Of a stretch of 64,000 bases of DNA, positions 1-64,000 are shown piece by piece. The stretch lies in sequence record PZ154895.1; one strand, 5' to 3'. How positions within the stretch are numbered: position 1 is the stretch's first letter; the number at the start of each line of letters is the position of its first letter. This stretch comes from a phage. The notes under the pieces are model-generated. The model ran no database searches. It saw only the letters and a list, made by a program, of their open reading frames with translations, and was not told where the DNA came from. The translations under genes were made by a program, and so were the position numbers.

Positions 1-2
1 AA

Positions 3-314
3 TGGCTCAATAAGCATTCAAGTATTAAAAAGGAAATGCTTAGAATTGACGCGCAGAAAAAAGTTGCTCTTAAAGCTAAATTAGACTACTACTCGGGACG
101 AGGAGATGGTGATGAATTTAGTATGGATCGTTATGAAAAATCAGAAATGAAGACAGTTCTATCAGCTGATAAGGACGTTTTAAAAGTTGATACTTCATTA
201 CAATATTGGGGAATTTTATTGGATTTCTGTAGCGGAGCTCTTGATGCTATTAAATCACGCGGATTTGCTATTAAGCATATTCAAGACATGCGAGCATTTG
301 AGGCTGGAAAATAA
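3..314 (+). CDS. uvsY: UvsY recombination mediator, C-terminal part (5' end lies outside window)
   Basis: ORF open to window start; translation WLNKHSSIKKEMLRIDAQKKVALKAKLDYYSGRGDGDEF... matches the remembered T4 UvsY C-terminal region. Confidence 0.85.
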   Translation, partial: WLNKHSSIKKEMLRIDAQKKVALKAKLDYYSGRGDGDEFSMDRYEKSEMKTVLSADKDVLKVDTSLQYWGILLDFCSGALDAIKSRGFAIKHIQDMRAFEAGK

Positions 315-538
315 TGAAATATAGCATTGATGATGCTTTTAATTATGAAGAAGAATTTGAAACGGAAATTCAATTCTTAATGAAAAAGTATAATCTCAAG
401 CGTCAGGATATTCGTATCCTGGCCGACCACCCATGCGGTGAAGATGTACTTTATATTAAAGGAAAATTTGCCGGATATCTTGATGAATATTTTTATTCTA
501 AAGATATGGGTATTGATATGCATATGAGAGTTATATAA
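314..538 (+). CDS. hypothetical small protein (uvsY.-1 position)
   Basis: 74-aa ORF, ATGA overlap with uvsY stop; position as in T4. Confidence 0.5.
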   Translation: MKYSIDDAFNYEEEFETEIQFLMKKYNLKRQDIRILADHPCGEDVLYIKGKFAGYLDEYFYSKDMGIDMHMRVI

Positions 539-541
539 ATA
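534..541 (+). promoter_or_regulatory. late promoter motif TATAAATA
   Basis: exact T4 late -10 consensus about 25 nt upstream of the 567 ORF. Confidence 0.5.
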
Positions 542-566
542 GATATATAATTTAGAGGAGACAATC

Positions 567-734
567 ATGTCAGATAAGATTTGTGTTGTCTGTAAAACTC
601 CAATCGATTCTGCATTGGTTGTTGAAACAGACAAAGGTCCTGTACATCCTGGGCCTTGTTATAATTACATTAAAGAACTACCAGTTTCAGAAAGTTCGGA
701 AGAACAATTAAATGAAACACAACTTTTGCTATAG
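567..734 (+). CDS. hypothetical small Cys-containing protein (uvsY.-2 position)
   Basis: 55-aa ORF MSDKICVVCKTP..., preceded by GAGGAG SD and a TATAAATA late-promoter motif; below the ORF-track size cutoff. Confidence 0.4.
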   Translation: MSDKICVVCKTPIDSALVVETDKGPVHPGPCYNYIKELPVSESSEEQLNETQLLL

Positions 735-789
735 TGTGACCTTTAGTCTATAGTTTTGGCCCTTCCTTTTTGGTTGGGCCTTTTTTAAT

Positions 790-1032
790 TTAAAAGCTTT
801 CTTCTACTTCATCGTCTGAATCTTCTAATTCAGCTCTTTTTCCTGCCAAAGCATCTCTCACAGAGATGTCATCAGTATCTTTTAATTCAGTTTCTTTAAC
901 TCTTTTCTTATAATAAGCTTCAAGTTCTTCTAGACCTTCTAATGTTTGGCAAGAGGCAATTTTACCCATAAATTCATCAATAGAAGCTTCATAAAGAAAT
1001 TGTTTAAATTCTAGTAACATCTTTTTCTCCAA
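790..1032 (-). CDS. uvsW.1: UvsW.1 small protein
   Basis: 80-aa ORF immediately downstream of uvsW on the same strand, acidic C-terminus; T4 synteny. Confidence 0.65.
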   Translation of the reverse strand: MEKKMLLEFKQFLYEASIDEFMGKIASCQTLEGLEELEAYYKKRVKETELKDTDDISVRDALAGKRAELEDSDDEVEESF

Positions 1033-1045
1033 AGGGCCGAAGCCC

Positions 1046-2554
1046 TTATAAATTAACTGTTTTCATTACGTAATTAAATTTTTCATCTGCGTAGCGTTGA
1101 ATACGATCAATGCCGTGTTTTAAAAGATAGTTCAAATGAACGTATTTCTTTTTCGTATTAGCAGATTTTGGCTTAACACCGCAATCATCTATGAGGTCCC
1201 AGACCGTTGCGATTGTTTTAGAACCATGCTTACGTAATACGCGACCTATTGTTTGCAATACAATAATTTTAGATTTAACACCGTGCGCTAAAACAACGTG
1301 ATGCAGATTTTTAACTGAAATACCAGTAGAAAATACACCATAACTAGCTACTATAATTATTCCTTTACCGTTTTCAGCTAAGGTTTTCATTATATTGCGG
1401 GTTTCAGTATCAACTTCCCCTGATACGTAATAAACTTTATCGTATTCATTTTTAATTAAATCGAAAATAGCTTTACCGTGCGATACGTGTTTAAACATGA
1501 CAAAAGCGTTTTCATCTTTTTGTGCAAGTTTAATAGCTAATTTAGCGATCCATTTATTTCTTTTACTGAGCCCAGTAATAATTTTTATTTCTTCTTGGTA
1601 AGTTTTTCCCTTTAATTTAGTAGTGAACTCATCAGGATAGCGAAGAAAAATACTATTAATTTTTAACTCAGTTACTTGTCCATCTTCCATTAATTTAGAA
1701 GTCGTTACTGGCTTAAATATTTCACCAAACATTCCAACATACTGCATGATATTGGCTTTGCCATCACGTAATGAACCGGACAAACCGAATTTGAACATGC
1801 AGTTATTTAAACCTGATATGATAGATGAAATACTTTTTCCTGTAGCAAGATGGCATTCATCATTCATCATCATTCCAAACTGTGAGAACCATTCTTTTGG
1901 TTGTTTTACTACAGTTTGCCATGTACCAACAACGACTGGCGCATCATTTTTATATTTATCATCTTTTGATGCTCCACCGCCAATTTTCTTTATCATTGCA
2001 TGACTGAATAAACGATAGTCAACAAAGTCATCAGCCATCTGAGTTGTCAGAGCAGTTGTTGGAACAATGATAAGAATTTTACCTTCATAATTTTCCAAAT
2101 AATATCGAGCAAGCAAAGCTTGAATTAAAGATTTACCTGCGGATGTTGGAAGATTAAGAATTCTACGACGATTAACTAATCCTTCGAACACTGCATCTTT
2201 TTGATACCAGTGCGGTTCAATTCTTTTATTTCCTGAATAGATTTCTAATTTAGAAAGCCATTCATCAAAATCTTTTCTTGATAATTCTTCTTTTTCGTTA
2301 ATCTGTGGGTCAATCCAGGCTTTATAGCCAAAGTTATCACAGAACTTTTTAATTTGCCCGACTAAGCCGAATGGAAGAAGGCGATTATAATCTAAAAGAC
2401 GGATTCGTCCATCCCAGTTGCCATATCTGAAGCGAGGATTAAACCTATATCCATCGGCCTCAAACGAAAAGAAATCTCTTAATTCGTGGAACGTGCTCTC
2501 TTCACAATCGATGCGTACATGACTGAAGTCGTGAAAATGTACTTTAATATCCAT
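1046..2554 (-). CDS. uvsW: UvsW RNA-DNA and DNA-DNA helicase (SF2)
   Basis: 502 aa; helicase motifs (NLPTSAGKS Walker A, DECH box); size and position as T4 uvsW. Confidence 0.9.
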   Translation of the reverse strand: MDIKVHFHDFSHVRIDCEESTFHELRDFFSFEADGYRFNPRFRYGNWDGRIRLLDYNRLLPFGLVGQIKKFCDNFGYKAWIDPQINEKEELSRKDFDEWLSKLEIYSGNKRIEPHWYQKDAVFEGLVNRRRILNLPTSAGKSLIQALLARYYLENYEGKILIIVPTTALTTQMADDFVDYRLFSHAMIKKIGGGASKDDKYKNDAPVVVGTWQTVVKQPKEWFSQFGMMMNDECHLATGKSISSIISGLNNCMFKFGLSGSLRDGKANIMQYVGMFGEIFKPVTTSKLMEDGQVTELKINSIFLRYPDEFTTKLKGKTYQEEIKIITGLSKRNKWIAKLAIKLAQKDENAFVMFKHVSHGKAIFDLIKNEYDKVYYVSGEVDTETRNIMKTLAENGKGIIIVASYGVFSTGISVKNLHHVVLAHGVKSKIIVLQTIGRVLRKHGSKTIATVWDLIDDCGVKPKSANTKKKYVHLNYLLKHGIDRIQRYADEKFNYVMKTVNL

Positions 2555-2556
2555 AA

Positions 2557-3174
2557 TTATGCCTTACTAAATTTGCCTTTAGAGTCTCTTTTCATGAGAC
2601 GACCTTTAATAAATCCGTCGGGAATAATACCGTCTGGTTGTATTAATTTATTTATTGCTCCATTATTGACCCAAAAAGTTCCTGTGGTAGTCGGTTTGAC
2701 TTTACATCCTTTTCTGGACTTTCTATTAAAATGAACCATCCCTTTTACAAATCCTTCTGGAACAAGTTCTCCAGGTTTAATAAAAATATTTTTAGTTCCA
2801 TTAGTGTAACAAGTTGTACCTAATACCGTGCCCGGTGAGTTTTCAAATCTCTTAGCGGAAGATTCTTTCATCTTTGCTATAACCTCTGCAGTCATAACAA
2901 TTCCACCAATTCCACCAGGTTTCATATTATAATAATTTTTGCTTTTTATTAGTTCAGGAGTTATAATTTCTTCTTCATACATGTACGCTTCTTCGGAAGT
3001 TTTAAACTCTTTTAGTATTGTTCTAGAGAAATTCTTTTCACCATATTTCTTTATAGCCTGCTGAATTGCCTTACCGGAACCAAGGTAGCCATCATTCAAG
3101 TCATCAGTAGAGTGTTTTCCTATATACTTTTTACCATTTATTAGATTTGTCGTTTCATATACAAAGTGATACAT
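2557..3174 (-). CDS. segE: GIY-YIG homing endonuclease SegE
   Basis: 205 aa; N-terminal GIY-YIG motif (HFVYETTNLINGKKYIGKH); located between uvsW and inh as in T4. Confidence 0.8.
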   Translation of the reverse strand: MYHFVYETTNLINGKKYIGKHSTDDLNDGYLGSGKAIQQAIKKYGEKNFSRTILKEFKTSEEAYMYEEEIITPELIKSKNYYNMKPGGIGGIVMTAEVIAKMKESSAKRFENSPGTVLGTTCYTNGTKNIFIKPGELVPEGFVKGMVHFNRKSRKGCKVKPTTTGTFWVNNGAINKLIQPDGIIPDGFIKGRLMKRDSKGKFSKA

Positions 3175-3202
3175 ACTATTTTCCGAGTAATAAATATATC
3201 TA

Positions 3203-3210
3203 TATTTATA
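3203..3210 (-). promoter_or_regulatory. late promoter motif TATAAATA (minus strand), upstream of segE
   Basis: exact motif on minus strand about 30 nt upstream of segE start. Confidence 0.45.
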
Positions 3211-3223
3211 CTGAGGAAATATT

Positions 3224-3904
3224 ATGATAGATAAAGATTATATTGCAGAGCTGAAGGCTCTTGATGATAATAAAGAAGCTAAGGCTAAATTAGCTGAATA
3301 TGCTGAACAGTTTGGTATAAAGGTCAAAAAGAATAAATCTTTTGATAATATCGTTAATGATATTGAAGAAGCCCTCCAGAAGCTCGCTAGTGAACCTATG
3401 CCAGAGACTGATGGGTTATCTATTAAAGACTTAATCAATGCTGCTGATGCTGCAGAGGGATTAAAATATGACGATGAAGAAGTCAATCCAGAGGCAGCAC
3501 TTCTGATTGATTCTCCGGTTAAATCTGATATTAAAATTGAAGTAGTCGAAACGGATAAAATTCCTGAAAATACCGATGTTTTGATTGAAGATACTCCTTT
3601 TGTTGAAGAAAAATTCGAACAGGCTGTAGCTGAGATTATTGAATCTGAAAAGCCGTCTGTATTTACTCTTCCGGAAAACTTTAGTCCGAATCTTCAGTTG
3701 ATTGGAAAAAATCCAGGATTCTGCACTGTTCCTTGGTGGATTTACCAGTGGATTGCTGAAACTCCGGATTGGAAATCTCACCCAACTAGTTTTGAACACG
3801 CGTCGGCACACCAAACTTTATTTAGCTTAATTTACTACATTAATCGTGACGGATCAGTTCTAATTCGTGAAACACGCAATTCTTCTTTCGTAACATTAAA
3901 ATAA
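3224..3904 (+). CDS. inh: Inh, inhibitor of prohead protease gp21
   Basis: 226 aa, size and position next to hoc as in T4. Confidence 0.7.
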   Translation: MIDKDYIAELKALDDNKEAKAKLAEYAEQFGIKVKKNKSFDNIVNDIEEALQKLASEPMPETDGLSIKDLINAADAAEGLKYDDEEVNPEAALLIDSPVKSDIKIEVVETDKIPENTDVLIEDTPFVEEKFEQAVAEIIESEKPSVFTLPENFSPNLQLIGKNPGFCTVPWWIYQWIAETPDWKSHPTSFEHASAHQTLFSLIYYINRDGSVLIRETRNSSFVTLK

Positions 3905-3913
3905 GGATAACTT

Positions 3914-5044
3914 ATGGCTTTTACAGTTGATATAACTCCTAAAACACCTACTGGAGTTATAGATCAGACTCAGCAGTTTACTGCTACACCCAGTGGTCAA
4001 ACTGGAGATGGACCTATTACATATGCTTGGACTGTAGACGATGTTCCACAGGATGGAGCTGAAGCAACTTTTAGTTATGTACTAAAAGGACCTGCCGGTC
4101 AAAAGACTATTAAAGTAGTTGCAACAAACACAGTTCCAGATACTGATGCTGAAACAGCAGAAGCTACTACAACTATCACAGTTCAAAATAAGACACAGAC
4201 AACTACCTTAGCTGTAACTCCTGATAGTCCTGCTGCTGGAGTGATTGGAACTCCTGTTGAATTTACTGCTGCTTTAGCTTCTCAACCATCAGGCGCATCT
4301 GCTACGTATCAATGGTATGTTGATGACTCTCAGGCTAGTGGGGAAACTAACTCTACATTTAGCTATACTCCAACTACAAGTGGAGTAAAAAGAATTAAAT
4401 GCGTAGCTCAAGTAACAGCGACAGATTACGATACAAAAGAAGTTACTTCTAATGAAGTATCACTGACTGTTAATAAGAAGACAATGAATCCACAGGTTAC
4501 ATTGACTCCTCCTTCTATTAACGTTCAGCAATATGCTTCGGCTACATTTACTGCTAATGTCACTGATGCCCCGGAAGAAGCGCAAATTACATATTCATGG
4601 AAGAAAGATTCTTCTCCTGTAGAAGGGTCAACTAATGTATACACCGTTGATACATCATCTATTGGAAGTCAAACTATTGAAGTTACTGCAACTGTTACCG
4701 CTACTGATTATGATAGCAAAACTATCACAGCAGAAGGTCAAGTTCAGGTAACTGATAAAGTTGCTCCAGAACCAGAAGGTGAATTACCTTATGTTCATCC
4801 TCTTCCACATCGCACTTCAGCTTATATCTGGTGTGGTTGGTGGGTTATGGATGAAATCCAAAAAATGACCGAAGAAGGTAAAGATTGGAAAACTGAAGAA
4901 CCAGATAGTAAATACTACTTACATCGTTACACTCTTCAGAAGATGATGAAAGACTATCCAGAAGTTGATGTTCAAGAATCGCGTAATGGATACATCATTC
5001 ATAAAACTGCTTTAGAAACTGGTATCATCTATACCTATCCATAA
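3914..5044 (+). CDS. hoc: Hoc, highly immunogenic outer capsid protein (Ig-like repeats)
   Basis: 376 aa; repeated Ig-like segments (TYAWTVDD, YQWYVDD, YSWKKD); size identical to T4 Hoc. Confidence 0.85.
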   Translation: MAFTVDITPKTPTGVIDQTQQFTATPSGQTGDGPITYAWTVDDVPQDGAEATFSYVLKGPAGQKTIKVVATNTVPDTDAETAEATTTITVQNKTQTTTLAVTPDSPAAGVIGTPVEFTAALASQPSGASATYQWYVDDSQASGETNSTFSYTPTTSGVKRIKCVAQVTATDYDTKEVTSNEVSLTVNKKTMNPQVTLTPPSINVQQYASATFTANVTDAPEEAQITYSWKKDSSPVEGSTNVYTVDTSSIGSQTIEVTATVTATDYDSKTITAEGQVQVTDKVAPEPEGELPYVHPLPHRTSAYIWCGWWVMDEIQKMTEEGKDWKTEEPDSKYYLHRYTLQKMMKDYPEVDVQESRNGYIIHKTALETGIIYTYP

Positions 5045-5048
5045 TCTC

Positions 5049-5070
5049 AGGGGCTTCGGCCCCTTTCTTC
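5049..5070 (+). terminator. intrinsic terminator after hoc
   Basis: GC hairpin aggggcttcggcccct followed by T-run. Confidence 0.7.
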
Positions 5071-5132
5071 ATTTTGAAAGCACACAAAACATAGTCAGAA
5101 AACGATGTATATAATGGCACCAACTCGATAAC

Positions 5133-5348
5133 ATGAGATTGATTATGAGAACTGAGGTTGTGGTGTTTACACTCCATGAGTCTGGAAAGTCATTCATTGA
5201 AATTGCTCGTGAATTGAACTTACAGGCGAAAGAAGTGGCTGTATTATGGGCTCGAGCTATGACTGCTAAGAATAAATTTGAGACTCGAGAAAAAGTTGTC
5301 TATAGAAAAAGACATATTAATAAGAAGGTGAAAAATGGAACAGTATGA
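5133..5348 (+). CDS. hypothetical small protein with helix-turn-helix-like segment
   Basis: 71-aa ORF; HESGKSFIEIARELNLQAKEV resembles an HTH; T4 24.2/24.3 position. Confidence 0.45.
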   Translation: MRLIMRTEVVVFTLHESGKSFIEIARELNLQAKEVAVLWARAMTAKNKFETREKVVYRKRHINKKVKNGTV

Positions 5349-5613
5349 TCTTTATGAAAATGAATCTTTTGCTAATCAATTACGCGAAAAAGCACTTAAA
5401 AGTAAACAGTTTAAGCTAGAGTGTTTTATTAAAGATTTTTCGGAACTTGCTAATAAAGCAGCTGAACAAGGTAAAACATATTTTAGTTATTATTGTACTG
5501 CTCGCGATAAATTGATTACTGAAGAAATTGGTGATTGGCTGAGAAAAGAAGGATTTAGCTTTAAAGTCAATAGTGATCAGCGTGATGGTGATTGGTTAGA
5601 AATTACATTTTGA
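5335..5613 (+). CDS. hypothetical protein
   Basis: 92-aa ORF overlapping previous stop; T4 24.2/24.3 position. Confidence 0.45.
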   Translation: MEQYDLYENESFANQLREKALKSKQFKLECFIKDFSELANKAAEQGKTYFSYYCTARDKLITEEIGDWLRKEGFSFKVNSDQRDGDWLEITF

Positions 5614-5622
5614 GGATTAATT

Positions 5623-6627
5623 ATGTTTAAAAAGTATAGCAGTCTTGAAAATCATTACAATTCTAAATTCATTGAAAAACTTTACAGTTTAGGATTGACT
5701 GGCGGCGAATGGGTAGCTCGTGAAAAGATTCATGGCACAAATTTCTCATTGATTATTGAGCGTGATAAAGTAACTTGTGCTAAACGAACTGGTCCTATTC
5801 TTCCTGCTGAAGATTTCTTTGGGTATGAAATTATTTTGAAGAATTATGCTGATTCCATTAAAGCAGTACAAGATATTATGGAAACTTCAGCGGTTGTATC
5901 TTATCAAGTTTTTGGCGAATTCGCTGGACCTGGCATTCAGAAGAATGTCGATTATGGTGATAAAGATTTTTATGTATTTGACATTATTGTTACTACCGAA
6001 AGTGGTGATGTAACTTATGTCGATGATTATATGATGGAATCATTCTGTAATACATTCAAATTTAAAATGGCTCCACTTTTGGGTCGTGGTAAATTTGAAG
6101 AGCTGATTAAATTGCCAAATGATTTAGATTCTGTCGTCCAGGATTATAATTTTACGGTAGACCATGCTGGATTAGTTGATGCAAATAAATGCGTTTGGAA
6201 TGCTGAAGCAAAAGGCGAAGTATTTACCGCTGAAGGATATGTATTGAAACCTTGTTATCCTTCTTGGCTGCCTAATCGCAATCGTGTAGCCATCAAATGC
6301 AAGAACTCTAAATTTAGTGAAAAGAAAAAGTCTGATAAGCCTATTAAAGCTAAAGTTGAGTTGTCAGAAGCTGATAATAAATTGCTGGGAATTTTAGCTT
6401 GTTACGTTACACTGAACCGAGTAAATAACGTTATTTCTAAAATTGGTGAAATTGGTCCAAAAGATTTTGGAAAGGTGATGGGACTAACGGTTCAAGATAT
6501 TTTGGAAGAAACTTCTCGCGAAGGTATTACTCTAACTCAAGCAGATAATCCTTCTTTGATTAAAAAGGAATTAGTTAAAATGGTACAAGATGTACTTCGT
6601 CCGGCTTGGATTGAATTGGTAAGTTAA
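5623..6627 (+). CDS. rnlB: RNA ligase 2
   Basis: 334 aa; ligase lysine-adenylation motif KIHGTN; size as T4 Rnl2. Confidence 0.9.
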
Positions 6628-6633
6628 ATAAAA

Positions 6634-6651
6634 AGGGACCTTTTGGTCCCT
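6634..6651. terminator. bidirectional intrinsic terminator between rnlB and gene 24
   Basis: hairpin agggacc-tttt-ggtccct flanked by A-run and T-run, between convergent genes. Confidence 0.7.
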
Positions 6652-6656
6652 TTGTT

Positions 6657-7940
6657 TTATTCATCAACGATAATTTTTGGTAATTTAACACCTAATAAAA
6701 CAGACAAATCTGAACGACCCGCCATTTTATCCATGTCTCCACCATCAATTATTCTTGCTTCTTTTTCATCTTTTGCTACAGTGTAAGGATTTGCAGATAA
6801 AGCATATCTAACCAATAAACCGATAGATGGTTGTAAGCTTTCTGGATCAACTACAACTTTAAATGCACCTACATGTTCAGGGTCATCTAAGTCAAGACCT
6901 TCTGTATACGGAGCATAGAAAATTGATCCGACAATTTCTTTTTCACCAATATTTTCTACTACGCCAACGATTACATAATCTAATGGGCTGTTAGTATCGC
7001 AATAAAGCGGTAAACCATTAGCTAAGAACCCATAGGCATTTTGTGAAAGATATTTATCATCTTCTGGTTTATGTTTTAACCAACCTGATGCAGCAAGAAT
7101 CGCAGCGGCACGAGCTGAAGCAACACAGAACGTTGCTGTATAAGTTGATTCTTTTTGGATATGTGAAACCATTTCACATACCATTCGGTATAATGAACGA
7201 CCAGCTTCAGGTGCAGATGCATAACTCAAATCAATGAATCCAGTATCAGTAATTCCTGTAACTTTATAGCGTTTTGATACTGTAATCAAAGATTGCAGAA
7301 TATCTTTATTGATTTCATCCGCCATTTCAGTTGCAAGCAAATCTTCCAAGAAATTAGGAGCATCGAATCCATTTGCTTCTAAATCTTGTGCTAATTCAAC
7401 TGTAATGCCAGTTTTAAGTTTACGAGATTTAACTGCGGTTTGCCATTTATTAATCTGGAATCTAGCATCAGCAATTTCGCTATCAGAGCTTTCAAATTTG
7501 CTCGTTGACGCTGCATCAGAAAATAGACGAACCTTTAAAAGAACAATTGCAATCTGAAGAGCTAATTCTAAATCGCTTTCTTCAATGGTAGCAAATGGTG
7601 TATCTTCTAATACTTTATAAACGATATTATTATATTTGAATAAATCGCCTTTATTGAGAGTTAATTTAGACTCTTCTGTTAATTCTGTGATTTGTTCTCG
7701 GTCTACATACCCAGCTTCGCCAGCGTAAGTAGCACCAGTTTTAAACGTAAATTCGTTATCTGGGTTAAGGTATTTGATACCATAAAAAGCAGCAACAGGT
7801 TGATTAGTTCTTTGCGTTGCTACAATGTCAGAATATATTAATTTAGTGGTAGCGCGAGTCAAAGCAACGAGATTTGGGCGACCGATTGAGTTGCTATTCG
7901 TTGTGGTTGATTCGCGCAGAAGTTCGTTGATTTTAGCCAT
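6657..7940 (-). CDS. 24: gp24 head vertex protein
   Basis: 427 aa; gp23-like fold, size and position as T4 gp24. Confidence 0.9.
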   Translation of the reverse strand: MAKINELLRESTTTNSNSIGRPNLVALTRATTKLIYSDIVATQRTNQPVAAFYGIKYLNPDNEFTFKTGATYAGEAGYVDREQITELTEESKLTLNKGDLFKYNNIVYKVLEDTPFATIEESDLELALQIAIVLLKVRLFSDAASTSKFESSDSEIADARFQINKWQTAVKSRKLKTGITVELAQDLEANGFDAPNFLEDLLATEMADEINKDILQSLITVSKRYKVTGITDTGFIDLSYASAPEAGRSLYRMVCEMVSHIQKESTYTATFCVASARAAAILAASGWLKHKPEDDKYLSQNAYGFLANGLPLYCDTNSPLDYVIVGVVENIGEKEIVGSIFYAPYTEGLDLDDPEHVGAFKVVVDPESLQPSIGLLVRYALSANPYTVAKDEKEARIIDGGDMDKMAGRSDLSVLLGVKLPKIIVDE

Positions 7941-7967
7941 TGTATTTTCCTTGTTGAAATATAATAC

Positions 7968-7975
7968 TATTTATA
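7968..7975 (-). promoter_or_regulatory. late promoter TATAAATA for gene 24
   Basis: exact motif on minus strand upstream of gene 24 start. Confidence 0.65.
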
Positions 7976-8039
7976 AAGTTATTTACAAGACCAAAGTAAT
8001 ATGATATTATATTCATATACAAATGGAGTGGTGGTTAAA

Positions 8040-8702
8040 ATGAAATATTTAATATATCAAATTACTAATATCATCAATGGAAAAATTTACATCGGAGCTC
8101 ATGCTACTCTTGACGAAAACGATGGTTATATGGGTTCTGGCGTAAACATCAAAAAATCCATCAAAAAATATGGTATTCATAACTTTAAAAAAGAAATTCT
8201 TTATTCTTTCTCCTCATCTGAGGAGATGTATAAAATGGAAGCTTTACTAGTCAATGAGGAATTCGTTATGAGAACTGATACTTATAATGCTGCTATTGGT
8301 GGTAGAGGAAATCCAGTTATAGTTCATTTGCAAGATCCTTCATATCGTAATATGTTATCAATGCGAACAAAAGAAGGAATGACTGTGGAAGCTAAACGAA
8401 AAATATCAAAGGCAAAAACAGGCGTTAAGCAATCTGATGAAACTATCGCGAAGCGAGTTAAAGGGCGCAATGAATATTATAAAACACATGTTCATCCACG
8501 AAAAAATAAACCTATATCGATTTCACATCGTAAAGCTATTTCTGAAAAACTTAGCGGTATTAAAAAATTTATTCCAATATGTATAAAGGGTGTCAAATTT
8601 GATAATCCTGATTACGCAGCGGAGCATTTTAAAGTTAGTCCTAAAACTATTCGCAATTGGATAAATGCGGATGATATGCCTGATTGCTATCGTATAAAAT
8701 AG
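8040..8702 (+). CDS. segD: GIY-YIG homing endonuclease SegD
   Basis: GIY-YIG motif (KYLIYQITNIINGKIYIGAH); between genes 23 and 24 as in T4; start chosen at MKYLIY with GGAG SD. Confidence 0.8.
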   Translation: MKYLIYQITNIINGKIYIGAHATLDENDGYMGSGVNIKKSIKKYGIHNFKKEILYSFSSSEEMYKMEALLVNEEFVMRTDTYNAAIGGRGNPVIVHLQDPSYRNMLSMRTKEGMTVEAKRKISKAKTGVKQSDETIAKRVKGRNEYYKTHVHPRKNKPISISHRKAISEKLSGIKKFIPICIKGVKFDNPDYAAEHFKVSPKTIRNWINADDMPDCYRIK

Positions 8703-8707
8703 AAAAA

Positions 8708-8725
8708 GGGAACCCGAAGGTTCCC
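8708..8725. terminator. bidirectional intrinsic terminator between segD and gene 23
   Basis: hairpin gggaacc-cgaa-ggttccc flanked by A/T runs, between convergent genes. Confidence 0.7.
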
Positions 8726-8751
8726 TAAAATTGTGTTTCTATCGTTAGAGA

Positions 8752-10317
8752 TTAGATACCTTTAACATATACACGTCTAAAGTAAGCGTTTTTACCAAGG
8801 CTATTCAGAATAGAAGGCATACCGCTCTGGATGCGAGAAGCCGGAGCCTGAGCAGCGGATTCTGCAAATGGGTTGATACCGATACCGTAACGAGTTTTGA
8901 ATCCCATTACTGGTTGGAAGTTCTTCGGATCGGAACCACGCAGCGGAGTCAGAGCTACATATGGAGCATAGTAAATACCAGCATCCATTTCGTTCGGACC
9001 TTTATAACCTACAGTGAAATAATCCTGTTTAGCATACTGGTCGATATATACACGGTATTTACCACCCAGAACACCAGCAAATACTGACTTGGTAGTATCA
9101 GTGTTGAAGCCGGTAGCCAGACCCTGTGCAGCATAAGAAATGCCAGTATCAACTGAAGCCAGAACGTTAACTACGTTACGGGAAGCGATAATGAAGTTAC
9201 CTTCACCACGACCGGTCTGACGAGCAATTTCAACTGCTTCTTTGTCAATCTGGAACAACAGAGCTTTAAAGGATTCACCCGCCCAGCGAGCACCACGAAT
9301 ATCAATCGGATCCTGGAAGTCAAATACACCAGCTTTAGAACCTGGAGTCAGGGTCATACCAGATTTACCAACCTGAGCTGAGTAGTTAATCCAATCAACA
9401 ACTTCGCGGTTGATTTCCAACATGATTTCGGTAGCCAGAATACCAGACAGTTCAGCATCAGCATCCATACCGTGAACAGCGCGGAGGTCTTGTGCTAATT
9501 CGATAGAGTAAGCAGCTTTCAGCTGACGAGATTTAGCTTCGATAACTTGTTTATCGATACGGAAGCCCATTTCATTCCACGGGTTATCGGTAGAACCATT
9601 GAAACCTTCCTGGAGTTCAGCGATAGAAGTAGCCATACCTTCAGCGATTTCTACCAGTGCACCAGCTTCCATTTGTTTCTTAATTTCAGCATCTAATTTA
9701 GCTGCGTCAGATGCACTAGCATCGATTGTTACTTGAACAGAAGCCTGCAGATACACAGTACCAGTGTCCTGGAAGAAGTGAGTATAGATATCACCTACTG
9801 TGGTTTGTGTGCTAGCAGCCAGAGCTGTGAATTTCTTAGCAGCACCCTGACCAGAGAACATTGCATCCGGGCCATACATTGGGTGGAATGCTTCTTTAGC
9901 GCCGGCAGCAATTGGGTCTTTACCGTATACAGCACGCAGTGCGAATACCTGACCGGTCGGGCTATTCATCGGCTGAACACCGCAAATATCGAAAGCAATC
10001 AGGTTAGGAATAGCACGACGTACCATACCCATAACAGCTGGGCCAATCTGAGTTACTGCGCCAGAAGTCTGACCTGCAGCGATGTTAGTAGCATTGTAAC
10101 CGTGGTCACCACCGATTTCAGCTTCTGTTAAGAAAGAACCGAACGCCTGAGCGATTTTTTCGTCTTTGTACTCTGGAGCTGTCTGGAAATCTTTTTCCTG
10201 GTTTTCAAAGATTTTAGCGATAATCGCTTGTTTGCTATTAGCAATTTCCGGTAAACCTTCACCTTCCAGTAATGGCTTCCATTTGTTCAAAAGTTCAGCT
10301 TTAGTTTTGATAGTCAT
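8752..10317 (-). CDS. 23: gp23 major capsid protein
   Basis: 521 aa; N-terminus MTIKTKAELLNKWKPLLEGEG recognised as T4-type gp23. Confidence 0.97.
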   Translation of the reverse strand: MTIKTKAELLNKWKPLLEGEGLPEIANSKQAIIAKIFENQEKDFQTAPEYKDEKIAQAFGSFLTEAEIGGDHGYNATNIAAGQTSGAVTQIGPAVMGMVRRAIPNLIAFDICGVQPMNSPTGQVFALRAVYGKDPIAAGAKEAFHPMYGPDAMFSGQGAAKKFTALAASTQTTVGDIYTHFFQDTGTVYLQASVQVTIDASASDAAKLDAEIKKQMEAGALVEIAEGMATSIAELQEGFNGSTDNPWNEMGFRIDKQVIEAKSRQLKAAYSIELAQDLRAVHGMDADAELSGILATEIMLEINREVVDWINYSAQVGKSGMTLTPGSKAGVFDFQDPIDIRGARWAGESFKALLFQIDKEAVEIARQTGRGEGNFIIASRNVVNVLASVDTGISYAAQGLATGFNTDTTKSVFAGVLGGKYRVYIDQYAKQDYFTVGYKGPNEMDAGIYYAPYVALTPLRGSDPKNFQPVMGFKTRYGIGINPFAESAAQAPASRIQSGMPSILNSLGKNAYFRRVYVKGI

Positions 10318-10335
10318 TTGTGTTAACCTTTAAAA

Positions 10336-11145
10336 TTAGAAACGAGATGCGACTTTCGCATATACACTTACAATATCTTCTGCACCAGGTGCAGCTTTAT
10401 CTTCTACAGCTTCAGTGACGAAATTTAGTCCGGCTGCTTCAGTATCAGGAGTATTTATACCCTCAGTAATAGTGCTTTCATCTTTATTAGACTTCTTCAC
10501 CATTTCTACGATGGCACTCAATTTATTTGAGAATTCATCTGAATAATCCATACCTTCGACCAGAGCAGAGACTTTTTCTTTTTGAGACTCAGTCAGATCT
10601 TTAGTACTTTCGCTCAATGCCACTTCACGCTGCACATAATTGATATATGCGTCGCGCATATTGAGTTCTTCGAACAGACGAGCTGATTCTTCTTTATGTT
10701 CTTGCAGCTCTTCTTCCATTTCAGCCACAACATCAACTGATTCTTCTGGAACAACAACGTTGTGTTCAACAAAGAGCTCTTTTAATCCACCAAGCATGGA
10801 TTCAAACAGTTCGGCTTTGATGCCTTTATCAACTGCTAATTTATTTTCAGCGAGCCATTCTTTCGCAAGATGGTCGATGAATTTAGAAGCTTGCTCAGCG
10901 ATTTTCTTCTCAGCTTTTTCTTCGGCTTCTTCTTTATTTTTTTCTACTTCTTCTTCTGCTTTTTCAGCAATTTTAGCGATATGAGATTCAGCTAATTTAA
11001 CGGCGTGCTGCTTGACGGTAGCTTCGAATACAGTGCCGAAAGTTTCTTTTGCTTCCGGAGAAATATTAACTGATTCGAAAATACTATCAAGAGCAACGGA
11101 AGCATCAATTTTTTGCGCTTCAGCAATCAGTTGTTCTTTAAGCAT
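10336..11145 (-). CDS. 22: gp22 prohead core scaffold protein
   Basis: 269 aa, highly charged coiled-coil; T4 synteny. Confidence 0.85.
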   Translation of the reverse strand: MLKEQLIAEAQKIDASVALDSIFESVNISPEAKETFGTVFEATVKQHAVKLAESHIAKIAEKAEEEVEKNKEEAEEKAEKKIAEQASKFIDHLAKEWLAENKLAVDKGIKAELFESMLGGLKELFVEHNVVVPEESVDVVAEMEEELQEHKEESARLFEELNMRDAYINYVQREVALSESTKDLTESQKEKVSALVEGMDYSDEFSNKLSAIVEMVKKSNKDESTITEGINTPDTEAAGLNFVTEAVEDKAAPGAEDIVSVYAKVASRF

Positions 11146-11172
11146 TTTGTAGTCCTGTTGTTTAGATAATAA

Positions 11173-11180
11173 TATTTATA
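11173..11180 (-). promoter_or_regulatory. late promoter TATAAATA for gene 22
   Basis: exact motif on minus strand upstream of gene 22 start. Confidence 0.6.
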
Positions 11181-11814
11181 ACGCTTTTTTCATGGCCTCT
11201 GCGAGAGCCATATAGGCGTCATCGGCACTTGTATCGGCTTCCGCCGTCTGTGATTCGGTAATTTCCTTAGGAGTTACCCATGCATCTGGAGCACTTGGAC
11301 CCCATACTGCATCAACACCTACAGTTAATTTGAATCCTTCGTTTACGATACGATAACCTTTATTTGTGTCAGTCAATGAACCTAATCCACGAGAAGAAAC
11401 TCCTGGAATCCATCCGGCACGAATATTAGCTGCTAATTTATCTCCAGGACCGTGGTCACCTTCAATAACACGAGCTCGTCCGTATACGTCATTTCCTTTC
11501 CACCACATATCTTCTATAATGATAGCGGCTTGCATCGGGTCAACATTAGCGCGTGGAGGATGATTTAATTCTCCGAGAGCTTGTTTAGTTAAAACTTGCT
11601 CATTAATATAGTCTTTTACCGCTTTTTCTAATATGCGTTTTGGATAAAGACGTTTATTTCTATTGACGACTTCTGCTTGCATGAATATTCCTTCGATGTA
11701 TAAACCCGGTTTTAAACCTAAGTCTTTTCCATCGTGGGATTCAAGCATTGGCACACCATCAATAATTTCGCCAGGTTGACCCCAAGTTTCAATTAGTAAT
11801 TGGGGTTCATTCAT
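11176..11814 (-). CDS. 21: gp21 prohead core protease
   Basis: 212 aa; T4 synteny and size. Confidence 0.9.
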   Translation of the reverse strand: MNEPQLLIETWGQPGEIIDGVPMLESHDGKDLGLKPGLYIEGIFMQAEVVNRNKRLYPKRILEKAVKDYINEQVLTKQALGELNHPPRANVDPMQAAIIIEDMWWKGNDVYGRARVIEGDHGPGDKLAANIRAGWIPGVSSRGLGSLTDTNKGYRIVNEGFKLTVGVDAVWGPSAPDAWVTPKEITESQTAEADTSADDAYMALAEAMKKAL

Positions 11815-12239
11815 TAGCTTAATCCTAATGCTTTACGGCGTTTAAGAGCTTTTTTACGCTTACGCTGAGCACGAGATTGACCTGCTGGATTGGCAATCTT
11901 CGTTTTGGTAGCTTTGCGAGCAATTTGTCTACGTTTTGCTTTAGACAGCCCAGTGGTTTGAAATGCATTACGTTCGCGTGTTTTGCGGTCTTTAGTACGT
12001 GTAATTTCACCACGAGCTGAAACATGCTTAACAATGAATTCATTTAACGGCATATTTTCATTAATAGAAGCTAATGCAACTGCTAAATCAGTTTCATCAT
12101 CAAGCATATTCTCGATAATTGTATTTATATCGTCTTTATTTAAAGCAGAAGACAATTCGTCAAAGCGACCCTGTGCTTCAGGAATAAGTGCTTCGACATT
12201 CTCGAGAACTAATTCATGAGTTTCAGGGATCAGAAGCAT
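11814..12239 (-). CDS. 68: gp68 prohead core protein
   Basis: 141 aa basic C-terminus; T4 synteny. Confidence 0.75.
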
Positions 12240-12483
12240 TATTCATCATCCTCGTCTTCGTCATCTTCGTCAGAGTCTTTGTCTTTTTTGTCGTCTTTAT
12301 CATCACTATCTTCGTCTTCATCATCCTCGTCTTCAGGTTCTTCACCTTCGATTAAGAAATTACGAGCGATAGCGATTTTTTCTTCTTTAATTAAATCAAT
12401 CGTTCTTGCAGCCATGGCTTCAGCAAATAATTTACGAGCGGCTACGAGGTCGTTTGATTTAATAGCTTCAATTAAACCTTCCA

Positions 12484-12484
<1 letters not shown>
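12239..12484 (-). CDS. 67: gp67 prohead core protein
   Basis: 81 aa with poly-acidic tail; T4 synteny. Confidence 0.75.
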
Positions 12485-14109
<1,625 letters not shown>

Positions 14110-14141
14110 TTAAGCAGGATGGGGATTTCTCCCCATTCATT

Positions 14142-14633
14142 TTATTCCCAATAATCGAGAGCGAGAGTTACTTCAAAGGTTTGAATTTCATTGTTTGAAT
14201 CCCAATCTAATTGAAGTTCACCCACGTTAGTAGGCCACAGGCCTTTAATTTCGACTTCTTTTGTTACAGTTTTAGCGTCACGAGCATATTGGCGAACAAC
14301 AGCGCTCTTTTTATACTCTGCTGGTTTTCCACCAGTAATTTCGTTCCCTTGCCCAGCAGCAATGCTTTGCCAATCAACAAACTTCTGGCGAGCATCATGT
14401 GCCTCATCGTTCATTACTGTAATAGTCCAGTCATCGAATGTACGATCGCCTGCTACGTTAATTTTACGGTTCATAAATCCGACTGGAATTTTTTCTACAA
14501 TACCAGCTGGTAAAGCAGTGGCTTTACATTGAAACGTAAAATTTTGTCCAAGATAAGAAATTTCTACTTGGAATAAGTTAGGTCGAGCAAAATCACCAGA
14601 TTCAAACGCTCGTGTTACATCATCTACAAACAT
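14142..14633 (-). CDS. 19: gp19 tail tube protein
   Basis: 163 aa; size and position as T4. Confidence 0.9.
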   Translation of the reverse strand: MFVDDVTRAFESGDFARPNLFQVEISYLGQNFTFQCKATALPAGIVEKIPVGFMNRKINVAGDRTFDDWTITVMNDEAHDARQKFVDWQSIAAGQGNEITGGKPAEYKKSAVVRQYARDAKTVTKEVEIKGLWPTNVGELQLDWDSNNEIQTFEVTLALDYWE

Positions 14634-14647
14634 ATTAGCCTCTGTAG

Positions 14648-14655
14648 TATTTATA
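14648..14655 (-). promoter_or_regulatory. late promoter TATAAATA for gene 19 (second copy at 14707-14714)
   Basis: exact motif on minus strand upstream of gene 19 start. Confidence 0.6.
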
Positions 14656-14749
14656 TCCCTATGTTTAACCTAGGGCATATAGAATTAAAGAATTAAGGAT
14701 ATAGTGTATTTATATGGCCTGCCGAAACAGGCCTTTAGAATGCACCGTA

Positions 14750-16729
14750 TTAACCTGCAAGACCAGTTAACTCATCGAAATCTGCACCAGTAGCAGTTGC
14801 TACGAAGTTCAAGGTAATGTAGTTAATGCTTCTAGCCGGTTGGATGTAGAATGTTGCAACAAACTCATTTCTATCAATTACTGACGGAGTGTTATTTGTT
14901 GTATCGCAAACTACACGATATTCATAAATTCCACCGAGAGCTTTAATTCCCTGTAAGTATTGGGCAGTTTCTGTGCGGAATGATGAACGAGTAAACGCGT
15001 TGTTTAATTCGAACAAACGATATTTTGAACTACGTCCGATATTCGTTTTCAACATATTAAACAGACGACGAACGTTAATACGATCAAATGGAGAAGGAAC
15101 AGAAGTAGCTGTTTTATCACCATACAATACGTAACCATCACCACCTGTACCGGTTACCGGGTTGATAGCTTCTTGGTATAAACGATCGCGCTGCGCCTGG
15201 CGAGTTTCAATAGCAAGTTTAATAACGTTAAGAATCTGGCCACGATTATAACCAGCTGGAGACATCCAAGTCTGAGAAACGTTATCGGTTCTTGCACATA
15301 AACCAGCAATATCAGCTGCTAATGGAACCCAGCGATTTACATCATTATATTTGTCATACTGATATTTGTAGTTACCATCAATTGCTGCGTAGGTTGAACT
15401 GATATTAAAGTTATTATCAGTGTATGAACCTGCTGCAGTTCTCCAATTGACTAAGTTATCAACAGCACGAGTTACAGGAATTCCAACTACAGTTTCACGC
15501 GGTGGTGAGCACAATACCAAGCAATCTTGGCGAGCATCCCCGATTGAAACAACATGTTTTTGGACAGTAGATGCTGTTTCTAAAGATTCACCGGCACAAG
15601 AGCCAGCAATAAACAACTGAACATCAACGGATTCACGGTCAGCAAAGAAGTCCCAAGCTTCCATCAAATCTCCTGCTGTTACTTCAGCATTTGATGATAA
15701 TCCGCCAGACAGAGTTAAAATTCCAGAGAAGCCTTCTGGCCAGTTTTGTGCAGTTGCGAAAATATATTCTGAACCACCTTTTGCGAAAAAGTCATCAATA
15801 TAGATGTTACTATCGTAAATATCTTTTTCACCACGCTTTGTTGAAAGAACAACGCTTTGAACAATAGCATCATTGCGACGAACTATAATAGCGTATTGTG
15901 AATCAGTTTGTGGTCCATATCCAAACACTGCTTTGGCAGTAGATGCGCGTGTTCCGCCACCTGGATAAATTGGGAGTAATGCAGAAGCACCTTTTGCGTA
16001 GTCAGCTTTAGATACGATTTCAATTTCGATTTTATCGCCCAACTCACCTGGATAAAGAGCTACTACTCCTGGAATTCCATATTTTTCAAGATTTGTTTGA
16101 AATTCAACCGCTGTCATGGCAGCTTCAGCATTTTCAATTTCAGCTAATAAAATACCAGAATCAGTAATAATTTTTCCAAGGGTTATTACTGCAGCTAAAC
16201 CAGAGGAAGACGAAGAAATTTCCGCGGTCCAGTTAGAACCTAATGCTGGATATTCACCAACTTCTTTCGCTTTAGCGATAATTTTTGCGGTAGGAATATT
16301 AATTTTCTTAATTTTTCCATCAGCATCTACTTCGGTAATTTTACCTTCCGTTTCAATGTCTTCTGAAACATACTTAACTGTGATTTTATCTCCAACCGCG
16401 TAGTTACTACCTGGGGTAGAAATAGTGTATTCAATATTACCAGCAATCGGAGATGAGTTTTTAGCGGTATCTCTATCGACAGCACGCACAACTCGCAAAT
16501 CATTTCCATATTGTAAGAAATTCATTGCAGACATAAAATAATCAGCAGTTTCAGCTGTAGGTTGACCAAAAGTATTAACTAAATCTACTTCATTTGTAAC
16601 CTGTTTGATCTGAAAAGCAGGACCCCACTGGAATTTACCGGCCAAAGCTGCTGTACCAGTAGAGTTATTAACCACGGTGCTTTGAACCGTAGTTTCTTTG
16701 AGCTCAATGCCCGGAGATAATAAAGTCAT
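14750..16729 (-). CDS. 18: gp18 tail sheath protein
   Basis: 659 aa; size and position as T4. Confidence 0.92.
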   Translation of the reverse strand: MTLLSPGIELKETTVQSTVVNNSTGTAALAGKFQWGPAFQIKQVTNEVDLVNTFGQPTAETADYFMSAMNFLQYGNDLRVVRAVDRDTAKNSSPIAGNIEYTISTPGSNYAVGDKITVKYVSEDIETEGKITEVDADGKIKKINIPTAKIIAKAKEVGEYPALGSNWTAEISSSSSGLAAVITLGKIITDSGILLAEIENAEAAMTAVEFQTNLEKYGIPGVVALYPGELGDKIEIEIVSKADYAKGASALLPIYPGGGTRASTAKAVFGYGPQTDSQYAIIVRRNDAIVQSVVLSTKRGEKDIYDSNIYIDDFFAKGGSEYIFATAQNWPEGFSGILTLSGGLSSNAEVTAGDLMEAWDFFADRESVDVQLFIAGSCAGESLETASTVQKHVVSIGDARQDCLVLCSPPRETVVGIPVTRAVDNLVNWRTAAGSYTDNNFNISSTYAAIDGNYKYQYDKYNDVNRWVPLAADIAGLCARTDNVSQTWMSPAGYNRGQILNVIKLAIETRQAQRDRLYQEAINPVTGTGGDGYVLYGDKTATSVPSPFDRINVRRLFNMLKTNIGRSSKYRLFELNNAFTRSSFRTETAQYLQGIKALGGIYEYRVVCDTTNNTPSVIDRNEFVATFYIQPARSINYITLNFVATATGADFDELTGLAG

Positions 16730-16757
16730 TTTTAATCCTCTTTAATATGCTTTAATA

Positions 16758-19898
<3,141 letters not shown>

Positions 19899-19939
19899 GA
19901 TTTCTCCTAATCTGGGCTTTAATTAGTTTATAATATTTA

Positions 19940-21641
<1,702 letters not shown>

Positions 21642-21654
21642 TTAAAAATCCTTT

Positions 21655-21670
21655 GGGGCCTTACGGCCCC
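21655..21670 (-). terminator. terminator hairpin between wac and gene 13
   Basis: hairpin ggggcc-ttac-ggcccc with T-rich tract on minus strand. Confidence 0.5.
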
Positions 21671-21673
21671 ATG

Positions 21674-23137
21674 TTATGCTGGTGATAAAAAGGTAGAAAG
21701 TAATACCCATTCGCCGTCTTTACGAACGTAAGCTTGACCATCTTTTGGAGCTTCAGGAATATAACCTGCTTCTTGTAGAGCTTGAACATCACCTTGCAGA
21801 GAAGATATACTGCCTTTGGCTGTATTCACTTCTTGCGTAACTGATGCAATGTTGGTTTCGTTAGTTTTTATTGAGTTGGTTAATCCACGTTCTTCAACAG
21901 TTGAACCATTTGGATTAGTTCCATTTACTAAAGTATTTAACGCTACAACTTGCCCTTTAATTCCTGCGCTGTTATTACCAATCTCTACTTGTAGGTTTTG
22001 AACATCGTTGTTCAAGCTTGAAACAGAAGTTTCAATTGTAGAAACTCGGTTTAAAAGAGACCCAGGAGGAGAAGGTTGTCCACCGCTAGAATCAGTTCCA
22101 ACAATTTGGTTTAACCACGAAACATTCGCTCTTAAACCAGATGAAGTGTTTTCACCGACGATTCCATTTAGAGCTTCGATTGAAGTTGTGTTATCTTTGA
22201 TTTGGCCTTTAATACTCGAAGGAATATCATCTGAACCAATGGAAGTTTCAATAACGGTTAAACGCTGTTTAATACCTCCACTTTGATTTAGCTCTAAATT
22301 AATAGATGCAATATTATCAGTGTTTGTATTAACATTCGTAATAATCGAATTATTTCCTGGATATCCTATTGAGGTCTTAATAGCACTAATGTCAGATTCA
22401 ACTGTTGTCTGTTTAGTGTCAATTTCATTTAAGCGACTGTAAACAGTTTGTGAAAACGATGGTGGTTTAGGTCCAAGTTCTTCGCGAAGATTACCAACTT
22501 CAATAGTCAAAGAACCTACGTCAGATTCAATAAATTTTGTTTCTAATTCGCTTAAACGTATTCCCTGTGAAGTAATGACATCAGTATTATTAATAATGCG
22601 ATGCTTCATTCCTGTGCTAGGATTTCCTACAACAGGAAGACCATTAATATCTTGACCCGTGTATTGTCCAAGTTCACGCTTTATCCATAGTAAATCATTT
22701 CTGATCGTTCTGTATACAGAGTTGGCCTCGGAGTTAAATGGACCAATATCAGCAAGAATGCTGTCAACTGTACTATTGGTTCCATTTAATATTTCTGTAT
22801 GTTCACTGGTTAGCGTTTTAAGGTCAGAAATATCCTTTTTATTGATACTTATTTGGGCCAAAGCTTCAATATCACCAGATACATCTAAGATACCCTGAAT
22901 TGTTTTAATATCACTATTTGCGGTTTCTAAAGATGTTTTAAGTATTCCAATGTTTTTATCAAGAACTTCAACATTTCTTAGTACAGAAACTGTAGGTCTA
23001 TTCATTGAGCCTTCACTTCCATACTGTGTGTCAGCTCCTAATATTTCTTCGCCGTTTTTAATCCAGGAAATGCGGCTCTGGCCCTCTGCAGGAGGGCCGT
23101 CAACGAATGGTAAGTCATTCAGTACAATATCTGTCAT
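21674..23137 (-). CDS. wac: fibritin (whisker antigen control)
   Basis: 487 aa; long coiled-coil with Ser/Thr/Asn-rich heptads; T4 synteny. Confidence 0.9.
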
Positions 23138-24717
23138 TCTTTTACCTTAATTATGTAGTTTAAAGAAATGTTCCATGGACGTGTTTCATTTCCAATTAAT
23201 TCAGGACGATTTAGTGTATATTTGGAATTTCGTTGTGATGCTGGGTCAATTTCATATCCATCATTGGTAAAGTATGAACGGTTATCCCAGTCAAGTCCTT
23301 TACGTGTACCAACAAAATTTGATCTACGGGTATTACCGAATGCTCCAGAATCATCATGCTCACCAAATCCGCCAGCGTGTTTATGATAAGACATCTGCTG
23401 TTTTTGTACTTCGCCAACATATCCACCGGTACAACCTACACCTAATCTAGGCTTACCAAATTGGTCATTACCATTAACGTTTGGATTTGTTAAGTGAGAG
23501 CCACGACCAGAGCCACGAACAAAAAGACCACGCATATCAGGTAATCCAGGATTTGATGAGCTTCCGCCGTATCTTGTTCCAATTCTAGAAGCATATAACG
23601 GACAATCTGATGCTGAAACAGTTCCACCATGACAGAAGCGCCAAGCATCACTAGGAAGGCTATCAGCCGCCCACATCATAATAGCTCCGACAGGAATAGT
23701 TCTATCTATTTCATTTTGCGTTACAACACGCTTACCTTGAATATAACCACCGGTCATGTTAACTGTTCCGGTAATATTTGCTCCACCTGAAGCTATTGTA
23801 AGCGTATTATTAATGCGAAGTGTTCCATTAATCGTTTGACCACCTCTTTGGTGGATAACGTCAGCATTCCAAGCTAATGCCGATGAAGCATCGCCTCCGC
23901 TCTGTGAACCGGCGGTTGTAGTTAATTTAACTACGCCTCTCATTGACGTTGTAGAACCGCGACCATTAAGAGTTGCACCAGTAACAGCAACAGAAGCATT
24001 ATTCGAGTTAACTTCTGATTGCGTTCCTAATTTAATTACGCCTTTATATTCTTCAGTAGCAGTAGAATTCATTAATGTATAAGGAGAAATTGCATAGCCT
24101 TCTCTTAAAGTTCCTTGACGAACTTGAGCTACTGTTGCTAATTGAACAACACCTTGGTCAGATTCGGTAGCTGTGGTTTCAGAAGGAGCAATTTGCGCAA
24201 TTAATTTAATAGCTAACTGTTGTGTTTTTAACGGAGTCATTGCAGTAGTATCATCAGCACCTGCCAATGCTTGCGGCAATGACGAAATTTTAATAACTCC
24301 ATTCTTTGATTCAGTTGAAACACGAGTTTCAAAGGCATTATTAAGGGCAACAGTAAATTTAGCAGGAGTTATAGAAGATTCATTATTAACTCCGGCAATT
24401 GCTTCATCATTGGTTGAATATCTTGTTAATCCGTAAACAGTTTCAGTTGCGTTTGGATAAGATAATCTTGTTGCCAACGTTGCTGGTGTAACTGCTTTGG
24501 TATTATCAGTTCCGTCGATAACTTCCTGTTCAGTGGCAAGAAATAAAATTCCCTTTGTTGTTGATGATGCATCAGGAACTCCATTTACACCAGCAGGAGA
24601 AATGGCTGCTATAGCAGCCTGAACATCAGTAATCTCTGCTGGAAAATTTGTGCCAGTTGGATCAAATTTTACATAGCGAGATTCATTAGAAACGTGTTGG
24701 TATGTATTATTACTCAT
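23134..24717 (-). CDS. 12: gp12 short tail fiber
   Basis: 527 aa; T4 synteny and size. Confidence 0.9.
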
Positions 24718-25373
24718 GCTGTTCTCTCAAAATGATAAAGTACTATTGGAGTTTGCTGATTATCTAAAGTTACAGTTTGTGCACCAAGCAAATTCCATGT
24801 GCCATATCCAGGCTTAGATTCTGAAATAATTTCTTGGGAAATAGTTATTCCATATGTGGAATATGTGCTTAATACATGTTTCTGATTATCTAAATAAGTA
24901 ACTTCTAATTTACTACCATCGGTTGGATGGTCTTTATATGAATTGATAGCAGTAAATGACGCAATAGCTTCTTGTAGAGCAACACGAACTTTGGCGACAA
25001 ACTCAATAGCTGTCATTCCGGTTGTTGCTGAAACTGGAAGACCGAATACTAATACAGTAACAGGAGAACCAGGAGGAAGCGAATCATCTGTTACAGTTCC
25101 CGAAAATGCCCAATAATCAGTTTGAGAAACACCCTCAGGAGAAACACCAGTTTTATTAGTAATAATTGTACCAACGTCTTTTATAGAAAAATTATGAACG
25201 TCATTAATAGCTGATTCTACGTTTGGTTCATAAAATCCTTTCGCTAATTGAGAAATTGTCACTGACCCAACTGATTGACGATTCATTACATCGATGTCAC
25301 CAGTTTTAGGTCTAAAACCAAGAAAATCGGCTAAGCGGGAAATAACTCCCGCTTTATTATTAAGTAAACTCAT
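24714..25373 (-). CDS. 11: gp11 baseplate wedge, short tail fiber attachment
   Basis: 219 aa from [10 protein letters not shown] (start adjusted, TAATG overlap with gene 10 stop). Confidence 0.85.
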
Positions 25374-27181
25374 TATGCAATCCTTATCCAACGATAAACT
25401 GTAATATATGGTTGAATGTTAGTTATTGATGTTGGCGGAGTGTGAGTAGAGTTAGTAGATGCTTTAGCTTCACGGTATTTCGTGTAAACTGGACCGGATT
25501 CATCTGGATCGTATTGACATCCACCAACAATGACTGATCCATTTTCATCAACTATTAGAACTTCTTCATCTGTCTCAGTTGCAGGAAGATTAGCATTTTC
25601 CAATGTAACAGAAGTAGAACCGCCTGTTCCACCCGCCGTATGTGAAGGATTTCCACCCGAATCTAAATCGTTATTATTTAGAGCAAAGTTAGGGTCCGAA
25701 ATATCTTCATTCCATCCAACTAAAACTTTTCCTTGCCCAAATAATTTCCATGAGCCGAATCCCATATATGTAACAGGGTTATTTGGATTAACAGCGTTTT
25801 CATATATAGTTCCAATAGGATAAATCGTATCAAAGATATTTGAAACAGCATTAAATTCGCGTTGATAGGATTGAACTGCTTCTACATTTGGCCAACCAAT
25901 TTTATCGAAGTCTGTTAAATTTACATCACCAGAAATATCTACTCCTGGTCCTTGCGATACATAGAGATTATCAGTTTCATCAATAATCTCGTCTTTTGTT
26001 AATAATGTACCTAAATCATTATTAAACCAGGTGATATTGATAATGTCGCCATGCTCAAATACTCTATCGAAATGTAAAATTTCCGGTATGCCGTTTTCAT
26101 CAGTTTCAACTGAATAGTCGGTATGAGACTGTTCCCAAGTTCCACCTAAAACAGAGCATTCTACTTCATCGTCTGAATCTGCACCGACACAATGAAATAA
26201 TGGCATTCCAACTGTTCCAGCCAATTCTTGTAAAATTCCATTAAAACGAACCTCAAGAGAATTAGGATTAATAGGTTCACCTGGAATTAATCCAAAAGCT
26301 GAAAACGGAATTGATTTCATTGTTGATAAATCAGTAACGTAAATGCTTCCTTCTAAAGAAGTCTTTGACGTTAATTTTGAATCTAACACTCTAATTTGAC
26401 GTCTTGTATATGAACTTCTCCACTGTGATACGCCATCCATAAATGTTTCAATTTGAACAGTATCACCAATATTACAAGGCTGTCTTAATCGAATATTAAA
26501 TCCATCAAGAGGAACTAATTCGCCTTCATTTTCGCCCGGAGAGCCAAAATCACTGTTTTCACTAAATACATCGCCGTAATACAATTCGTTACCACGATGT
26601 TTTACTCTGATGTTATTTACATTATAACTAGTTCCACGGAAAACATCTAAAAAGTCTGTTTGTCCTTGGACTTCGACTAAAAATTCTTTACGAGCTACAT
26701 TACTAATGTCTGAACTGGTAATTTTGTCAATTTGTTTATTTTTGACATATTCCCAACGTCCTGGGGCGCAATACACTAATTCCAAATCGCTGAATTGAAC
26801 ATTAATTTCAACTGGTACTGCAGACCCTTTAATTGTATCGCCGGAAGCAGCTACTAATGTAACTGGGTTGACGTTCCATGTAGCAAATACGTCTCTAGCT
26901 CTAATTACCTTGTTGTAATCATTGACAGTTCCTTTTGGAAGATTTATAGTCACTCTTCCAGAAGAGGTATTAATAGCGTATGATTTTCCCCACTCAGCTT
27001 TTAATGTTTGACCAGATGAAGCATCATAAGTTTTCCAGGCACCGGCTGAATATGGAACATCTCCATCACCAAGCTCGTAATAAAGCTCATCAAAGTTTTC
27101 ATTTATTTTTATACCACCTTTACGCAGGTAGTCACCGGTACCATCATCAACAACATTACCGATATTAATATTTTGTTTCAT
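25373..27181 (-). CDS. 10: gp10 baseplate wedge protein
   Basis: 602 aa; T4 synteny and size. Confidence 0.9.
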
Positions 27182-28047
27182 TATTGAGCCACCCCGATTT
27201 TCTGCGTAGCGATAACTTTAACTGCTGCTCTCATACCGACAGTTGAAGAACTTATAGTCGCCGTTACATAATTTTCTTTAATACTAAATGCAATATTAGC
27301 GATTTCGTCTTCTTCGGTTTCATTCCCAACTCGCATGACAGCATATTCAGAAGAAATGACCTCTGAATTAACAGTATCCACAAGAATATTTATTTCTGCC
27401 GTTTTAATTTTTCTTCCATCTACCGATTGACATGTAACTAACAATTTAGCCATGTTATATTCAGTACGATGAAATAGTGGAATATCAACTGATCCGGATG
27501 TAGAAATATTCCATGTACCTTCAGCAGGTGATTCCTTTTGTCCAAACATACTTTCAATAGAATAATTCCAAACTGATGTAGAATTATCAGATGAAATACA
27601 ACGTAAAGTTACTTTACTATATGGGCTAGTTACTACTAAATTACCAGAAACACCTTTAATTGAATCAATCGCTTGAATCGTTAAAGGATTAGTAACTGAT
27701 ATAGATCCATTTGAGTTAATAAATTCAACGCAATCACCAAGTTCGCCTCTTTCAATGATAACTTTAACACCTACAGTAGAGGTATCAATATCATGTCTAG
27801 TGCCAACTTTTACTGGAGTTGCGTACTCTGCAATAGAGTGTTTTTGATAATATCCAGTAGCATGGATAATTTGGCCATCTGCTCCAGTTCCATTTGCTAC
27901 TGCCATTTTACGTTGATCGCCAAACGCATTATAAATTGCGTTAAAATCACTATTAATTTTATTACCACCGTCGAATAAGATATCACCAGTAGAAGCGTTA
28001 CCAATTTCGCCGGTATCAATCAATTTCTTTGGTTCTTGAATGAACAT
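27181..28047 (-). CDS. 9: gp9 baseplate wedge, long tail fiber socket
   Basis: 288 aa; T4 synteny and size. Confidence 0.9.
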   Translation of the reverse strand: MFIQEPKKLIDTGEIGNASTGDILFDGGNKINSDFNAIYNAFGDQRKMAVANGTGADGQIIHATGYYQKHSIAEYATPVKVGTRHDIDTSTVGVKVIIERGELGDCVEFINSNGSISVTNPLTIQAIDSIKGVSGNLVVTSPYSKVTLRCISSDNSTSVWNYSIESMFGQKESPAEGTWNISTSGSVDIPLFHRTEYNMAKLLVTCQSVDGRKIKTAEINILVDTVNSEVISSEYAVMRVGNETEEDEIANIAFSIKENYVTATISSSTVGMRAAVKVIATQKIGVAQ

Positions 28048-28071
28048 AGCTGTTTCCTTATGAGTTTATAG

Positions 28072-28079
28072 TATTTATA
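28072..28079 (-). promoter_or_regulatory. late promoter TATAAATA for gene 9
   Basis: exact motif on minus strand upstream of gene 9 start. Confidence 0.6.
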
Positions 28080-28087
28080 AAGAAAAA

Positions 28088-28106
28088 GGGAGCCCATGGG
28101 CTCCCT
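28088..28106 (-). terminator. intrinsic terminator after gene 8
   Basis: hairpin gggagccc/gggctccc followed by T-run on minus strand. Confidence 0.65.
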
Positions 28107-28110
28107 TAAG

Positions 28111-29115
28111 TTAAAATGTAAACAGAATATTGATTTCTTCTGTTTGATCCATTGCCATGATAATAGGTGGCCTATTTTCCATATAAATCATTTCGCCCGA
28201 ATGCCTCATTAAATCTTCCGGATCATAATAATCCTTTTCAGCTTTAACGTTTGGGTCATTTGGATGAGCTTTAGCTTCAAGAGGATTCGTGATTATTGAT
28301 ATTTGTCTAAATCCTTTATTTCCCGGCAATGCAGCTTCAGGAAAATAAACTGAATCTAAATATGCTTTAAAACGAATAGTATTTGCCTTAACCCGGTAAA
28401 TTAATCCAAAATCATCTTGCTGCCATGTGAGATTATCTTCATATCCCCATCTAGTCGGGTCTTCTTTTAATTCCTCAGGCCAAGGAACCACGATATATTC
28501 ATTCGTGCATCTATTTATAGACACATCAGGCGGAATCTCAAAAAGATATTCCCAAACATATCCGTCTCCAGGTTCAATTGTTCCTTCCGCGTCTCCTCGA
28601 CCTTCAGGAGGAGTCATTGACCTAGCAGAAGGAGTCCATTTTCCACCTAACTTAAGGCATTCATCCTTATTAGTTAAAGACTCAATTGAACACATTCCGG
28701 TATCAGGAACATCTAAACAACGATATACTAACCAGCCTGCGCCTGATTCGGTAGCATTGTAAGGAGCTGAGTTACATACTACAATATCGTTAATTCTAAA
28801 TGTGTATGGATCCGGATATCTAGTATCTCCCCAATCTCGACGAGGAATAACTGCATCAAGCATAGATGGAAGAACCTTCACGGTTCCCATCATATGAGTC
28901 CACATGTCAGTTACACCTAATACAGAATCGGTGGGATAAGGTGGGGCAAATCCCACCTCATTTTCATTTGATGACCATGGTTCTGATCTTCCAAATGTGA
29001 TAAAGATAGTGTTTTTATCCGGACCATTTCCAATTGAATTATAAAAATTCAACATTTTTTCTGTTCTAAATTTTGAAGTAACTATCGCACGATAGATAAC
29101 ACTTGAATCATTCAT
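28111..29115 (-). CDS. 8: gp8 baseplate wedge protein
   Basis: 334 aa; T4 synteny and size. Confidence 0.88.
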   Translation of the reverse strand: MNDSSVIYRAIVTSKFRTEKMLNFYNSIGNGPDKNTIFITFGRSEPWSSNENEVGFAPPYPTDSVLGVTDMWTHMMGTVKVLPSMLDAVIPRRDWGDTRYPDPYTFRINDIVVCNSAPYNATESGAGWLVYRCLDVPDTGMCSIESLTNKDECLKLGGKWTPSARSMTPPEGRGDAEGTIEPGDGYVWEYLFEIPPDVSINRCTNEYIVVPWPEELKEDPTRWGYEDNLTWQQDDFGLIYRVKANTIRFKAYLDSVYFPEAALPGNKGFRQISIITNPLEAKAHPNDPNVKAEKDYYDPEDLMRHSGEMIYMENRPPIIMAMDQTEEINILFTF

Positions 29116-32100
29116 CTATTTTAACCTGTGTTGGATTTTCAGGGTCTCTTGGATTTCCTATATTATCTTTTAGACGTTTATTAACTAAATCCCTAAATTG
29201 TGCAAATGTTGTTCCAGATGCATCGAATAAAGGACTCATTAATTTACGTCGTTCAGATGGCAATTGACCTTGAAATATTGAATTATTATTTTCAGCATTA
29301 TAGTCATCAGGAAGAGGATATTTTACACCAGCCATTGGGCCAGGTTCATAAATTGCTTCACCTGTTACCGAATCATGCTCAATTTCACCGGTTGGAGTCA
29401 ATTTAGCTACTCTATCAGCATATTCAGTAGGCAATCCAGAATCCCATTTATAGTTTTTGTATTTATTAATTATAGTCTCTGTATGTTTAAGAGTTAAACC
29501 AACATTAATAAACATTGTTAAAAGAGTAATTGCTATAAATCCAAATCCTACTGGATGAACAAAACGAATAACGTCAGATTTCCAGCGAGAAGAAGGTAAA
29601 TTGGATTTAATTTTCATTACATAATATGACCGACTTCTATTAATATAGTCTATATTATTTTGAAGCAAATCCTTCCCTTTAACCCCGCGAATAATTTCGC
29701 CTTCAAAACTAGGGAGTCTTTCTGCTTTAACTTCTTGACCAGCAATTAATCTTCCCAAAAGATTATGAATAGTTACGGTCCACTGCAATTTACCGTTAGA
29801 ATAGCTTCTTTCTATATAAGTAACATTACATCTTCCTGTGGCTGTATAAATCGTTTGTCCTACTAAGTCTTCAGTCAAAGAATCAGATTGAACGATTATA
29901 TCATATTCAGTACCAGCCCCAGATTCAATTTCAATTTCAACTTCTTCATTATAAAGAACTTTAAAAAGAAATTTGTATGATGCTTCAATTCCTTTAGTAG
30001 AATAAAAATCATAGCTACGTGATTCGAAAAATCTTGCAACAGCATCACGTTTGTCAGCATTTAAATAAATGTTTCTTTTATATATCTCTGACCACAAATA
30101 TTCCCATGCATGCTCTTCTCGTGGATATTTGTTACGAATTAAATTTCGTAAATTGTTATACTGAGTTCCATATCCATCAGAAAGATACTGAATATATGCT
30201 TCGCAAAATGCCTCAAAATTTGAATCCTGTAGCAAATAAGAATCAGGCATCATTGTGCCAATCAATGGTCTTAAATCTGGGTCAGCTAATCCACGTTCTT
30301 CTTCAGGCGACCAAGGAGTTTCATGCTCTTGGTTTTGTAAAAATGCTTTTAAAAATACTTCAGTTGGTTTCCAAATAATTTCTACTGTATCTCTAACACG
30401 ATAGTTAAAATCATAGTAAGAAATTATTTCACCAGAGGCTTTATAGAAAAGCATCCCAGATGCATATTTTTTAAATCCAGTGAATTTAACATTTGGCATT
30501 ACTATAGTGCAATCGCCATCGTCCCAGTATTCATGAACTAATCTATCTGGTGATGTTTCCGGAATATTTTCTATAACTTTAGTGTATTTTAAATCAGCAT
30601 AAACTACTACAACCCTATCAGAGTTGTTTATCCAACAACGTGTGTTAGATTTTTTAGACCAGTTAAAGAATGGTTCAGAGTAGTATTTCATCGGCTGAGG
30701 AGTAAAAGTTTCCCAATCAGAATTTTCATCTGCTATAAATGCCATCATATGATAATGCTTATCAGCTAACCATTCACGAGGAAATTCATATTTAACAGCA
30801 CCGATTAACTGATATTTCGCCGCAGTTTCAGCGTCATTAACAACGTTATCACTTAAAAATTTAAAATTACTCGAAGATAGAGAAACTAATTTACCGTCAG
30901 TTGACATACTAGCATATCCAGGTTGAATACGTCTTCTTTCTTCTTCAGTGTTGCCAAAAACTCTTTTCCATGTTTTTGTGTCATGATTTAAAACATATAT
31001 TCCTTTATCAGCAGAATCAATTATTTTTGATGTTCTAGGATTAGCATTTAGTGTTTCAACTTCACCAATAATAAGAGCAAAAACTTTATCACCGACAGAA
31101 TCCATTTTATAGCATACTGCTTTAGGATTTCCAGTTATAGTCATTGTATCAGGTTCAAAAAGTCTTTCCGAATATGTTGGAGATAATGGATCAGAATCTA
31201 TAGGTGCATTACTCGTTTTTATGTATCTAACTTTGTCTCTGGCGACAACGTAAATGTAATCATCGGTGCAAGTAATAGCTTCTGCAATGCGATATACATT
31301 CGCTGGCAAAGTTGCGTAAGTTGCAAAAATTTCTACATCAAATCCTAAATGTAATTGGTCGCCAAGTTTAGCGAATGTTATATCCTGAGAACTAAATCTG
31401 ACATCGTCAGCTGACCATCTAACATCAGTCGATTTGCGGCCATAGAAAATCTTGTCGTATCCTAGAACGTATGTTGTGTTCGCAGATTGGTAATATACTG
31501 TCTTAGATAAAGGATATCCTACGCGGTCATTGAAGAGCTTTACAGCTTTCCAAGTTTGTCCTTTATCATTGGATACTTTAACTACAGGTTGATAACGCTC
31601 AAAAAGGTATAAAATCCCTTCTGATTCCATCAAATAAACTCGGTTAATATCCTTACATACTTGCTGAATAGAACCTTGTATTTCATGATACTCATTTTCA
31701 CCAATAATAAAATTACTTATTGATGAAACGTCAACATATGACGGGCTGAATTGAAATGATTCATTCATCAATGCAGCCATTATAGTGTCATTATTAAAAT
31801 TGACATAATCAGAATTATTAAGAGTAAATTTTTCCTGAATGAATTTATTAGCTAATTGCATTTCAATCATGTTTTGAAATGTATAAGCATTTGTAGCAAA
31901 AGTTTCAAACTCTTCGGTATAAATCCAATCAGACTGCTCAAAATCTTGCGCAGCAGTAGCTACTCTGATAATGTATGATGTCAATGGGTCAGCATCATCA
32001 AAAAAGAAGCTATTATTTGCAGTATATCCTAAGTTAATCCATCTGTATTGATTACTCGGGAGATTTTCCCCCGAGTTTGTTTTTGTCTCAGCGATTTCTA

Positions 32101-32206
32101 CAAAATAGTAGAAATTAGCACCAACGTCATCCCAGCGTACTTGCACCTGATTTGCGGATAACTTGGAAATTCTGAGACTAGTGACTGAAGGTGCTTTTAC
32201 TGTCAT
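29108..32206 (-). CDS. 7: gp7 baseplate wedge initiator
   Basis: 1032 aa; T4 synteny and size. Confidence 0.9.
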   Translation of the reverse strand: MTVKAPSVTSLRISKLSANQVQVRWDDVGANFYYFVEIAETKTNSGENLPSNQYRWINLGYTANNSFFFDDADPLTSYIIRVATAAQDFEQSDWIYTEEFETFATNAYTFQNMIEMQLANKFIQEKFTLNNSDYVNFNNDTIMAALMNESFQFSPSYVDVSSISNFIIGENEYHEIQGSIQQVCKDINRVYLMESEGILYLFERYQPVVKVSNDKGQTWKAVKLFNDRVGYPLSKTVYYQSANTTYVLGYDKIFYGRKSTDVRWSADDVRFSSQDITFAKLGDQLHLGFDVEIFATYATLPANVYRIAEAITCTDDYIYVVARDKVRYIKTSNAPIDSDPLSPTYSERLFEPDTMTITGNPKAVCYKMDSVGDKVFALIIGEVETLNANPRTSKIIDSADKGIYVLNHDTKTWKRVFGNTEEERRRIQPGYASMSTDGKLVSLSSSNFKFLSDNVVNDAETAAKYQLIGAVKYEFPREWLADKHYHMMAFIADENSDWETFTPQPMKYYSEPFFNWSKKSNTRCWINNSDRVVVVYADLKYTKVIENIPETSPDRLVHEYWDDGDCTIVMPNVKFTGFKKYASGMLFYKASGEIISYYDFNYRVRDTVEIIWKPTEVFLKAFLQNQEHETPWSPEEERGLADPDLRPLIGTMMPDSYLLQDSNFEAFCEAYIQYLSDGYGTQYNNLRNLIRNKYPREEHAWEYLWSEIYKRNIYLNADKRDAVARFFESRSYDFYSTKGIEASYKFLFKVLYNEEVEIEIESGAGTEYDIIVQSDSLTEDLVGQTIYTATGRCNVTYIERSYSNGKLQWTVTIHNLLGRLIAGQEVKAERLPSFEGEIIRGVKGKDLLQNNIDYINRSRSYYVMKIKSNLPSSRWKSDVIRFVHPVGFGFIAITLLTMFINVGLTLKHTETIINKYKNYKWDSGLPTEYADRVAKLTPTGEIEHDSVTGEAIYEPGPMAGVKYPLPDDYNAENNNSIFQGQLPSERRKLMSPLFDASGTTFAQFRDLVNKRLKDNIGNPRDPENPTQVKIDE

Positions 32207-34185
32207 TGTGATATAGGCTCCAAATCGATAGTTAAGTATTGTGGACGTAAGTCATTTTCAAATACAATCAATGAACCATCGCGAGTAAAGATAACATCAT
32301 CGGTTGGGTCAGAATATAATTCAATAGTCTGAACTTCAAATTTTTCAGATGTTAAATTAATTTTAGCGATATTCCAGTAAATCACATCAGCTGGATAATT
32401 TATTTCACCGATAACATAGTATTTGTCGCGTCCATCAGAATTTGCTAATTTATTAAAATCGTTGCCTGTATATGGCTGAATGTTTTCATTTTCTGTAACA
32501 TCGCCAGAAGCAAATGGACCAATAATAACTTTACCAATTCCTTTAGAATCTCGGTCTGTTGATACTATACGAACGTCATATAATACATCTTCTTCTAAAC
32601 CAGTATCAGGATTTACAACCTTTCGTCCGGAATTAAATGAAAACGTATTAGATTCCATAGAACGATCTTTTATTTGATTATTGTATTTAATACCCGCTTC
32701 AGGCGTTTTATAGAAGTTTTGTACTTCACGTACTATTTGAATTGTCGCCGATGAGCCAATGATAGAATGATCTGCATCATCTACATATGTCAACATCTTA
32801 GATTTAGCGAAAGATGAGTTAAAAATTTCTACATCTTCGGTATAATAACGATCAATTTTATCAATTATTTGACCTTCGAGCCACTGCTCAGATTCTTGCA
32901 GCTTATTTAAAGCATATGTGACTTTTAAATTAGTCTTAATAAAAAGATAATTAGGAGAAATAATTGATGGCGTAATAGGAGCTAAATTATAGTCTTTGAG
33001 ATAATTTTTAATATCTTCGCGTTGTACAGTAGTTAAATACAGCCCTGATTTAGGTTTAGCAGCAATAAATGCATAACCAGGTTTAGTAGAATCAGTAAAA
33101 GTCTGAACTGCCTGAATAATAGAACCAAATCTCTCTGAAACGAATGTATCATAGTCAGTCGCAGTTACGCATCGTTGCTGGGTTTCACGTTTAATAGTAC
33201 CCAATTCGCGAATACGCTCAATATCTTCTGGATCACCGCCGCCATCTGCCCCAACAAAATCTGGGTCATCGTTTGGATTTTCATTAATATTGATGACAGT
33301 TATATTTGTTAATGTATCTGCGTATGAAAATCCGACTGCGCCATTCGCATCCGCGCCGTTAGTACTGATGTACTCAATAACAATCGTAGAGTTTTGGGTA
33401 GGCTTAAGACCTCCAATATAATTAGCAGTCAATGCTCCTTCTGCCGCGTTAACAGAAATCTCACCTTCACCAAAATAAAATTCAGTATTTCCATCAATAG
33501 TTTCACGCATGTAGTAAATTGTTGATGTAGAACCAGCATGAACCATTGACTTTCTTGTCCAGTTAATCCATTCTGCTCCATCAACATACAGCTTAACTTG
33601 GTTTCTATCTATATTTTTGTCATAAATGATAATAGGTGTTAATTTATCATAAACGATTTCAGTTCTTACTATACGTCCCTGGGCCAATTTTAAACGTGGA
33701 AAATATTGGTTATTTTTATCACGAATAGCAATAACATCTTCGGTAGAGACAAAGTTATAAGGATTAACAGAAGTATCCTTTGCATATGCTAAAAAGCGAG
33801 TACCACGAGGAATAGTAATGTAATTTCTATTCAATGCGTCTGTACAAGTTAGCATAATTTCAGTTTGAGCAGCTGATTTTGAAGTAGGTAAATATCCATT
33901 ATCTTGTGCAGCTTGAACTACTGAACTACGTAAGTTAGCAGTACGCATAAAGCTTTCATACACGGCAGCATTACCAAACTGCTGAATGTATAATGTGTTA
34001 TAAGCCAAAAGGTCGCACAGAACGTTTAATCTTGAGCCTTCAAAATCATAATCCAAAAATTCGTTTTGACCATTAAGCCATTCAATGAGGTTTTGTTTTA
34101 TTTCAGCAAATGTACCCCCGACGAATATCTCGGGAATAGCATTTGCTGTTCTTGTTAATTGATAATTTACAGGGGTATTTGCCAT
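32203..34185 (-). CDS. 6: gp6 baseplate wedge protein
   Basis: 660 aa; T4 synteny and size. Confidence 0.9.
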   Translation of the reverse strand: MANTPVNYQLTRTANAIPEIFVGGTFAEIKQNLIEWLNGQNEFLDYDFEGSRLNVLCDLLAYNTLYIQQFGNAAVYESFMRTANLRSSVVQAAQDNGYLPTSKSAAQTEIMLTCTDALNRNYITIPRGTRFLAYAKDTSVNPYNFVSTEDVIAIRDKNNQYFPRLKLAQGRIVRTEIVYDKLTPIIIYDKNIDRNQVKLYVDGAEWINWTRKSMVHAGSTSTIYYMRETIDGNTEFYFGEGEISVNAAEGALTANYIGGLKPTQNSTIVIEYISTNGADANGAVGFSYADTLTNITVININENPNDDPDFVGADGGGDPEDIERIRELGTIKRETQQRCVTATDYDTFVSERFGSIIQAVQTFTDSTKPGYAFIAAKPKSGLYLTTVQREDIKNYLKDYNLAPITPSIISPNYLFIKTNLKVTYALNKLQESEQWLEGQIIDKIDRYYTEDVEIFNSSFAKSKMLTYVDDADHSIIGSSATIQIVREVQNFYKTPEAGIKYNNQIKDRSMESNTFSFNSGRKVVNPDTGLEEDVLYDVRIVSTDRDSKGIGKVIIGPFASGDVTENENIQPYTGNDFNKLANSDGRDKYYVIGEINYPADVIYWNIAKINLTSEKFEVQTIELYSDPTDDVIFTRDGSLIVFENDLRPQYLTIDLEPISQ

Positions 34186-34193
34186 TTTAAATC

Positions 34194-34487
34194 CTATTTA
34201 ATGAATACTTTAGATGATGCCTGAGCCACAGTATCACCGCATGATATTGGATCAGCCATTTGAACAGCTTTCTTTCCAGTGACATATACCTTAGAAGTTC
34301 TAGGTTGTGTCACTCCGCCATGTGTTTCATATGGCTTTTTAATTTCTGTATGTTCTGTAATTGGATCACCTGCTACGAGAACAGCAATTCCTCCGGTGAA
34401 TACTTTACTTTGTGTGGCATTCACAACTGTTGGAGGCCACGCTTCATGGCCAGCAGTAACACACTTATCATAACTTAATCCTGACAT
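34194..34487 (-). CDS. 5.4: gp5.4 PAAR-type spike tip protein
   Basis: 97 aa, Cys/His-containing small beta protein directly downstream of the gp5 spike genes. Confidence 0.8.
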
Positions 34488-35045
34488 TTATGGCCTCTCA
34501 TACACATAGCTTCTCAATTTATTAGCCCAACGACTCCAATTTCCAACTATAGTTTTTGTATAATTTTTAACAAGAGTTTTTCTTATTGGAGCAGGAGGAT
34601 CAGTTGGTTCAGTAGTATCAGAAGATGACCTAGAATTACTGCCAGAACCTCCAGATTCACTTTGTTCTTGGTAGTCATATATTAATGTTACTTCGTAAGT
34701 GAATGTCTTCTGGAGGTTTTGAGGAGCTTTCCATAGATATAACTGAGTATTAGAATCAGTTGGAAGGTCTTCCCATGAAGCAGCAGTTTTAAATTCATTA
34801 TCTAAACGATATTTCAATGCGTCATTTCCAAATCCAAACACAGATTCATACGTTCCATATAAACGATTTTTTTCTACTAAAACCCCAGGAGTTTCTTCGT
34901 AACTAGTTATATTTATAGATACTAACGTTTCACCCGTTTCTAATTGAGCGGTAAAGGTGACGTCGATAGAAGAACCTTCCATGGATTCTCCTAAATCAGC
35001 GCTCATTGGAAGTATATTAGCCAATGTCAATCCTCGATCCATCAA
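34488..35045 (-). CDS. 5.1: gp5.1-like protein
   Basis: 185 aa between 5 and 5.4; T4 synteny. Confidence 0.6.
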
Positions 35046-36744
35046 TTGTGTATTGACCAGATGAAATAGAACTCATAGATGCCATTTTTTCTGTCCAATC
35101 ACCACCAACGTCCCAATCAACTGTCCCAGCAACTTTCCAAGAAAGATTTCCATTTACTGTATTAGTTTGATTTCCTTCAACTAAAGTGGTAGCATCCCCT
35201 TTAACTGTAATGTCAGCATTACCTTCAACTACAATAGTAACATTACCTTTGACTAGGATAGTTCCATTACCTTCAACTGTCTTAGTTTCATCGCCACGCA
35301 CAAATATTGTATTGCTTCCATCTATTTGGTGAAGACGATTATCCATGTTGTAATAAATTTCTGATCCACCGACGTTAGTCTTTTTATCGCCGGCTACTAA
35401 AAAATTACCGTCAGCATTTGTTATATCATACAAATTATCAACAGTTTTTCTTGTTCTTCTTCCTGATGGTGATACTTCCTCATACGTTCCAGTCGGATGA
35501 ACTAATCTGTATCGTTCTTGCCCAGGGGTATCATCAAATTCCTGAATATGACCGCTTTCAGTTTCCATTGTGTGAACATACGGATATTCACCTTTATATG
35601 AAGAAACAGGTTCTTTGAATAAAATTCTCGAATCATTCGGAATAGGAGGGTCAGCCGGGTCAGAAGACTTTGCTACAGTAGCAGCCATTGCTGACAAAGA
35701 CCTAGCTGGCGTTTTCACTTCAATACCGTATGATTCCAAATTCCCTGTAAGAATAATCATGGTAACACGGGATGCACGGCCTTTTGTTTGTTGATACCAC
35801 AATGAATCGCGTCCGGCTTTATATGCTTTTTCCCAATCTCCGGCTAACATAGCAGTTAACATTGTGTTAAATTTAGCTACACCGCCAACGCCCATTTGAA
35901 ATGCCATATTTTCTAACGCCATTTGACGAGAACGATTAACTGCCTGCCAAACTGGGCCAACTTTAGAATGTGATTTAATGTCACGTTGCATATCAGCCAA
36001 ATCACGTTCAAATAAAGCTACCGCTTCTTCCATTGTAATGGAACCTGGATTTCCGGTAATTTCACGACCAACTTGTTTTGATAAAACTTTATTAATTTGG
36101 GCCATATCACGAACTGGCTGCTTCATGATAAGATGACCAATACCAATTGTCGGATATCCTTCGGTATCCCAATAAACTTTTAGTCTTAATCCTTCATCAC
36201 GGCGAAGCATTTCAGCCATTGACATATTTGGATTATCATCAGTTGGAATCTCTGATAGTGGTCTATCATCGGGATTTATCGCAGTATCTAAATTGCTATC
36301 TTGGATAATATTAGAAGACGAATCATATCCTACTTCTCCGCCTTGGTTTAATACGTTAGTATCATTTCCTAGACGTCTAGGATACTGACCAGTTGGGTCA
36401 GAAAATCCTTCAAGTCTATTAGGTTTTTCGCGAACTATTCCGCCATACGTGCCAAGGACAATTCCGTTAGTTTTCCATTTGTCTAAAAAATGACCATAAA
36501 CTCTAGTTCCTTCTACCGGACCAGTAACGGAGCCTCCAATTCCAGACATTGCTGCAGAAGTTATAGGTTGAATAACTGACATCCATGGTAATTTATCAGT
36601 TGGAATACCCATTACGTCGCCTTGCGCTCTTTGAGGTGGATGCAGACCAACTACACGAACACGAACACGACCTAATTTTAATGGGTCCATTCTATCTTCA
36701 ACAACACCAACAAACCAATTAAGGTTATTACTTATCATTTCCAT
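35017..36744 (-). CDS. 5: gp5 baseplate hub subunit with tail lysozyme domain
   Basis: 575 aa; internal T4-lysozyme-like segment DTEGYPTIGIGHL; C-terminal VxGxxxxx beta-helix repeats. Confidence 0.92.
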   Translation of the reverse strand: MEMISNNLNWFVGVVEDRMDPLKLGRVRVRVVGLHPPQRAQGDVMGIPTDKLPWMSVIQPITSAAMSGIGGSVTGPVEGTRVYGHFLDKWKTNGIVLGTYGGIVREKPNRLEGFSDPTGQYPRRLGNDTNVLNQGGEVGYDSSSNIIQDSNLDTAINPDDRPLSEIPTDDNPNMSMAEMLRRDEGLRLKVYWDTEGYPTIGIGHLIMKQPVRDMAQINKVLSKQVGREITGNPGSITMEEAVALFERDLADMQRDIKSHSKVGPVWQAVNRSRQMALENMAFQMGVGGVAKFNTMLTAMLAGDWEKAYKAGRDSLWYQQTKGRASRVTMIILTGNLESYGIEVKTPARSLSAMAATVAKSSDPADPPIPNDSRILFKEPVSSYKGEYPYVHTMETESGHIQEFDDTPGQERYRLVHPTGTYEEVSPSGRRTRKTVDNLYDITNADGNFLVAGDKKTNVGGSEIYYNMDNRLHQIDGSNTIFVRGDETKTVEGNGTILVKGNVTIVVEGNADITVKGDATTLVEGNQTNTVNGNLSWKVAGTVDWDVGGDWTEKMASMSSISSGQYTIDGSRIDIG

Positions 36745-37318
36745 AAGATTTCTCCATTATACGTATAAGGTCGTTCATAAATGAATTGATGTCTGATTTT
36801 GCTATTATTTTTATTTGACGAAGTTTTTCATTTTCAAGAACAGCAGCTTCATACGTATCGACCGCGGCAAGTGCTCCTTCATATTGAGGATATTTTCTAG
36901 CTTTATCGCCTTTGTCATACCAAACATATGGATTATCATCGTATGATATTAAATTATAAAATTTTTCACCGTTTTCATTCACATGATATACTATTTGGTC
37001 TCCACCTACGTTTTTGTATTTTTGTATAGATGCTTGATAAGCAGCTTCCTGCGAAGTAATCCATCCATAATACGGATCATAATTATCATTACACATCAAT
37101 AAAACCCAATACAACTGCGGATTTCCATATATAGTATTTGCTAATTCTTCCGGGCGTGGTGAACCTTTAATATAATAAGTGCGTAAGCGGTATCCCGCAA
37201 GAGCACGTTTGAAATAGTCTTTATAGTTTCTAAAAATATCTGTCATAGGAATAGTCGGCGCGTTTTTATTCACCGTTTTGGCCGCATATTCAATCGGATC
37301 AAAAAATGTAAAGAGCAT
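36728..37318 (-). CDS. 53: gp53 baseplate wedge protein
   Basis: 196 aa; T4 synteny and size. Confidence 0.85.
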   Translation of the reverse strand: MLFTFFDPIEYAAKTVNKNAPTIPMTDIFRNYKDYFKRALAGYRLRTYYIKGSPRPEELANTIYGNPQLYWVLLMCNDNYDPYYGWITSQEAAYQASIQKYKNVGGDQIVYHVNENGEKFYNLISYDDNPYVWYDKGDKARKYPQYEGALAAVDTYEAAVLENEKLRQIKIIAKSDINSFMNDLIRIMEKSYGNDK

Positions 37319-37331
37319 GGGCCCTCCTGTT

Positions 37332-37339
37332 TATAAATA
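37332..37339 (+). promoter_or_regulatory. late promoter TATAAATA for gene 4
   Basis: exact motif upstream of gene 4 in the divergent 53/4 intergenic region. Confidence 0.65.
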
Positions 37340-37346
37340 TATTATC

Positions 37347-37354
37347 TATTTATA
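37347..37354 (-). promoter_or_regulatory. late promoter TATAAATA for gene 53
   Basis: exact motif on minus strand upstream of gene 53. Confidence 0.65.
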
Positions 37355-37365
37355 AGGAGAATCCA

Positions 37366-37818
37366 ATGGCATATTCTGGAAAATGGGTTCCTAAAAATAT
37401 ATCAAAATATAGAGGTGACCCTAAAAAAATTACGTATAGATCAAATTGGGAAAAATTCTTTTTTGAATGGTTAGATAAAAATCCAGAAATTATTGCATGG
37501 GGTAGTGAAACAGCAGTAATTCCTTATTTTTGTAATGCAGAAGGGAAAAAACGTAGATACTTCATGGATATTTGGATGAAAGATTCTTCTGGACAAGAAT
37601 TTTTTATTGAAATAAAACCTAAAAAAGAAACACAACCACCAGTTAAACCAGCACATCTAACAACTGCAGCGAAGAAAAGATTTATGAATGAAATTTATAC
37701 ATATTCCGTTAATACTGACAAATGGAAAGCAGCACAAGCTTTAGCTGAAAAGCGTGGAATAAAATTTAGAATTCTAACAGAAGATGGATTACGAGCTCTT
37801 GGCTTTAAGGGGGCATAA
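37366..37818 (+). CDS. 4: gp4 head completion protein
   Basis: 150 aa; divergent from gene 53; T4 synteny. Confidence 0.85.
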
Positions 37819-38642
37819 TGGCTATTTTTCAAATAATTAATGAAAGCACTCCCCAAGTTCCAAAGGTTAAGCAATCATTAAACGAAAAGAAATGGATTCA
37901 GATAGGTCTTGAATACAAAAAGGCCAAAGCAAAAGGAATGACAGGAAAGCAATTTGCTGAAGAAAGAGGAATCAAATACTCTACGTTTACTTCAGCAATG
38001 TCAAAATATGCTTCAGGAATTAAAACAGCTGAAAAGATTCAAAAGCTTGAATCAAAACCAATGAATAAACTCAATAAGCAAGAAAGACAACTGCTTATGA
38101 TAAATTCATTCAGGCAAACATTGCGTGATAAAATTCGTAATGAAGGTGCAGCAATTAATAATAAAACTAGAAAGTGGTTTGCTGAAACTATTAAGCAAGT
38201 AAAAGGACATAAAGTTGTTCGCCCGCAGCCGGGACGAATATATGCTTTTGCTTATGATGCTAAACACAAAGAAACTCTTCCTTACTGGGATAAATTTCCT
38301 TTGATAATTTATCTTGGTTTAGGTAAACATAATTTAATGTACGGATTGAACTTGCACTATATTCCACCTAAAGCTCGTCAGCAATTTCTAGAAGAGCTTT
38401 TAAAGCAATATTCAAATACACCTACTATTACTAATAAAACGAAATTAAAAATTGATTGGAGTCAAGTGAAAGGATTTAGGGGTGCAGACCAAATGATTAA
38501 GGCATATATACCCGGTAATATTATGGGTAGCCTTGTTGAAATCGCCCCGAAAGACTGGGCGAACGTTGTGTTAATGCCACTTCAGCAGTTCGTTTCAAAA
38601 GGAAAACGTTTCTCTGCAAACAAAGTCTGGTCAAATATCTAA
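37818..38642 (+). CDS. 2: gp2 DNA end-protector protein
   Basis: 274 aa; T4 synteny and size. Confidence 0.85.
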
Positions 38643-38748
38643 TTCTATTATCTTCCATTCTTTTCTATTGTTTGTTCTAATTGGAATTGAATGGAAGGGA
38701 CTTAGACCCATTATACCACCAACATTTATAAAGCATTATGAGGAATAT

Positions 38749-39279
38749 ATGTCGCAAGCACTGCAACAAATTTTTAACCAAGCAAATACAACTAACTTTG
38801 TAGTATCAATACCACATAGTAATACTACATCTGCTTTTACTTTAAATGCTCAGTCAGTTCCTATTCCGGGAATTAGAATACCTGTTACTGATACCGTGAC
38901 TGGGCCGTTTGGACTAGGCCGAGCACAACGTCCAGGAGTTACATTTGAATACGATCCACTCATCGTGAGATTTATAGTTGATGAAGAGCTTAAGTCGTGG
39001 ATAGGAATGTATGAATGGATGCTAGGAACTAGTAACTATCTTACAGGTGAAAATACTGCCCAAAAAACAGGTCCTGAATACATTACGCTTTACATTTTAG
39101 ATAACAGTAAAACTGAAATCGTGATGTCAATAAATTTTTATAAGCCTTGGGTTTCTGACCTGTCTGAAGTAGAATTTAGCTACACGGAAGATTCAGACCC
39201 AGCTTTAGTATGTACAGCAACGATTCCTTATACGTATTTTCAAGTAGAAAAAGATGGTAAAATTATAGCAGAAGTTTAA
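38749..39279 (+). CDS. 3: gp3 tail completion and sheath stabilizer
   Basis: 176 aa from MSQALQQIF with GAGG SD (ORF-track start is an upstream in-frame extension). Confidence 0.85.
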   Translation: MSQALQQIFNQANTTNFVVSIPHSNTTSAFTLNAQSVPIPGIRIPVTDTVTGPFGLGRAQRPGVTFEYDPLIVRFIVDEELKSWIGMYEWMLGTSNYLTGENTAQKTGPEYITLYILDNSKTEIVMSINFYKPWVSDLSEVEFSYTEDSDPALVCTATIPYTYFQVEKDGKIIAEV

Positions 39280-39328
39280 TGCTTCAGTTTCATGTGTTAT
39301 AATCTTAACTAAATTTGAGGAGAAACAT

Positions 39329-40053
39329 ATGAAACTAATCTTTTTAAGTGGTGTAAAGCGTAGTGGAAAAGATACTACTGCAGATTTTATCATGAATAAT
39401 TATTCTGCAGTTAAATATCAACTTGCTGGTCCTATTAAAGATGCATTGGCTTATGCATGGGCTGTATTTGCAGCAAACACTGACTATCCTTGCTTAACTC
39501 GTAAAGAGTTTGAAGGAATTGACTATGATCGTGAGACTAATTTGAATTTGACTAAATTAGAAGTAATTACGATTATGGAACAAGCATTTTGCTATCTTAA
39601 TAGTAAAAGCCCAATTAAAGGCGTGTTTGTTTTTGATGACGAAGGAAAAGAATCAGTTACTTTCGTAGCATTTAACAAGATTGCTGACGTTATAAATAAT
39701 ATTGAAGATCAATGGTCAATCCGTCGTCTGATGCAAGCCCTAGGTACGGATTTGATTGTTAATAACTTCGACCGCATGTATTGGGTAAAATTATTTGCTT
39801 TAGATTATCTTGATAAATTTAACTCAGGTTATGATTATTATATCGTTCCTGATACTCGTCAAGATCATGAAATGGATGCGGCTAGGGCGATGGGTGCTAC
39901 AGTAATTCATGTAGTTCGTCCTGGTCAAAAATCCAATGATACTCATATTACAGAAGCTGGATTGCCAATTCATGATGGCGATTTAGTAATTACAAACGAC
40001 GGTTCTCTTGAAGAACTTTTTTCTAAAATTAAAAATACACTAAAGGTACTATA

Positions 40054-40054
<1 letters not shown>
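39329..40054 (+). CDS. 1: gp1 deoxynucleoside monophosphate kinase
   Basis: 241 aa; P-loop GVKRSGKDT; T4 synteny. Confidence 0.88.
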
Positions 40055-40751
<697 letters not shown>

Positions 40752-40754
40752 TTT

Positions 40755-40797
40755 CACAAAGTTGTTTACATGCTGATGAGGTAGTGATACTATTACC
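40755..40797 (+). promoter_or_regulatory. T4-type early promoter (-35 GTTTAC 40764-40769, extended -10 TGATACTAT)
   Basis: consensus motifs at correct spacing upstream of the CTS gene. Confidence 0.7.
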
Positions 40798-40823
40798 TCA
40801 TCAAAATTAATTAGGAAAATAAA

Positions 40824-41081
40824 ATGAAAACTTTCAAAGAGTTTGCTACAAAAACTACTATCACTGAATCTTCACACGGTATGGAAGTAAAGCTTGGAAT
40901 GGCTTTAGCTGAAGCTGAGCGTCTTTTATCTCGTATTAAAGAACTTGCTGCTGCAGTCGATCCTTCATCTTTTAAAGGAGACCAAACTAAAGTTAAAGCA
41001 CTTTTAGCATTATGCTCCGATGCAGGAGAAATTGCTAAAAATGGTTCTAAGATGAAGAAACGATTAGAAGATTTAAAATAA
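40824..41081 (+). CDS. internal-protein-like, capsid targeting sequence (CTS) bearing protein
   Basis: 85 aa; N-terminus MKTFKEFATK resembles the T4 IP capsid-targeting leader; ipI-locus position next to 57B. Confidence 0.55.
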   Translation: MKTFKEFATKTTITESSHGMEVKLGMALAEAERLLSRIKELAAAVDPSSFKGDQTKVKALLALCSDAGEIAKNGSKMKKRLEDLK

Positions 41082-41084
41082 TTT

Positions 41085-41127
41085 CACAAAGTTGTTTACA
41101 GAAGGGTAGTAGTGTGATACTATTACC
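41085..41127 (+). promoter_or_regulatory. T4-type early promoter (-35 GTTTAC 41094-41099, -10 TGATACTAT)
   Basis: near-duplicate of the promoter at 40755. Confidence 0.7.
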
Positions 41128-41151
41128 CTATCAACTACCGAGGAGAATAAA

Positions 41152-41337
41152 ATGAAACGTTGTGAATTAATTCGAAATGTTGCTATTGCAATTTCTGCTT
41201 CTGCATTTAGCTTTTCAATGTTTGTTGGATTTATATGTGGATTATTAACTACAGCAGAAAATGTGTTTTCACTTGTAGTAGCATTTTTAATTGGTTTAAT
41301 TGCTATCGTTATGGATAAAATTTCTAAAGGTGAATAA
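41152..41337 (+). CDS. small membrane protein (2 predicted TM helices)
   Basis: 61 aa, two long hydrophobic segments; GAGGAG SD. Confidence 0.45.
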   Translation: MKRCELIRNVAIAISASAFSFSMFVGFICGLLTTAENVFSLVVAFLIGLIAIVMDKISKGE

Positions 41338-41738
41338 TGAACGTTGAATACTATGTATATGCGGATTACGAAAATAATCCATCTAAAGATGAAGATAATC
41401 GTTTAGGTGTAGATGCTTTCGATTCCCCTGCAGCGGCATGGCAATGGGTTGAAAGAACCGATATTCCTTACCGTTATATTGAAGTGGTTGACCACGCAGG
41501 AAACAAGTATCCTAAGGAAGCATATGTTCCTTCCGGGAAGGTAAATTTCCTTTTGTTTGCAGGTGATAATTATTATCCACGTGGTGGGTATACTGATTTA
41601 ATTGCGAAAGCCTCCACTGAAGATGAACTTCGTGACATTATCAAAGAAAATGAAAACAAACCGATGTGTGGTTCTAATCGCTTTGATTGGTGGCAAATTG
41701 TAAATGCCAATACGCACACTATTGTTGATGAAGGTTGA
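41337..41738 (+). CDS. hypothetical protein
   Basis: 133-aa ORF, TAATG overlap with upstream ORF. Confidence 0.5.
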   Translation: MNVEYYVYADYENNPSKDEDNRLGVDAFDSPAAAWQWVERTDIPYRYIEVVDHAGNKYPKEAYVPSGKVNFLLFAGDNYYPRGGYTDLIAKASTEDELRDIIKENENKPMCGSNRFDWWQIVNANTHTIVDEG

Positions 41739-42028
41739 TAATGATTCTTTATGCGAAAGTATCATCCATTGAAAATGGATATAAATATGATCAAGAAGCA
41801 GCTAAAGCCTTGATTGATGATTATGGCATTTTAACATATTTTGAAGTTGAAAAGGTTTACATTGACCGTTCATCTTCTCAAGTTAAATTAGTGAAGGAAG
41901 ATCGTAAATTTAATACAGTAAATTTTGATTTCTTTATTGAAACAGAAAAAGGTCCTCTTGAATATGATATTTTCAAGAATCCTTTGGGTCTTGAATGCAT
42001 CGTAAATATGTATTATCATAAATGGTAA
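41735..42028 (+). CDS. hypothetical protein
   Basis: 97-aa ORF overlapping upstream stop. Confidence 0.5.
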   Translation: MIMILYAKVSSIENGYKYDQEAAKALIDDYGILTYFEVEKVYIDRSSSQVKLVKEDRKFNTVNFDFFIETEKGPLEYDIFKNPLGLECIVNMYYHKW

Positions 42029-42125
42029 ATATGCTTTAAGAATTATTTGTTATTATTAACTCATATCGCACTGATTAATACCCTCTATCATCAAGGGTTC
42101 TTGCTTAAGAGCCTTTGTTAATAAT

Positions 42126-42198
42126 TGGGAATTAGCCAAGTTGGTAAGGCACTGGATTTTGATTCCAGGATGCAAAGGTTCGAGTCCTTTATTCCCAG
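42126..42198 (+). tRNA. tRNA-Gln (anticodon UUG)
   Basis: manual cloverleaf: 7-bp acceptor tgggaat/attccca, anticodon loop ttTTGat, T-arm GGTTCGAGTCC. Confidence 0.75.
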
Positions 42199-42199
42199 C

Positions 42200-42286
42200 G
42201 CGAGAATGGTCAAATTGGTAAAGGCACAGCACTTAAAATGCTGCGGAATGATTTCCTTGTGGGTTCGAGTCCCACTTCTCGCACCA
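42200..42286 (+). tRNA. tRNA-Leu (anticodon UAA), type II
   Basis: acceptor gcgagaa/ttctcgc + CCA, anticodon loop ctTAAaa, long variable arm. Confidence 0.75.
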
Positions 42287-42291
42287 AATTT

Positions 42292-42365
<74 letters not shown>

Positions 42366-42411
42366 ATTTATGACTCGTCGTGAGACGCTCAGTTCTTTAT
42401 TAGGGACTGAT

Positions 42412-43020
42412 ATGCATTTTTATCTTTATAAAATAACAAATAAAATTAATAATAAAATTTATATTGGTGTGCATTCTACCGAAAATTTAGATGATGGATA
42501 TATGGGTTCTGGTAAATTATTAAAAAGAGCCCAAGACAAGTATGGTATAGAAAATTTTTCTAAAGAAATATTAGAGTATTTTGATGATAAAGAATCTATG
42601 CTTGAAGCCGAGAAAAATATTGTTACAGAAGAGTTTTTAAATAGACCAGATGTGTATAATTTAAAACTTGGCGGTGAAGGTGGATGGGACCACATAAATA
42701 ATTATCCTATGACAGATCAGCAACGCGAATTAATTTCATTGGGTGTTAAAAAGGCACATTCTAACGGAAAATTAAAAGGATGGTCTTCAAATGGATTAAT
42801 GAAGAATGGCTTTGCTGGTAAAACTCATTCTCAAGAAGCTAAACGTAAAATAGCAAAAGCAAACGAAGCAAAAGTTTCTGCGGATGAAAGAAAAAGAAGA
42901 ATAGAAATTTCTAAATTATATGATTTTTCTAAGCGTGGTGAATTATCTAAATATGCTAAGCATATTGGCGTAAGTCATACTCAAGCAAAAAGAATTCTAA
43001 ATCAAATTAACAATATATAA
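42412..43020 (+). CDS. segB: GIY-YIG homing endonuclease SegB (alternative start 42370)
   Basis: GIY-YIG motif HFYLYKITNKINNKIYIGVH; embedded in the tRNA cluster as in T4. Confidence 0.75.
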   Translation: MHFYLYKITNKINNKIYIGVHSTENLDDGYMGSGKLLKRAQDKYGIENFSKEILEYFDDKESMLEAEKNIVTEEFLNRPDVYNLKLGGEGGWDHINNYPMTDQQRELISLGVKKAHSNGKLKGWSSNGLMKNGFAGKTHSQEAKRKIAKANEAKVSADERKRRIEISKLYDFSKRGELSKYAKHIGVSHTQAKRILNQINNI

Positions 43021-43026
43021 ATATTT

Positions 43027-43116
43027 GGAGGCGTGGCAGAGTGGTTTAATGCACCGGTCTTGAAAACCGGCAGTCGCTCCGGCGACTCATAGGTTCAAAT
43101 CCTATCGCCTCCGCCA
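43027..43116 (+). tRNA. tRNA-Ser (anticodon UGA), type II
   Basis: acceptor ggaggcg/cgcctcc + CCA, anticodon loop ctTGAaa, long variable arm. Confidence 0.7.
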
Positions 43117-43121
43117 GTTTT

Positions 43122-43197
43122 GCTGATTTAGCTCAGTAGGTAGAGCAACTCACTTGTAATGAGAAGGTCGGCGGTTCGATCCCGTCAATCAGCACCA
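43122..43197 (+). tRNA. tRNA-Thr (anticodon UGU)
   Basis: acceptor gctgatt/aatcagc + CCA, anticodon loop ctTGTaa, T-arm GGTTCGATCC. Confidence 0.7.
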
Positions 43198-43198
43198 A

Positions 43199-43273
43199 GG
43201 CCCTGTAGCTGGAAGGTTCAAGCAAGCGACTCATAATCGCCAGATGGTGGTTCAATTCCACCCAGGGCCACCA
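43199..43273 (+). tRNA. tRNA with CAU anticodon (Ile-lysidine type or Met)
   Basis: acceptor ggccctg/cagggcc + CCA, anticodon loop ctCATaa; T4 carries an Ile tRNA of this type. Confidence 0.6.
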
Positions 43274-43282
43274 AATTAATTT

Positions 43283-43369
43283 GGGGAGTTATCCCGTAGA
43301 GGTAGCGGTGTGGACTGTAAATTCATTGTCATTGCGACTCGGGTGGTTCGACTCCATCACTCCCCACCA
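43283..43369 (+). tRNA. tRNA-Tyr (anticodon GUA), type II
   Basis: acceptor ggggagt/actcccc + CCA, anticodon loop ctGTAaa, long variable arm; manual fold, less certain. Confidence 0.5.
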
Positions 43370-43373
43370 ATTT

Positions 43374-43448
43374 GGATGTGTAGCTCAATGGCAGAGCGAT
43401 CGCCTGTTAAGCGATTGGTTATAGGTTCGAATCCTATCACGTCCGCCA
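43374..43448 (+). tRNA. tRNA-Asn (anticodon GUU)
   Basis: acceptor ggatgtg/cacgtcc + CCA, perfect anticodon stem atcgc/gcgat with loop ctGTTaa. Confidence 0.6.
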
Positions 43449-43452
43449 AATC

Positions 43453-43528
43453 CGAGGCATAGCTCAGAAGGAAGAGCAAGGACCTTCTAAGTCCTAGGTC
43501 GTAGGTTCGATCCCTACTGCCTCGACCA
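43453..43528 (+). tRNA. tRNA-Arg (anticodon UCU)
   Basis: acceptor cgaggca/tgcctcg + CCA, anticodon stem aggac/gtcct with loop ctTCTaa, T-arm GGTTCGATCC. Confidence 0.7.
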
Positions 43529-43544
43529 ATTAAGTGAGGAAAAT

Positions 43545-43895
43545 ATGAAAGGTAATGTTTATTTAGTAGTTCATGATTTAACATTCTATTTTAATCACAA
43601 TGACACTGTTATTTCTGAACGTGTAATTAATTTGCTTTATCAGCATGCAGATTATGTTTATGTCGAAAACGAATATGGTCATTGGCAATTTCTCAAAAAT
43701 CGTTCATTTGGTTTAGATGGTTACGAATACTTTGAACGTAAAGACCTTTTAGATAAAATTCCGTTATCTACACAATATCAAAATCATAAGTCTTTACATA
43801 AATGCCGTCAAATTCGAAATGCTGAATCTGCGTATGAAGCAATTGATTTATGGCGTAAACGCCGTGAACAGATTGATGCTTTAAAAGAATACTAA
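43545..43895 (+). CDS. hypothetical protein
   Basis: 116-aa ORF starting 17 nt after tRNA-Arg with GAGGA SD. Confidence 0.5.
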   Translation: MKGNVYLVVHDLTFYFNHNDTVISERVINLLYQHADYVYVENEYGHWQFLKNRSFGLDGYEYFERKDLLDKIPLSTQYQNHKSLHKCRQIRNAESAYEAIDLWRKRREQIDALKEY

Positions 43896-44229
43896 GAAAC
43901 CGGGTAGCTACCGGTAAGTCGTCGGACTGATGTTCCCTGCGTAAGGACTGGTCTTAATAAATCTTTACGATTTGTTAATATCCCCTTACATCACAGCAGA
44001 AACGGCGCACCGAATTATCGATTCGAGGAAATATCTTTGCCGTAAGCCGAGTAGCGTTTTTGACGGAACGTTCGGATATGGTCGAGATATGGCCTTTTAA
44101 AAATATTGAGTAGCGTCAACTGCTTAATAACCGGGTTCGAATCCCGGCGTTTCGTACAAACACTTGCCTTAGCAGGTGGAACCCCGACAAGGTTGCCGCA
44201 AGGCTTAGCCCCAACCGAAAGGTTGGGGC
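43896..44229 (+). ncRNA. structured small-RNA locus (T4 rnaC/rnaD-like species 1 and 2 candidate)
   Basis: about 330 nt without a credible ORF, tRNA T-arm-like CCGGGTTCGAATCCCGG, ends in a strong intrinsic terminator; T4 has stable RNAs at the equivalent position. Confidence 0.35.
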
Positions 44230-44234
44230 TTTTT
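44208..44234 (+). terminator. intrinsic terminator ending the structured-RNA locus
   Basis: hairpin gccccaacc-gaaa-ggttggggc followed by TTTTT. Confidence 0.75.
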
Positions 44235-44236
44235 AG

Positions 44237-44244
44237 TATAAATA
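44237..44244 (+). promoter_or_regulatory. late promoter TATAAATA for the CTS gene at 44285
   Basis: exact motif about 40 nt upstream of the ATG. Confidence 0.55.
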
Positions 44245-44284
44245 TAGTAGTATATTAAATCTACGAATTAAAACAGGAAATAAG

Positions 44285-44758
44285 ATGAAATCATATGCTC
44301 AATTTTTAAATGAAGCGGTGTTAAATGAAGCATCTAGCACCGAAATTCAAGCTGTCGCAAAAGCAGCCATTGCAGCGGGTAAATATTCCTATAAAGATGC
44401 TTCTGACGAATCACGATTCCAATTTGCTCGCGACATGAAAGCAGAAGGATTTACGGGAAATGCGGTTAGTATGGCCTGGAAAAGTTTAGTTGCTACTGGT
44501 GCTGCTTTTGCAAAGGCTTCGGGTAAACCTGCTCCTAAAGCAGATCCTAAAGCTACACAAGAAAAAAATATTGTTAAAGGAATTATCGCTAAGTATGAAG
44601 CTATCCTTAAAGAGCTTTTAGTAATCAAAACCGAAGGCCAAAAGTTAGCCCGTGCCTATAGTTTCAAAGATAATCCACATGTTCACTCTCTTGAGTATGT
44701 TGAAGACATCCAAAAAATTATTAAAGACCGCATTTGGTCTGCTAAACAAATCAAATAA
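44285..44758 (+). CDS. internal-protein-like CTS-bearing protein
   Basis: 157 aa; N-terminus MKSYAQFLNE|AVLNE|A with two L-x-E protease-type sites; own late promoter and terminator. Confidence 0.55.
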   Translation: MKSYAQFLNEAVLNEASSTEIQAVAKAAIAAGKYSYKDASDESRFQFARDMKAEGFTGNAVSMAWKSLVATGAAFAKASGKPAPKADPKATQEKNIVKGIIAKYEAILKELLVIKTEGQKLARAYSFKDNPHVHSLEYVEDIQKIIKDRIWSAKQIK

Positions 44759-44766
44759 CATTCTTA

Positions 44767-44793
44767 ACCCCGACCAAAAGGTTGGGGCTTTTT
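44767..44793 (+). terminator. intrinsic terminator after the CTS gene
   Basis: hairpin ccccgacc-aaaa-ggttgggg followed by T-run. Confidence 0.7.
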
Positions 44794-44919
44794 GGTATCT
44801 AGGCCTTTCCGCGCCTCTCTAGGCATCATTTAGTTTATACACTTTATAATATATTATCCTATCCTTTAATTGCCCATCCCTTCCCTAGAATTCCCTAAAA
44901 CTTTTAAAAAAAAATTTTT

Positions 44920-44962
44920 CACAAAACTGTTTACATCTCTGTTCTTCCGTGGTACTATACAA
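44920..44962 (+). promoter_or_regulatory. T4-type early promoter (-35 GTTTAC 44929-44934, -10 TGGTACTATAC)
   Basis: consensus motifs; A/T-rich UP region. Confidence 0.7.
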
Positions 44963-45001
44963 CTATCAACTACTGATACAGAAAACAACTTGGAGAATGA
45001 A

Positions 45002-45265
45002 ATGGATAATTACGGCGAACTGTTCAACTTCTTTATGAAATGTGTTTCAGAAGATTTCGGTCGTACAGTGAATGATATTAAAGTTATCGGTCCTGACCAT
45101 CCGATGTTTGAAACTTACGCAGTAATGGGTAATGAAGACGGTCAGTGGTATACTGTAAAGGTTGTGATTAACATGTTCACAGCAGAAGGTTATGATAAAC
45201 TGTCTTCTAAAGTTTATCATGATAACGACGAAATCGCAGAAGAATATTTCAATAATATGAAATAA
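45002..45265 (+). CDS. hypothetical protein (e.8 position)
   Basis: 87 aa from MDNYGELF; the ORF-track N-terminal extension overlaps the early promoter so the start was moved to the ATG after the GGAG SD. Confidence 0.5.
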   Translation: MDNYGELFNFFMKCVSEDFGRTVNDIKVIGPDHPMFETYAVMGNEDGQWYTVKVVINMFTAEGYDKLSSKVYHDNDEIAEEYFNNMK

Positions 45266-45297
45266 GTTTACACAGGCTCATGATTGAGATATTATGA
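45260..45297 (+). promoter_or_regulatory. T4-type early promoter with overlapping inverted repeat
   Basis: -35 GTTTAC 45266-45271, -10 GATATTAT; inverted repeat caggctcat/atgagcctg spans the -10. Confidence 0.55.
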
Positions 45298-45320
45298 GCC
45301 TGTAATTTGAGGAGAACATT

Positions 45321-45656
45321 ATGAAACGTAACTTTAGTAAAGCTTTTTGTAATCGAAATTATTATCCCGAAGAGCTTTTTGAATCTAAGGAATTTAAAGA
45401 GTTTAACGAACGTTCTCAAAACATGCCTGTGCAGTGGGTATTGGATTATGCCAATCGTATCTTTGAAGGCGTGCGGGATATTTGTCCTGATGATGAAGCT
45501 CCTTATTTTAAAAAGGCTTGGGAACTTGCTAACCAAGCATATATCAATGCTTTAGAATTTTCTAAAGGCACTGACGATGATTTTACTTTATTGGCTATCA
45601 ATGATGCCGTTATCGAAGCCATTGACATCTTTATCGATGAGCTAGACGAAGAATAA
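45321..45656 (+). CDS. hypothetical protein (e.7 position)
   Basis: 111-aa ORF with GAGGAG SD after an early promoter. Confidence 0.5.
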   Translation: MKRNFSKAFCNRNYYPEELFESKEFKEFNERSQNMPVQWVLDYANRIFEGVRDICPDDEAPYFKKAWELANQAYINALEFSKGTDDDFTLLAINDAVIEAIDIFIDELDEE

Positions 45657-45690
45657 GTTTACAATCTATTAGAAACGTGATATTATCTAA
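45650..45690 (+). promoter_or_regulatory. T4-type early promoter
   Basis: -35 GTTTAC 45657-45662, -10 GATATTAT. Confidence 0.6.
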
Positions 45691-45713
45691 TTATATCAAC
45701 CTAAGGAAATACT

Positions 45714-46307
45714 ATGAACACACTGAAGAAAATTGTTGAGTTTATTCGCACTAAACTTGGTTCTGCTATGGCTAAAAATTTATCTGTTGAAGAACAGTAT
45801 ACTGCTGCAGCAGCAAAACTACTTGATAAAATTAAAGACCTAAAAACTGCTTCTGTTAAATCTATTAATGAAGAAAAACGTATTCGTGAACTTGTTGTTG
45901 AAAAGAATCGACAGGCCGAATCAAAAGAGCGTGAAATTCGTAAACTTCTTTCCGAAGGTCAAGATGTAACAATGCATGCTAAACTTGGTTTACTATATCG
46001 TCGAACAGCTGAGCAGTTGACTACTAAAGCTGACGGTTATGCTGAAATGCGAATTGAAATCGCCAAGAAAGTAGTTGAGTTAGATGATGCTCGCCAAGAA
46101 CTTGCAGTTAAATTGGAATATATCCGTGAAACTCGTGCAGCAAATGCCCTTGGAATTAGTACTGCCGATGATGTAGTTGAAATCGCAGCGCTGACTAAGG
46201 TTGATATTGAAGATACCCTTGCTCGAGTTGAAACCTTTAACGGTAATATTTCCGGGGTTGAAACTACCTCTGCCGATGTCCAGGAATATATTAATTCTCT
46301 GAAATAA
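45714..46307 (+). CDS. coiled-coil protein (e.6 position)
   Basis: 197 aa, almost entirely heptad-like charged helix; followed by a terminator hairpin. Confidence 0.55.
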
Positions 46308-46312
46308 TGATA

Positions 46313-46328
46313 AGGGGCTTCGGCCCCT
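46313..46328 (+). terminator. terminator-like hairpin after the coiled-coil gene
   Basis: hairpin aggggcttcggcccct; downstream T-run weak. Confidence 0.45.
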
Positions 46329-46348
46329 ATTACTTGGAGTAAATAGGA

Positions 46349-46957
46349 ATGAAAATGCAAAGTGATTTCAATTCAATGTTTGAAGAGTTCCAAAGACAGG
46401 TTGATGTTCCAGATCAATTATTAAATGCTCTTAAACGTATGGCAGAAGGACGTAATTACTATTGGGGGTCTTCATATGAAACTGATGAAAGTCTTTCTGG
46501 AAGATTTTCTAGAGGTAAAAAGTCTTTAATACGTCCTGGAATACTTATTAACAGTATTGAATCAATTCATTCATTGACGTGTGATTTTGATGTTGAATTT
46601 ACTGATTTCATTTCTCCTGAATGGACAGTATGTTATTTAAACGACGATTTTGATTATCTCGGTGTTTATAGTTTAAGTGACGCATGGTTTAAACGTAACT
46701 TACAAAAGTCAAATTTATTCTATATTGATACTACAGTAAAATTTCAGGGAAAGAAATATTTCTTTACTCTTATAGTTGATTCTGAAACGAAACATGAAAA
46801 TAAACGTATTCTTAGTAAAAGGAATATCTTGAATATTGTTGATGATCTTTTTGATAAATTCGTGGAAAATCCTAGTTTTGAAAGCGATTTATTACTAGAA
46901 AAATTTGTTAAGGAATGTAGAGAATATGTCAAAGCCATCACTATACCTTCCAAGTAA
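46349..46957 (+). CDS. hypothetical protein, C-terminal FVKECR motif (e.5 position)
   Basis: 202-aa ORF; C-terminus shares a motif with the three downstream membrane proteins. Confidence 0.5.
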   Translation: MKMQSDFNSMFEEFQRQVDVPDQLLNALKRMAEGRNYYWGSSYETDESLSGRFSRGKKSLIRPGILINSIESIHSLTCDFDVEFTDFISPEWTVCYLNDDFDYLGVYSLSDAWFKRNLQKSNLFYIDTTVKFQGKKYFFTLIVDSETKHENKRILSKRNILNIVDDLFDKFVENPSFESDLLLEKFVKECREYVKAITIPSK

Positions 46958-47318
46958 ACCTTTGAAGTATGAATTAAAGCGCCAGCTAATTTCTACTGAT
47001 GTATTAATAGGTCCTGTTATACTCATATCATTTGTAATTCTATTGATTATTGGAGGTGTTTTAGATGTTATGACTGATATTGATTCTGGCGAAATACTTG
47101 TGTTAATGCTAATTCTTCCATTAATAGTTCCACTTTTATTAGTACCTGTAAATTGGATAGGATATTGGTATCAAGGAAGACATTATCGTAAACGTGTACG
47201 TGATTGGAAAGCACAGTGTAAAAAGATTAAAAAGGAACACCAGCTTAAACTTGCTGAGTATGAATTTAATGAAATTATGAAATTTGTTAAGGAATCACGA
47301 TGCAAAAGCCAAAACTAA
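46905..47318 (+). CDS. small membrane protein, paralog family (e.4 position)
   Basis: 137 aa; two hydrophobic helices then basic tail ending FVKESRCK. Confidence 0.5.
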   Translation: MLRNVENMSKPSLYLPSKPLKYELKRQLISTDVLIGPVILISFVILLIIGGVLDVMTDIDSGEILVLMLILPLIVPLLLVPVNWIGYWYQGRHYRKRVRDWKAQCKKIKKEHQLKLAEYEFNEIMKFVKESRCKSQN

Positions 47319-47662
47319 ATAAAGTCAAATATTCGTTCCCCGAGGCACTATTAATTCTTGCTGTGTCAGTATTTGCAGCTCTTGCTGGTAGTCTTATTGG
47401 ATTGTTAATTGACTGTATTATTTTAAACATCGATGGTTCAGCAATTATAACAGAGGTTTGGAGTGAACTTCGTTTTACTATAGCGATTACATTATTTTCA
47501 TTCTTTGGTACCATGCTATATTTTCATTATGATAATTTTAAAATAAATTGGCAAAGAAAAAAGGATTACAAAATACAATTAAAGGAATATAATAACTACA
47601 TGTCTTATATTGAAAAAGAATCAATGGAAGAGTTTGTGAGTGATTGTAGGAAAATTAAATGA
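47300..47662 (+). CDS. small membrane protein, paralog family (e.3 position)
   Basis: 120 aa; two hydrophobic helices; C-terminus FVSDCRKIK. Confidence 0.5.
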   Translation: MQKPKLNKVKYSFPEALLILAVSVFAALAGSLIGLLIDCIILNIDGSAIITEVWSELRFTIAITLFSFFGTMLYFHYDNFKINWQRKKDYKIQLKEYNNYMSYIEKESMEEFVSDCRKIK

Positions 47663-48147
47663 TTTTAAAAACTCGTTGGTATGATTTAGATGATGGGGAC
47701 GATGGCATTTCAGTTGATAGAGTTGACTGGAATGGCTGTTCCGAAGATATGAAAAATTTGCTGATTAGGGAGTTTAGAATGGGATATCAACCAGTTAAGC
47801 CATCTACTGCAACAGATGATAAATTCGTGTGTATTCATAATGGTCGCGCTAAATTAACGAACGCTGATTGGTTCACAGATAAGATTATGATTCTGTGGTA
47901 TATTATTAGTTTTCCTGTGACATCATTTGTATTTTGCTTCTTTGGAGAAAGTCCAGTAGGCAGAACGGGAGATTGGATTCTTTTAATCATACTTGTTAAT
48001 ATTTTTACAGCAGCAGTACTATCAGGAATATGGTGCGTGTTCATTGAAATGCCATGGCGTTTACGTAGGCAGCAAAAGATTTTTGATGAAAAGAAATATA
48101 CTCAAAATTTAAATAATTTTATCACCGAATGCAGGAAATTAAAATGA
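47659..48147 (+). CDS. small membrane protein, paralog family (e.2 position)
   Basis: 162 aa; two hydrophobic helices; C-terminus FITECRKLK. Confidence 0.5.
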   Translation: MILKTRWYDLDDGDDGISVDRVDWNGCSEDMKNLLIREFRMGYQPVKPSTATDDKFVCIHNGRAKLTNADWFTDKIMILWYIISFPVTSFVFCFFGESPVGRTGDWILLIILVNIFTAAVLSGIWCVFIEMPWRLRRQQKIFDEKKYTQNLNNFITECRKLK

Positions 48148-48584
48148 AAACATTATCAGCTGGTATTATCTTTATGACAGAAGATAAAGATTTATTCATG
48201 GGACGGGTTACTGGTTCTCGTAAGCCTGGAATGATGGCACATCGCTGGGATATTCCAAAAGGCCGTGTAGAAAATTCTGATTTGAGCGCACTAGATGCAG
48301 CACGAAGAGAATGCTTAGAAGAGACCGGTTTTAGCAATTATAATCCAGACCTTCTAGAAGACCTAGGTGTATTTAAATATTCTAGTAATAAAGACTTACA
48401 GTTGTTTTATTATACGATTCCAGTAGAGCATGAGATGTTTAGAAATTGCCATTGTGAGTCTTATTTTGAAAATAAAGATGGCGTTATGATTCCAGAAATG
48501 GATGCTTTTGCTCTTATTCCTCGTACTCAGTGGCAATATGTGATGGGTCCTTCACTTTACCGAATAATGAACAGCCTCTTTTAA
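48129..48584 (+). CDS. nudE: Nudix hydrolase NudE (e.1)
   Basis: 151 aa; Nudix box GRVENSDLSALDAARRECLEETGF; immediately upstream of e. Confidence 0.8.
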   Translation: MQEIKMKTLSAGIIFMTEDKDLFMGRVTGSRKPGMMAHRWDIPKGRVENSDLSALDAARRECLEETGFSNYNPDLLEDLGVFKYSSNKDLQLFYYTIPVEHEMFRNCHCESYFENKDGVMIPEMDAFALIPRTQWQYVMGPSLYRIMNSLF

Positions 48585-48587
48585 TTT

Positions 48588-48608
48588 ATAAATACCTTCT
48601 ATAAATAC
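48588..48608 (+). promoter_or_regulatory. tandem late promoters (two TATAAATA copies) for e
   Basis: TATAAATA at 48588-48595 and 48601-48608 upstream of the lysozyme ATG. Confidence 0.65.
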
Positions 48609-48620
48609 TTAGGAGGTATT

Positions 48621-49109
48621 ATGAATATATTTGAAATGTTACGTATAGATGAAGGTCTTAGACTGACTTTATACAAAGACACTGAAGGCTTTTGGACGAT
48701 TGGCATAGGCCATTTAGTAACAAAGAACCCGTCTTTAGCCGTAGCTAAAGCTGAACTTGACAGAATGATCGGACGTAAATGCAACGGTACAATTACCCTT
48801 GATGAGGCTGAAAAGCTATTTAATGAAGACGTTGATAAAGCCGTTCGCGGAATCTTGGGTAATGCTAAACTTAAACCGGTATATGATTCTTTAGATGCAG
48901 TTCGTCGATGTGCGTTGGTCAATATGGTCTTCCAAATGGGCGTAGCAGGCGTCGCTGGTTTTACTAATTCTCTTCGTATGCTTCAACAGAAACGTTGGGA
49001 CGAAGCGGCAGTAAATCTAGCCCAATCTAAATGGTATCGTCAGACACCTAATCGCGCGAAACGCGTAATCTCAACATTTAAAACAGGAACTTGGAAAGCG
49101 TATATATGA
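48621..49109 (+). CDS. e: endolysin (T4-type lysozyme)
   Basis: 162 aa; [15 protein letters not shown]...[13 protein letters not shown] recognised as T4 lysozyme family, roughly 80 percent identical to T4 E as recalled. Confidence 0.95.
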
Positions 49110-49387
49110 AAACATATAGTGAATTTTTATCAGAATCTATTCTTAACGAAGCTACTGACACATTTGCAACTAAGTTAGGTGCAGCTTTGGTTGAAGCCGA
49201 AAGTCTATTAGCACGTATTTCTGAACTTGCTAGTAAGATAGATACTCGCAAATTTGAACGTACCAGCGATATCGTTAAGCTTGAAGCCTTGTTGCGTATG
49301 TGCGATAAACCAGAAGAAATCGCTAAGAACGGCTCGCTAATGAAACAACGTCTTGAAAAATATATTTCAGGCGCTTCAGAAAAATAG
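49106..49387 (+). CDS. internal-protein-like CTS-bearing protein (IPII-like size)
   Basis: 93 aa from [10 protein letters not shown]|SILNE|A; ATGA overlap with e stop; position between e and denV where T4 has ip genes. Confidence 0.55.
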
Positions 49388-49422
49388 TGTTTACTTCCTC
49401 CAAGGACTTTGATACTATACAT
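49383..49422 (+). promoter_or_regulatory. T4-type early promoter upstream of denV
   Basis: -35 GTTTAC 49389-49394, -10 TGATACTATAC. Confidence 0.7.
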
Positions 49423-49445
49423 TCATCAACTACTTGGAGGAAGTT

Positions 49446-49862
49446 ATGACTCGTATCAATTTAACACTTGTTTCTGAACTGACCGACCAACATCTTATGG
49501 CTGAGTATCGTGAATTGCCGCGTGTTTTTGGTATAGTTCGTAAACATGCGGCAAATGGTAAGCGGGTTAAAGATTTTAAAATATCTTCCGAGTTTATTTT
49601 AGGCTCTGGTCATGTTACGTTCTTTTACGATAAGTTAGAATTTTTGCGAAAGCGCCAATCAGACATTATAACGGAATGCTTAAAACGTGGGTTTAGTATA
49701 AAAGATACTGAAGTTCCTGACATCAGCGATATTCCAGCAGAATGGAAAAACGATTATAATCCATGCAAATCAGCTATTAAATTGAGTCAACAACGACTCG
49801 ATGAAAAAATTTTAATGAAGCCACACTGGTACAAGTATTACGGCAAAAATATTTACATTTAA
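49446..49862 (+). CDS. denV: endonuclease V, pyrimidine-dimer DNA glycosylase
   Basis: 138 aa from [29 protein letters not shown], recognised as T4 EndoV family; GGAGG SD. Confidence 0.92.
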
Positions 49863-49871
49863 AGGAAACAT

Positions 49872-50345
49872 ATGAAAACATATCAAGAATTTATCACTGA
49901 AGCAGCTATTAATTCTCAAATTATTGCTGAATCTTTTACTGATCTTTTGAAATTTAAAAAAGGACAGAAAATTACTGCTGTATTAGATGATGGTACAGAA
50001 GTTGAGATGGATGTACAAGGATATAATTATGCAGTAGATGGAAAACTGTATAATAAATCTCATGCTAAATTTGATTCATTTGACGACTTTGTTAATACAG
50101 TTGAAGATGAAAAAACTCGTAGATCCATTGCAACTGGCGATGCTAAGGTTCTTATGGCACACGGTCATGAACGTATTCGCGCTAAACAGAATAAAATGGG
50201 CGAAGATAATTTCGCATTAGTTGGTTATCAATCTGGTAAGCAAACTTATGGCTATCAGCGTACTGCTACCATGTATAATAAAAATGGTAAAATCGCTTTC
50301 GTGAATAGCAAAGGCTCTATTCAGTACGTCAAATCATTCAAATAA
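49872..50345 (+). CDS. internal-protein-like CTS-bearing protein
   Basis: 157 aa; N-terminus MKTYQEFITE|AAINSQIIAE|S closely matches the canonical T4 IP leader MKTYQEFIAE. Confidence 0.55.
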   Translation: MKTYQEFITEAAINSQIIAESFTDLLKFKKGQKITAVLDDGTEVEMDVQGYNYAVDGKLYNKSHAKFDSFDDFVNTVEDEKTRRSIATGDAKVLMAHGHERIRAKQNKMGEDNFALVGYQSGKQTYGYQRTATMYNKNGKIAFVNSKGSIQYVKSFK

Positions 50346-50498
50346 GCAAATAAGAAATATGGGAACAAGCTGGACCTCATGATTCTATGAGGGATTCCCG
50401 CCAACCTGTAATAAGGTCGAGCCCAAGTGCGGTAATGGGTAAATACAGAAATGGACAATTCATGCGCCATGGAATGGCCCAAATTTAGAGAGAATAAA

Positions 50499-51038
50499 AT
50501 GAGAACATTTTTAACTGGTCCTTATCTATCCCTGATGAATGCTTTTACACACCATTCTGATGCTAGAGTAGAAGAAATTTGTAAAAACGATTATATCCCA
50601 CCATTTGAAGACTTACTTAAGCAGTATTGCACACTTCGTTTAGATGGTGGCAGACAATCCGGTAAATCAACTGCTGTGACTAACTTTGCTGCTAATTGGC
50701 TGTATGATGGTGGAACAGTTATTGTTCTTTCTAATACTTCAGCTTACGCTAAAATTTCTGCGGGCCACATTAAAAAAGAATTTTCTCGTTATTCTGGCGA
50801 TGATATTCGATTCCGCTTATTTACCGATTCTGTCCGTAGTTTTATTGGCAATAAAGGAAGCAAGTTCAGAGGTTTATCGCTTTCTCGAATTTTGTATATA
50901 ATCGATGAGCCTGTTAAATCTCCTGATATGGATAAAATTTACGATATTCATATTGAAACTGTGCAACACTGCTGCAATAGTAAATGCTGTACTGGTGGTA
51001 TTACTCGTCCACAGTTTTTCGTAATCGGAATGCAATGA
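50499..51038 (+). CDS. small P-loop NTPase with C-terminal Cys cluster
   Basis: Walker A DGGRQSGKST, Walker B ILYIIDEP, C-terminal CCNSKCC; start chosen at MRTFL (alternative 50451). Confidence 0.55.
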   Translation: MRTFLTGPYLSLMNAFTHHSDARVEEICKNDYIPPFEDLLKQYCTLRLDGGRQSGKSTAVTNFAANWLYDGGTVIVLSNTSAYAKISAGHIKKEFSRYSGDDIRFRLFTDSVRSFIGNKGSKFRGLSLSRILYIIDEPVKSPDMDKIYDIHIETVQHCCNSKCCTGGITRPQFFVIGMQ

Positions 51039-51364
51039 TGACAGATACGCAACTTTTCGAATATCTTTATTTTTCGCCAAAAACTATTAAAAATAAATTG
51101 GTGAATCATTTTGAAATTTTGGCAAATAACAACGTCTTGAGCGAATTTTATCCTAAGCAATACAAATTACAAAAAGGCGTATTCAAAGGATGCAGAGTTT
51201 TGTGCACTGCTCCTAATGCAAAGTTAATGAATAAAATTCCATATTTTACCATGGAATTTATTGATGGACCTTTTAAAGGACTAATTACCCAAAGTTTAAT
51301 GGCATATGATTCTGAGCCATTTTTAATTAAAGAGCAATCTTGGATAAATTTATTTTCTAATTGA
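51035..51364 (+). CDS. hypothetical protein
   Basis: about 109 aa from MMTDTQLF, overlaps upstream stop. Confidence 0.45.
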   Translation: MMTDTQLFEYLYFSPKTIKNKLVNHFEILANNNVLSEFYPKQYKLQKGVFKGCRVLCTAPNAKLMNKIPYFTMEFIDGPFKGLITQSLMAYDSEPFLIKEQSWINLFSN

Positions 51365-51370
51365 GGTTAT

Positions 51371-51733
51371 ATGAAAGCATATCAAATTCTTGAAGGCACA
51401 CATAAAGGTACTATTTATTTTGAAGACGGTATTCAAGCACGAATTATTGTCTCTAAAACTTTTAAAGAGGACTCTTTTGTAGACCCGGAAATTTTCTACG
51501 GTTTGCATGCCCGTGAAATTGAAATTGAAACACAACCTACAGTTAAAATTGAAGGTGGTCAACACTTGAACGTTAACGTTCTGCGTCGCGAAACTCTGGA
51601 AGATGCAGTTAAGCATCCGGAAAAATATCCGCAGCTGACCATCCGTGTATCAGGTTATGCAGTTCGCTTTAACTCTCTGACTCCGGAACAGCAGCGCGAC
51701 GTTATTGCTCGTACCTTTACTGAGAGTTTGTAA
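51371..51733 (+). CDS. GrcA/YfiD-like autonomous glycyl radical cofactor
   Basis: 120 aa; C-terminal half [55 protein letters not shown] carries the glycyl-radical RVSGY motif, near-identical to enterobacterial GrcA as recalled. Confidence 0.85.
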
Positions 51734-51954
51734 TGGCAAAGATAATTATTGAAGGTTCTAAAGATGTGCTAAATGCTTTCGCCGAATGGTTTAGTAATTC
51801 AGGCGAGCAGCAATTTAATGAAGCGTGGACCATGGGTGATATTGATGGAATTTATCCTACGACAGAAATTTCTGTTCAAGGATATGGCATTCATGAACCT
51901 ATTCGTTTAGTTGAATATGATTTATGTACTGGTGAGGAAGTAAAATATGATTGA
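51733..51954 (+). CDS. hypothetical small protein
   Basis: 73-aa ORF, ATGG overlap with upstream stop. Confidence 0.4.
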   Translation: MAKIIIEGSKDVLNAFAEWFSNSGEQQFNEAWTMGDIDGIYPTTEISVQGYGIHEPIRLVEYDLCTGEEVKYD

Positions 51955-52213
51955 AGATATTAAGGGTTATAAGCCACATACTGAAGAGAAAATCGGTAAA
52001 GTGAATGCTATCAAAGACGCTGAAGTTCGTTTAGGACTTATCTTTGATGCTTTATATGATGAATTCTGGGAAGCACTGGATAATTGTGAAGACTGTGAAT
52101 TCGCAAAGAATTATGCTGAAAGCCTCGATCAGTTAACTATTGCTAAAACTAAACTCAAAGAAGTCAGTATGTGGGCTTGTCGCGCAGTGTTTCAACCAGA
52201 GGAAAAATATTAA
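51947..52213 (+). CDS. hypothetical small acidic helical protein
   Basis: 88-aa ORF; vs.3-vs.8 region of T4. Confidence 0.4.
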
Positions 52214-52491
52214 TGGCTCAATTAAGCGCAGGGTTTGGTTATGAGTATTATACTGCCCCTCGTCGTGTATCTGTTGCTCCTAAGAAAATTCAAAGTCTTG
52301 ATGACTTCCAGGAAGTAGTCCGTAAAGCTTTCCAGGACTATGCACGTTATCTTAAAGAAGATTCACAGGACTGTCTCGAAGAAGATGAAATTGCTTACTA
52401 TGAGCAGCGTCTTGAACAGCTCAAAAACCTACATGAGGTTCGTGCAGAAGTTTCAAAGTCTATGAATAAATTGATTAGATTTAAAGAATAA
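52213..52491 (+). CDS. hypothetical small protein
   Basis: 92 aa from MAQLSAGF with GAGGAA SD. Confidence 0.4.
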
Positions 52492-52525
52492 CTGTTTACT
52501 TTTCCTCTTGACTGTGGTATAATTT
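52488..52525 (+). promoter_or_regulatory. T4-type early promoter upstream of regB
   Basis: -35 GTTTAC 52494-52499, -10 TGGTATAAT. Confidence 0.7.
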
Positions 52526-52550
52526 TTCTATCAGTTAAGAGGAGAATAAC

Positions 52551-53012
52551 ATGACTATCAACACAGAAGTTTTTATCCGTCGAAATAAGCTCCGTCGTCA
52601 CTTTGAGTCGGAGTTTCGTCAAATTAACAATGAGATTCGTGAGGCATCAAAAGCAGCAGGGGTCTCATCGTTTCATCTAAAATATTCTCAGCATCTTCTT
52701 GATCGTGCAATTCAACGGGAGATTGATGAGACATATGTTTTTGAATTATTCCATAAAATAAAAGACCATGTTTTAGAAGTTAATGAATTCCTGAGTATGC
52801 CTCCGCGTCCTGACATTGACGAGGATTTTATTGATGGGGTTGAATATCGTCCTGGGCGTTTAGAAATCACAGATGGAAATCTTTGGCTTGGATTTACAGT
52901 TTGTAAACCTAATGCGAAGTTCAAAGACCCGTCGCTTCAATGCAGGATGGCAATTATTAACAGTCGTCGTTTACCAGGAAAGGCTTCTAAAGCAGTAATT
53001 AAAACTCAATGA
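52551..53012 (+). CDS. regB: RegB site-specific endoribonuclease
   Basis: 153 aa, exactly the T4 RegB size, own early promoter, position between denV and tk. Confidence 0.65.
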   Translation: MTINTEVFIRRNKLRRHFESEFRQINNEIREASKAAGVSSFHLKYSQHLLDRAIQREIDETYVFELFHKIKDHVLEVNEFLSMPPRPDIDEDFIDGVEYRPGRLEITDGNLWLGFTVCKPNAKFKDPSLQCRMAIINSRRLPGKASKAVIKTQ

Positions 53013-53019
53013 GGTAAGC

Positions 53020-53565
53020 ATGAGAAAAGCACTACTCGCTGGTCTATTGGCCATTTCAATGATGGCGCATAGCTCCGAGCATACTTTCAGTAATGTCCAA
53101 CTCGATAACATGCGTTACGCGTATCAATTCGGGGAACAATTTTCTAAGGATGGAAAATATAAAACACACAAAAATATCCACAAGAGCGGATTAGGTCATA
53201 TAATGGCTGCTATTTTATGGCAAGAAAGCTCTGCCGGAGTTAATTTAAAATCTAAACCAAAGCATCATGCCTACGGAATGTTCCAAAATTATTTGCCAAC
53301 TATGCGAGCAAGAGTTAAGGAACTTGGTTATAATATGACTGATGCTGAAATAAAAAGAATGTTGAATAAACGGTCCAATTCAGCTTCCTGGGCGTACATT
53401 GAACTTTCTTATTGGTTAAATATACATAAGGGTGATATAAGAAAAGCTATATCCTCTTATAACTCGGGATGGAATGTTAAAGCTGGTTCTAAATATGCTT
53501 CTGAAGTCCTAGAAAAGGCTAACTACCTTAAAAATAATAAACTTTTGGAAATAGTAAATGACTAA
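53020..53565 (+). CDS. secreted protein with signal peptide, lytic-transglycosylase-like
   Basis: 181 aa; N-terminal signal peptide MRKALLAGLLAISMMAHS; AILWQESSAG resembles a lytic transglycosylase catalytic-Glu motif. Confidence 0.5.
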   Translation: MRKALLAGLLAISMMAHSSEHTFSNVQLDNMRYAYQFGEQFSKDGKYKTHKNIHKSGLGHIMAAILWQESSAGVNLKSKPKHHAYGMFQNYLPTMRARVKELGYNMTDAEIKRMLNKRSNSASWAYIELSYWLNIHKGDIRKAISSYNSGWNVKAGSKYASEVLEKANYLKNNKLLEIVND

Positions 53566-53899
53566 AATTTTGGTTTTATGTATAGGATTAATTTCATTTT
53601 CTGCGTTAGCAAATACATCATATACTGAAATTAGAGAGTATGTAAACCGTACTGCCGCGGATTATTGCGGGAAAAATAAAGCATGCCAAGCTGAATTTGC
53701 GCAGAAATTAATATATGCATATAAAGACGGAGAAAGAGATAAATCAAGCAGATACAAGAACGATACTTTATTAAAACGATATGCTAAAAAGTGGAATACC
53801 TTAGAATGTTCAGTTGCGGAGGAGAAAGATAAAGCCGCCTGTCATTCAATGGTTGACCGTTTGGTAGATTCTTATAATCGAGGATTGAGTACTAGATGA
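53558..53899 (+). CDS. small secreted Cys-containing protein (signal peptide)
   Basis: 113 aa; signal peptide MTKILVLCIGLISFSALA; four Cys. Confidence 0.45.
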   Translation: MTKILVLCIGLISFSALANTSYTEIREYVNRTAADYCGKNKACQAEFAQKLIYAYKDGERDKSSRYKNDTLLKRYAKKWNTLECSVAEEKDKAACHSMVDRLVDSYNRGLSTR

Positions 53900-54375
53900 T
53901 TGTAAAATATATCAAGGGCGATATTGTCGCCCTATTTCTTCAAGGTAATATTATTGCGCACGGGTGCAACTGTTTTCATACTATGGGTTTAGGTGTAGCG
54001 GGTCAATTAGCAAGAGCCTATCCTAAAATTTTAGAAATAGATAAAACCACTACTGAGTACGGTTCTCGTGATAAATTAGGTGATATGTCTATTGTTTTTA
54101 AACATAATCCTGCAGGATTTGGTATATGCTATAACCTGTATACGCAATACGAACCGGGTCCTAATCTTGATTATGGTGCTTTAGTAAACTGCATGATAGA
54201 ATTAAATCTACAGGCAGAAACCCTTTTGTTTAAACCAGTAATTTACATTCCACGCATAGGTTGTGGTATTGCTGGCGGTGATTGGGATAAGGTTTCTAAA
54301 TTAATCGACATGTTTACTCCTGATATTGATTTAATAGTGGTGGATTATGAAAGTACATTACCCGCATCCGTTTGA
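53896..54375 (+). CDS. macro-domain-like protein (ADP-ribose binding/processing)
   Basis: 159 aa; GDIVALFLQGNIIAHGCNCFHTMGLGVAGQLA resembles the macro-domain N-terminal and Gly-rich loop motifs. Confidence 0.5.
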   Translation: MIVKYIKGDIVALFLQGNIIAHGCNCFHTMGLGVAGQLARAYPKILEIDKTTTEYGSRDKLGDMSIVFKHNPAGFGICYNLYTQYEPGPNLDYGALVNCMIELNLQAETLLFKPVIYIPRIGCGIAGGDWDKVSKLIDMFTPDIDLIVVDYESTLPASV

Positions 54376-54559
54376 TCCTAAAAATAAAGCGGAAATTATT
54401 CGACACTGGACCGAAACACGAGTAACTAAATGCCCTATAAAAAGTCAACACAATACCGATAAATGGTATATCGGCGAATATGTTGAATATACTTTTATAG
54501 ATAAAAATAAACGTAAACAGCATGTAGAAGAATATTGTTTAAAGGTGCAATGGTTATGA
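54347..54559 (+). CDS. hypothetical small protein
   Basis: 70-aa ORF overlapping neighbours; weak. Confidence 0.3.
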   Translation: MKVHYPHPFDPKNKAEIIRHWTETRVTKCPIKSQHNTDKWYIGEYVEYTFIDKNKRKQHVEEYCLKVQWL

Positions 54560-54741
54560 GTCTAAGCATTAGTCAGAAAAGTAGATTATTTGAGCTTATT
54601 CATGAGCTTTTGGATGAGCATACAGAAGCAAACACCTTTTATGATGAATACGGCCCGCTATCTCCCGAACAGCAGGAAGAATTTGCTGATCGGTTTGATA
54701 AGAAAGAAAATGAATTAATAGCTTATGTGAATACGCTTTAA
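54535..54741 (+). CDS. hypothetical small acidic protein
   Basis: 68-aa ORF directly upstream of tk. Confidence 0.35.
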   Translation: MFKGAMVMSLSISQKSRLFELIHELLDEHTEANTFYDEYGPLSPEQQEEFADRFDKKENELIAYVNTL

Positions 54742-54750
54742 GAAGGTGAT

Positions 54751-55332
54751 ATGGCGAGTTTAATTTTTACTTATGCAGCAATGAATGCTGGAAAATCTGC
54801 TTCTCTTTTGACTGCTGCACATAATTATAAAGAACGTGGAATGAGTGTATTAGTTCTTAAGCCTGCTATTGATACTCGCGATTCTGTCTGTGAAGTCGTT
54901 TCTCGCATTGGAATTAAGCAGGAAGCGAATATTATTACGGATGATATGGATATTTTTGAGTTCTATAAATGGGCTGAAGCACAAAAAGATATTCATTGTG
55001 TATTTGTAGATGAAGCCCAGTTTTTAAAAACTGAACAGGTGCATCAATTAAGCCGAATTGTTGATACATATAATGTTCCTGTTATGGCTTATGGACTAAG
55101 GACTGATTTCGCTGGAAAATTATTTGAAGGTTCTAAAGAACTTTTGGCGATTGCAGATAAACTTATTGAACTAAAAGCAGTTTGTCATTGTGGTAAAAAA
55201 GCTATTATGACAGCTCGATTAATGGAAGATGGAACACCAGTTAAAGAGGGTAATCAAATCTGTATTGGTGATGAAATTTATGTTTCTTTGTGTAGAAAAC
55301 ATTGGAATGAATTAACTAAAAAGCTCGGTTAG
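54751..55332 (+). CDS. tk: thymidine kinase
   Basis: 193 aa; P-loop AMNAGKSAS and C-terminal zinc-ribbon Cys pairs; size as T4 Tk. Confidence 0.9.
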   Translation: MASLIFTYAAMNAGKSASLLTAAHNYKERGMSVLVLKPAIDTRDSVCEVVSRIGIKQEANIITDDMDIFEFYKWAEAQKDIHCVFVDEAQFLKTEQVHQLSRIVDTYNVPVMAYGLRTDFAGKLFEGSKELLAIADKLIELKAVCHCGKKAIMTARLMEDGTPVKEGNQICIGDEIYVSLCRKHWNELTKKLG

Positions 55333-55341
55333 TGCAAAAGT

Positions 55342-55349
55342 TATAAATA
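55342..55349 (+). promoter_or_regulatory. late promoter TATAAATA upstream of the rI region
   Basis: exact motif about 25 nt upstream of the 55375 ORF. Confidence 0.55.
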
Positions 55350-55374
55350 GGTTTATCTAACTAAAGGGGTATAT

Positions 55375-55587
55375 ATGCTACAATTAACTGAAAAGCAACT
55401 TCGCAATCTTACTGTTCTTCAATTAGATGAAATTCGTAGGGAAGTTGGAAATATCATTTCAGCTTTGCGTCGAGAAGTATCACTCAACCAATCTCCGGCA
55501 GACTATACTAGATTGCGAAATTTTGAAAAATACCTTGATAAAGTTAAGGCCGTGCATCGGCATAAAGTAAATACAGGACAAAAATGA
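55375..55587 (+). CDS. hypothetical small protein (rI-adjacent)
   Basis: 70-aa ORF after a TATAAATA late promoter. Confidence 0.45.
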
Positions 55588-55599
55588 TAGGAGGCCTTT

Positions 55600-55893
55600 A
55601 TGGCCTTAAAAGCAACGGCATTATTTGCCATGCTAGGATTAGCGTTTGCTTTATCTCCACCAATTGAAGCGAATGTCGATCCTCATTTTGATAAATTTAT
55701 GGAATCTGGTATTAGACATGTTTATATGCTTTTTGAAAATAAAAGCGTAGAATCATCTGAACAGTTCTATAGTTTTATGCGAACGACCTATAAAAATGAC
55801 CCGTGCTCTTCCGATTTTGAATGTATAGAGCGAGGCGCGGAGATGGCACAATCATACGCTAGAATTATGAACATTAAATTGGAGACTGAATGA
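55600..55893 (+). CDS. rI: RI lysis-inhibition regulator (periplasmic antiholin)
   Basis: 97 aa with N-terminal signal-anchor MALKATALFAMLGLAFALSPPIEA; size and position next to tk as in T4. Confidence 0.7.
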   Translation: MALKATALFAMLGLAFALSPPIEANVDPHFDKFMESGIRHVYMLFENKSVESSEQFYSFMRTTYKNDPCSSDFECIERGAEMAQSYARIMNIKLETE

Positions 55894-56276
55894 AATTCAG
55901 CGACTTTTCACAAAGCGGAAAACCTTCAAAGGCAGATGAATACTTAGGTTTATTAATGGCTGCGCAAGCTTATTTTCATTCTGCGCATTTTGAAACTAAA
56001 AGTTATGCTAGACACAAAGCATACGATTTTATTTTCTCTGAGTTGCCAGATTTGATTGATAAATTTGGTGAGCAATATTTGGGGTATTCTGGTAGAAAAT
56101 ACACGCCGTCAATTCCGGATGCCAGTAAACTTCCTACCGACACAATTAAAATGATTGATCGTATACTAGACCAATCTAACAGCATTTACAAAGAAATGCC
56201 TCCAGCCATTCAAAGCACGATAGATGATATTACTGGAATGTTTTACCAGAGTAAGTATCTTCTTTCCCTCGAATAA
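55890..56276 (+). CDS. hypothetical protein (rI-adjacent)
   Basis: 128-aa ORF overlapping rI stop; followed by a terminator. Confidence 0.5.
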
Positions 56277-56280
56277 CATT

Positions 56281-56304
56281 AGTCTCCTTCGGGAGACTTT
56301 TTTC
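56281..56304 (+). terminator. intrinsic terminator after the rI-adjacent ORF
   Basis: hairpin agtctcc-ttcg-ggagact followed by TTTTTT. Confidence 0.75.
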
Positions 56305-56307
56305 ATT

Positions 56308-56347
56308 TTACCGGTTTACTTTCCATTTGAGCTGTGATACTATACAA
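56308..56347 (+). promoter_or_regulatory. T4-type early promoter
   Basis: -35 GTTTAC 56314-56319, -10 TGATACTATAC, immediately after a terminator hairpin. Confidence 0.7.
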
Positions 56348-56371
56348 CCATCAGATAAAGAGGAGAACATC

Positions 56372-56560
56372 ATGAAAATTGAAGCACTTAATCAAGAAGG
56401 AAATATCTACGTCATCATTAATGGTGATTTTTTCGTCGACATGGATGAAGTTACCAGTGAAGAACTTGAAGAACTTCTTAAGAAACGTTATGATATGTGT
56501 GATGAAGCTGCAACTCATATGGCGTGTGCAATATTCTCTCTTTCATATGTGGTGGAATAA
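56372..56560 (+). CDS. hypothetical small acidic protein
   Basis: 62 aa from MKIEALNQ with GAGGAG SD after an early promoter. Confidence 0.4.
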
Positions 56561-56763
56561 TGATTAGTATAGAACAAGCAGATAAAATTAAAGAATTGGT
56601 AGCTTTAATTCGCAAAGCAGACGAGGAACTTAGTGACTTTGCTTGGTTTTCGGCAGGCATTGCAAATAAAGGCGCTGAAGAACTTGAAGCTAAAGTTGAT
56701 AATGCTGTAGAAGCTTTAGATATGTTTCTTGATGAAATTATCGATCATAATACGAGAGTTTAA
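56560..56763 (+). CDS. hypothetical small protein
   Basis: 67 aa from [16 protein letters not shown] coupling. Confidence 0.4.
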   Translation: MISIEQADKIKELVALIRKADEELSDFAWFSAGIANKGAEELEAKVDNAVEALDMFLDEIIDHNTRV

Positions 56764-56765
56764 GT

Positions 56766-56960
56766 ATGCTAACACGTGAACAGTTTGAAAAAATCATTAA
56801 ATTAGCACGTGATATTGAAATAGATTCATACCAATTGGCAGTTGAGCATTGTGAAGGATATTCATACGATGGTATAGAAGCAGCTAAAAAGGATTTGGAT
56901 AAATCCAAAGCTAAGTTAGTTCAATATCTTGAAATGATTAGGTGGAATAATGAAAACTGA
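56766..56960 (+). CDS. hypothetical small protein
   Basis: 64-aa ORF. Confidence 0.4.
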   Translation: MLTREQFEKIIKLARDIEIDSYQLAVEHCEGYSYDGIEAAKKDLDKSKAKLVQYLEMIRWNNEN

Positions 56961-57123
56961 AAAGCAGATGTTTTTAATGAAGCTAATTGAAGAATATGCT
57001 AATGCAGTTTCTGACTATGAGTGTTCTTCTCGGGAAAGAGGTACAGCTTTCGCAAAGGAAGAAATGAAAATCATGGTTGATGCTCACACAAAGCTTCAGA
57101 ATTTTATTGAAAACGTCATTTAA
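56950..57123 (+). CDS. hypothetical small protein
   Basis: 57-aa ORF overlapping upstream stop; below the ORF-track cutoff. Confidence 0.35.
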   Translation: MKTEKQMFLMKLIEEYANAVSDYECSSRERGTAFAKEEMKIMVDAHTKLQNFIENVI

Positions 57124-57158
57124 TGGTTTACAAGTTGGCAAGGTTATGGTATAGTAAT
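57119..57158 (+). promoter_or_regulatory. T4-type early promoter
   Basis: -35 GTTTAC 57125-57130, -10 TGGTATAGT. Confidence 0.65.
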
Positions 57159-57290
57159 CTTGTCAACTGCCAAGGAGAAGAGAATGAAAGTTTTGTTTGT
57201 TGTGTATGTGATGATTCAATATAATTACCCGATGTTTACTTATAATCTGGTGAACAACATTATTGATATTATTCAAAGGAGTATGTAATT

Positions 57291-57848
57291 GTGGGTGAGT
57301 CGAAGAGAATCAATATGAAACGATTAGTATTAGAAGTTAGTCCGCTTTTTGGTGAATTGGCTATAGAAAAAGTAAATAACATGTATCGTTTGACACAAGA
57401 AGACGATATGCTGTATTTTACGCCTAGTGAAATCATTCATTTAACCCAAATTGAATATCCTTATACTGATAAAATAGTAAGCATCAATGATGAGCACAAA
57501 ATTCATTTTTATTCTTCATGCCCAGGATTTAATATTAACAGTGAGTCAATGTGTTTATCAGTTATCCATTGGGATAGTTTTATAGCTAAGATTAAATATT
57601 TTTATTATTCTAATGAAAGAAAACATAGTTTAAAATGGCTTAAAAATTGCAATGCTATTATTACTAACGCTTGCAATCAGAATGATGAAACTCTTTTAAA
57701 TGTATCAAAATGTTATGAAGAGGGAGATGTCTTAACTATTCGTCAAATTGACGATTTTCGATCACATATTGTTACATTTACCAAAGACGAAGCTATTGCG
57801 CTAAAGACTTATCTTGATTCTGTCATTCCAACTATGATTTCAAAGTGA
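57291..57848 (+). CDS. hypothetical protein, paralog A (GTG start)
   Basis: 185 aa; AGGAG SD 9 nt upstream of GTG; C-terminus LTIRQ...FTKDEAIALKTYLDSVIPTM homologous to the next ORF. Confidence 0.5.
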   Translation: MGESKRINMKRLVLEVSPLFGELAIEKVNNMYRLTQEDDMLYFTPSEIIHLTQIEYPYTDKIVSINDEHKIHFYSSCPGFNINSESMCLSVIHWDSFIAKIKYFYYSNERKHSLKWLKNCNAIITNACNQNDETLLNVSKCYEEGDVLTIRQIDDFRSHIVTFTKDEAIALKTYLDSVIPTMISK

Positions 57849-57854
57849 GGAAAT

Positions 57855-58376
57855 ATGTTTATTTCAAGTGAAAGCGGTTTAATTCGTGTTGAATTTAAAA
57901 ATGACATCTTCCTTATTCAAGGAGATGATATTATTAAAATGAGTTATGACGAAATCAAGAAAATTTGTCATGCTCTTGAAAGCCATGGAAAAGTAAATGC
58001 TACTATCGATATAGGTGATTTATGGGTGACACTTTATGAAGTATCCGAAGGATTTAACATTGAAGATGAAAATAACATCTTAGCTATTGATAAAAGAAGT
58101 GATTTGTTTGATGTGTTAAAAGTTTATGAACAGTCAAACGGTGGAAGAAAAGCTGCATTGATTTATCAAAAACCACATTCATGTGGAACTGCTTCAATCA
58201 TTTCAAATATTGAAGATGAAACTGATACTTATATGTGTGTTTTAAAGGCTGGTGGTGACCGTCATCCGGATTTTATTTCTATTCGTCAAAACAATGGAGA
58301 AATTTCATTATCAAAATCAGAAGCTGAAGCTATGATTAAGTATTTAACAACTGTTACACCTTCAATGAAAGGATAA
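57855..58376 (+). CDS. hypothetical protein, paralog B
   Basis: 173 aa; C-terminus ISIRQ...LSKSEAEAMIKYLTTVTPSM homologous to the previous ORF. Confidence 0.5.
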   Translation: MFISSESGLIRVEFKNDIFLIQGDDIIKMSYDEIKKICHALESHGKVNATIDIGDLWVTLYEVSEGFNIEDENNILAIDKRSDLFDVLKVYEQSNGGRKAALIYQKPHSCGTASIISNIEDETDTYMCVLKAGGDRHPDFISIRQNNGEISLSKSEAEAMIKYLTTVTPSMKG

Positions 58377-58378
58377 TT

Positions 58379-58840
58379 ATGATTATTAATGAAAGCTCTT
58401 GGCACTATAAATTATTCAAAATGTTTAATGATGAATGGAAACGACCTAAGACACTGTGCGCGTATTTTTGGTCTATTGTTATTCCTACATTTTTCGTTTC
58501 TTTTTTCGGATGTACTATACTCGCAGGTCTAACTATCATCTGTGCAGAAATCATACAGAAATGGCTTATTTTTGGTAGTTTATGGACTCTTATTCCATCA
58601 GCATTTATACTTGCCATTTTGCTTGTTTTACTTATTATTGGTTCATTTGTTATTCCTGCACAACTGCGTGAAAAATATAAAGATTATAAATGGAAAAAGG
58701 ATTATGCTTTACATGTAGAAAATATTGATAGGGCGTATAAAGGTTTACCTCCTATTCAACCTAAGAAATCTATTATCGTCGAATTTTTAAAAGCGCGTAA
58801 AGCTAAAGTATGTCCTGTTATTGAATATAAGGCTGAATGA
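58379..58840 (+). CDS. membrane protein (2-3 predicted TM helices)
   Basis: 153 aa with long hydrophobic segments; start 2 nt after previous stop. Confidence 0.5.
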   Translation: MIINESSWHYKLFKMFNDEWKRPKTLCAYFWSIVIPTFFVSFFGCTILAGLTIICAEIIQKWLIFGSLWTLIPSAFILAILLVLLIIGSFVIPAQLREKYKDYKWKKDYALHVENIDRAYKGLPPIQPKKSIIVEFLKARKAKVCPVIEYKAE

Positions 58841-59850
58841 TGAAAACAGTAATGAAAAGCTATTTTGGTAGTCATCTTTATGGAACTTCTACTCCAGAAT
58901 CTGATGTAGATTTTAAAGAAATCTTTGTTCCTCCTGCTCGCGATATTCTTATCGGAAATGTTAAAGAGCATATGAGTAAAAACACTAACAACACATCATC
59001 TAAAAACACTAAAGATGATATTGACCATGAACTATACAGTCTTAAGTATTTCTTTAAATTAGCAGCAGATGGTGAAACTGTAGCATTGGATATGCTCCAC
59101 ACTCCACCTGAGTTAGTGGTTAAATCTGATTTGCCTGATGTATGGAAGTTTATTCAAGACAATCGTTCTCGTTTTTATACGACTAACATGAAATCCTATT
59201 TAGGATATGTTCGCAAGCAAGCTTCTAAATATGGTGTTAAGGGTTCTCGTTTGGCCGCATTGCGTGATGTATTGAAAGTAGTTAATCAAATCCCTGATCA
59301 GTGGGTTGATTACCAAGAAGACGGTTCCATTAAGCAGCGTCGCACTAAAGTTGAAGATATTAAGCATCGTCTTCCAGAAAACGAGTTCTGTGAATGGGTG
59401 TTCCACAATCATGAGAAAACAGGCCCACAAACGTTCTATACTGTGTTGGGTCGTAAATATCAGACAACTCTTTCTCTTATTGAGCTTAAGCAGTCTTTGA
59501 ATAAACTTGATGCCGAATACGGTGAACGCGCTCGTAAGGCTGAAGCTAATGAGGGCATTGACTGGAAAGCTTTGAGTCATGCTTGTCGTGGTGGACTCCA
59601 ACTATTGGAAATTTACAAAACTGGTGACTTGGTTTATCCACTTAAAGATGCTCCATTTATTCTCGACGTGAAGTTGGGTAAACATCCATTTAAAACTGTT
59701 CAAGAGTTTTTGGAAGATGTGGTCGATCAAGTAGAAGCAGCATCCATTGAAGCTTCTAAGAACGGTATGCAGCAAAAAGTAGACATGGGTTTCTGGGATG
59801 ACTTCCTTGAGAGGGTTTATCTTGAAAACCACCGAAGTTATTATAAATGA
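58837..59850 (+). CDS. Pol-beta-superfamily nucleotidyltransferase-like protein
   Basis: 337 aa; N-terminal GSHLYGTSTPESDVDF fits the GS-x(9-13)-D-x-D NTase motif, with a candidate third acidic residue in VALDML. Confidence 0.55.
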   Translation: MMKTVMKSYFGSHLYGTSTPESDVDFKEIFVPPARDILIGNVKEHMSKNTNNTSSKNTKDDIDHELYSLKYFFKLAADGETVALDMLHTPPELVVKSDLPDVWKFIQDNRSRFYTTNMKSYLGYVRKQASKYGVKGSRLAALRDVLKVVNQIPDQWVDYQEDGSIKQRRTKVEDIKHRLPENEFCEWVFHNHEKTGPQTFYTVLGRKYQTTLSLIELKQSLNKLDAEYGERARKAEANEGIDWKALSHACRGGLQLLEIYKTGDLVYPLKDAPFILDVKLGKHPFKTVQEFLEDVVDQVEAASIEASKNGMQQKVDMGFWDDFLERVYLENHRSYYK

Positions 59851-59853
59851 TAG

Positions 59854-59879
59854 GGAGCCTTCGGGCTCCCTTTTTTTTT
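59854..59879 (+). terminator. intrinsic terminator after the nucleotidyltransferase gene
   Basis: hairpin gggagcc-ttcg-ggctccc followed by nine T. Confidence 0.8.
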
Positions 59880-59894
59880 GTTTAAAATGACGTC

Positions 59895-59936
59895 ACAAAG
59901 TTGTTTACTTCTATCGCAAAGCATATTATAATATAT
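59895..59936 (+). promoter_or_regulatory. T4-type early promoter
   Basis: -35 GTTTAC 59903-59908, -10 TATTATAAT, after a terminator hairpin. Confidence 0.65.
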
Positions 59937-59978
59937 GTGTAGTTAATTAATTGCTCTTTAAAAATTGAGGAGAATACA

Positions 59979-60269
59979 ATGCATATTTTAATGCAATGCC
60001 TTGGCAACAAAATTAATGATTTTAATCATAAGCGTGTTAATGATTACATTAAAGACAAACTTGAGATTAAAGACATACTTTTTAGAGGACTTACAATAGA
60101 GGAAGTGCTATCTTATAAGTTTGAAGTTAATAGGAGAATCAAATTTAAAAGAATAACTTCCTTTAGCAGTGAGTCTCATATAGCTGAAACGTTTGCAGCA
60201 GAACGCTATATGACTAATGCTTTAGTAGTGTTAAAAATGCAAACGTTTTCGACTATTCGACTGCTATGA
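59979..60269 (+). CDS. hypothetical protein
   Basis: 96-aa ORF with GAGGAG SD after an early promoter. Confidence 0.45.
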   Translation: MHILMQCLGNKINDFNHKRVNDYIKDKLEIKDILFRGLTIEEVLSYKFEVNRRIKFKRITSFSSESHIAETFAAERYMTNALVVLKMQTFSTIRLL

Positions 60270-60463
60270 TTGACATTTTAGAAAATTTAATCGCAATTGA
60301 AGAATCTGGCCAAACTGACGATGATAAGCTTAACAAGCTTTATGATAATCTTTGTATGGTAGATTATGAAAGAGAGTTTTTACTGCCAACTAATTCTGAG
60401 TTAATAGTTAAAAACATATATTTTGATAGCAAAAAGAACATGCATATAGTAGAAATGGAATAA
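60266..60463 (+). CDS. hypothetical small acidic protein
   Basis: 65-aa ORF overlapping upstream stop. Confidence 0.4.
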   Translation: MIDILENLIAIEESGQTDDDKLNKLYDNLCMVDYEREFLLPTNSELIVKNIYFDSKKNMHIVEME

Positions 60464-60495
60464 ATCGACACAAAGGGGGCTATGGTACTATACAA
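60460..60495 (+). promoter_or_regulatory. early-type promoter (-10 TGGTACTATAC, weak -35)
   Basis: -10 and leader identical to the 44950 promoter; -35 not consensus. Confidence 0.5.
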
Positions 60496-60528
60496 CTATC
60501 AACTACTGATACAGATTTGGAGAATAAA

Positions 60529-61497
60529 ATGAAAACTGTAACTATCAATAAGGGTATCTACTTTGGTAAAGAAATCTCTGGAACTTTTGAGCTCTTAGGC
60601 GAATGGTTCCCAGATAATGCTCCGGTAGATGCACAAGGAGATGGTAAAGTTTTTGTTGAAATTGACGGTAAACGTCGCGGTGTTTGGGTTTACAAATCAG
60701 ATATTTCATATGATGGTGTAAAAGTTGAAGAAGTTAAAGAATCGTATGAAGATATGAAAACCCGCATTAATAAAAGATTTAATGTTATGGGAATGATGAC
60801 GAACGGTATTATTAATGGAAATATTCGTTCATTAATTATCTCTGGCGCAGCAGGTATTGGTAAAACGTATTCTTTAGATAAAGCTTTAAATAAAGCAAAT
60901 GATATTGGATACATTGAATATAAAAGCATTAATGGTAAAATCTCTGGTATTGGTCTTTATGAGCAGCTTTGGAATAATCGTGAAGAGAATTCTGTCCTTT
61001 TGATTGATGATGTGGATGTTTTCTCTGATATGGACATTCTTAATCTTCTAAAAGCTGCTCTGGACACTGGAGAGACCCGTAAAGTCTGCTGGAGCACTGC
61101 GTCTTCTTACTTAGAAGAAAAAGGCATTGACCGTGAGTTTGAATTTAAAGGAACGATTGTTTTTATCACAAACGTTGACATTGACCGCGAATTAGACCGT
61201 GGTACTAAACTTGCTCCACATTTACAAGCATTAGTGTCCCGCTCAGTTTATTTGGATTTGGGTGTTCACACTAATGAAGAAATTATGGTCAGGGTTGAAG
61301 ATGTTATTCTTTCAACTGACATGATGCAAAAGCGTGGTCTTTCTGATGAAGAAACTTATAAAGCATTATCATGGATGAAAGTTAATGTTAATCGTTTACG
61401 CAATGTTTCACTGCGTACTGCTCTTTATCTTGCTGACTTTATTATGACCGACAAAAACGGTTGGGAAGAAATTGCTGAGGTTACTCTTCTGAAATAA
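60529..61497 (+). CDS. AAA+/P-loop ATPase
   Basis: 322 aa from MKTVTINKG; Walker A GAAGIGKT, Walker B VLLIDDVD; ORF-track start is an upstream TTG. Confidence 0.65.
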   Translation: MKTVTINKGIYFGKEISGTFELLGEWFPDNAPVDAQGDGKVFVEIDGKRRGVWVYKSDISYDGVKVEEVKESYEDMKTRINKRFNVMGMMTNGIINGNIRSLIISGAAGIGKTYSLDKALNKANDIGYIEYKSINGKISGIGLYEQLWNNREENSVLLIDDVDVFSDMDILNLLKAALDTGETRKVCWSTASSYLEEKGIDREFEFKGTIVFITNVDIDRELDRGTKLAPHLQALVSRSVYLDLGVHTNEEIMVRVEDVILSTDMMQKRGLSDEETYKALSWMKVNVNRLRNVSLRTALYLADFIMTDKNGWEEIAEVTLLK

Positions 61498-61598
61498 TTC
61501 ATAAGAGGACTTCTATGACAAAAAGGCAGTTCAGAAATAGATTATATGGACTGCCATTAAAAAGATGACTAGAATTAAACTGGTGAATGGAGGTAGTG

Positions 61599-61901
61599 AT
61601 GTTATACTCAAAGGCTCGTGAAATTTACGAAACTAAAATTAAAGAAGCAGTATTTCAGTTCGCAACGACAATGCGATGGACAAATGACTGGGAGTATTCA
61701 AAAAATCATAAGAAGCCCATGGTGACAAGAAAGGCTCATATGTTAGTGTTAATAGACCGTGAGCAGATTAAAGCCCGAGAAGCCCTCCAGAATCATAAAA
61801 AGGCTGCCTTTGAATGGTTTATGGATAACACTGCTCCTGAGACTAAGAAAGCAGTGAGCGCATGGTTCAGTGGAAAAAATTGTGAAAGAAGTTTCTTTTA
61901 G
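61599..61901 (+). CDS. hypothetical protein
   Basis: 100 aa from MLYSKAREIYE with GGAGG SD. Confidence 0.45.
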   Translation: MLYSKAREIYETKIKEAVFQFATTMRWTNDWEYSKNHKKPMVTRKAHMLVLIDREQIKAREALQNHKKAAFEWFMDNTAPETKKAVSAWFSGKNCERSFF

Positions 61902-61936
61902 TGGTTTACAAGACTGTTCCTCTGTGGTACTATACA
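61898..61936 (+). promoter_or_regulatory. T4-type early promoter
   Basis: -35 GTTTAC 61904-61909, -10 TGGTACTATAC. Confidence 0.7.
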
Positions 61937-61961
61937 ACTATCAACTACGGAGGAACAGAAA

Positions 61962-62489
61962 ATGAACGCTAAAGATATTTTCAACCTGGTAAATTACAAC
62001 GATGGTAAATTTAAATCTGAAGCACAAAGCAAGTTCTTTAACGACATCTCAATCGGAGGTGAAATCACTGTTGATGGAGGACAAATTTACAAATCCCGTT
62101 GGAACTGGATCGTTATTATTGATGAGATTGGTATTGTCGAAATTTACAAGAATACGAATAAAAATCGTACATTACACTGGTCTCGTGATACTAACGAACA
62201 GTACAAAAAAGATAAAGCATCTAAAATTTCTCGTGTAACTCAAGAAGATATTGAGTTTATCAAGAAAGATATTTTAATGTATGATAACTTAATTGCTGAA
62301 GAGCAAGCTGTTATTGATAAATTTGACGAGATTAAAGCTTCTCGTGAAATTCCTGATTTTATGAAAGAATCAGTAAATGAACGATACACTCTCATTTCAG
62401 AGCGTATTGAAACTTACAAAAAGCAAAGAGCTGAACGCCAAAATACTCTTCGGAAGTTTGAAGAACGGTTAAAGACGGTACTCGCATAA
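61962..62489 (+). CDS. hypothetical protein
   Basis: 175-aa ORF after an early promoter with GGAGG SD. Confidence 0.5.
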   Translation: MNAKDIFNLVNYNDGKFKSEAQSKFFNDISIGGEITVDGGQIYKSRWNWIVIIDEIGIVEIYKNTNKNRTLHWSRDTNEQYKKDKASKISRVTQEDIEFIKKDILMYDNLIAEEQAVIDKFDEIKASREIPDFMKESVNERYTLISERIETYKKQRAERQNTLRKFEERLKTVLA

Positions 62490-62544
62490 CCGCTTTATAC
62501 CAAGGATGGTATAATGGTTCTAAGCCCTTTTAATTGAGATTATT

Positions 62545-62952
62545 ATGAAACAGTTGATAATTAAAAGATTGAATTTATTGATATGTTGTTTATGTGTAGT
62601 AGTTGCATACGGTTATTACGCAATTAATGATTATATGCATTATAAAGATTATGATGTTACTGTAGTTAATACCATTACAGGAACACAAGGAAAGGGGTCT
62701 AGTTTATCGTTTATTGCCGTATATGAACTCAAAGACGGTTATAGATTTAGTGAATATATTTCCCCAGAGATGTATTTTTCAATAGAAAAGGGTGATAATA
62801 TTACTGTAAGTTTACGTCCTTTCGACGTAAAACAGACACTGTTTGATAATATTGTTTGGTTCTTTGGGATGGTATTAGTTCAATCCGTGTGTGGCGCTTA
62901 TGTAGTCTGTTCAATCATATTCTGTGTATTTAGTAAAATTGAAATTGAGTGA
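62545..62952 (+). CDS. membrane protein (N- and C-terminal TM helices)
   Basis: 135 aa with hydrophobic N- and C-terminal segments. Confidence 0.45.
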   Translation: MKQLIIKRLNLLICCLCVVVAYGYYAINDYMHYKDYDVTVVNTITGTQGKGSSLSFIAVYELKDGYRFSEYISPEMYFSIEKGDNITVSLRPFDVKQTLFDNIVWFFGMVLVQSVCGAYVVCSIIFCVFSKIEIE

Positions 62953-62959
62953 GGAAAAT

Positions 62960-63850
62960 ATGTCAGTAGTAATTAATAATGTCAATGCAGTAATTAAATC
63001 ATTAGTTAATAAAAAAATGATGAATGAATGGACTGTACTTCGCCGTGGAGAGCCAGATAAATTTTTTCATAGATTTAACCCAACTTTGGATTTGAATGTT
63101 ATCGACAAAGATGTTCATGCAGAAATTTTAGATAAGTTTAAAGTTGATATTGGATTTGGATTAGAAAAACATTTGCAGCGAACAACCGGGTCTGGAATGA
63201 GTTTATCTAATCGCATTATGAAAGCCCTTAATAAAATTGGAGCGTTGTCTCGTATTAATGCGAGCGAAATCCTTCGTAATTATAATAAAGGATATGACCT
63301 TTATGGTCGACTAATGCCAAAATTATCATTCGATCAAATGATTGCGGATTTGTGGGAAAATCAACGACGATTATTAGCATTGGGCGCTCGATTAGCTAAA
63401 GGTCTAGATAAACAAATGATTTTTAAGACCAATAATACAGAAGACCTTAAATGCTTTAAATTTAGTATTCGCGGAGATGATTATTACATCAGAGCTCGCT
63501 CTACAGATTATGTCAATATGGGTCATCATCTCTGTTTAGCTTTTGAAGTTTTAAAAGAAGCTGGAACACTAGAATATTCATCTGGTGCTAAATGCCCTAT
63601 TGGTTCAAGTTGTATTTTAATTTATCGCCCGGATGAATCCAGTTCAACTAAATTGCCTACAAAACCTGTACCAGTTCGTAGTAACGAAAAACATTCTGAA
63701 CAAATTGATTATTTTAATAAGCAGATTGAAGAGCTGAATATTTCTATTCAACAATATGACGATGAAATTTTCAGACTATCTGGACTGAGTAGTAAAGCTA
63801 AATCTGAGCGTGAAAAGTTAATTAAAATTGTTGATTTACTTAAATCTTAA
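62960..63850 (+). CDS. hypothetical protein
   Basis: 296 aa from MSVVINNVN with GAGGAA SD (ORF-track start is an upstream GTG). Confidence 0.5.
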   Translation: MSVVINNVNAVIKSLVNKKMMNEWTVLRRGEPDKFFHRFNPTLDLNVIDKDVHAEILDKFKVDIGFGLEKHLQRTTGSGMSLSNRIMKALNKIGALSRINASEILRNYNKGYDLYGRLMPKLSFDQMIADLWENQRRLLALGARLAKGLDKQMIFKTNNTEDLKCFKFSIRGDDYYIRARSTDYVNMGHHLCLAFEVLKEAGTLEYSSGAKCPIGSSCILIYRPDESSSTKLPTKPVPVRSNEKHSEQIDYFNKQIEELNISIQQYDDEIFRLSGLSSKAKSEREKLIKIVDLLKS

Positions 63851-63858
63851 GGAATACC

Positions 63859-64000
63859 ATGAAAACTCGTTCTCAAATTGAAGATATGGTTCGTAATGCC
63901 AGCTATACTCGTGATGTTATGACATTTTTGTGTGAAAATAATTTAGACCCTGATAAAGTTAATCGTGTTATTCATCACTTTAAGTATACGAATAGCAGTG
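63859..64000 (+). CDS. hypothetical protein, 5' part (continues beyond window)
   Basis: ORF open to window end, starts MKTRSQIEDMVRNAS. Confidence 0.35.
   Translation, partial: MKTRSQIEDMVRNASYTRDVMTFLCENNLDPDKVNRVIHHFKYTNSS

Follow-up and report, generated by a model that had tools for sequence, protein, structure and literature searches.

Large terminase ATPases and the phage proteins that activate the Avs2 immune sensor are the closest described systems to the gene analysed here. A P-loop arginine acting in cis is common to, and typical of, terminases, and R139 of the P74-26 large terminase (TerL) is a trans-acting finger, T4 also carrying an arginine there (PMC5727402). Screening against EcAvs2 with AlphaFold 3, Evans et al. 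(Nat Commun 2026; PMC13601566) picked up T4 vs.8, and coexpression of EcAvs2 and vs.8 was toxic. The homology of Vs.8 to terminase ATPases, with Walker A and B motifs, was noted in that work, and Vs.8 was modelled in the terminase pocket of EcAvs2 with a bridging ATP; the authors suggested that Vs.8 may be an anti-defence protein that Avs2 came to recognise (PMC13601566). Two further non-terminase activators from the same study, Ksap1 and Ksap2, are small phage proteins with a terminase-ATPase-like β-sheet core that occupy the Avs2 sensor pocket, as T4 Vs.8 is modelled to do; unlike them, Vs.8 is described as genuinely homologous to terminase in sequence, with both Walker motifs retained (PMC13601566). 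In gene-by-gene assays of vs.3 to vs.8 against type IV Thoeris, activity was confined to vs.3 (TadIV-1; PMC13243611).

The DNA analysed here, referred to as the window, is a 64,000-nt stretch of phage genome (PZ154895.1). The genome is T4-like (Tequatrovirus): a megablast search with positions 49800-51400 returned 826 phage records, the best at 97-98% identity. The coding sequence at 50499..51038 on the plus strand (179 aa plus stop) specifies a stand-alone terminase-type ASCE/RecA-like ATPase domain. It is orthologous to T4 vs.8 (NP_049732), with 93% identity across the common 179 aa, and gave a full-length profile match to PHROG 1488, the T4 Vs.8 family (E 2.1e-79, residues 3-179 of 179). 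The RefSeq annotation of phage ime09 holds the same gene as a 540-nt vs.8. A tblastn search placed Vs.8 in 1010 phage records, nearly full length in 1008 of them and with identities of 36-99%, so that vs.8 is a real gene and not a chance open reading frame. When 1.84 billion representative proteins were searched exhaustively with a profile, only 50 Vs.8 clusters were recovered; except for a few, which are fragments or longer gene calls, these consist of stand-alone proteins of about 150-185 aa. As a T4 accessory gene, vs.8 is already known, with both its likeness to terminase and its recognition by Avs2 in print since 2026, and the entry "function unknown" in the first-pass annotation is partly outdated: the gene is that of a described activator of the Avs2 immune sensor (PMC13601566).

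The longest ATG-initiated frame in this position begins at 50451 and encodes 195 aa, ending at 51038 on the plus strand. The ATG at 50499 (MRTFLTGPYLSLMNAF...) is common to all homologs, and an AGAGAG Shine-Dalgarno-like stretch lies 8 nt upstream of it. Because every homolog opens with M-[RKN]-x-(F)-L-T-x-x-Y-L, 50499 is the true start.

Vs.8 has the features of an ASCE P-loop NTPase: a Walker A motif of the form GxxxxGK[ST], a Walker B motif of the form hhhhD followed by a catalytic Glu, and a RecA-like α/β fold. The Walker A motif or P-loop, GGRQSGKST (residues 50-58; 50646..50672, plus strand), includes the P-loop arginine R52 and K56, and the run D49-G-G-R-Q-S-G-K56 was invariant in 18 homologs of at least 42% identity and in 27 distinct locus-derived sequences of at least 36% identity. 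The Walker B motif with its catalytic carboxylate, ILYIIDEP (residues 131-138, with D136 and E137; 50889..50912, plus strand), was similarly constrained in these 18 and 27 sequences, L132, I134, I135, E137 and P138 being invariant and D136, always Asp or Glu, nearly so. R113 and the pair R124-G125 (50868..50873, plus strand) did not vary across the 18 homologs, down to 42% identity, nor across the 27 locus-derived sequences, down to 36%. R124 lies in the loop ahead of the Walker B strand, the position of the trans-acting arginine finger of P74-26 TerL; its placement relative to Walker B agrees with that given for R139 of that protein, and by analogy we infer that the two are equivalent. The initial reading of the frame as a small P-loop NTPase on the strength of GGRQSGKST and ILYIIDEP is therefore borne out, both motifs being present and invariant or nearly invariant in homologs down to 36-42% identity. 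In a distant Vs.8-like branch (P0056, P0058, P0060 and P0065), Walker A reads G-H-[ST] where other members have G-K-[ST], and the D-E pair of Walker B has been lost; this branch may be noncatalytic.

Terminase kinship was evident at the profile level. After phrog_1488, the second PHROGs match of Vs.8 was phrog_2, terminase large subunit (E 3.3e-6). The large terminase of the same phage, gp17, is encoded by a 610-aa open reading frame at 16761..18593 on the minus strand and is a full-length paralog of the Vs.8 fold. When a 33-member Vs.8 profile was compared with this gp17 by hhalign, residues 32-143 of Vs.8 were placed on residues 142-262 of gp17 with a probability of 89% and an E value of 2.3e-6. 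In this alignment, Walker A is paired with SRQLGKT, FRG with the VRG of the gp17 "vRGnsf" stretch, and LYIIDEP with MIYIDEC. The AlphaFold2 model of Vs.8 (pLDDT 79.8, pTM 0.81) places the C terminus, residue 179, directly after the fifth β strand. That final strand, FFVIGMQ, in which G177 and Q179 are invariant, lies at the position equivalent to that of the terminase coupling (C) motif after Walker B, but was left unaligned by hhalign.

The resemblance is to N-subdomain I of gp17 (PDB 2o0h; Pfam Terminase_6N), which shares with Vs.8 an ASCE/RecA-like fold, an RQxGK[ST] P-loop with a cis arginine, an RG motif before Walker B, and an hhhhDE Walker B with a catalytic Glu. The two proteins align over about 110 residues only. 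In gp17, the first 140 residues, the lid (subdomain II) and the C-terminal nuclease domain of RNase H-like type are without a match in Vs.8, which lacks lid and nuclease altogether, and the alignment stops at gp17 residue 262 of 610. Other scans were weaker: Vs.8 scored 14.9 bits against the Terminase_6N gathering cut-off of 22, scans of Vs.8 and Vs.7 against Pfam, NCBIfam and PADLOC gave nothing above threshold and only weak AAA, terminase and PtuA P-loop matches, and a PDB sequence search with the Vs.8 family profile gave only marginal P-loop matches (E about 0.06). Compared with the RecA1 domains of SF2 helicases (Mfd, RIG-I, DEAD-box), Vs.8 showed merely 7-21% identity, and no helicase family appeared among its Pfam matches. 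SF2 helicases have two tandem RecA-like domains with motifs I-VI, whereas Vs.8 is one domain of 179 aa; since a second RecA-like domain is missing, Vs.8 is no helicase by itself, as had been anticipated from its length. Taken together, profile, fold and literature evidence make it likely that this T4 Vs.8 ortholog represents a free-standing paralog of N-subdomain I, within the ATPase of large terminase gp17. This confidence covers the identity and biochemical nature of Vs.8 and not its guessed role. The suggestion that it resembles small signalling or packaging ATPases was thus close in its packaging half, the gp17 ATPase core being the nearest characterised relative.

The first-pass annotation had also proposed that a cysteine-rich tail could bind metal. 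Taken further, that reading would make Vs.8 a small NTPase for signalling or packaging that depends for its function on Zn or an Fe-S centre bound by the C-terminal CCNSKCC cluster, and the CCxxxCC four-cysteine pattern is indeed retained, and has even grown to five or six cysteines, among Tequatrovirus-level relatives. The loop, HCCNSKCCTGG (residues 157-167; 50967..50999, plus strand), is however lineage specific and variable. The last 30 residues contain 4-6 cysteines in homologs of at least 88% identity, 3 at 62-66% and 0-2 at 36-45%, and neither the sequence nor the length of the loop is conserved among homologs; four metal ligands constant in number and spacing were not found among them. 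Homologs below about 60% identity lack the cluster yet retain all the ATPase motifs. The loop varies in length and is predicted to be disordered, with pLDDT below 50 at residues 158-168 of the AlphaFold2 model. Adjacent cysteine pairs make poor tetrahedral ligand sets, which also speaks against a metal site. The sole Pfam match of the loop was a sub-threshold match to conotoxin, which reflects cysteine spacing only. The conservation check proposed with that annotation was accordingly passed by the Walker motifs and failed by the cysteine cluster. An essential metal site is very unlikely; CCNSKCC belongs to a surface loop that evolves fast within the Tequatrovirus lineage and does not define the family as a metal site, and the cluster can be dropped as a functional lead. 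In three Tequatrovirus relatives (L026, L045 and L046) the loop is expanded to HCCCNIKCC or HCCCCNIKCC, which looks like slippage-type gain of cysteine codons in a TGC/TGT run.

Many deposited genomes name vs.8 or vs.7 (50499-51364 in the window) "endoribonuclease" or "RegB domain-containing", and once "large terminase subunit". Taken literally, these GenBank names would make Vs.8 a RegB-like endoribonuclease or a fragment of a true large terminase, readings with practically no chance of being right. Their support consists of the database names alone ("endoribonuclease RegB domain-containing protein", "endoribonuclease", "large terminase subunit"). By BLASTP, Vs.8 had no detectable similarity to the RegB of the window, encoded 1.5 kb downstream (best E 4.1), and the RegB name was rejected at the sequence level. 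The genuine 610-aa terminase is encoded elsewhere in the window, and Vs.8 has no nuclease domain. Judged from sequence comparison, the RegB and endoribonuclease names for vs.8 and vs.7 look like propagated annotation errors.

The gene order in the window is e.2-nudE-e-ip-denV-Ip4-vs.8-vs.7-vs.6-vs.5-vs.4-vs.3-regB-vs.1-vs-tk.4, as in ime09 and T4, and the order denV ... vs.8 - vs.7 - vs.5/vs.4 ... regB is kept in the window, T4, ime09 and about 30 more loci. In T4 and the window phage alike, vs.8 lies between denV and vs.7 in the same operon, vs.8-vs.3-regB; the window phage differs in having the Ip4 gene inserted between denV and the spacer upstream of vs.8. Ip4 (49872..50345, plus strand; Pfam DUF7412, E 6e-96; PHROG 3155), previously called the CTS gene, encodes an internal virion protein with an N-terminal capsid-targeting sequence and is annotated as Ip4 in ime09; it is a variable insert that T4 lacks at this point. 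On the other side, vs.7 (51035..51364, plus strand; 109 aa, PHROG 2049) shares an ATGA overlap with vs.8 and is translationally coupled to it. The two genes abut or overlap in most T4-like loci that extend beyond the end of vs.8, down to 35% Vs.7 identity (35-47%), which suggests that Vs.7 is a stoichiometric partner of Vs.8. The AlphaFold2 model of Vs.7, built on a shallow alignment, was uninformative (pLDDT 44).

The genes further downstream, at 51371-54375, form an accessory and anti-defence cluster. Within it, vs.6 encodes a GrcA-like glycyl-radical protein (Pfam Gly_radical), vs.4 is known from the literature as Acb2 and vs.3 as TadIV-1 (PMC13243611), and regB, vs.1, vs and tk.4 are also present, tk.4 being annotated "phosphatase" with an A1pp motif in the T4 record. 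Several related genera lack vs.6 and vs.3 but keep vs.8-vs.7.

This setting bears on whether Vs.8 might act on the packaging motor, co-assembling with gp17 or binding gp16 so as to delay, regulate or poison packaging, either the phage's own early packaging or that of co-infecting competitors. Vs.8 keeps the P-loop arginine and the arginine at the trans-finger position that would be needed to complement a neighbouring terminase active site, and its gp17 paralog is encoded in the same genome. The vs.8 and gp17 genes lie on opposite strands. Against a part in the motor, vs.8 belongs to the vs.8-vs.3 operon together with accessory and anti-defence genes, away from the head and packaging genes. Moreover, vs.8 is an accessory gene of some Straboviridae, and all tailed phages package DNA without it (PMC13601566). 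A role in modulating the motor is therefore quite unlikely.

Contrary to the description of vs.8 as directly following the gene at 49872, a 153-nt noncoding spacer with a conserved structured RNA separates Ip4 from vs.8. This spacer is GC rich and almost identical in the window phage, ime09 and T4. The structured RNA occupies 50359..50480 on the plus strand. Its elements, all on that strand, are helix P1 (50361-65/50395-99), hairpin H1 (50375-80/50387-92), helix P2 (50400-03/50436-39), hairpin H2 (50404-07/50414-17; ACCUGUAAUAAGGU), a near-invariant strand, CGAGCCnnAGUGCGGUAA (50418-35), a candidate pseudoknot (50370-72/50446-48) and a 3' conserved segment of the T4 type (50464-80). The near-invariant core reads ACCUGUAAUAAGGUCGAGCCnnAGUGCGGUAA. 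In the model derived from 35 distinct sequences, the 5-bp P1 occurs in about 12 complementary versions, H1 is internal and variable, P2 has about 4 bp, and the pseudoknot joins the 5' part of the P1 interior to the segment just 3' of P2. It could be, as speculation, that the T4-type 3' segment pairs with the invariant strand, which would recall a regulatory expression platform.

Because the minimum free energy of the spacer alone was not significant (z = -0.45), the claim of structure rests on covariation. In a MAFFT alignment of 24 sequences, 90.3% of cells were paired, and the covariation score was 0.445 versus 0.155 in shuffled alignments, with 0 of 500 shuffles as high. All five P1 pairs (5/5) vary on both sides, while slid controls reached at most 0.24. 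With 42 sequences aligned by the covariance model, the score was 0.531 versus 0.167. For the pseudoknot, a position-constrained re-pairing test gave no value as high as that observed (0/1000 re-pairings), whereas an unconstrained "longest duplex" test was non-discriminating; the pseudoknot has just 3 bp in T4-type sequences, including the window, and is not significant there alone. With the covariance model, the window gave one match (50359-50458, 95.9 bits) and T4 likewise one, which overlaps the 5' end of the annotated vs.8 coding sequence. In three T4-like loci, a diverged second tandem copy lies between the first copy and vs.8 (L022 9102-9194, L052 444-536 and L094 5078-5169), with the core GGUCAGCCCGCGGCGGUAA; the changes from GC/GC to GU/AC in these copies would suggest a mini-hairpin of 2-3 bp inside the "invariant" strand. 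A promoter scan upstream of the RNA and of vs.8 gave nothing convincing. The evidence for structure in the RNA is real, and the RNA is a by-product that stands apart from the findings on the open reading frame.

No described class was found for the RNA. A search of Rfam 15 with E up to 1 gave no match in window positions 49000-52000, nor at the element in three other loci, and ARAGORN placed no tRNA or tmRNA at its position. The literature, queried by gene name and by core sequence, gave no account of it, a result that leaves aside the individual motifs among the roughly 10,000 candidate viral RNAs catalogued in 2023 (PMC10690425). An HDV-like ribozyme was considered and rejected, since the conserved positions are in the wrong places. 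The RNA shares with HDV-like and theta ribozymes the strand order P1, pseudoknot strand, hairpin, P1', closed domain and second pseudoknot strand, as well as a tie to the tRNA arrays of phages. Unlike HDV-like ribozymes, it has its conserved nucleotides in the domain equivalent to the dispensable P4, its linker equivalent to J4/2 is 0-8 nt long without a conserved C, and it has no match to an Rfam HDV family.

By blastn, the spacer RNA was present in 1117 phage records, and its counts per host genus (Klebsiella, Enterobacter, Yersinia, Salmonella, Shigella) were about those of Vs.8. T4-like loci without exception have the core upstream of vs.8, at 61-178 nt from its start. A 44-nt core was also found in unrelated phages, namely Vequintavirus (rV5-like), Pseudomonas Flaumdravirus KIL4, Vibrio phages of about 138 kb and coliphages of about 45 kb. 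At 10 of 19 such non-T4 loci, the RNA was in or beside a tRNA gene cluster, always co-oriented with the tRNAs, and no Vs.8 or Vs.7 homolog was present in the few-kb flanks of the 19 loci. Bacterial genomes and metagenomes scanned with the core yielded phage-like contigs only, plus a few chance matches in GC-rich coding sequence. Since the RNA occurs outside T4-like phages with no Vs.8 or Vs.7 in the few-kb flanks, it is independent of Vs.8. It would be a new class of phage noncoding RNA, shared by T4-like phages with Vequintavirinae, Flaumdravirus, Vibrio phages and coliphages of about 45 kb, in which it travels with tRNA arrays. Two records labelled "Campylobacter phage", A13b and D1 (MG065677.1 and MG065646.1; 137-141 kb), carry the version of the core seen in 137-kb Escherichia rV5-like phages, at equal identity and coverage relative to the query; these host labels may be wrong.

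The same distribution weighs on a reading of Vs.8 as a nucleic-acid-dependent ATPase that works with Vs.7, and possibly with the upstream RNA, in a small ribonucleoprotein or RNA/DNA-remodelling module, its terminase likeness being merely ancestral. Outside T4-like phages, the RNA has neither protein homolog in the few-kb flanks and is in or beside tRNA clusters at the 10 loci noted above; no RNA-binding domain was detectable in scans of Vs.8 and Vs.7; and, to our knowledge, a single RecA-like domain cannot translocate by itself. We regard this module as unlikely. That the RNA works as a single unit with Vs.8 and Vs.7 in T4-like phages, with the RNA as a sensor or operator of a host-detectable terminase-like ATPase or as a stable RNA that assembles with Vs.8 and Vs.7, is in our view an unlikely proposition.

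The position of the RNA also affects the reference annotation of the T4 gene. In the T4 RefSeq record (NC_000866), vs.8 is given as 219 aa at 6254-6913 on the minus strand, equivalent to 50379-51038 of the window, and its first 40 codons translate the RNA element. An 8-nt indel distinguishes the spacers of T4 and the window, and read in the T4 frame the window sequence runs into a stop codon. Because the indel and the stop codon break that frame, the stretch is not coding, and the real start of T4 vs.8 is probably the methionine of MRTFLTG, giving 179 aa. The reference start thus appears to be off by 40 codons, and cloning T4 vs.8 as annotated also clones, and translates through, the RNA.

From these features a working mechanism can be proposed for Vs.8 as a stand-alone terminase-type ATPase. 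The protein consists of one RecA-like/ASCE P-loop domain, lacking lid subdomain and nuclease domain, and is probably made from the early/middle-strand operon vs.8-vs.3, with the translationally coupled Vs.7 as a possible co-subunit. It keeps the terminase-type P-loop (R52/K56), Walker B (D136/E137) and an arginine, R124, at the trans-finger position of terminases. Since residues for hydrolysis, and not just for binding, are conserved, Vs.8 likely binds and hydrolyses ATP, and judging from its sequence it would most likely do so as an oligomer. Conservation of the catalytic Glu and of the arginine at the trans-finger position together with the P-loop suggests that selection acts on hydrolysis in an oligomer, beyond the look of a terminase. 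As to role, our committed guess, held tentatively, is that Vs.8 may serve host takeover or counter-defence as an accessory mimic of the terminase ATPase. Such a role would explain both the location of vs.8 beside Acb2 (vs.4) and TadIV-1 (vs.3) and the recognition of its product by a terminase sensor.

What deserves following up in this locus is vs.7 with its coupling to vs.8, the revised start codon and the conserved RNA that precedes vs.8. The RNA, widespread in virulent phages and supported by covariation, merits a study of its own. For Vs.8, conservation of the residues for hydrolysis, together with an arginine at the trans-finger position, argues for an oligomerising enzyme and not a passive mimic. 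Seen as an enzyme, Vs.8 would sharpen the question of why phages keep a protein that is visible to a host sensor.

Follow-up and report, generated by a model that had tools for sequence, protein, structure and literature searches.

The gene vs.6 of this T4-like phage appears to be a mosaic, in which codons ~61-117 of an old phage grcA lineage have been overwritten in frame by grcA of the host, Escherichia. The sequence analysed, here called the window, is a 64-kb stretch of phage DNA (record PZ154895.1). The combination of function, mosaic origin and recurrence set out under Function and proposed mechanism is the best explanation of the data, and we put its probability at roughly 0.85. The gene and its function were already known, and the annotation itself adds nothing new, but the DNA-level pattern is of some value. 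It may also be new, since no published report of a DNA-level mosaic in vs.6 was found in the literature on the gene or on host-phage exchange, although older papers may mention one. The features discussed below are as follows.

51364..51367, + strand, putative ribosome-binding site GAGG of vs.6, read from the sequence, 3 nt 5' of the ATG
51371..51733, + strand, vs.6 / Y06I coding sequence (GrcA/YfiD homologue), from the ORF, Pfam, phrog_1209, PDB 6owr and the T4 and ime09 annotation
51371..51550, + strand, codons 1-60, putative phage-lineage 5' half, from 47% nt identity to E. coli, composition and N-half comparisons
51551..51721, + strand, codons 61-117, putative host-derived tract, matching grcA of E. 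coli K-12 at 168/171 nt
51653..51655, + strand, GGT codon of Gly95, predicted glycyl-radical residue in RVSGYAV, from the HMMER alignment to PflB
51722..51733, + strand, terminal codons GAG AGT TTG and the stop, in synonymous states of phage type that recur in distant T4-like phages

Identity and position of the gene

The first-pass annotation had placed a GrcA/YfiD-like gene at 51371-51733, and these coordinates proved exact. The ORF runs from an ATG start to a TAA stop and encodes 120 aa. Its product matches Pfam Gly_radical (PF01228; residues 60-101, E=2.2e-18), and the best PDB match is E. coli YfiD/GrcA (6OWR, E=5e-42), followed by PflB; phrog_1209 covers the full length of the protein (residues 1-120, E=5e-63). 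Residues 58-120 align with PflB 697-759 (HMMER, E=5e-26; 49/63 identical, counted by eye), and by alignment Gly95 corresponds to Gly102 of GrcA and to Gly734 of PflB. The protein has the hallmarks of the GrcA/YfiD family (TIGR04365, IPR011140), being a small stand-alone protein of ~14 kDa with a C-terminal Gly_radical domain and an RVSGYAV loop. Its score against the NCBIfam GrcA equivalog model TIGR04365 is 154.6 bits, below the 170-bit cutoff (E. coli GrcA scores 234), and the match is restricted to profile positions 25-126. The low score is due to the diverged N-half, which alone gave no match in NCBIfam. As the first-pass annotation had stated, T4 carries the counterpart: at 98.3% aa identity (118/120) to T4 vs.6 (NP_049730), the window gene is the Tequatrovirus ortholog of vs.6 (Y06I), an already characterised gene with a known role.

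Database labels for vs.6/grcA in phage records vary widely, and include "pyruvate formate-lyase", "2-ketobutyrate formate-lyase", "putative acetyltransferase-related protein", "ribonucleotide reductase subunit" and "formate acetyltransferase". The labels "pyruvate formate-lyase" and "ribonucleotide reductase subunit" are wrong for vs.6. RefSeq names the protein GrcA despite its score below the NCBIfam equivalog cutoff.

The window is from a Tequatrovirus, and the 2.2 kb around vs.6 are 97-97.7% identical at the nt level to many T4-like (Tequatrovirus) genomes. The local gene order is denV, an internal-protein gene, vs.8, vs.7, vs.6, vs.5, vs.4, vs.3, regB, vs.1, vs and tk.4. The order is alike in ime09, and T4 matches it over the stretch fetched except that the internal-protein gene is absent there; the position of vs.6 between vs.7 and vs.5 in the denV-regB block is conserved in both. 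The TGA stop of vs.7 (51362-51364) abuts the GAGG of vs.6, the stop of vs.6 overlaps the ATG of vs.5 (TAATG), and vs.8-vs.7-vs.6-vs.5 form a tightly packed block that is probably co-transcribed. A promoter and terminator scan of 50300-52700 gave no promoter-like excess over shuffled expectation and no terminator-like site. The strongest sigma-70-like promoter match of the scanned region lies at 52495-52523 (+), just 5' of regB (TTTACT-17-TATAAT with an upstream TG, 10/12).

Mosaic structure of vs.6

The C-terminal ~60 residues, described in the first-pass annotation as near-identical to enterobacterial GrcA, are in fact identical to it: residues 61-120 of vs.6 equal residues 68-127 of E. coli K-12 GrcA at 60/60 positions, RVSGYAVRF included. 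At the DNA level, codons 61-121 match K-12 grcA at 177/183 nt with all six differences synonymous, whereas the 5' half matches at only 84/177 nt (47%) in a codon alignment, and the contrast between the halves is highly significant (Fisher p=1e-28). The pairwise alignments with E. coli GrcA and T4 Y06I that had been proposed as a check gave high identity in the 3' half, with the Gly motif kept. A maximum chi-square analysis placed the breakpoint at codon ~59, for a junction at ~59-61. Three sites within the tract separate the window from K-12, all synonymous and all C>T or C>A.

Composition changes at the same place. The 5' half has 33% GC and 20% GC3, in keeping with flanking genes at 21-32% GC3, whereas the 3' half has 48% GC and 42% GC3, close to the 45% GC3 of E. 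coli grcA. By its composition the tract stands out within the phage, in the top 1.2% of 180-nt windows. All complete E. coli genomes searched (5426/5426) match the 3' stretch of vs.6, which is also the only E. coli chromosomal megablast match within the 64-kb window, and the 171-nt tract of ime09 used alone as query returned the same number of E. coli matching places.

The 3' end of the tract lies just before the stop codon. Three of the six differences from E. coli sit in the last 9 coding nt (P=0.002), and the codon states found there (GAG, AGT, and TTG or CTA) are common to distant phages of the Jiaoda-, Slopek- and Pseudotevenvirus groups. These phage-type terminal codons appear to mark the 3' end of the converted tract, and no host sequence was found 3' of the vs.6 stop codon. 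A longer tract with another 5' breakpoint was considered for Mosigvirus, where BLAST aligns from nt 155, but the extension runs through scattered matches and a base-by-base alignment returned the same junction.

A sharp breakpoint, synonymous identity on one side of it only, a compositional shift and a phylogenetic conflict between the halves all argue for a gene of mosaic origin. A chimeric assembly or host-DNA contamination, for which no supporting point was found, deserves practically no credence: the same in-frame mosaic occurs in ~640 independently sequenced phage genomes, T4 included, and each mosaic has private synonymous changes and phage-type terminal codons.

Donor and direction of transfer

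The last 180 coding nt of the gene were compared with grcA from 81 bacterial species (80 besides E. coli). Identity was 96.7% to E. coli K-12 and 95.6% to Escherichia sp. MOD1; the next best match was Citrobacter amalonaticus at 89.4%, and the median over the 81 species was 83%. At third codon positions the window is 93% identical to E. coli and the phages are 93-97% identical to it, against a median of 58-60% to other species. The dS to E. coli over the 3' half is 0.15 for the window and 0.07 for T4, ime09 and RPN187, as compared with 0.40 between E. coli and C. amalonaticus and 1.1 between E. coli and Salmonella. In a neighbour-joining (NJ) tree, the tracts of Tequatrovirus and Mosigvirus group with the two Escherichia sequences in 195/200 bootstraps. 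By its aa identities the N-half of vs.6, unlike the 3' half, falls outside all sampled bacterial diversity.

Such high third-position identity and low dS indicate recent common ancestry with Escherichia grcA DNA. The first-pass annotation had offered recent host acquisition or strong constraint, and both apply, since the absence of any non-synonymous change shows that protein-level constraint is real. It is, however, very improbable that purifying selection for fit to PflB and PflA, perhaps with convergent codon usage, produced the similarity with no recent DNA transfer. Besides the lack of non-synonymous differences over 60 residues, this account can point to the same 60 aa in distant phages such as Cronobacter phage leB and in 13/81 of the sampled bacterial grcA genes. 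Yet leB encodes these residues with only 83% nt identity to E. coli (pS 0.67), so constraint alone is insufficient to account for the synonymous identity. For other enterobacteria that have these residues and a comparable codon bias, identity does not exceed 89-92%, the synonymous sites of the tract are near-identical as well, and the 5' half of the very same gene uses AT-rich phage codons.

The donor was in all likelihood Escherichia and the direction host to phage. Acquisition of the 3' half of E. coli grcA from a T-even phage would be scarcely credible, as the one thing that points to it is the shared sequence itself. The GC and GC3 of the tract are host-like, which makes it an outlier in the phage and not in the host, and its presence in every E. 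coli genome searched also argues against a phage source. Measured against other bacteria, the two halves of grcA in E. coli have similar dS, so that descent of the host gene is vertical throughout, and E. coli lies among the other Enterobacteriaceae in the 3'-half tree. Moreover, the phage-private substitutions in the tract are mainly GC>AT (14:7).

Some records in these searches carry odd labels. A 142-kb "Pseudomonas phage" (PV654520.1) has a vs.6 that is 99.2% identical to the window protein, and enterobacterial grcA occurs in a "Vagococcus sp." assembly and a 275-kb "Klebsiella plasmid" (L044 and L036). These may be mislabelled hosts, contamination or chromids.

Probable conversion of a resident phage gene

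The N-terminal half was rightly described as diverged: it has 21-30% aa identity to 67 distinct bacterial GrcA N-halves, which is to be compared with 69-99% between the E. coli GrcA N-half and other bacterial N-halves. Among Tevenvirinae the vs.6 N-half is 70-98% identical, and it is 53-57% identical to those of Slopek- and Pseudotevenvirus. Only a profile-profile comparison revealed a relationship: hhalign of 30 phage with 67 bacterial GrcA N-halves gave a probability of 98.3% (E=2e-14, 27% identity over 59 columns), which points to remote homology of the phage N-half to that of GrcA. GrcA homologues are found in T4-like, T5-like and jumbo phages (1589 phage records), and vs.6 is one of eleven uncharacterised ORFs conserved in all T4-like genomes compared by Nolan et al. 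(PMC1524935). Because phage and bacterial N-halves are homologous and yet anciently diverged, the whole vs.6 gene would be an old grcA derivative.

The proposed host acquisition stands for codons ~61-117, which seem to have been replaced inside an older phage gene, but does not stand as capture of a whole gene. The tract is flanked on both sides by phage-lineage sequence, a signature of homologous replacement, and its 5' junction (EGGQH) is the point where phage/host DNA homology begins. A resident gene was most probably converted and no new gene captured.

Possible recurrence of conversion

The tracts of ime09, RPN187, L100 and L103 differ from K-12 at a single site, CGC>CGT at codon 73, and are 171/171 identical to grcA of many E. 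coli genomes. At most one mismatch to this ime09-type tract was found in 377 phage records, and a further 266 are 95-99% identical. Both E. coli alleles of codon 73, CGC and CGT, are found in phages, and among the phages examined the tract differs from E. coli at 0 to 7 positions.

When ime09 (Tequatrovirus) is compared with RPN187 (Mosigvirus), the two have no mismatches over nt 172-357 of vs.6, as against 20 mismatches in the 5' half and ~30% divergence in vs.5, and in general the flanks of the tract diverge by 10-30% between these genera. At the rate of the 5' half, ~10 synonymous differences would be expected in the tract where none was observed (P=6e-5). Between the window and RPN187, 4 were observed and 8.6 expected (P=0.07), so that this tract is not significantly younger than its flanks; the window's own tract looks like a somewhat older one.

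An island of identity that coincides with the host-homologous block suggests independent or repeated correction by the host, which it fits better than common descent. A single host-to-phage conversion in one T-even lineage, followed by descent or by phage-phage recombination with no ongoing host exchange, must be weighed against this. The 5' junction is identical in every Tequatrovirus and Mosigvirus sequence examined, the terminal codons are phage-type (non-E. coli) in 13/13 of them, and T-even phages recombine readily in co-infection. In some pairs the divergences of 5' half and tract are similar (14 vs 7 for window and moskry, 18 vs 14 for Killian and MM02). It is possible that one recent conversion with tract-limited phage-phage exchange, or recurrent C/T mutation at codon 73, gives a similar picture. 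A single event nevertheless seems rather unlikely to us, as it would have to accommodate an ime09/RPN187 island that matches the host-homologous tract between flanks 10-30% apart, several phage tracts with full identity to extant E. coli alleles, both host alleles of codon 73, and tracts of heterogeneous age.

We lean, with some reserve, towards repeated correction even in its strongest form. In that form the glycyl-radical module of phage grcA would be a hot-swappable cassette that stays matched to the current host through repeated homologous exchange, vs.6 codons 61-117 of T-even phages of E. coli being continually overwritten by host grcA during infection, and independent replacements at the EGGQH junction occurring in other genera, as with Krischvirus JSE and L127, the PflB-like module of L129 and the Klebsiella-type residues of Klebsiella phages. 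If so, the tract would be a natural reporter of recent host use and would give a direct measure of host-to-lytic-phage recombination, and a gene of a virulent, modified-DNA phage would be evolving in concert with a chromosomal gene of its host. A 116-kb record, EC.W14-2, with 100% tract identity, was considered as an independent conversion in a T5-like phage and set aside, since it is classified as Tequatrovirus.

The module in other phage genera

Krischvirus JSE (L010, 392-808) and L127 (IMGVR_UViG_2974573495_000001) match at 245/248 nt up to EGGQH and at 121/169 nt thereafter (p=1e-17), which looks like an independent exchange of the module at that junction. The best donor match for this module is 80% to Enterobacter grcA. 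In L129 (IMGVR_UViG_2706796082_000001, 163 kb), a T4-like phage, the grcA homologue has a PflB-like C-terminal module (NREMLLEAMEDPTKYPQ...KEQQRDVISRTFTEAM); the DNA of this module is closest to the 3' ends of pflB, not to grcA.

Klebsiella phages of two genera (Jiaodavirus and Slopekvirus) have the Klebsiella/Salmonella-type residues LLDAVEH, where phages of E. coli, Citrobacter and Cronobacter have LEDAVKH, and Jiaodavirus nests in the LLDAVEH-type bacterial clade of the NJ tree. Host tracking was considered for the Klebsiella phages and set aside, because their DNA is just 83-91% identical to any of the 81 species, a sample that does not include K. pneumoniae grcA. Either these events are older or the donors lie outside the sample.

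Two T4-like phages of E. coli have no converted tract, namely JSE and contig L113 (180.5 kb), which we take to be RB43. The longest exact runs shared with E. coli grcA are 11 nt in JSE, 17 nt in the Pseudotevenvirus phages leB and IME-CF2, and 26-38 nt in Jiaodavirus-type phages; these lengths are consistent with a homology requirement for conversion.

Function and proposed mechanism

Both T4 Y06I and E. coli YfiD are reported to take up a radical from PFL activase and to restore PFL cleaved by O2 at Gly734, for Y06I in vitro (Wagner et al. 2001, as summarised in PMC8683613). Given its 98.3% identity to Y06I, the window copy is inferred to have the same PFL-repair activity. The first 60 residues of YfiD are disordered and help it to bind cleaved PFL, and residues 61-127 form the structured radical domain (PMC8683613). 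In the mechanism we propose, host PflA would install the radical on Gly95 of the vs.6 protein, and the C-terminal domain would dock into host PFL whose C-terminus has been cut by oxygen at Gly734, restoring its activity. This 14-kDa "spare part" would keep the production of acetyl-CoA, ATP and formate going in a micro-oxic infection. T4 infection shuts off transcription of the host and degrades its DNA, and so the phage would supply its own spare part. Formate is the reductant for the class III ribonucleotide reductase, which T4 encodes. A module identical to that of the host would guarantee fit to host PflB and PflA.

A different function is unlikely, though less so than the alternatives to host-to-phage transfer. 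The protein might titrate PflA, modulate intact PFL through its N-half, or serve the phage's own glycyl-radical ribonucleotide reductase. The N-half is conserved among phages yet differs from that of the host, and it is the N-half of YfiD that governs binding to cleaved PFL (PMC8683613). A role in nucleotide metabolism was speculated upon by Nolan et al. 2006 (PMC1524935), and in Aeromonas phage PX29 the gene adjoins nrdG. The C-terminal module, however, resembles PflB in 49 of 63 residues by eye, none of the 33 PDB sequences matched at E<=0.001 is an NrdD chain, and Wagner 2001, as cited in PMC8683613, reported that T4 Y06I restores PFL cut by O2 in vitro.

As to the origin of the gene, codons 1-60 would derive from the old phage-specific grcA lineage of T4-like, T5-like and jumbo phages. 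Codons ~61-117 would be E. coli grcA DNA, brought in from the host with the reading frame intact through homologous replacement (gene conversion). The limits of the tract coincide with the start (EGGQH) and the end (near the stop) of phage/host homology. The conversion would be recent, and in Tequatrovirus and Mosigvirus it has probably happened more than once or been continually renewed, the host-identical tract itself being a substrate for further exchange. The window copy would have gained its three synonymous C>T/A changes after conversion.

Comparison with known systems

T4 vs.6 shares with the window the order vs.8-vs.7-vs.6-vs.5-vs.4-vs.3-regB and an E. coli-like 3' tract, but differs by two residues (T54P and R73H in T4), and the window tract has three private synonymous changes and CGC at codon 73, not CGT/CAT. 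E. coli GrcA/YfiD (P68066; 6OWR) is likewise a small stand-alone protein with an RVSGYAV loop and the identical C-terminal 60 residues; the phage protein is shorter by 7 residues and has an N-half with only ~27% identity across the profile alignment, and its gene lies in an early-gene block of a virulent phage, whereas host grcA lies next to ung. PflB has in its residues 697-759 the piece that the spare part would replace, with 49/63 residues identical (by eye) and Gly734 as the equivalent glycine, but it is a 760-aa enzyme as against a 120-aa phage protein, and the DNA of the tract matches grcA and not pflB.

The closest known evolutionary parallel is the host-phage intragenic recombination in the photosynthesis genes psbA and psbD of cyanophages, as described by Sullivan et al. 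2006 (PMC1484495). These too are host-like auxiliary metabolic genes of T4-like phages built as mosaics of phage and host segments. The case of vs.6 differs in its setting, an E. coli host and a T-even phage, and in having a single 171-nt block with up to 100% host identity that coincides with a structural module.

Cleanly bounded, in frame and common to two phage genera whose flanks are 10-30% apart, the vs.6 tract would be a compact, well-controlled and experimentally testable case of gene conversion from host to lytic phage, in the best-studied pair of phage and host. It would also mean that a phage auxiliary protein is matched to host machinery by copying the host, and not by selection alone. 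Phage leB adds a caution, as protein identity alone can mislead when the same residues occur without recent transfer.

Other features of the window

Two genes 3' of vs.6, vs.4 (51947-52213, +) matches Pfam Acb2_Tad1_hairpin (E=3e-19). Its product is the anti-CBASS sponge Acb2, a label already used in one GenBank record. The product of vs.8 (50451-51038, +) has a weak P-loop-type likeness to the terminase large subunit (phrog_2, E=3.7e-6, residues 60-165), and in phage EO1 a "large terminase subunit" is annotated under the same 2.2-kb stretch as vs.8.

A cluster of nine tRNA genes is located at 42126-43528 (+), for Gln, Leu, Gly, Ser, Thr, Met/CAT, Tyr, Asn and Arg. The tRNA set of T4 includes Pro and Ile and is not known to include Tyr and Asn, so the set of the window seems to differ from that of T4. 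For the Tyr-Asn part (43278-43434), matches of 83-84.5% identity occur in tRNA clusters of 258 plasmid records from E. coli, the plasmids being 97-110 kb in size among the matches listed.

What the first reader, a model, noticed from the sequence alone, without database searches (positions are those of the whole stretch)
51733..52491. Three small ORFs upstream of regB; one may be an Acb2-type cyclic-oligonucleotide sponge
ORFs of 73, 88 and 92 aa occupy the T4 vs.3-vs.5 position. In T4, vs.4 encodes Acb2, a roughly 90-aa helical sponge for CBASS signals, and 57B (here 40296-40751) encodes the Acb1 phosphodiesterase. The 88-aa acidic, predicted-helical ORF at 51947 is the best size match. I cannot confirm identity from memory of the Acb2 sequence.
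Basis: inference. Interest (0 to 1): 0.45.

Follow-up and report, generated by a model that had tools for sequence, protein, structure and literature searches.

The report
Known T4 immune-signal sponge genes
The three small genes upstream of regB are the phage T4 genes vs.5, vs.4 and vs.3; the middle one is the already characterised anti-CBASS sponge Acb2 (Vs.4), the last one is the recently characterised anti-Thoeris sponge TadIV-1 (Vs.3), so the finding is correct but already known.

Summary
Three tightly packed + strand ORFs sit at 51733-51954 (73 aa), 51947-52213 (88 aa) and 52213-52491 (92 aa), in a Tequatrovirus (T4-like) genome about 98% identical to T4 over this stretch.

- **The 88-aa ORF is Vs.4/Acb2.** It matches the crystallised T4 protein (PDB 7UQ2) at 87 of 88 residues. 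It scores 69 bits on Pfam Acb2_Tad1_hairpin (cut-off 27). All published cGAMP-contact residues are kept: Y8, H11, T12, K23, S74, R79, F82.
- **Its one difference is A73V.** A73 is a published hexamer-interface residue. The V73 allele is absent from 50,697 phage records, and the exact sequence is absent from a 15-billion-protein collection. Full activity of this allele is therefore inferred, not shown.
It is 90/92 identical to T4 Vs.3, published in 2026 as TadIV-1, which sequesters N7-cADPR, the type IV Thoeris signal. R17, R18 and K24 are kept.
- **The 73-aa ORF (vs.5) has no known function.** Its predicted fold is confident but has no informative neighbour. The T4 reference copy is frameshifted.

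Verdict: already known, low interest.

The parts
51371..51733 (+). vs.6, a GrcA-like autonomous glycyl radical cofactor. It is the upstream neighbour, and its stop overlaps the vs.5 start (TAATG). Context only.
   Evidence: Pfam Gly_radical E=2.2e-18. NCBIfam GrcA model TIGR04365 at 154.6 bits, below its 170-bit cut-off. 98% identical to T4 vs.6.
51733..51954 (+). vs.5, 73 aa, acidic (pI 4.1), function unknown. This is the intact form of a gene that is frameshifted in the T4 reference record.
   Evidence: PHROG 1986 E=2.8e-43, matching the full profile length. The exact protein is seen on 46 contigs. T4 has a 1-nt deletion after codon 17, giving an annotated 58-aa product. AF2 model pLDDT 90 with no PDB neighbour.
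51947..52213 (+). vs.4 = acb2, 88 aa, a cyclic-dinucleotide sponge (anti-CBASS protein 2). The allele carries A73V.
   Evidence: 87/88 identical to PDB 7UQ2 Vs.4. Pfam PF24729 at 69.3 bits against a cut-off of 27. Ligand-contact residues are kept. The only difference from T4 is A73V.
52213..52491 (+). vs.3 = tadIV-1, 92 aa, an N7-cADPR sponge (anti-type IV Thoeris), long form with the N-terminal loop.
   Evidence: 90/92 identical to T4 Vs.3; the differences are K38 (T4 N) and E64 (T4 T). E=4.9e-38 to PDB 9WIW, the phage UPEC07 homologue. Function is taken from PMC13243611. The exact protein is seen on 304 contigs.
52495..52523 (+). Sigma-70-type promoter-like site (TTTACT, 17 nt, TG-TATAAT) in the 59-bp gap before regB. 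It marks the 3' end of the vs.5-vs.3 block.
   Evidence: Consensus scan, 10 of 12 matches with an extended -10. The gap is identical to T4. Promoter activity was not tested here.
   Evidence: Pfam REGB_T4 E=1.4e-68. 99% identical to T4 RegB.
40296..40751 (+). 57B = acb1, a cyclic-oligonucleotide phosphodiesterase. It is the second anti-CBASS gene of the same genome, 11 kb upstream.
   Evidence: Pfam PF23474 Acb1 E=2.6e-60, profile positions 1-144 of 144.

Best explanation
The segment is the vs.5-vs.4-vs.3 block of a T4-like (Tequatrovirus) phage. It sits inside a run of tightly packed + strand genes that ends at the regB promoter, and the overlapping starts and stops suggest translational coupling.

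vs.4 encodes Acb2. By identity with the crystallised T4 protein, it should form an interlocked hexamer. Three pockets, each formed between two protomers, hold 3',3'-cGAMP and other cyclic dinucleotides, using Y8/F82 stacking and H11/K23/R79 contacts. This keeps the CBASS signal away from its effector.

vs.3 encodes TadIV-1, a two-helix dimer. Its flexible N-terminal loop (R17, R18, K24) sequesters N7-cADPR, the signal of type IV Thoeris.

The two adjacent genes therefore form a pair of unrelated signal sponges against two host signalling immune systems. Acb1, 11 kb upstream, adds an enzyme that degrades cyclic oligonucleotides. vs.5 is a conserved small acidic protein of unknown role.

What is shown here: sequence identity, family membership, residue conservation and synteny. 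What is taken from the literature and inferred for this allele: binding, oligomerisation and immune evasion.
For: vs.4:
- 87/88 identity to PDB 7UQ2 and Pfam Acb2_Tad1_hairpin E=3.2e-19.
- Y8, H11, T12, K23, S74, R79 and F82 are present, and each is held by at least 95% of 120 cluster representatives.
- 11 synonymous and 1 non-synonymous codon difference from T4.
- Published mechanism: a hexamer binding three cGAMP with Kd about 30 nM (PMC10097602). T4 Acb2 binds cyclic dinucleotides but not cA3 (PMC10312549).

vs.3:
- 90/92 identity to T4 Vs.3 with R17, R18 and K24 kept, and E=4.9e-38 to 9WIW.
- Published function: N7-cADPR sponge with KD about 216 nM; only the long form is active; deleting vs.3 makes T4 sensitive to type IV Thoeris (PMC13243611).

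Context:
- T4 gene order is preserved.
- A near-identical record annotates the same ORF as acb2.
- Acb1 is present.
Against: The only residue that differs from T4 Vs.4, A73V, lies at one of four hexamer-interface positions (L29, A66, A73, A77). Mutations at these positions abolished oligomerisation and cGAMP binding (PMC10097602; the text read does not state which substitutions were made at A73). A neighbouring interface change that adds bulk, A77I, was a loss-of-function escape mutation.

V73 is rare:
- 2 of 120 cluster representatives carry it, and one of those looks like a C-to-T artefact.
- The exact protein is not in the 15-billion collection.
- No phage record reaches 100% identity.

No binding or oligomerisation was measured here. 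Co-transcription and translational coupling are inferred from spacing alone.
Confidence: 0.93

Rival explanations
1. The gene is acb2 by descent, but this A73V allele is attenuated or inactive as a sponge because the hexamer interface is perturbed. Such an allele could be neutral drift, a sequencing error, or selected because hosts carrying Panoptes (OptSE) sense Acb2 sponge activity and favour acb2 loss of function.
For: - A73 is listed among the hexamerisation residues whose mutation abolished oligomerisation and cGAMP binding, and A77I and S74N next to it were loss-of-function mutations (PMC10097602).
- V73 is private to this window among close relatives, and A is present in 112 of 120 representatives.
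- In the Panoptes study, 14 of 15 T4 escaper phages carried mutations exclusively in acb2 (PMC12657218).
Against: - A to V is conservative.
- A divergent natural homologue on a 170-kb phage contig (P0111) carries V at this position with the rest of the motif intact.
- The rest of the gene shows strong purifying selection (11 synonymous to 1 non-synonymous), and the reading frame is intact.
- No A73 change is mentioned in the main text of the Panoptes paper; its supplementary table of escaper mutations was not read.
Confidence: 0.1
2. All three ORFs, including vs.5, form one anti-defence cassette, and vs.5 is a third inhibitor of host immunity with an undescribed fold.
For: - vs.5 lies immediately upstream of acb2 with an overlapping stop and start. 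This adjacency is kept in distant genera (Kagamiyamavirus EcS1, Winklervirus CBH8) where vs.3 and vs.6 are absent.
- It is small and acidic (pI 4.1).
- Its model is confident (pLDDT 90), with no PDB neighbour.
- The family is found only in T4-like phages.
Against: - There is no homology to, or fold match with, any known anti-defence protein.
- The T4 reference carries a frameshifted copy, so the gene is dispensable in the laboratory.
- Klebsiella phage Miro has acb2 without vs.5.
Confidence: 0.2
3. The ORFs are chance open frames or unrelated small genes with no link to Acb2.
For: None was found. This was the null hypothesis to be tested.
Against: - Near-identity to a crystallised protein.
- Pfam and PHROG hits.
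- Hundreds of syntenic homologues.
- An excess of synonymous changes.
Confidence: 0.01

Closest known systems
Phage T4 Vs.4 (Acb2), PDB 7UQ2 (Jenson et al. 2023, PMC10097602)
   Same: 88 aa with 87 identical residues, the same genomic position between vs.5 and vs.3, and the same ligand-contact residues (Y8, H11, K23, R79, F82, S74, T12). It is expected to be a hexamer that binds three cyclic dinucleotides and does not bind cA3.
   Different: V instead of A at position 73, a hexamer-interface residue. This allele was not found in any other public sequence searched.
Pseudomonas phage PaMx33 Acb2, PDB 8H2J/8IXZ (Huiting et al. 2023; Cao et al., PMC10312549)
   Same: Same Pfam family. The alignment spans residues 4-85, and the cGAMP-binding Tyr and Lys (PaMx33 Y11/K26, Y8/K23 here) are kept.
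   Different: The sequence match is only marginal (E about 0.07; the paper gives 24% identity to T4 Acb2). PaMx33 Acb2 also binds cyclic trinucleotides in a second pocket, which T4-type Acb2 lacks.
Phage T4 Vs.3 = TadIV-1; structure of the phage UPEC07 homologue, PDB 9WIW (Chen et al. 2026, PMC13243611)
   Same: The 92-aa ORF is 90/92 identical to T4 Vs.3. It is the long form with the N-terminal loop, and R17, R18 and K24 are kept. It lies directly downstream of acb2, as in T4.
   Different: Two substitutions (K38 where T4 has N, E64 where T4 has T), both in the helical part. This exact allele is common in other phages (304 contigs). TadIV-1 is unrelated in sequence and oligomeric state to Acb2 (a dimer rather than a hexamer).
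Phage T4 Acb1 (gene 57B)
   Same: It is present in the same window at 40296-40751 (Pfam Acb1 E=2.6e-60) and belongs to the same anti-CBASS strategy.
   Different: It is an enzyme that cleaves cyclic oligonucleotides, not a sponge. It has a different fold and is not part of the vs block.

Membership tests
Acb2 / Vs.4 (anti-CBASS sponge) | Sequence membership: passes the Pfam PF24729 Acb2/Tad1 hairpin model and is homologous to a structurally solved Acb2 | tested here: met
   69.3 bits against a gathering cut-off of 27. E=6.9e-57 and 87/88 identity to 7UQ2_A.
Acb2 / Vs.4 (anti-CBASS sponge) | Cyclic-dinucleotide pocket residues (T4 numbering Y8, H11, K23, R79, F82; also T12 and S74) | tested here: met
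   All are present in the window protein, and each is held by at least 95% of the 120 homologues. Their roles come from PMC10097602.
Acb2 / Vs.4 (anti-CBASS sponge) | Hexamer-interface residues L29, A66, A73, A77 intact | tested here: inconclusive
   L29, A66 and A77 are kept, but A73 is replaced by V. V occurs at this position in one credible divergent homologue, P0111. The effect on assembly is unknown.
Acb2 / Vs.4 (anti-CBASS sponge) | Forms a hexamer that binds three cGAMP molecules with nanomolar affinity and blocks effector activation | not testable with these tools
   This needs SEC-MALS or AUC, ITC and a CapV assay on the V73 protein.
Acb2 / Vs.4 (anti-CBASS sponge) | Genomic position of T4 vs.4 (between vs.5 and vs.3, upstream of regB) | tested here: met
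   The gene order matches T4 NC_000866 and phages P8 and RB68.
TadIV-1 / Vs.3 (anti-type IV Thoeris sponge) | Homology to T4 Vs.3 and the phage UPEC07 TadIV-1 | tested here: met
   90/92 identical to T4 Vs.3. E=4.9e-38 to 9WIW_A.
TadIV-1 / Vs.3 (anti-type IV Thoeris sponge) | Long form (more than 80 aa) with the N-terminal flexible region; short forms of about 70 aa are inactive | tested here: met
   92 aa, and the N-terminal 37 residues are identical to T4. The criterion comes from PMC13243611.
TadIV-1 / Vs.3 (anti-type IV Thoeris sponge) | Residues R17, R18 and K24, needed for N7-cADPR binding in T4 TadIV-1 | tested here: met
   The sequence [25 protein letters not shown] has R17, R18 and K24.
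TadIV-1 / Vs.3 (anti-type IV Thoeris sponge) | Binds N7-cADPR and inhibits the Caspase-like effector | not testable with these tools
   This needs SPR or the PsCaspase reporter assay.
Any known anti-defence or structural family, for Vs.5 | Sequence or fold similarity to a characterised protein | tested here: not met

The most novel reading that the evidence does not exclude
vs.5 is intact here but frameshifted in the T4 reference, and it keeps its overlap with the acb2 start across several Straboviridae genera. It may encode a third, undescribed anti-defence protein with a new small alpha/beta fold, which would make vs.5-vs.4-vs.3 a three-gene counter-immunity cassette. A lesser variant of this reading is that the private A73V change weakens the Acb2 hexamer enough to escape decoy-sensing systems such as Panoptes.
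Probability: 0.2. Interest if true: 0.5.

Novelty: already known. Interest (0 to 1): 0.15.

Why it matters
It matters little beyond correct annotation. Acb2/Vs.4 (2023) and TadIV-1/Vs.3 (2026) are both published and experimentally characterised in T4 itself, and this phage carries near-identical copies.

The useful outputs are:
- Many records still label these genes 'hypothetical protein' or, wrongly, 'RegB-like endoribonuclease'. They should be annotated acb2 and tadIV-1.
- Two unrelated signal sponges sit side by side, with Acb1 in the same genome. This illustrates how T4-like phages stack counter-measures against signalling immunity.
- The A73V allele is a natural test case for tolerance at the Acb2 hexamer interface.
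- vs.5 is a conserved gene of unknown function sitting next to two sponges.

Tried and rejected
- **Chance ORFs:** rejected.
- **The 73-aa or 92-aa ORF as the Acb2 candidate:** rejected. Neither hits the Acb2 Pfam model. The 92-aa ORF is a sponge of another family.
- **A Vs.5-Acb2 fusion as evidence of a functional link:** the Vs.5 homologues of 97 to 164 aa looked at carry other C-terminal extensions or an N-terminal vs.7-like part. The eight scanned have no Acb2 domain.
- **Vs.5 as an FG-GAP repeat relative:** the hit to the 895-aa protein P0127 (E=1.3e-14, 7 stretches) rests on the short motif WF-N-G-Q-F repeated in an FG-GAP_3 protein. In the AF2 model this segment is a helix end plus a loop. 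I treat it as a motif coincidence.
- **Literature search for 'vs.5':** it returned only statistical uses of 'vs.'.
- **The SurE hit of Vs.5 (E=0.0084) and the Tex_N hit of Vs.3 (18.6 bits against a cut-off of 32):** both are below threshold and were ignored.
- **The afdb50 fold library:** it was not available.
- **Rfam:** it found only the tRNA cluster, and nothing in the vs block.

Full report
**1. Observation**

The ORF list and the sequence show three + strand ORFs at the stated coordinates:
- 51733-51954 (73 aa)
- 51947-52213 (88 aa)
- 52213-52491 (92 aa from the ATG; the ORF finder extends it to a GTG at 52171)

They are packed head to tail:
- The stop of the upstream 120-aa ORF overlaps the first ATG (TAATG).
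- The first and second ORFs overlap by 8 nt.
- The second stop overlaps the third ATG (TAATG).
- Each start has a GAGG- or GAGAG-type ribosome-binding site upstream.
- A 59-bp gap containing a promoter-like site (TTTACT, 17 nt, TG-TATAAT) separates the block from regB at 52551-53012.

**2. Identity of the region**

A 1.8-kb query around the block matches 820 phage records, almost all of them Tequatrovirus and relatives. The best is 98.1% identical. Over 24 kb the nearest records are about 95-97% identical, so the window is a distinct T4-like phage.

**3. The 88-aa ORF is Acb2/Vs.4**

- Searched against all PDB chain sequences, it matches the Vs.4 chain of 7UQ2 at E=6.9e-57 with 87 of 88 residues identical. 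It matches the Pseudomonas phage Acb2 structures (8H2J, 8IXZ) weakly but along its whole length.
- It passes Pfam PF24729 (Acb2/Tad1 hairpin) at 69.3 bits against a cut-off of 27.
- It falls in PHROG 717, the family Jenson et al. cite for Vs.4 homologues.
- A near-identical phage record annotates the gene as 'anti-CBASS protein 2'.

The published mechanism for T4 Vs.4 is as follows. It forms a hexamer that binds three 3',3'-cGAMP molecules with a Kd of about 30 nM. Y8 and F82 stack on the bases, and H11, K23 and R79 make polar contacts (PMC10097602). T4 Acb2 binds cyclic dinucleotides but not cyclic trinucleotides (PMC10312549). It also binds 2',3'-c-di-AMP, the decoy of the Panoptes system (PMC12657218).

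All these contact residues are present here, and each is held by at least 95% of the 120 cluster representatives. Against T4 the gene differs at 11 synonymous codons and 1 non-synonymous codon, which indicates purifying selection.

**4. The one difference: A73V**

The single amino-acid change is A73V (GCC to GTC). A73 is one of four residues (L29, A66, A73, A77) that Jenson et al. call the hexamerisation interface. Mutations there abolished oligomerisation and cGAMP binding. A77I and S74N, next to it, were loss-of-function mutations from their screen.

How common is V73?
- Among the 120 cluster representatives, position 73 is A in 112, S in 3 and V in 2.
- One of the two V sequences (P0012) carries A-to-V changes throughout and looks like a C-to-T artefact.
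- The other (P0111, 56% identical, on a 170-kb contig) is credible.
- No record among 50,697 phage genomes encodes an identical protein (best 98.9%).
- The exact sequence is absent from the 15-billion-protein collection, whereas the window's exact Vs.5 and Vs.3 proteins are on 46 and 304 contigs.

A to V is conservative, so I expect function to be retained. This is inference, and I carry the attenuated-allele reading as a rival at about 0.1.

**5. The 92-aa ORF is TadIV-1/Vs.3**

It is 90/92 identical to T4 Vs.3 and matches PDB 9WIW at E=4.9e-38. The paper that deposited 9WIW (PMC13243611) reports the following:
- T4 vs.3 encodes TadIV-1.
- TadIV-1 is a dimeric two-helix sponge that sequesters N7-cADPR, the type IV Thoeris signal, with a KD of about 216 nM.
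- Deleting vs.3 makes T4 sensitive to type IV Thoeris.
- Only the long homologues (about 90 aa) are active.
- R17, R18 and K24 of the T4 protein are needed for binding.

The window protein is the long form and keeps all three residues. Its two substitutions (K38, E64) lie in the helical part, and the exact allele is widespread. Several database records call this gene 'endoribonuclease RegB...', which is an annotation error carried over from its neighbour.

**6. The 73-aa ORF (vs.5)**

- It matches PHROG 1986 (unknown function) over the whole profile.
- The T4 reference has a 1-nt deletion after codon 17. The deletion shifts the frame and gives the annotated 58-aa product. Frame 3 of T4 still encodes the conserved C-terminal part.
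- A profile search found 72 homologues. All that carry a name are from T4-like phages or from bacterial assemblies that hold such phage sequence.
- A full HMMER scan of 1.84 billion representatives found only 7 hits. Two of them are large repeat proteins that match through a short WF-N-G-Q-F motif.
- The AlphaFold2 model from 58 sequences is confident (pLDDT 90.1, pTM 0.75). It has two helices (residues 10-21 and 28-33) followed by two strands (44-49 and 57-63).

The function remains unknown.

**7. Synteny**

| Phage (genus) | Arrangement |
|---|---|
| RB68 (Tequatrovirus) | Same seven-gene order as the window |
| EcS1 (Kagamiyamavirus) | vs.5-vs.4-regB; no vs.3, no vs.6 |
| Serratia phage CBH8 (Winklervirus) | vs.5-vs.4-regB; no vs.3, no vs.6 |
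| Klebsiella phage Miro (Slopekvirus) | vs.6-vs.4; no vs.5, no vs.3 |

So acb2 is the constant element, vs.5 is a frequent partner and vs.3 is an accessory gene. In RB68 the flanking proteins are 97-100% identical to the window's, but Acb2 is only 68% identical. Phage records fall into two Acb2 identity classes (90-99% and 60-80%). This points to allele replacement at acb2.

**8. Other claims**

**9. Verdict**

Everything of substance is already published for T4 itself, so novelty is 'already known' and interest is low.

Three residual points are worth recording:
- the private A73V allele at a hexamer-interface position;
- the uncharacterised but conserved vs.5.

Noticed in passing
window 51733-51954; L002 (T4 NC_000866) 3841-4058: The T4 reference lacks one base after codon 17 of vs.5, so its annotated 58-aa product is frameshifted. 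The window, phage P8, RB68 and the PHROG profile all have the intact 73-aa form. This is either a lesion in the T4 laboratory strain or an old sequencing error.
   Followed up: yes
L006 (phage RB68) 2001-2282 compared with window 51947-52213: RB68 has vs.6, vs.5, vs.3 and regB proteins 97-100% identical to the window's, but its Acb2 is only 68% identical. Phage records split into two Acb2 identity classes (90-99%: 478 records; 60-80%: 518 records). This suggests recombinational allele replacement at acb2.
   Followed up: partly
window 52213-52491 and database records: vs.3 (and in some records vs.1 and vs.4) is annotated 'endoribonuclease RegB domain-containing protein' or 'putative endoribonuclease'. 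PDB 9WIW also carries the molecule name 'Endoribonuclease'. This looks like annotation carried over from the neighbouring regB. The protein is the TadIV-1 sponge.
   Followed up: partly
window 51787-51822 (Vs.5 residues 19-30): The invariant Vs.5 motif WFSNSGEQxFxE resembles the repeat motif of FG-GAP_3 proteins. This gives a 7-stretch hit to an 895-aa secreted repeat protein (P0127, E=1.3e-14). It is probably a short-motif coincidence.
   Followed up: partly
protein P0012 (Logan assemblies), homologue of window 51947-52213: This Vs.4 variant has A-to-V and R-to-C changes throughout, a pattern of C-to-T changes. It is probably a damaged or chemically converted sequencing library rather than a natural allele.
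   Followed up: no
cluster 1: The 90%-identity cluster that contains the window's Vs.5 (73 aa) also lists many 88-aa Vs.4 proteins, and its representative is a Vs.4 sequence. Two unrelated overlapping genes have apparently been merged, perhaps through a fused gene call.
   Followed up: no
window 42126-43525: A cluster of eight tRNA genes on the + strand (Rfam RF00005, 59-74 bits), corresponding to the T4 tRNA region.
   Followed up: no
window 51371-51733: vs.6 is a GrcA-like autonomous glycyl radical cofactor (Pfam Gly_radical E=2.2e-18). It scores 154.6 bits on the GrcA equivalog, below the 170-bit cut-off. It lies directly upstream of the sponge genes, and in Klebsiella phage Miro it abuts acb2 directly.
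   Followed up: partly
window 50451-51038: The vs.8 homologue is 195 aa here and contains a P-loop-like GGRQSGKS motif. It is 219 aa in T4 and 167 aa in phage P8, so the length or start of this gene varies among close relatives.
   Followed up: no

Follow-up and report, generated by a model that had tools for sequence, protein, structure and literature searches.

The regB-tk interval and the tk.4 slot

The stretch of DNA analysed here (the window) comprises 64,000 nt of the phage record PZ154895.1, assigned to the genus Tequatrovirus, and the region under study shares 96-97.5% identity with many genomes of this genus. An earlier note, made from the letters of the sequence, had described a macro-domain-like ORF in an interval between regB and tk, and this location was right, as RegB and thymidine kinase bracket the ORF. 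The run of genes from regB to tk is encoded on a single strand, with neighbouring genes overlapping or abutting, and holds the following features.

52495..52523, plus strand: sigma-70-like promoter match, TTTACT-17-TATAAT with extended TG, the best site, just upstream of regB
52551..53012: regB (PF10715, 230 bits)
53020-53565, plus strand: vs.1 homologue of 181 aa with an SLT lytic transglycosylase domain (PF01464, 23.4 bits versus a cut-off of 21.3)
53558..53899, plus strand: vs, valyl-tRNA synthetase modifier (PHROG 1256, E 6.5e-40; 96.5% amino acid identity to T4 Vs)
53896..54375, plus strand: tk.4/adfM-type ORF from the ORF list, ATG start, 159 aa, stand-alone macrodomain of the ALC1-like class
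53915..53933, both strands: 8-bp GC-rich hairpin (AGGGCGATATTGTCGCCCT) with a U-rich tract after it, within tk.4 codons 7-13, flagged as terminator-like
54347..54559, plus strand: tk.3 (DUF7202, Pfam 126 bits; 71% amino acid identity to T4 Tk.3)
54535..54741, plus strand: tk.2 (DUF7438, Pfam 59.8 bits; 44% amino acid identity to T4 Tk.2)
54751..55332: tk, thymidine kinase (PF00265, 206 bits)

The order regB, vs.1, vs, tk.4, tk.3, tk.2, tk is that of T4, and the 159-aa ORF, whose N-terminal sequence (MIVKYIKGDIVALFLQGNIIAHGCNCFHTMGLGVAGQLA) is the one given in the earlier note, fills the tk.4 slot. Its ATG overlaps the TGA stop of vs (ATGA), and the start of tk.3 overlaps its final 29 nt. The same slot of the T4 reference holds tk.4 (NP_049723, 155 aa), annotated as "phosphatase; contains A1pp phosphatase motif", and the BLASTP alignment of the two proteins (E 9e-69) is gapless over 155 aa, with ~57% identity and 73% positives. 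Near-identical genes elsewhere in phages carry the labels "tk.4: macro domain-containing protein" or "macro domain protein", and the family of the ORF corresponds to PHROG 335 (E 4e-70), which bears the name "phosphatase". In a tblastn search, tk.4 family matches were found in 2,746 of 50,697 phage records from many genera. The ORF is the T-even gene tk.4 (adfM), in the copy of the present phage.

Two of the surrounding genes deserve a comment for annotation. The vs.1 homologue has a signal-like hydrophobic stretch at its N-terminus, and in several GenBank records it bears the name "endoribonuclease RegB domain-containing protein", a label apparently taken from the adjacent gene by mistake. 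Immediately before the promoter region of regB lies an ORF of 88 aa (51947-52213, plus strand) that shares just 18.5% identity with T4 Vs.3 in a global alignment, so that another replaced or non-orthologous small gene may be located upstream of regB.

The promoter-like site in front of regB may drive early transcription of the run regB-vs.1-vs-tk.4. Since sigma-70-like sites in the region were not enriched over shuffled sequence (13 found versus 14.3 expected), we only infer an early co-transcription of these genes. The hairpin within the first codons of tk.4 has a fold energy of about -13 kcal/mol and is identical in the window, T4 and T2, despite ~70% nucleotide identity further on. Between vs and tk.4, it could function in attenuation or RNA stability, or it could be a mere part of the conserved 5' end that precedes a recombination boundary.

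Macrodomain fold and predicted ADP-ribose pocket

The window protein matches the Pfam Macro family (PF01661) with 30.9 bits (gathering cut-off of 22, E 2.8e-7), with residues 22-136 aligned to profile positions 2-117 of 118. Searching PDB sequences with the single sequence retrieved BT1257, yeast Poa1p, SCO6735, the macrodomain of M. tuberculosis DarG and TARG1. With a profile of 83 homologues, the matches were BT1257 (E 1e-19), TARG1 (1e-16), SCO6735 (1e-15), Poa1p (9e-15) and the DarG structures of M. tuberculosis (4e-12) and T. aquaticus (1e-10). Structure prediction had been proposed in the earlier note as a check, and its outcome was a macro fold: an AlphaFold2 run on the single sequence was unusable (pLDDT 33) and was replaced by one using the 83-sequence alignment (pLDDT 93.8, pTM 0.89), which gave the three-layer alpha/beta/alpha arrangement, and a Foldseek search of this model against the PDB returned TARG1, Poa1p, BT1257 and DarG at the top. 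The motifs of the pocket (N25, G31-x-G33 and G122-C-G124-I-A-G-G128) are present as well, and are invariant or nearly so in the 83 homologues. The Pfam match, the PDB profile matches and the motifs all agree with the macro domain proposed in that note and, by sequence and model, the Tk.4 of the window is assigned to the ALC1-like class of macrodomains (TARG1/DarG/SCO6735/Poa1p).

Resemblance to DarG was also seen with defence-related models. In PADLOC, DarG was the sole match, with 26.6 bits that all fall within the macro region of its model, and of two weak NCBIfam matches DarG was the better one; the latter (NF048014) reached 26.4 bits versus a curated cut-off of 250 and covered model positions 2-142 of 338, so that the protein does not qualify as a DarG by this model. 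The residues that line the predicted pocket are located as follows.

53959..54000, plus strand: loop 1 of the ADP-ribose pocket, H22-G-C-N25-C-F-H-T-M-G31-L32-G33-V-A35, with the conserved Asn and the G-x-G
53989..53991, plus strand: codon TTA for Leu32 in the G-x-G loop, where close relatives all have Ser (TCA)
54133..54147, plus strand: motif N80-L-Y-T-Q84, with Gln84 at the site of TARG1 K84, DarG K80 and SCO6735 Gln85
54250..54285, plus strand: loop 2, diphosphate-binding, P119-R-I-G-C-G-I-A-G-G-D-W130, of the SCO6735/BT1257 type PRIGCGLAGGxW

Thirteen positions (H22, G23, N25, G33, A35, D49, N80, Y82, Q84, P119, G122, G124 and W130) are invariant in the 83 homologues, which include both alleles described below, and for N80 and Q84 this was seen by hmmalign in 83 of 83 family sequences. 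The aligned counterparts of N25 are the Asn of DarG and N23 of AdfM from PhiKZ, the latter being a residue whose replacement by Ala lowered the activity of that protein (PMC13309987). At the catalytic position, the Lys of T. aquaticus DarG (K80, in the FPTK motif) and that of TARG1 (K84) align with Gln84 of both the window protein and T4 Tk.4 in three independent alignments (HMMER, MAFFT and hmmalign). As the first MAFFT alignment misplaced the loop of BT1257, residue equivalences were taken from HMMER and hmmalign. The Asp partner of the TARG1 lysine (D125) aligns with Ala126, so the K84/D125 dyad of human TARG1/OARD1 (4J5R) stands against Q84/A126 in the window.

A similar contrast is observed for DarG (T. 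aquaticus, 5M31; M. tuberculosis, 5M3I), which has the catalytic Lys where the window protein has Gln, and motifs VNTVN and PPLGxGNGGLxW instead of HxCN and PRIGCGIAGG. DarG also carries a C-terminal DarT-binding domain and is encoded next to darT, whereas the window protein is all macrodomain, with vs and tk.3 as neighbours. Yeast Poa1p (6LFQ), a small-molecule phosphatase, has a longer insert than the window protein. The likeness in motifs is greater to SCO6735 (PDB 5E3B) and to BT1257 of Bacteroides (2AFC/2FG1), despite an identity of about 26-29%: Gln85 of SCO6735 and the Gln of BT1257 correspond to Q84, the HxCN and PRIGCGxAGGxW motifs are common to all, and in hmmalign AHGCNC and PRIGCGIAGGDW of the window align with AHVCND and PRIGCGLAGGTW of SCO6735. 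Differences exist here too. The SCO6735 lysines K34 and K89/K93, which position DNA and of which K89 belongs to a longer, mobile loop, have no equivalents in the window. The K34 site is Leu32 in the window, Ser in T4 and predominantly Ala across the family. The loop that follows Q84 (YEPGPN) is shorter than in SCO6735 and contains no Lys. Moreover, the phage family has invariant residues of its own, D49 and Y82, when compared with SCO6735/BT1257, and SCO6735 is a DNA-damage-inducible gene of a bacterium, not of a phage. Around a bacterial homologue of 40% identity (P0090, Pelagimonas), darT was sought and not found; the surroundings consist of housekeeping genes and are uninformative.

Two tk.4 alleles and a variant at residue 32

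In comparison with T4, the proteins of regB, vs.1, vs, tk, rI.1, rI and rI.-1 are 96.5-100% identical, versus ~55-57% for tk.4, 71% for tk.3 and 44% for tk.2. A sliding comparison delimited a divergence island at about 53930-54750, with 42-70% nucleotide identity to T4 between flanks of 95-100%. At its left edge, identity is 100% just before the start of tk.4 and extends over the first 38 nt of the gene, and at its right edge 100% identity resumes exactly at the start codon of tk (54751). The T4 gene tk.1 is missing in the window, where tk (from 54751) follows directly on tk.2 (to 54741); in teqdroes and T2, additional small ORFs are found in the tk.2-tk gap.

The window allele and T4 Tk.4 share the slot between vs and tk.3, the fold class, a near-equal length (159 versus 155 aa), an identical N-terminus (MIVKYIKGDIVALF) and all invariant pocket residues, including N25 and Q84. 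Their nucleotide identity is about 70%, and they differ by a 4-residue C-terminal extension of the window protein that overlaps tk.3, by C123/A126/G127 in loop 2 (A/G/K in T4) and by Leu instead of Ser at residue 32. T2 was considered as a DarTG2-resistant carrier of the 159-aa allele and rejected, its Tk.4 being 100% identical in amino acids to that of T4. About 285 records have at least 90% nucleotide identity to the window allele and about 250 further ones have 80-90%; the latter presumably carry the other allele and align through the common 5' end, and both alleles appear to be common. Between them, dN/dS amounts to about 0.3 and dS approaches saturation, so that both are kept as proteins.

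Residue 32 is a variant private to this genome. Ser is found in ECO07P2, UFV-AREG1, N2, teqdroes and a 304-member cluster (P0001), and S32 is the sole difference between the ECO07P2 protein and that of the window, for which a search among phage records yielded no 100% protein match. Among the 83 homologues, the position is Ala in 63, Ser in 16, Gly in three and Leu exclusively in the window. A neutral or adaptive replacement could account for this Leu, as could an error in sequencing. Judged from the sequence, so unusual a residue in the G-x-G loop would count against the window allele sharing the function of that of T4; at the same time, Lys occupies this site in DarG and SCO6735, and a long side chain is thus tolerated there in relatives.

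Proposed activity against DarTG2

The function of tk.4 has been addressed in T4. In the HIDEN-SEQ preprint of November 2025, T4 tk.4 was the single significant match of transposon sequencing on E. coli expressing DarTG2, its clean deletion sensitised T4 to DarTG2, and the gene, dispensable on plain K-12, was conditionally essential specifically with DarTG2 (bioRxiv 10.1101/2025.11.20.689424). That T4 needs its own tk.4 to grow on a DarTG2 host has thereby been shown, by genetic means and in a preprint. Its authors noted that T4 Tk.4 resembles the macrodomain of M. tuberculosis DarG, renamed it AdfM (anti-DarT factor Macrodomain) and proposed enzymatic removal of ADP-ribose from DNA (bioRxiv 10.1101/2025.11.20.689424). 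The anti-DarTG2 role of tk.4 is already known in its T4 form, so the suggestion of an anti-defence gene in the earlier note is borne out by the HIDEN-SEQ match and the sensitised knockout, for the T4 allele only, and the knockout on a DarTG host that it had proposed is already done in that phage, with sensitisation to DarTG2 as the outcome. T4 and T2 without adfA and adfN stay resistant to DarTG2 (PMC11825919), which implies a further factor, and the tk.4 finding fits this. Other literature is less specific: a survey by Iyer and Aravind speaks of phage Macro domains at a general level, without naming Tk.4 (PMC9503650), and the CmdTAC paper, where the word macrodomain is confined to the reference list, draws no link between those of T4 and mRNA ADP-ribosylation. 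AdfB of ICP1 was considered as a macrodomain relative and rejected, as it is described as a mimic of the antitoxin, likely to block DarT by direct interaction; its paper does not report de-ADP-ribosylase activity for it.

Considering the sequence and the analogy with characterised relatives, we judge it likely that the window tk.4 encodes a free-standing macrodomain ADP-ribosyl glycohydrolase, probably expressed early, which strips DarT2-made ADP-ribose from thymines of single-stranded phage DNA. In the proposed sequence of events, DarT2 of the host DarTG2 defence would place ADP-ribose on thymine bases of single-stranded phage DNA, Tk.4, probably made early in infection, would remove the thymine-linked ADP-ribose enzymatically, and with the mark removed phage replication would continue. 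That the 57%-identical window allele does the job of the T4 allele is suggested by the synteny and by every invariant pocket residue being common to both.

As for the chemistry, the invariant Gln at the catalytic site, together with the loop motifs of the SCO6735 type, points to a mechanism as in SCO6735, in which Gln84 would position the distal ribose and a water, without the lysine mechanism of DarG/TARG1. SCO6735 cleaves thymidine-linked ADP-ribose on ssDNA and guards S. coelicolor against DarT, and its Q85A mutant lost all activity, an activated water having been proposed in place of a lysine (PMC9411070). The cleavage of thymidine-ADPr was confirmed on synthetic substrates (PMC12879935). 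A Gln-type, SCO6735-like enzyme, not a strict DarG mimic, would therefore be the most economical reading of T-even Tk.4. Several observations count against the proposed activity, namely the lack of the DarG/TARG1 catalytic Lys in the window Tk.4, the missing DNA-positioning lysines of SCO6735 (K34 replaced by L32, and no Lys after Q84), the old "phosphatase / A1pp motif" annotation together with Poa1p being an equally close structural neighbour, and the fact that the window allele is just 57% identical to the T4 allele that was examined.

A second phage macrodomain provides a comparison. Gp104 of PhiKZ, also named AdfM, removes DarT2-made ADP-ribose from DNA and rescues cells from DarT2 (PMC13309987), and is, like T4 Tk.4, a phage-encoded stand-alone macrodomain that counters DarTG2. 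It is of the DarG type, with the FPTK motif, whereas the active site of T-even Tk.4 is of the Gln type; the DarG model NF048014 scores it at 137.8 bits, versus 30.3 for T4 Tk.4 and 26.4 for the window, and pairwise BLASTP between gp104 and the window protein yields 22 bits over 23 residues. Based on these scores, the two AdfM proteins would represent separate recruitments from one macrodomain class. Gp104 is imported into the phage nucleus, a structure that T-even phages do not have. The two names collide, AdfM having been used for T4 Tk.4 in the preprint of November 2025 and for gp104 in Cell Rep 2026 (PMC13309987).

Three other explanations were weighed. The annotations as phosphatase (for T4 Tk.4, with A1pp, and for PHROG 335), the naming of homologues as "O-acetyl-ADP-ribose deacetylase" in some sources and the closeness of the HxCNC...G-x-G motif to that of Poa1p (IHSCNCNGSWGGG) would suit a housekeeping small-molecule enzyme, either a Poa1p-like ADP-ribose-1''-phosphate phosphatase or an O-acetyl-ADP-ribose deacetylase, with no role against defence. 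We regard this as very unlikely. Weak Appr1p activity in vitro is a property of many macrodomains without being their role, we know of no source of Appr-1''-p in T4 infection, and the Gln84 that defines the family matches the DNA hydrolase SCO6735. A phosphatase would also leave the DarTG2-specific phenotype of T4 unexplained (bioRxiv 10.1101/2025.11.20.689424). Still more improbable is an action on protein ADP-ribosylation, be it by the phage enzymes Alt, ModA and ModB or by host toxins, or on NAD-derived signals of the Thoeris type, although host toxins and NAD-derived signals belong to the broader suggestion of the earlier note. T4 ARTs modify arginine, and we know of no macrodomain of the Tk.4 class that reverses this. 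TARG1 and SCO6735 do remove Glu-linked ADPr from proteins (PMC9411070), but similarity to ThsA is far weaker than to the DarG/TARG1 group, the sole reported phenotype of tk.4 is on DarTG2 and no experiment ties the gene to Thoeris.

The remaining alternative concerns the allele itself, which may be a specialised variant directed to other DarT2 variants or marks, such as uracil-linked ADPr on RNA, or working chiefly by binding and blocking DarT over catalysis. Mosaic islands like the one at tk.4-tk.2 are common in T-even genomes and need not imply a change of function, yet its sharp limits between near-identical flanks and the abundance of both alleles (about 285 and about 250 records) are what such specialisation would lead one to expect. 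In addition, SCO6735 removes uracil-linked ADP-ribose from RNA too (PMC13036486), its inactive mutant remains able to inhibit DarT through an interaction (PMC9411070), and Adf alleles of T-even phages are active or inactive according to the DarT variant (PMC11825919). However, the two alleles agree in the invariant pocket residues and in the loop following Q84, and a dN/dS of about 0.3 corresponds to ordinary purifying selection. Given the conserved pocket, we do not favour specialisation and hold it to be unlikely, although it is the most interesting possibility that remains. Equally speculative, in our estimate, is a broader version in which T-even Tk.4/AdfM would be an independent, Gln84-dependent solution to DarT2 from a lineage apart from that of PhiKZ AdfM, the 159-aa and 155-aa alleles would be specialised to DarT2 variants or marks (e.g., U-ADPr RNA), and the slot would be a polymorphic counter-defence locus, with S32L possibly part of the tuning.

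Our preferred reading remains that of a Gln-type glycohydrolase acting on DarT2-modified phage DNA. The main answer on tk.4 exists already for T4, and the points added by the window are modest: they are useful for annotation and will not surprise a specialist. The 57%-identical alternative allele is present in about half of the Tequatrovirus records that match, and two phage macrodomains of unrelated lineages are now named AdfM. As the Tk.4 family does not have the catalytic lysine of DarG, the label "DarG mimic" is mechanistically imprecise. DarTG stops phages by ADP-ribosylation of DNA, and knowing which phage genes erase this mark helps in the prediction of host range.

Follow-up and report, generated by a model that had tools for sequence, protein, structure and literature searches.

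Bacteriophage T4 carries four small genes, mobD.5, mobD.4, mobD.3 and mobD.2a (NP_049715, NP_049714, NP_049713 and NP_813809), between rI.-1 and mobD.2/mobD.1, and orthologues of these genes occur in phages ime09, RB14, T2 and T6. The four genes are already catalogued in T-even phages; our literature search found no paper that assigns a function to any of the four or that mentions DUF7438, the Pfam family to which three of them belong. Proteins of comparable character are found among the small early products of T4, such as the antitoxin mimic Dmd, Arn, AsiA and the product of nrdC.1. Like the mobD proteins, these are 60-90 amino acids long, immediate-early, acidic, dispensable in the laboratory and encoded in accessory strings, and they have no sequence or fold relation to the four proteins described here.

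The mobD genes of the window and their T4 counterparts

We analyzed a stretch of 64,000 nucleotides of phage DNA (record PZ154895.1; hereafter the window), which is T4-type phage DNA (Tequatrovirus). The genes around the four ORFs are arranged as follows, with ORF1-4 taken to begin at the ATG codons that annotations of related phages use:

54556-54741, + strand, tk.2, located 5' of tk; a DUF7438 paralogue (PF24219, 59.8 bits)
54751-55332, + strand, tk
55375-55587, + strand, rI.1
55600-55893, + strand, rI
55890-56276, + strand, rI.-1
56372-56560, + strand, ORF1 = mobD.5 (62 aa; net charge -10.4)
56560-56763, + strand, ORF2 = mobD.4 (67 aa; net charge -9.4)
56766-56960, + strand, ORF3 = mobD.3 (64 aa; net charge -3.4)
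56950-57123, + strand, ORF4 = full-length mobD.2a (57 aa; net charge -2.4)
57184-57288, + strand, mobD.2
57291-57848 and 57855-58376, + strand, two mobD.1 paralogues
58379-58840, + strand, 153-aa predicted membrane-type protein without an HNH domain
58837-59850, + strand, nrdC.11

An earlier note on this DNA had pointed to four small same-strand ORFs at 56372-57123, on the T4 rI/mobD side, and had treated them as unnamed mini-proteins. The ORFs are present, with lengths of 62, 67, 64 and 57 aa from their ATG starts, and the placement is right, since the gene order matches that of ime09, SA20RB and T4. The ORFs do, however, have long-standing names. A megablast search with positions 56300-57300 matched 501 phage records (92.9-99% identity); the whole chain is present in 489 (covering at least 80% of the query), and the named records (ime09, RB14, PP01 and T4) label the ORFs mobD.5, mobD.4, mobD.3 and mobD.2a. 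It is nearly certain that ORF1-4 are the orthologues of these long-annotated T4 genes. As it stands, the re-detection of four annotated T-even genes changes little; what is new here is a family-level view of the proteins, predictions of their structures, the contrasting selection regimes under which they evolve, and the correction of misleading names.

The window and T4 share the terminator-promoter-Shine-Dalgarno layout and the protein families, with a DNA identity of 96% (mean column identity); ime09 and SA20RB are closer to the window, at 98.6-98.8%. Two of the four genes differ in length between the window and T4. The mobD.4 allele of the window encodes 67 aa, whereas the T4 allele encodes 60 aa and has a divergent tip that is 21 nt shorter. 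The mobD.2a gene of the window is intact (57 aa), whereas in the T4 reference a 1-nt deletion shifts the frame and leaves 38 aa, both halves of the gene remaining recognizable there in two frames. The window also differs from T4 in having two paralogues of mobD.1, and in lacking the mobD HNH gene that in T4 lies between nrdC.11 and mobD.1. The statement in the earlier note that no gene of homing endonuclease size is present here is correct: the window has no HNH nuclease gene of ~260 aa between mobD.1 and nrdC.11, and the mobD slot is occupied by the 153-aa protein, which gives no HNH match. RB14 has a homologue, RB32ORF096c (similar to RB69ORF104c), which its annotation describes as 'replaces mobD'. 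We attribute antisense ORFs of 52-60 aa opposite these genes to the AT-richness of sequence facing conserved genes, and dismissed them.

Transcription and translation of the unit

The four genes are framed by the following signals:

56281-56298, + strand, hairpin of an intrinsic terminator, extending to 56306 with its T run (AGTCTCC-TTCG-GGAGACT; 7-bp stem with 4 GC pairs)
56314-56343, + strand, T4-type early promoter (-35 element GTTTAC at 56314-56319, 14 nt, then GTGATACTAT at 56334-56343)
56360-56365, + strand, Shine-Dalgarno sequence GAGGAG of ORF1, containing GGAG
56551-56563, + strand, 13-nt junction motif GGTGGAATAATGA, copy 1, at ORF1/ORF2 (Shine-Dalgarno-like GGTGG plus start codon)
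56941-56953, + strand, the same junction motif, copy 2, at ORF3/ORF4 (100% identical to copy 1)
57126-57155, + strand, next early promoter (GTTTAC, 14 nt, ATGGTATAGT; 10/12 match, with TG)

The terminator at 56281-56306 closes the tk-rI.1-rI-rI.-1 unit; it is annotated in SA20RB and conserved in VR7, which keeps the whole terminator-promoter-Shine-Dalgarno architecture. The early promoter that follows it is also annotated ahead of ORF1 in SA20RB, and the T4 mobD.5 promoter differs from that of the window at 2 positions. A promoter ahead of the ORFs had been proposed at 56308, a coordinate that is wrong, as the -35 element lies at 56314-56319; a generic sigma-70 scan misses the promoter altogether. 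A second early promoter directly 3' of ORF4 makes the four genes a promoter-bounded unit. No late promoter or MotA box was found within this unit, and an Rfam search of it found nothing, its one match having an E-value of 0.69.

The evidence that the promoter is active comes from T4. The transcript from the T4 mobD.5 promoter was mapped by primer extension, in a study where it served as a RegB-insensitive control (PMC1702504), and in T4 the RNA of all four genes is classed as 'early' (PMC9697503 Table S2). Together with the early promoter sequence, these data uphold the view that the unit is early and promoter-driven. The Shine-Dalgarno sequence of ORF1 includes GGAG; the T4 mobD.5 transcript is nevertheless reported to be RegB-insensitive (PMC1702504).

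In the proteome part of this time-resolved T4 study, MobD.3 and MobD.4 are classed as 'early' proteins, and neither MobD.5 nor MobD.2a was found (PMC9697503 Table S2). We take these two non-detections as weak evidence. That of MobD.5 is uninformative because the protein yields only two tryptic peptides, one of 35 and one of 23 residues, which contain Cys and Met, and that of MobD.2a counts for little because the spectra were searched against the truncated form of this protein. A complete lack of detectable translation had been named beforehand as the result that would speak against the ORFs; the early detection of MobD.3 and MobD.4 in T4 is the opposite result (PMC9697503).

The chain had further been described as linked throughout by overlapping stop and start codons. 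This is so for ORF1/ORF2, which share one base (TAATG), and for ORF3/ORF4, which overlap by 11 nt, but not for ORF2/ORF3, which are separated by a 2-nt gap (TAA-GT-ATG). A Shine-Dalgarno-like element is present at each of the four starts. RNA folding of the junctions revealed no occluding structure, the predicted folds being no better than those of shuffled sequences (z-scores 0.0 to +1.5). It is plausible, from the geometry of the junctions, that translation of the four ORFs is coupled, and the close or overlapping stops and starts would probably cause the four products to be translated to about the same extent.

The exact 13-nt motif common to both overlapping junctions may have a second consequence. 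In phages ESCO58 and VEc20, mobD.4 opens with the N-terminus of mobD.2a (MKTEKQ), and because the motif is shared by the junctions at which both genes begin, the paralogues mobD.4 and mobD.2a appear to exchange ends, with the motif as a plausible site of exchange.

The DUF7438 family and predicted folds

ORFs 2-4 match Pfam DUF7438 (PF24219) with 59.5, 64.1 and 56.5 bits, respectively, against a cut-off of 25. Their mutual identity is only 22-27%, and because all three nevertheless match the family well above threshold, the sequence comparison identifies them as old tandem paralogues. They share an N-terminal M-[IL]-T-x-E-Q...L..I motif and a C-terminal L..[FY]L helix. ORF1 (mobD.5) has no match in Pfam and is not a member. 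A family HMM run over all ORFs of the window recovered exactly four copies, namely ORFs 2-4 and tk.2; this HMM was built from clean alignments, fusion proteins having earlier caused false matches on mobD.2 and nrdC.11. Other members are T4 tk.1 and tk.2, RB14ncORF101c, RB69 'tk.1' and 'mobD.2a', and the ORF that follows mobD.2 in RB14, T6 and RB5, and an hhalign comparison with the tk.1 group gave a probability of 97.4%. One expanded hairpin family therefore takes in mobD.4, mobD.3 and mobD.2a together with tk.1, tk.2 and an ORF elsewhere in the locus that is labelled 'helicase loader'.

Some DUF7438 members, as well as phrog_4859, carry the label 'helicase loader'. We rejected this name, which stems from the PHROG label and is accompanied by no helicase-loader match in Pfam or NCBIfam. 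The name 'MobD molybdopterin-guanine dinucleotide biosynthesis protein' was likewise rejected, as these proteins match only DUF7438 or nothing in Pfam and NCBIfam, with no match to a MobA/MobB model, and the name stems from the gene symbol mobD. Several public names of these proteins are therefore artefacts.

The family is narrowly distributed. An exhaustive DUF7438 profile search through 1.84 billion protein representatives found 20 clusters only, a word-indexed search found 81 clusters, and a scan of IMG/VR found 5 loci. Nearly all named clusters come from enterobacterial T-even-like phages, or from phage sequences that databases wrongly list as bacterial, and the phage matches of two distant members lie in Tevenvirinae. 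Judged on the named clusters among the 20 and on these two distant members, no cellular context is apparent. From nearly all of the named clusters, DUF7438 seems confined to enterobacterial T-even-like phages. Identity across genera is 20-50%, and in six genera each copy lies 3' of rI.-1 or in the interval from tk.4 to tk; the numbers per locus are as follows:

The window (Tequatrovirus), 4 copies
T4, 5 copies
RB14 and T6, 6 copies
VR7 (Gaprivervirus), 3 copies
IME08 (Dhakavirus), 3 copies
RB69 (Mosigvirus), 3 copies
phiA85 (Jiaodavirus), 3 copies (one weak, E = 0.024)
Merlin (Moonvirus), 2 copies
CkP1 (Karamvirus), 2 copies

We used mobD.3, with a 30-sequence alignment as input to AlphaFold2, as the sole hairpin paralogue to be modeled. 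The model is a two-helix hairpin with helices at residues 4-30 and 34-63 (pLDDT 93.6, pTM 0.77). Foldseek comparison with the PDB returned only generic hairpins and coiled coils, the best E-value being 0.25. Among these, the designed hairpin homo-oligomers 5j0k and 5j73 and the type III secretion protein CdsO (6wa9) resemble mobD.3 in consisting of ~60 aa folded as two antiparallel helices of ~28 residues; their query-normalized TM-scores of 0.68-0.80 come with no significant E-value and no sequence relation. ColE1 Rop is a helical hairpin that pairs into a four-helix bundle; it is not among the best 50 Foldseek matches to the mobD.3 model.

The remaining protein, mobD.5, matches phrog_3024 (4e-43), a family of unknown function, and our profile search found homologues only in Tequatrovirus and VR7/VR25-like phages. 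Its AlphaFold2 model has a three-stranded sheet and two helices (pLDDT 88.3), and Foldseek comparison with the PDB and BFVD returned at E <= 0.001 only its own orthologue. mobD.5 is an acidic mini-protein unrelated to the hairpin paralogues, and its fold is predicted to be alpha/beta. Overall identity among its homologues is 49%, yet the ten C-terminal residues never vary, even where the codons carry synonymous changes. Profile matches in the PDB to 'Bagel' proteins were rejected, because they cover 17 residues and include no passing stretch.

All four proteins are acidic and without hydrophobic segments. Searches of Pfam, NCBIfam, PADLOC and the PDB gave no enzyme, DNA-binding, membrane, defence or structural signature, and PHROGs, Pfam, NCBIfam and PADLOC assign the proteins only to DUF or unknown-function families.

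Selection, dispensability and candidate functions

Across 15 Tequatrovirus loci, pN/pS (Nei-Gojobori) for mobD.5, mobD.4, mobD.3 and mobD.2a is 0.19, 0.28, 0.06 and 0.17, respectively; pS lies in the range 0.08-0.25. Values for tk and tk.2 were left out as unreliable, since their homologues had been misaligned. The frames are intact in 14 of the 15 loci, the sole exception being mobD.2a of T4. By this comparison, purifying selection is clear in all four and they are real genes, as the earlier note had taken them to be.

Selection of this kind has to be set beside the dispensability of the genes in T4. A deletion spanning nrdC.11-mobD.3 is viable (PMC9825161). Knock-down of each of the four genes by CRISPRi-ART was scored 'Not Fit', which denotes no fitness effect, their essentiality having earlier been listed as 'UNKNOWN' (PMC11879866). 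In the parts of the HIDEN-SEQ study considered here, transposon insertions in T4 were tolerated at every TA site and all four genes were called 'Non-essential'; in its delta-rnlA library none of the four was depleted (adjusted p = 1.0), and in the uropathogenic strain CFE299, whose table we recognized by the -4.80 depletion of nrdC.1, the log2 fold changes were +0.10 for mobD.5, +0.93 for mobD.4, +0.19 for mobD.3 and +0.28 for mobD.2a (adjusted p >= 0.76; bioRxiv 10.1101/2025.11.20.689424). Its main text, which deals also with RexAB, RnlAB, DarTG1/2, CBASS, M9 medium, CFE331 and Mokosh, leaves the mobD genes unmentioned (10.1101/2025.11.20.689424). The four genes differ from dmd and nrdC.1, which show conditional insertion depletion where the four do not, at least in those T4 tables of the study that we consulted. 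A paper on daunorubicin whose 'toxic phage products' seemed pertinent concerns T5-like phages and was set aside as irrelevant.

The unit is accessory in character. Copy number ranges from 2 to 6, position varies among genera of the Tevenvirinae, the T4 deletion is viable, the screens score the genes as non-essential, and some phages have natural deletions in the region: in G8, mobD.3 is joined to nrdC.11, and in Bas43 a fusion links mobD.5 with the mobD.1 C-terminal domain. It might be argued from the dispensability of all four genes in every published test, from these deletions and from the frameshift in T4 mobD.2a that the genes are functionless filler, remnants of duplication in a hyperplastic region that are transcribed but useless. 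Such remnants would not be expected to remain under purifying selection in all four cases, at pN/pS of 0.06-0.28 with pS as high as 0.25, nor to hold their frames in 14 of 15 loci, to persist as a family across genera at 20-50% identity, to preserve the C-terminal peptide of mobD.5 through synonymous change, or to yield the two proteins detected in T4 (PMC9697503). The selection data largely refute this explanation, and we consider it very improbable.

Among Tequatrovirus phages the hairpin paralogues do not evolve alike: changes gather at the tip of mobD.4, whereas mobD.3 is almost frozen. In mobD.4, the variable residues 24-46 have a pN of 0.14, compared with 0.02-0.05 in the helices, and the tip carries indels of 0, 4 or 7 residues; its pN/pS of 0.49 does not amount to positive selection. 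In mobD.3, the CEGYSY tip shows no amino-acid change even though pS in the tip is 0.15. The variable tip of mobD.4 fits a variable target, and the frozen mobD.3 fits a conserved target, in the host or in the phage, better than an arms race.

The mosaicism of mobD.4 alleles, with pS of 0.25-0.38, suggests frequent recombination between co-infecting phages, and the region is a hot spot for insertion of mobile endonucleases, as with T4 mobD between nrdC.11 and mobD.1. Both observations would suit a module directed against other phages or protecting the phage from itself, through superinfection exclusion, as the antidote to a toxic early phage protein, or as a shield from homing endonucleases during co-infection. 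The proteins, however, have no membrane or secretion signals, unlike the known exclusion proteins Imm and Sp, no adjacent toxin candidate stands out, and the cluster is present with or without mobD. A role of this kind seems to us quite improbable.

Alternatively, the proteins may serve the phage's own machinery, as adaptors or regulators of tk and nucleotide metabolism, of rI lysis inhibition, or of the mobD.1 product, a 'y05I-like putative transcription factor'. We note this as the main rival to the explanation given below. In six genera the DUF7438 copies always adjoin tk/tk.4 or rI/rI.-1/mobD.1, and a near-frozen mobD.3, with its pN/pS of 0.06 and invariant tip, is what a slowly co-evolving partner would produce. 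Both rI.-1 and rI.1 reportedly have accessory roles in lysis inhibition, which we count on the same side. Against this, the unit is set apart from the rI genes by a terminator and by an early promoter of its own. The four genes are early, whereas the function of rI is considered late; neither knock-down nor insertion lowers fitness in standard infection; and in a hyperplastic region, conserved gene order says little about a common function. On balance we judge a role within the phage's own machinery rather unlikely.

The explanation that we prefer takes the four genes as mobD orthologues forming an accessory unit, which the early promoter ahead of it would switch on as soon as infection begins. 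Their products are small, acidic, soluble proteins, one of them predicted to be alpha/beta (mobD.5) and three of them hairpins that arose by tandem duplication, and these would most likely act stoichiometrically as binders of host, or possibly phage, macromolecules. Stoichiometric binding is suggested because the proteins are without catalytic features. The two helices of the hairpins would be a scaffold, and like or unlike hairpins might pair to give four-helix bundles; the aromatic-rich tip (CEGYSY in mobD.3, DFAWFS in mobD.4) would be the surface that confers specificity. Any benefit to the phage would be conditional on the host. Taken as a whole, this explanation seems to us evenly poised between right and wrong; the binder mechanism by itself is an inference that we offer tentatively, as falling a little short of probable.

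It is tempting to speculate further that the DUF7438 hairpins are phage-specific, multi-copy inhibitors, each tip neutralizing a different host immunity or stress protein, with mobD.5 as a separate inhibitor or as a partner of the hairpins. Redundancy, and targets absent from K-12, would then explain the missing single-gene phenotypes. This specific version is, in our estimation, unlikely. If true, it would explain part of the 'dark matter' of T4 and would reveal a compact, easily engineered scaffold for an anti-defence repertoire. The earlier note had likewise suggested host-takeover or anti-defence factors, a guess by analogy that the T4 screens leave unsupported. Redundancy among the paralogues could nonetheless mask a phenotype, so the screens do not refute the anti-defence idea, and the suggestion was a reasonable one given that nrdC.1, a neighbor in the same accessory stretch, inhibits Septu, according to the portion of the HIDEN-SEQ study considered here (10.1101/2025.11.20.689424).

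Paralogues around tk-rI and their junctions

The tk.2 gene is the fourth DUF7438 copy of the window, T4 tk.1 is an additional member, and the extra ORF lying 3' of mobD.2 in phages RB14, T6 and RB5 belongs to the family too; the tk-rI module therefore has DUF7438 members on either side. Within the four-ORF chain, one 13-nt motif, GGTGGAATAATGA, recurs exactly at two junctions.

54556-54741: tk.2
56551-56563: 13-nt motif, copy 1, mobD.5/mobD.4 (ORF1/ORF2) junction
56941-56953: 13-nt motif, copy 2, mobD.3/mobD.2a (ORF3/ORF4) junction

Because both junctions share this motif, and because the N-terminus of mobD.2a, MKTEKQ, forms the start of mobD.4 in phages ESCO58 and VEc20 (loci L013 and L014), the sequences suggest that the paralogues may recombine at the junction motif.

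Reading frames of mobD.5 and mobD.2a

The final ten residues of MobD.5 (window 56531-56560; 2732-2761 of the VR7 locus, L015) are identical between Tequatrovirus and the Gaprivervirus VR7, in proteins with 49% identity overall, even though the codons for this stretch have undergone synonymous changes. VR7 retains the TAATG stop/start junction after mobD.5, with a different gene downstream.

The 38-aa mobD.2a of the T4 reference (NC_000866; 3994-4178 of the T4 locus extract, L003) is a frameshifted form created by a 1-nt deletion. Since the 57-aa form is unbroken in the window (56950-57123), as it is in every other Tequatrovirus locus that was compared, and since the T4D annotation behind HIDEN-SEQ, a transposon mapping study, lists mobD.2a at 174 nt (bioRxiv 10.1101/2025.11.20.689424), the reference was probably either misread in sequencing or taken from a stock with its own mutation.

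Downstream neighbours and natural deletions

57291-57848: mobD.1 paralogue 1, Pfam T4_y05I_N and T4_y05I_C
57855-58376: mobD.1 paralogue 2, Pfam T4_y05I_N and T4_y05I_C
58379-58840: predicted membrane protein of 153 aa, matching phrog_944 and phrog_22816

The window encodes two tandem mobD.1 paralogues, whereas T4 has one; the family description of their domains is 'y05I-like putative transcription factor'. The slot that holds the mobD homing endonuclease in T4 is occupied in the window by the predicted membrane protein, whose homologues are proteins of the RB69ORF104c/RB32ORF096c type. In phage G8 (4001-4201 of locus L004), everything from mobD.2a up to and including the membrane protein is lost, and mobD.3, extended by 2 aa, runs straight into nrdC.11. 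In phage Bas43 (TadeuszReichstein; protein P0006), residues 1-46 of mobD.5 and the C-terminal domain of mobD.1 form one fusion protein.

Database names and rI.-1

Misleading names have spread among database homologues of window 56560-56960. Homologues of mobD.4 and mobD.3, RefSeq NP_049714.1 included, are called 'molybdopterin-guanine dinucleotide biosynthesis protein MobD'; tk.1-type members (RB69p106, RB14ORF101, phrog_4859) are labelled 'helicase loader'; and labels in T2 and T6 records include 'kilA anti-repressor' and 'integrase/recombinase'. None of these names is backed by a family model.

55890-56276: rI.-1, Pfam DUF5856

The strongest constraint in the neighbourhood falls on rI.-1 (pN/pS 0.02). 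Databases label it, without explanation, a 'starvation-inducible transcriptional regulator'.
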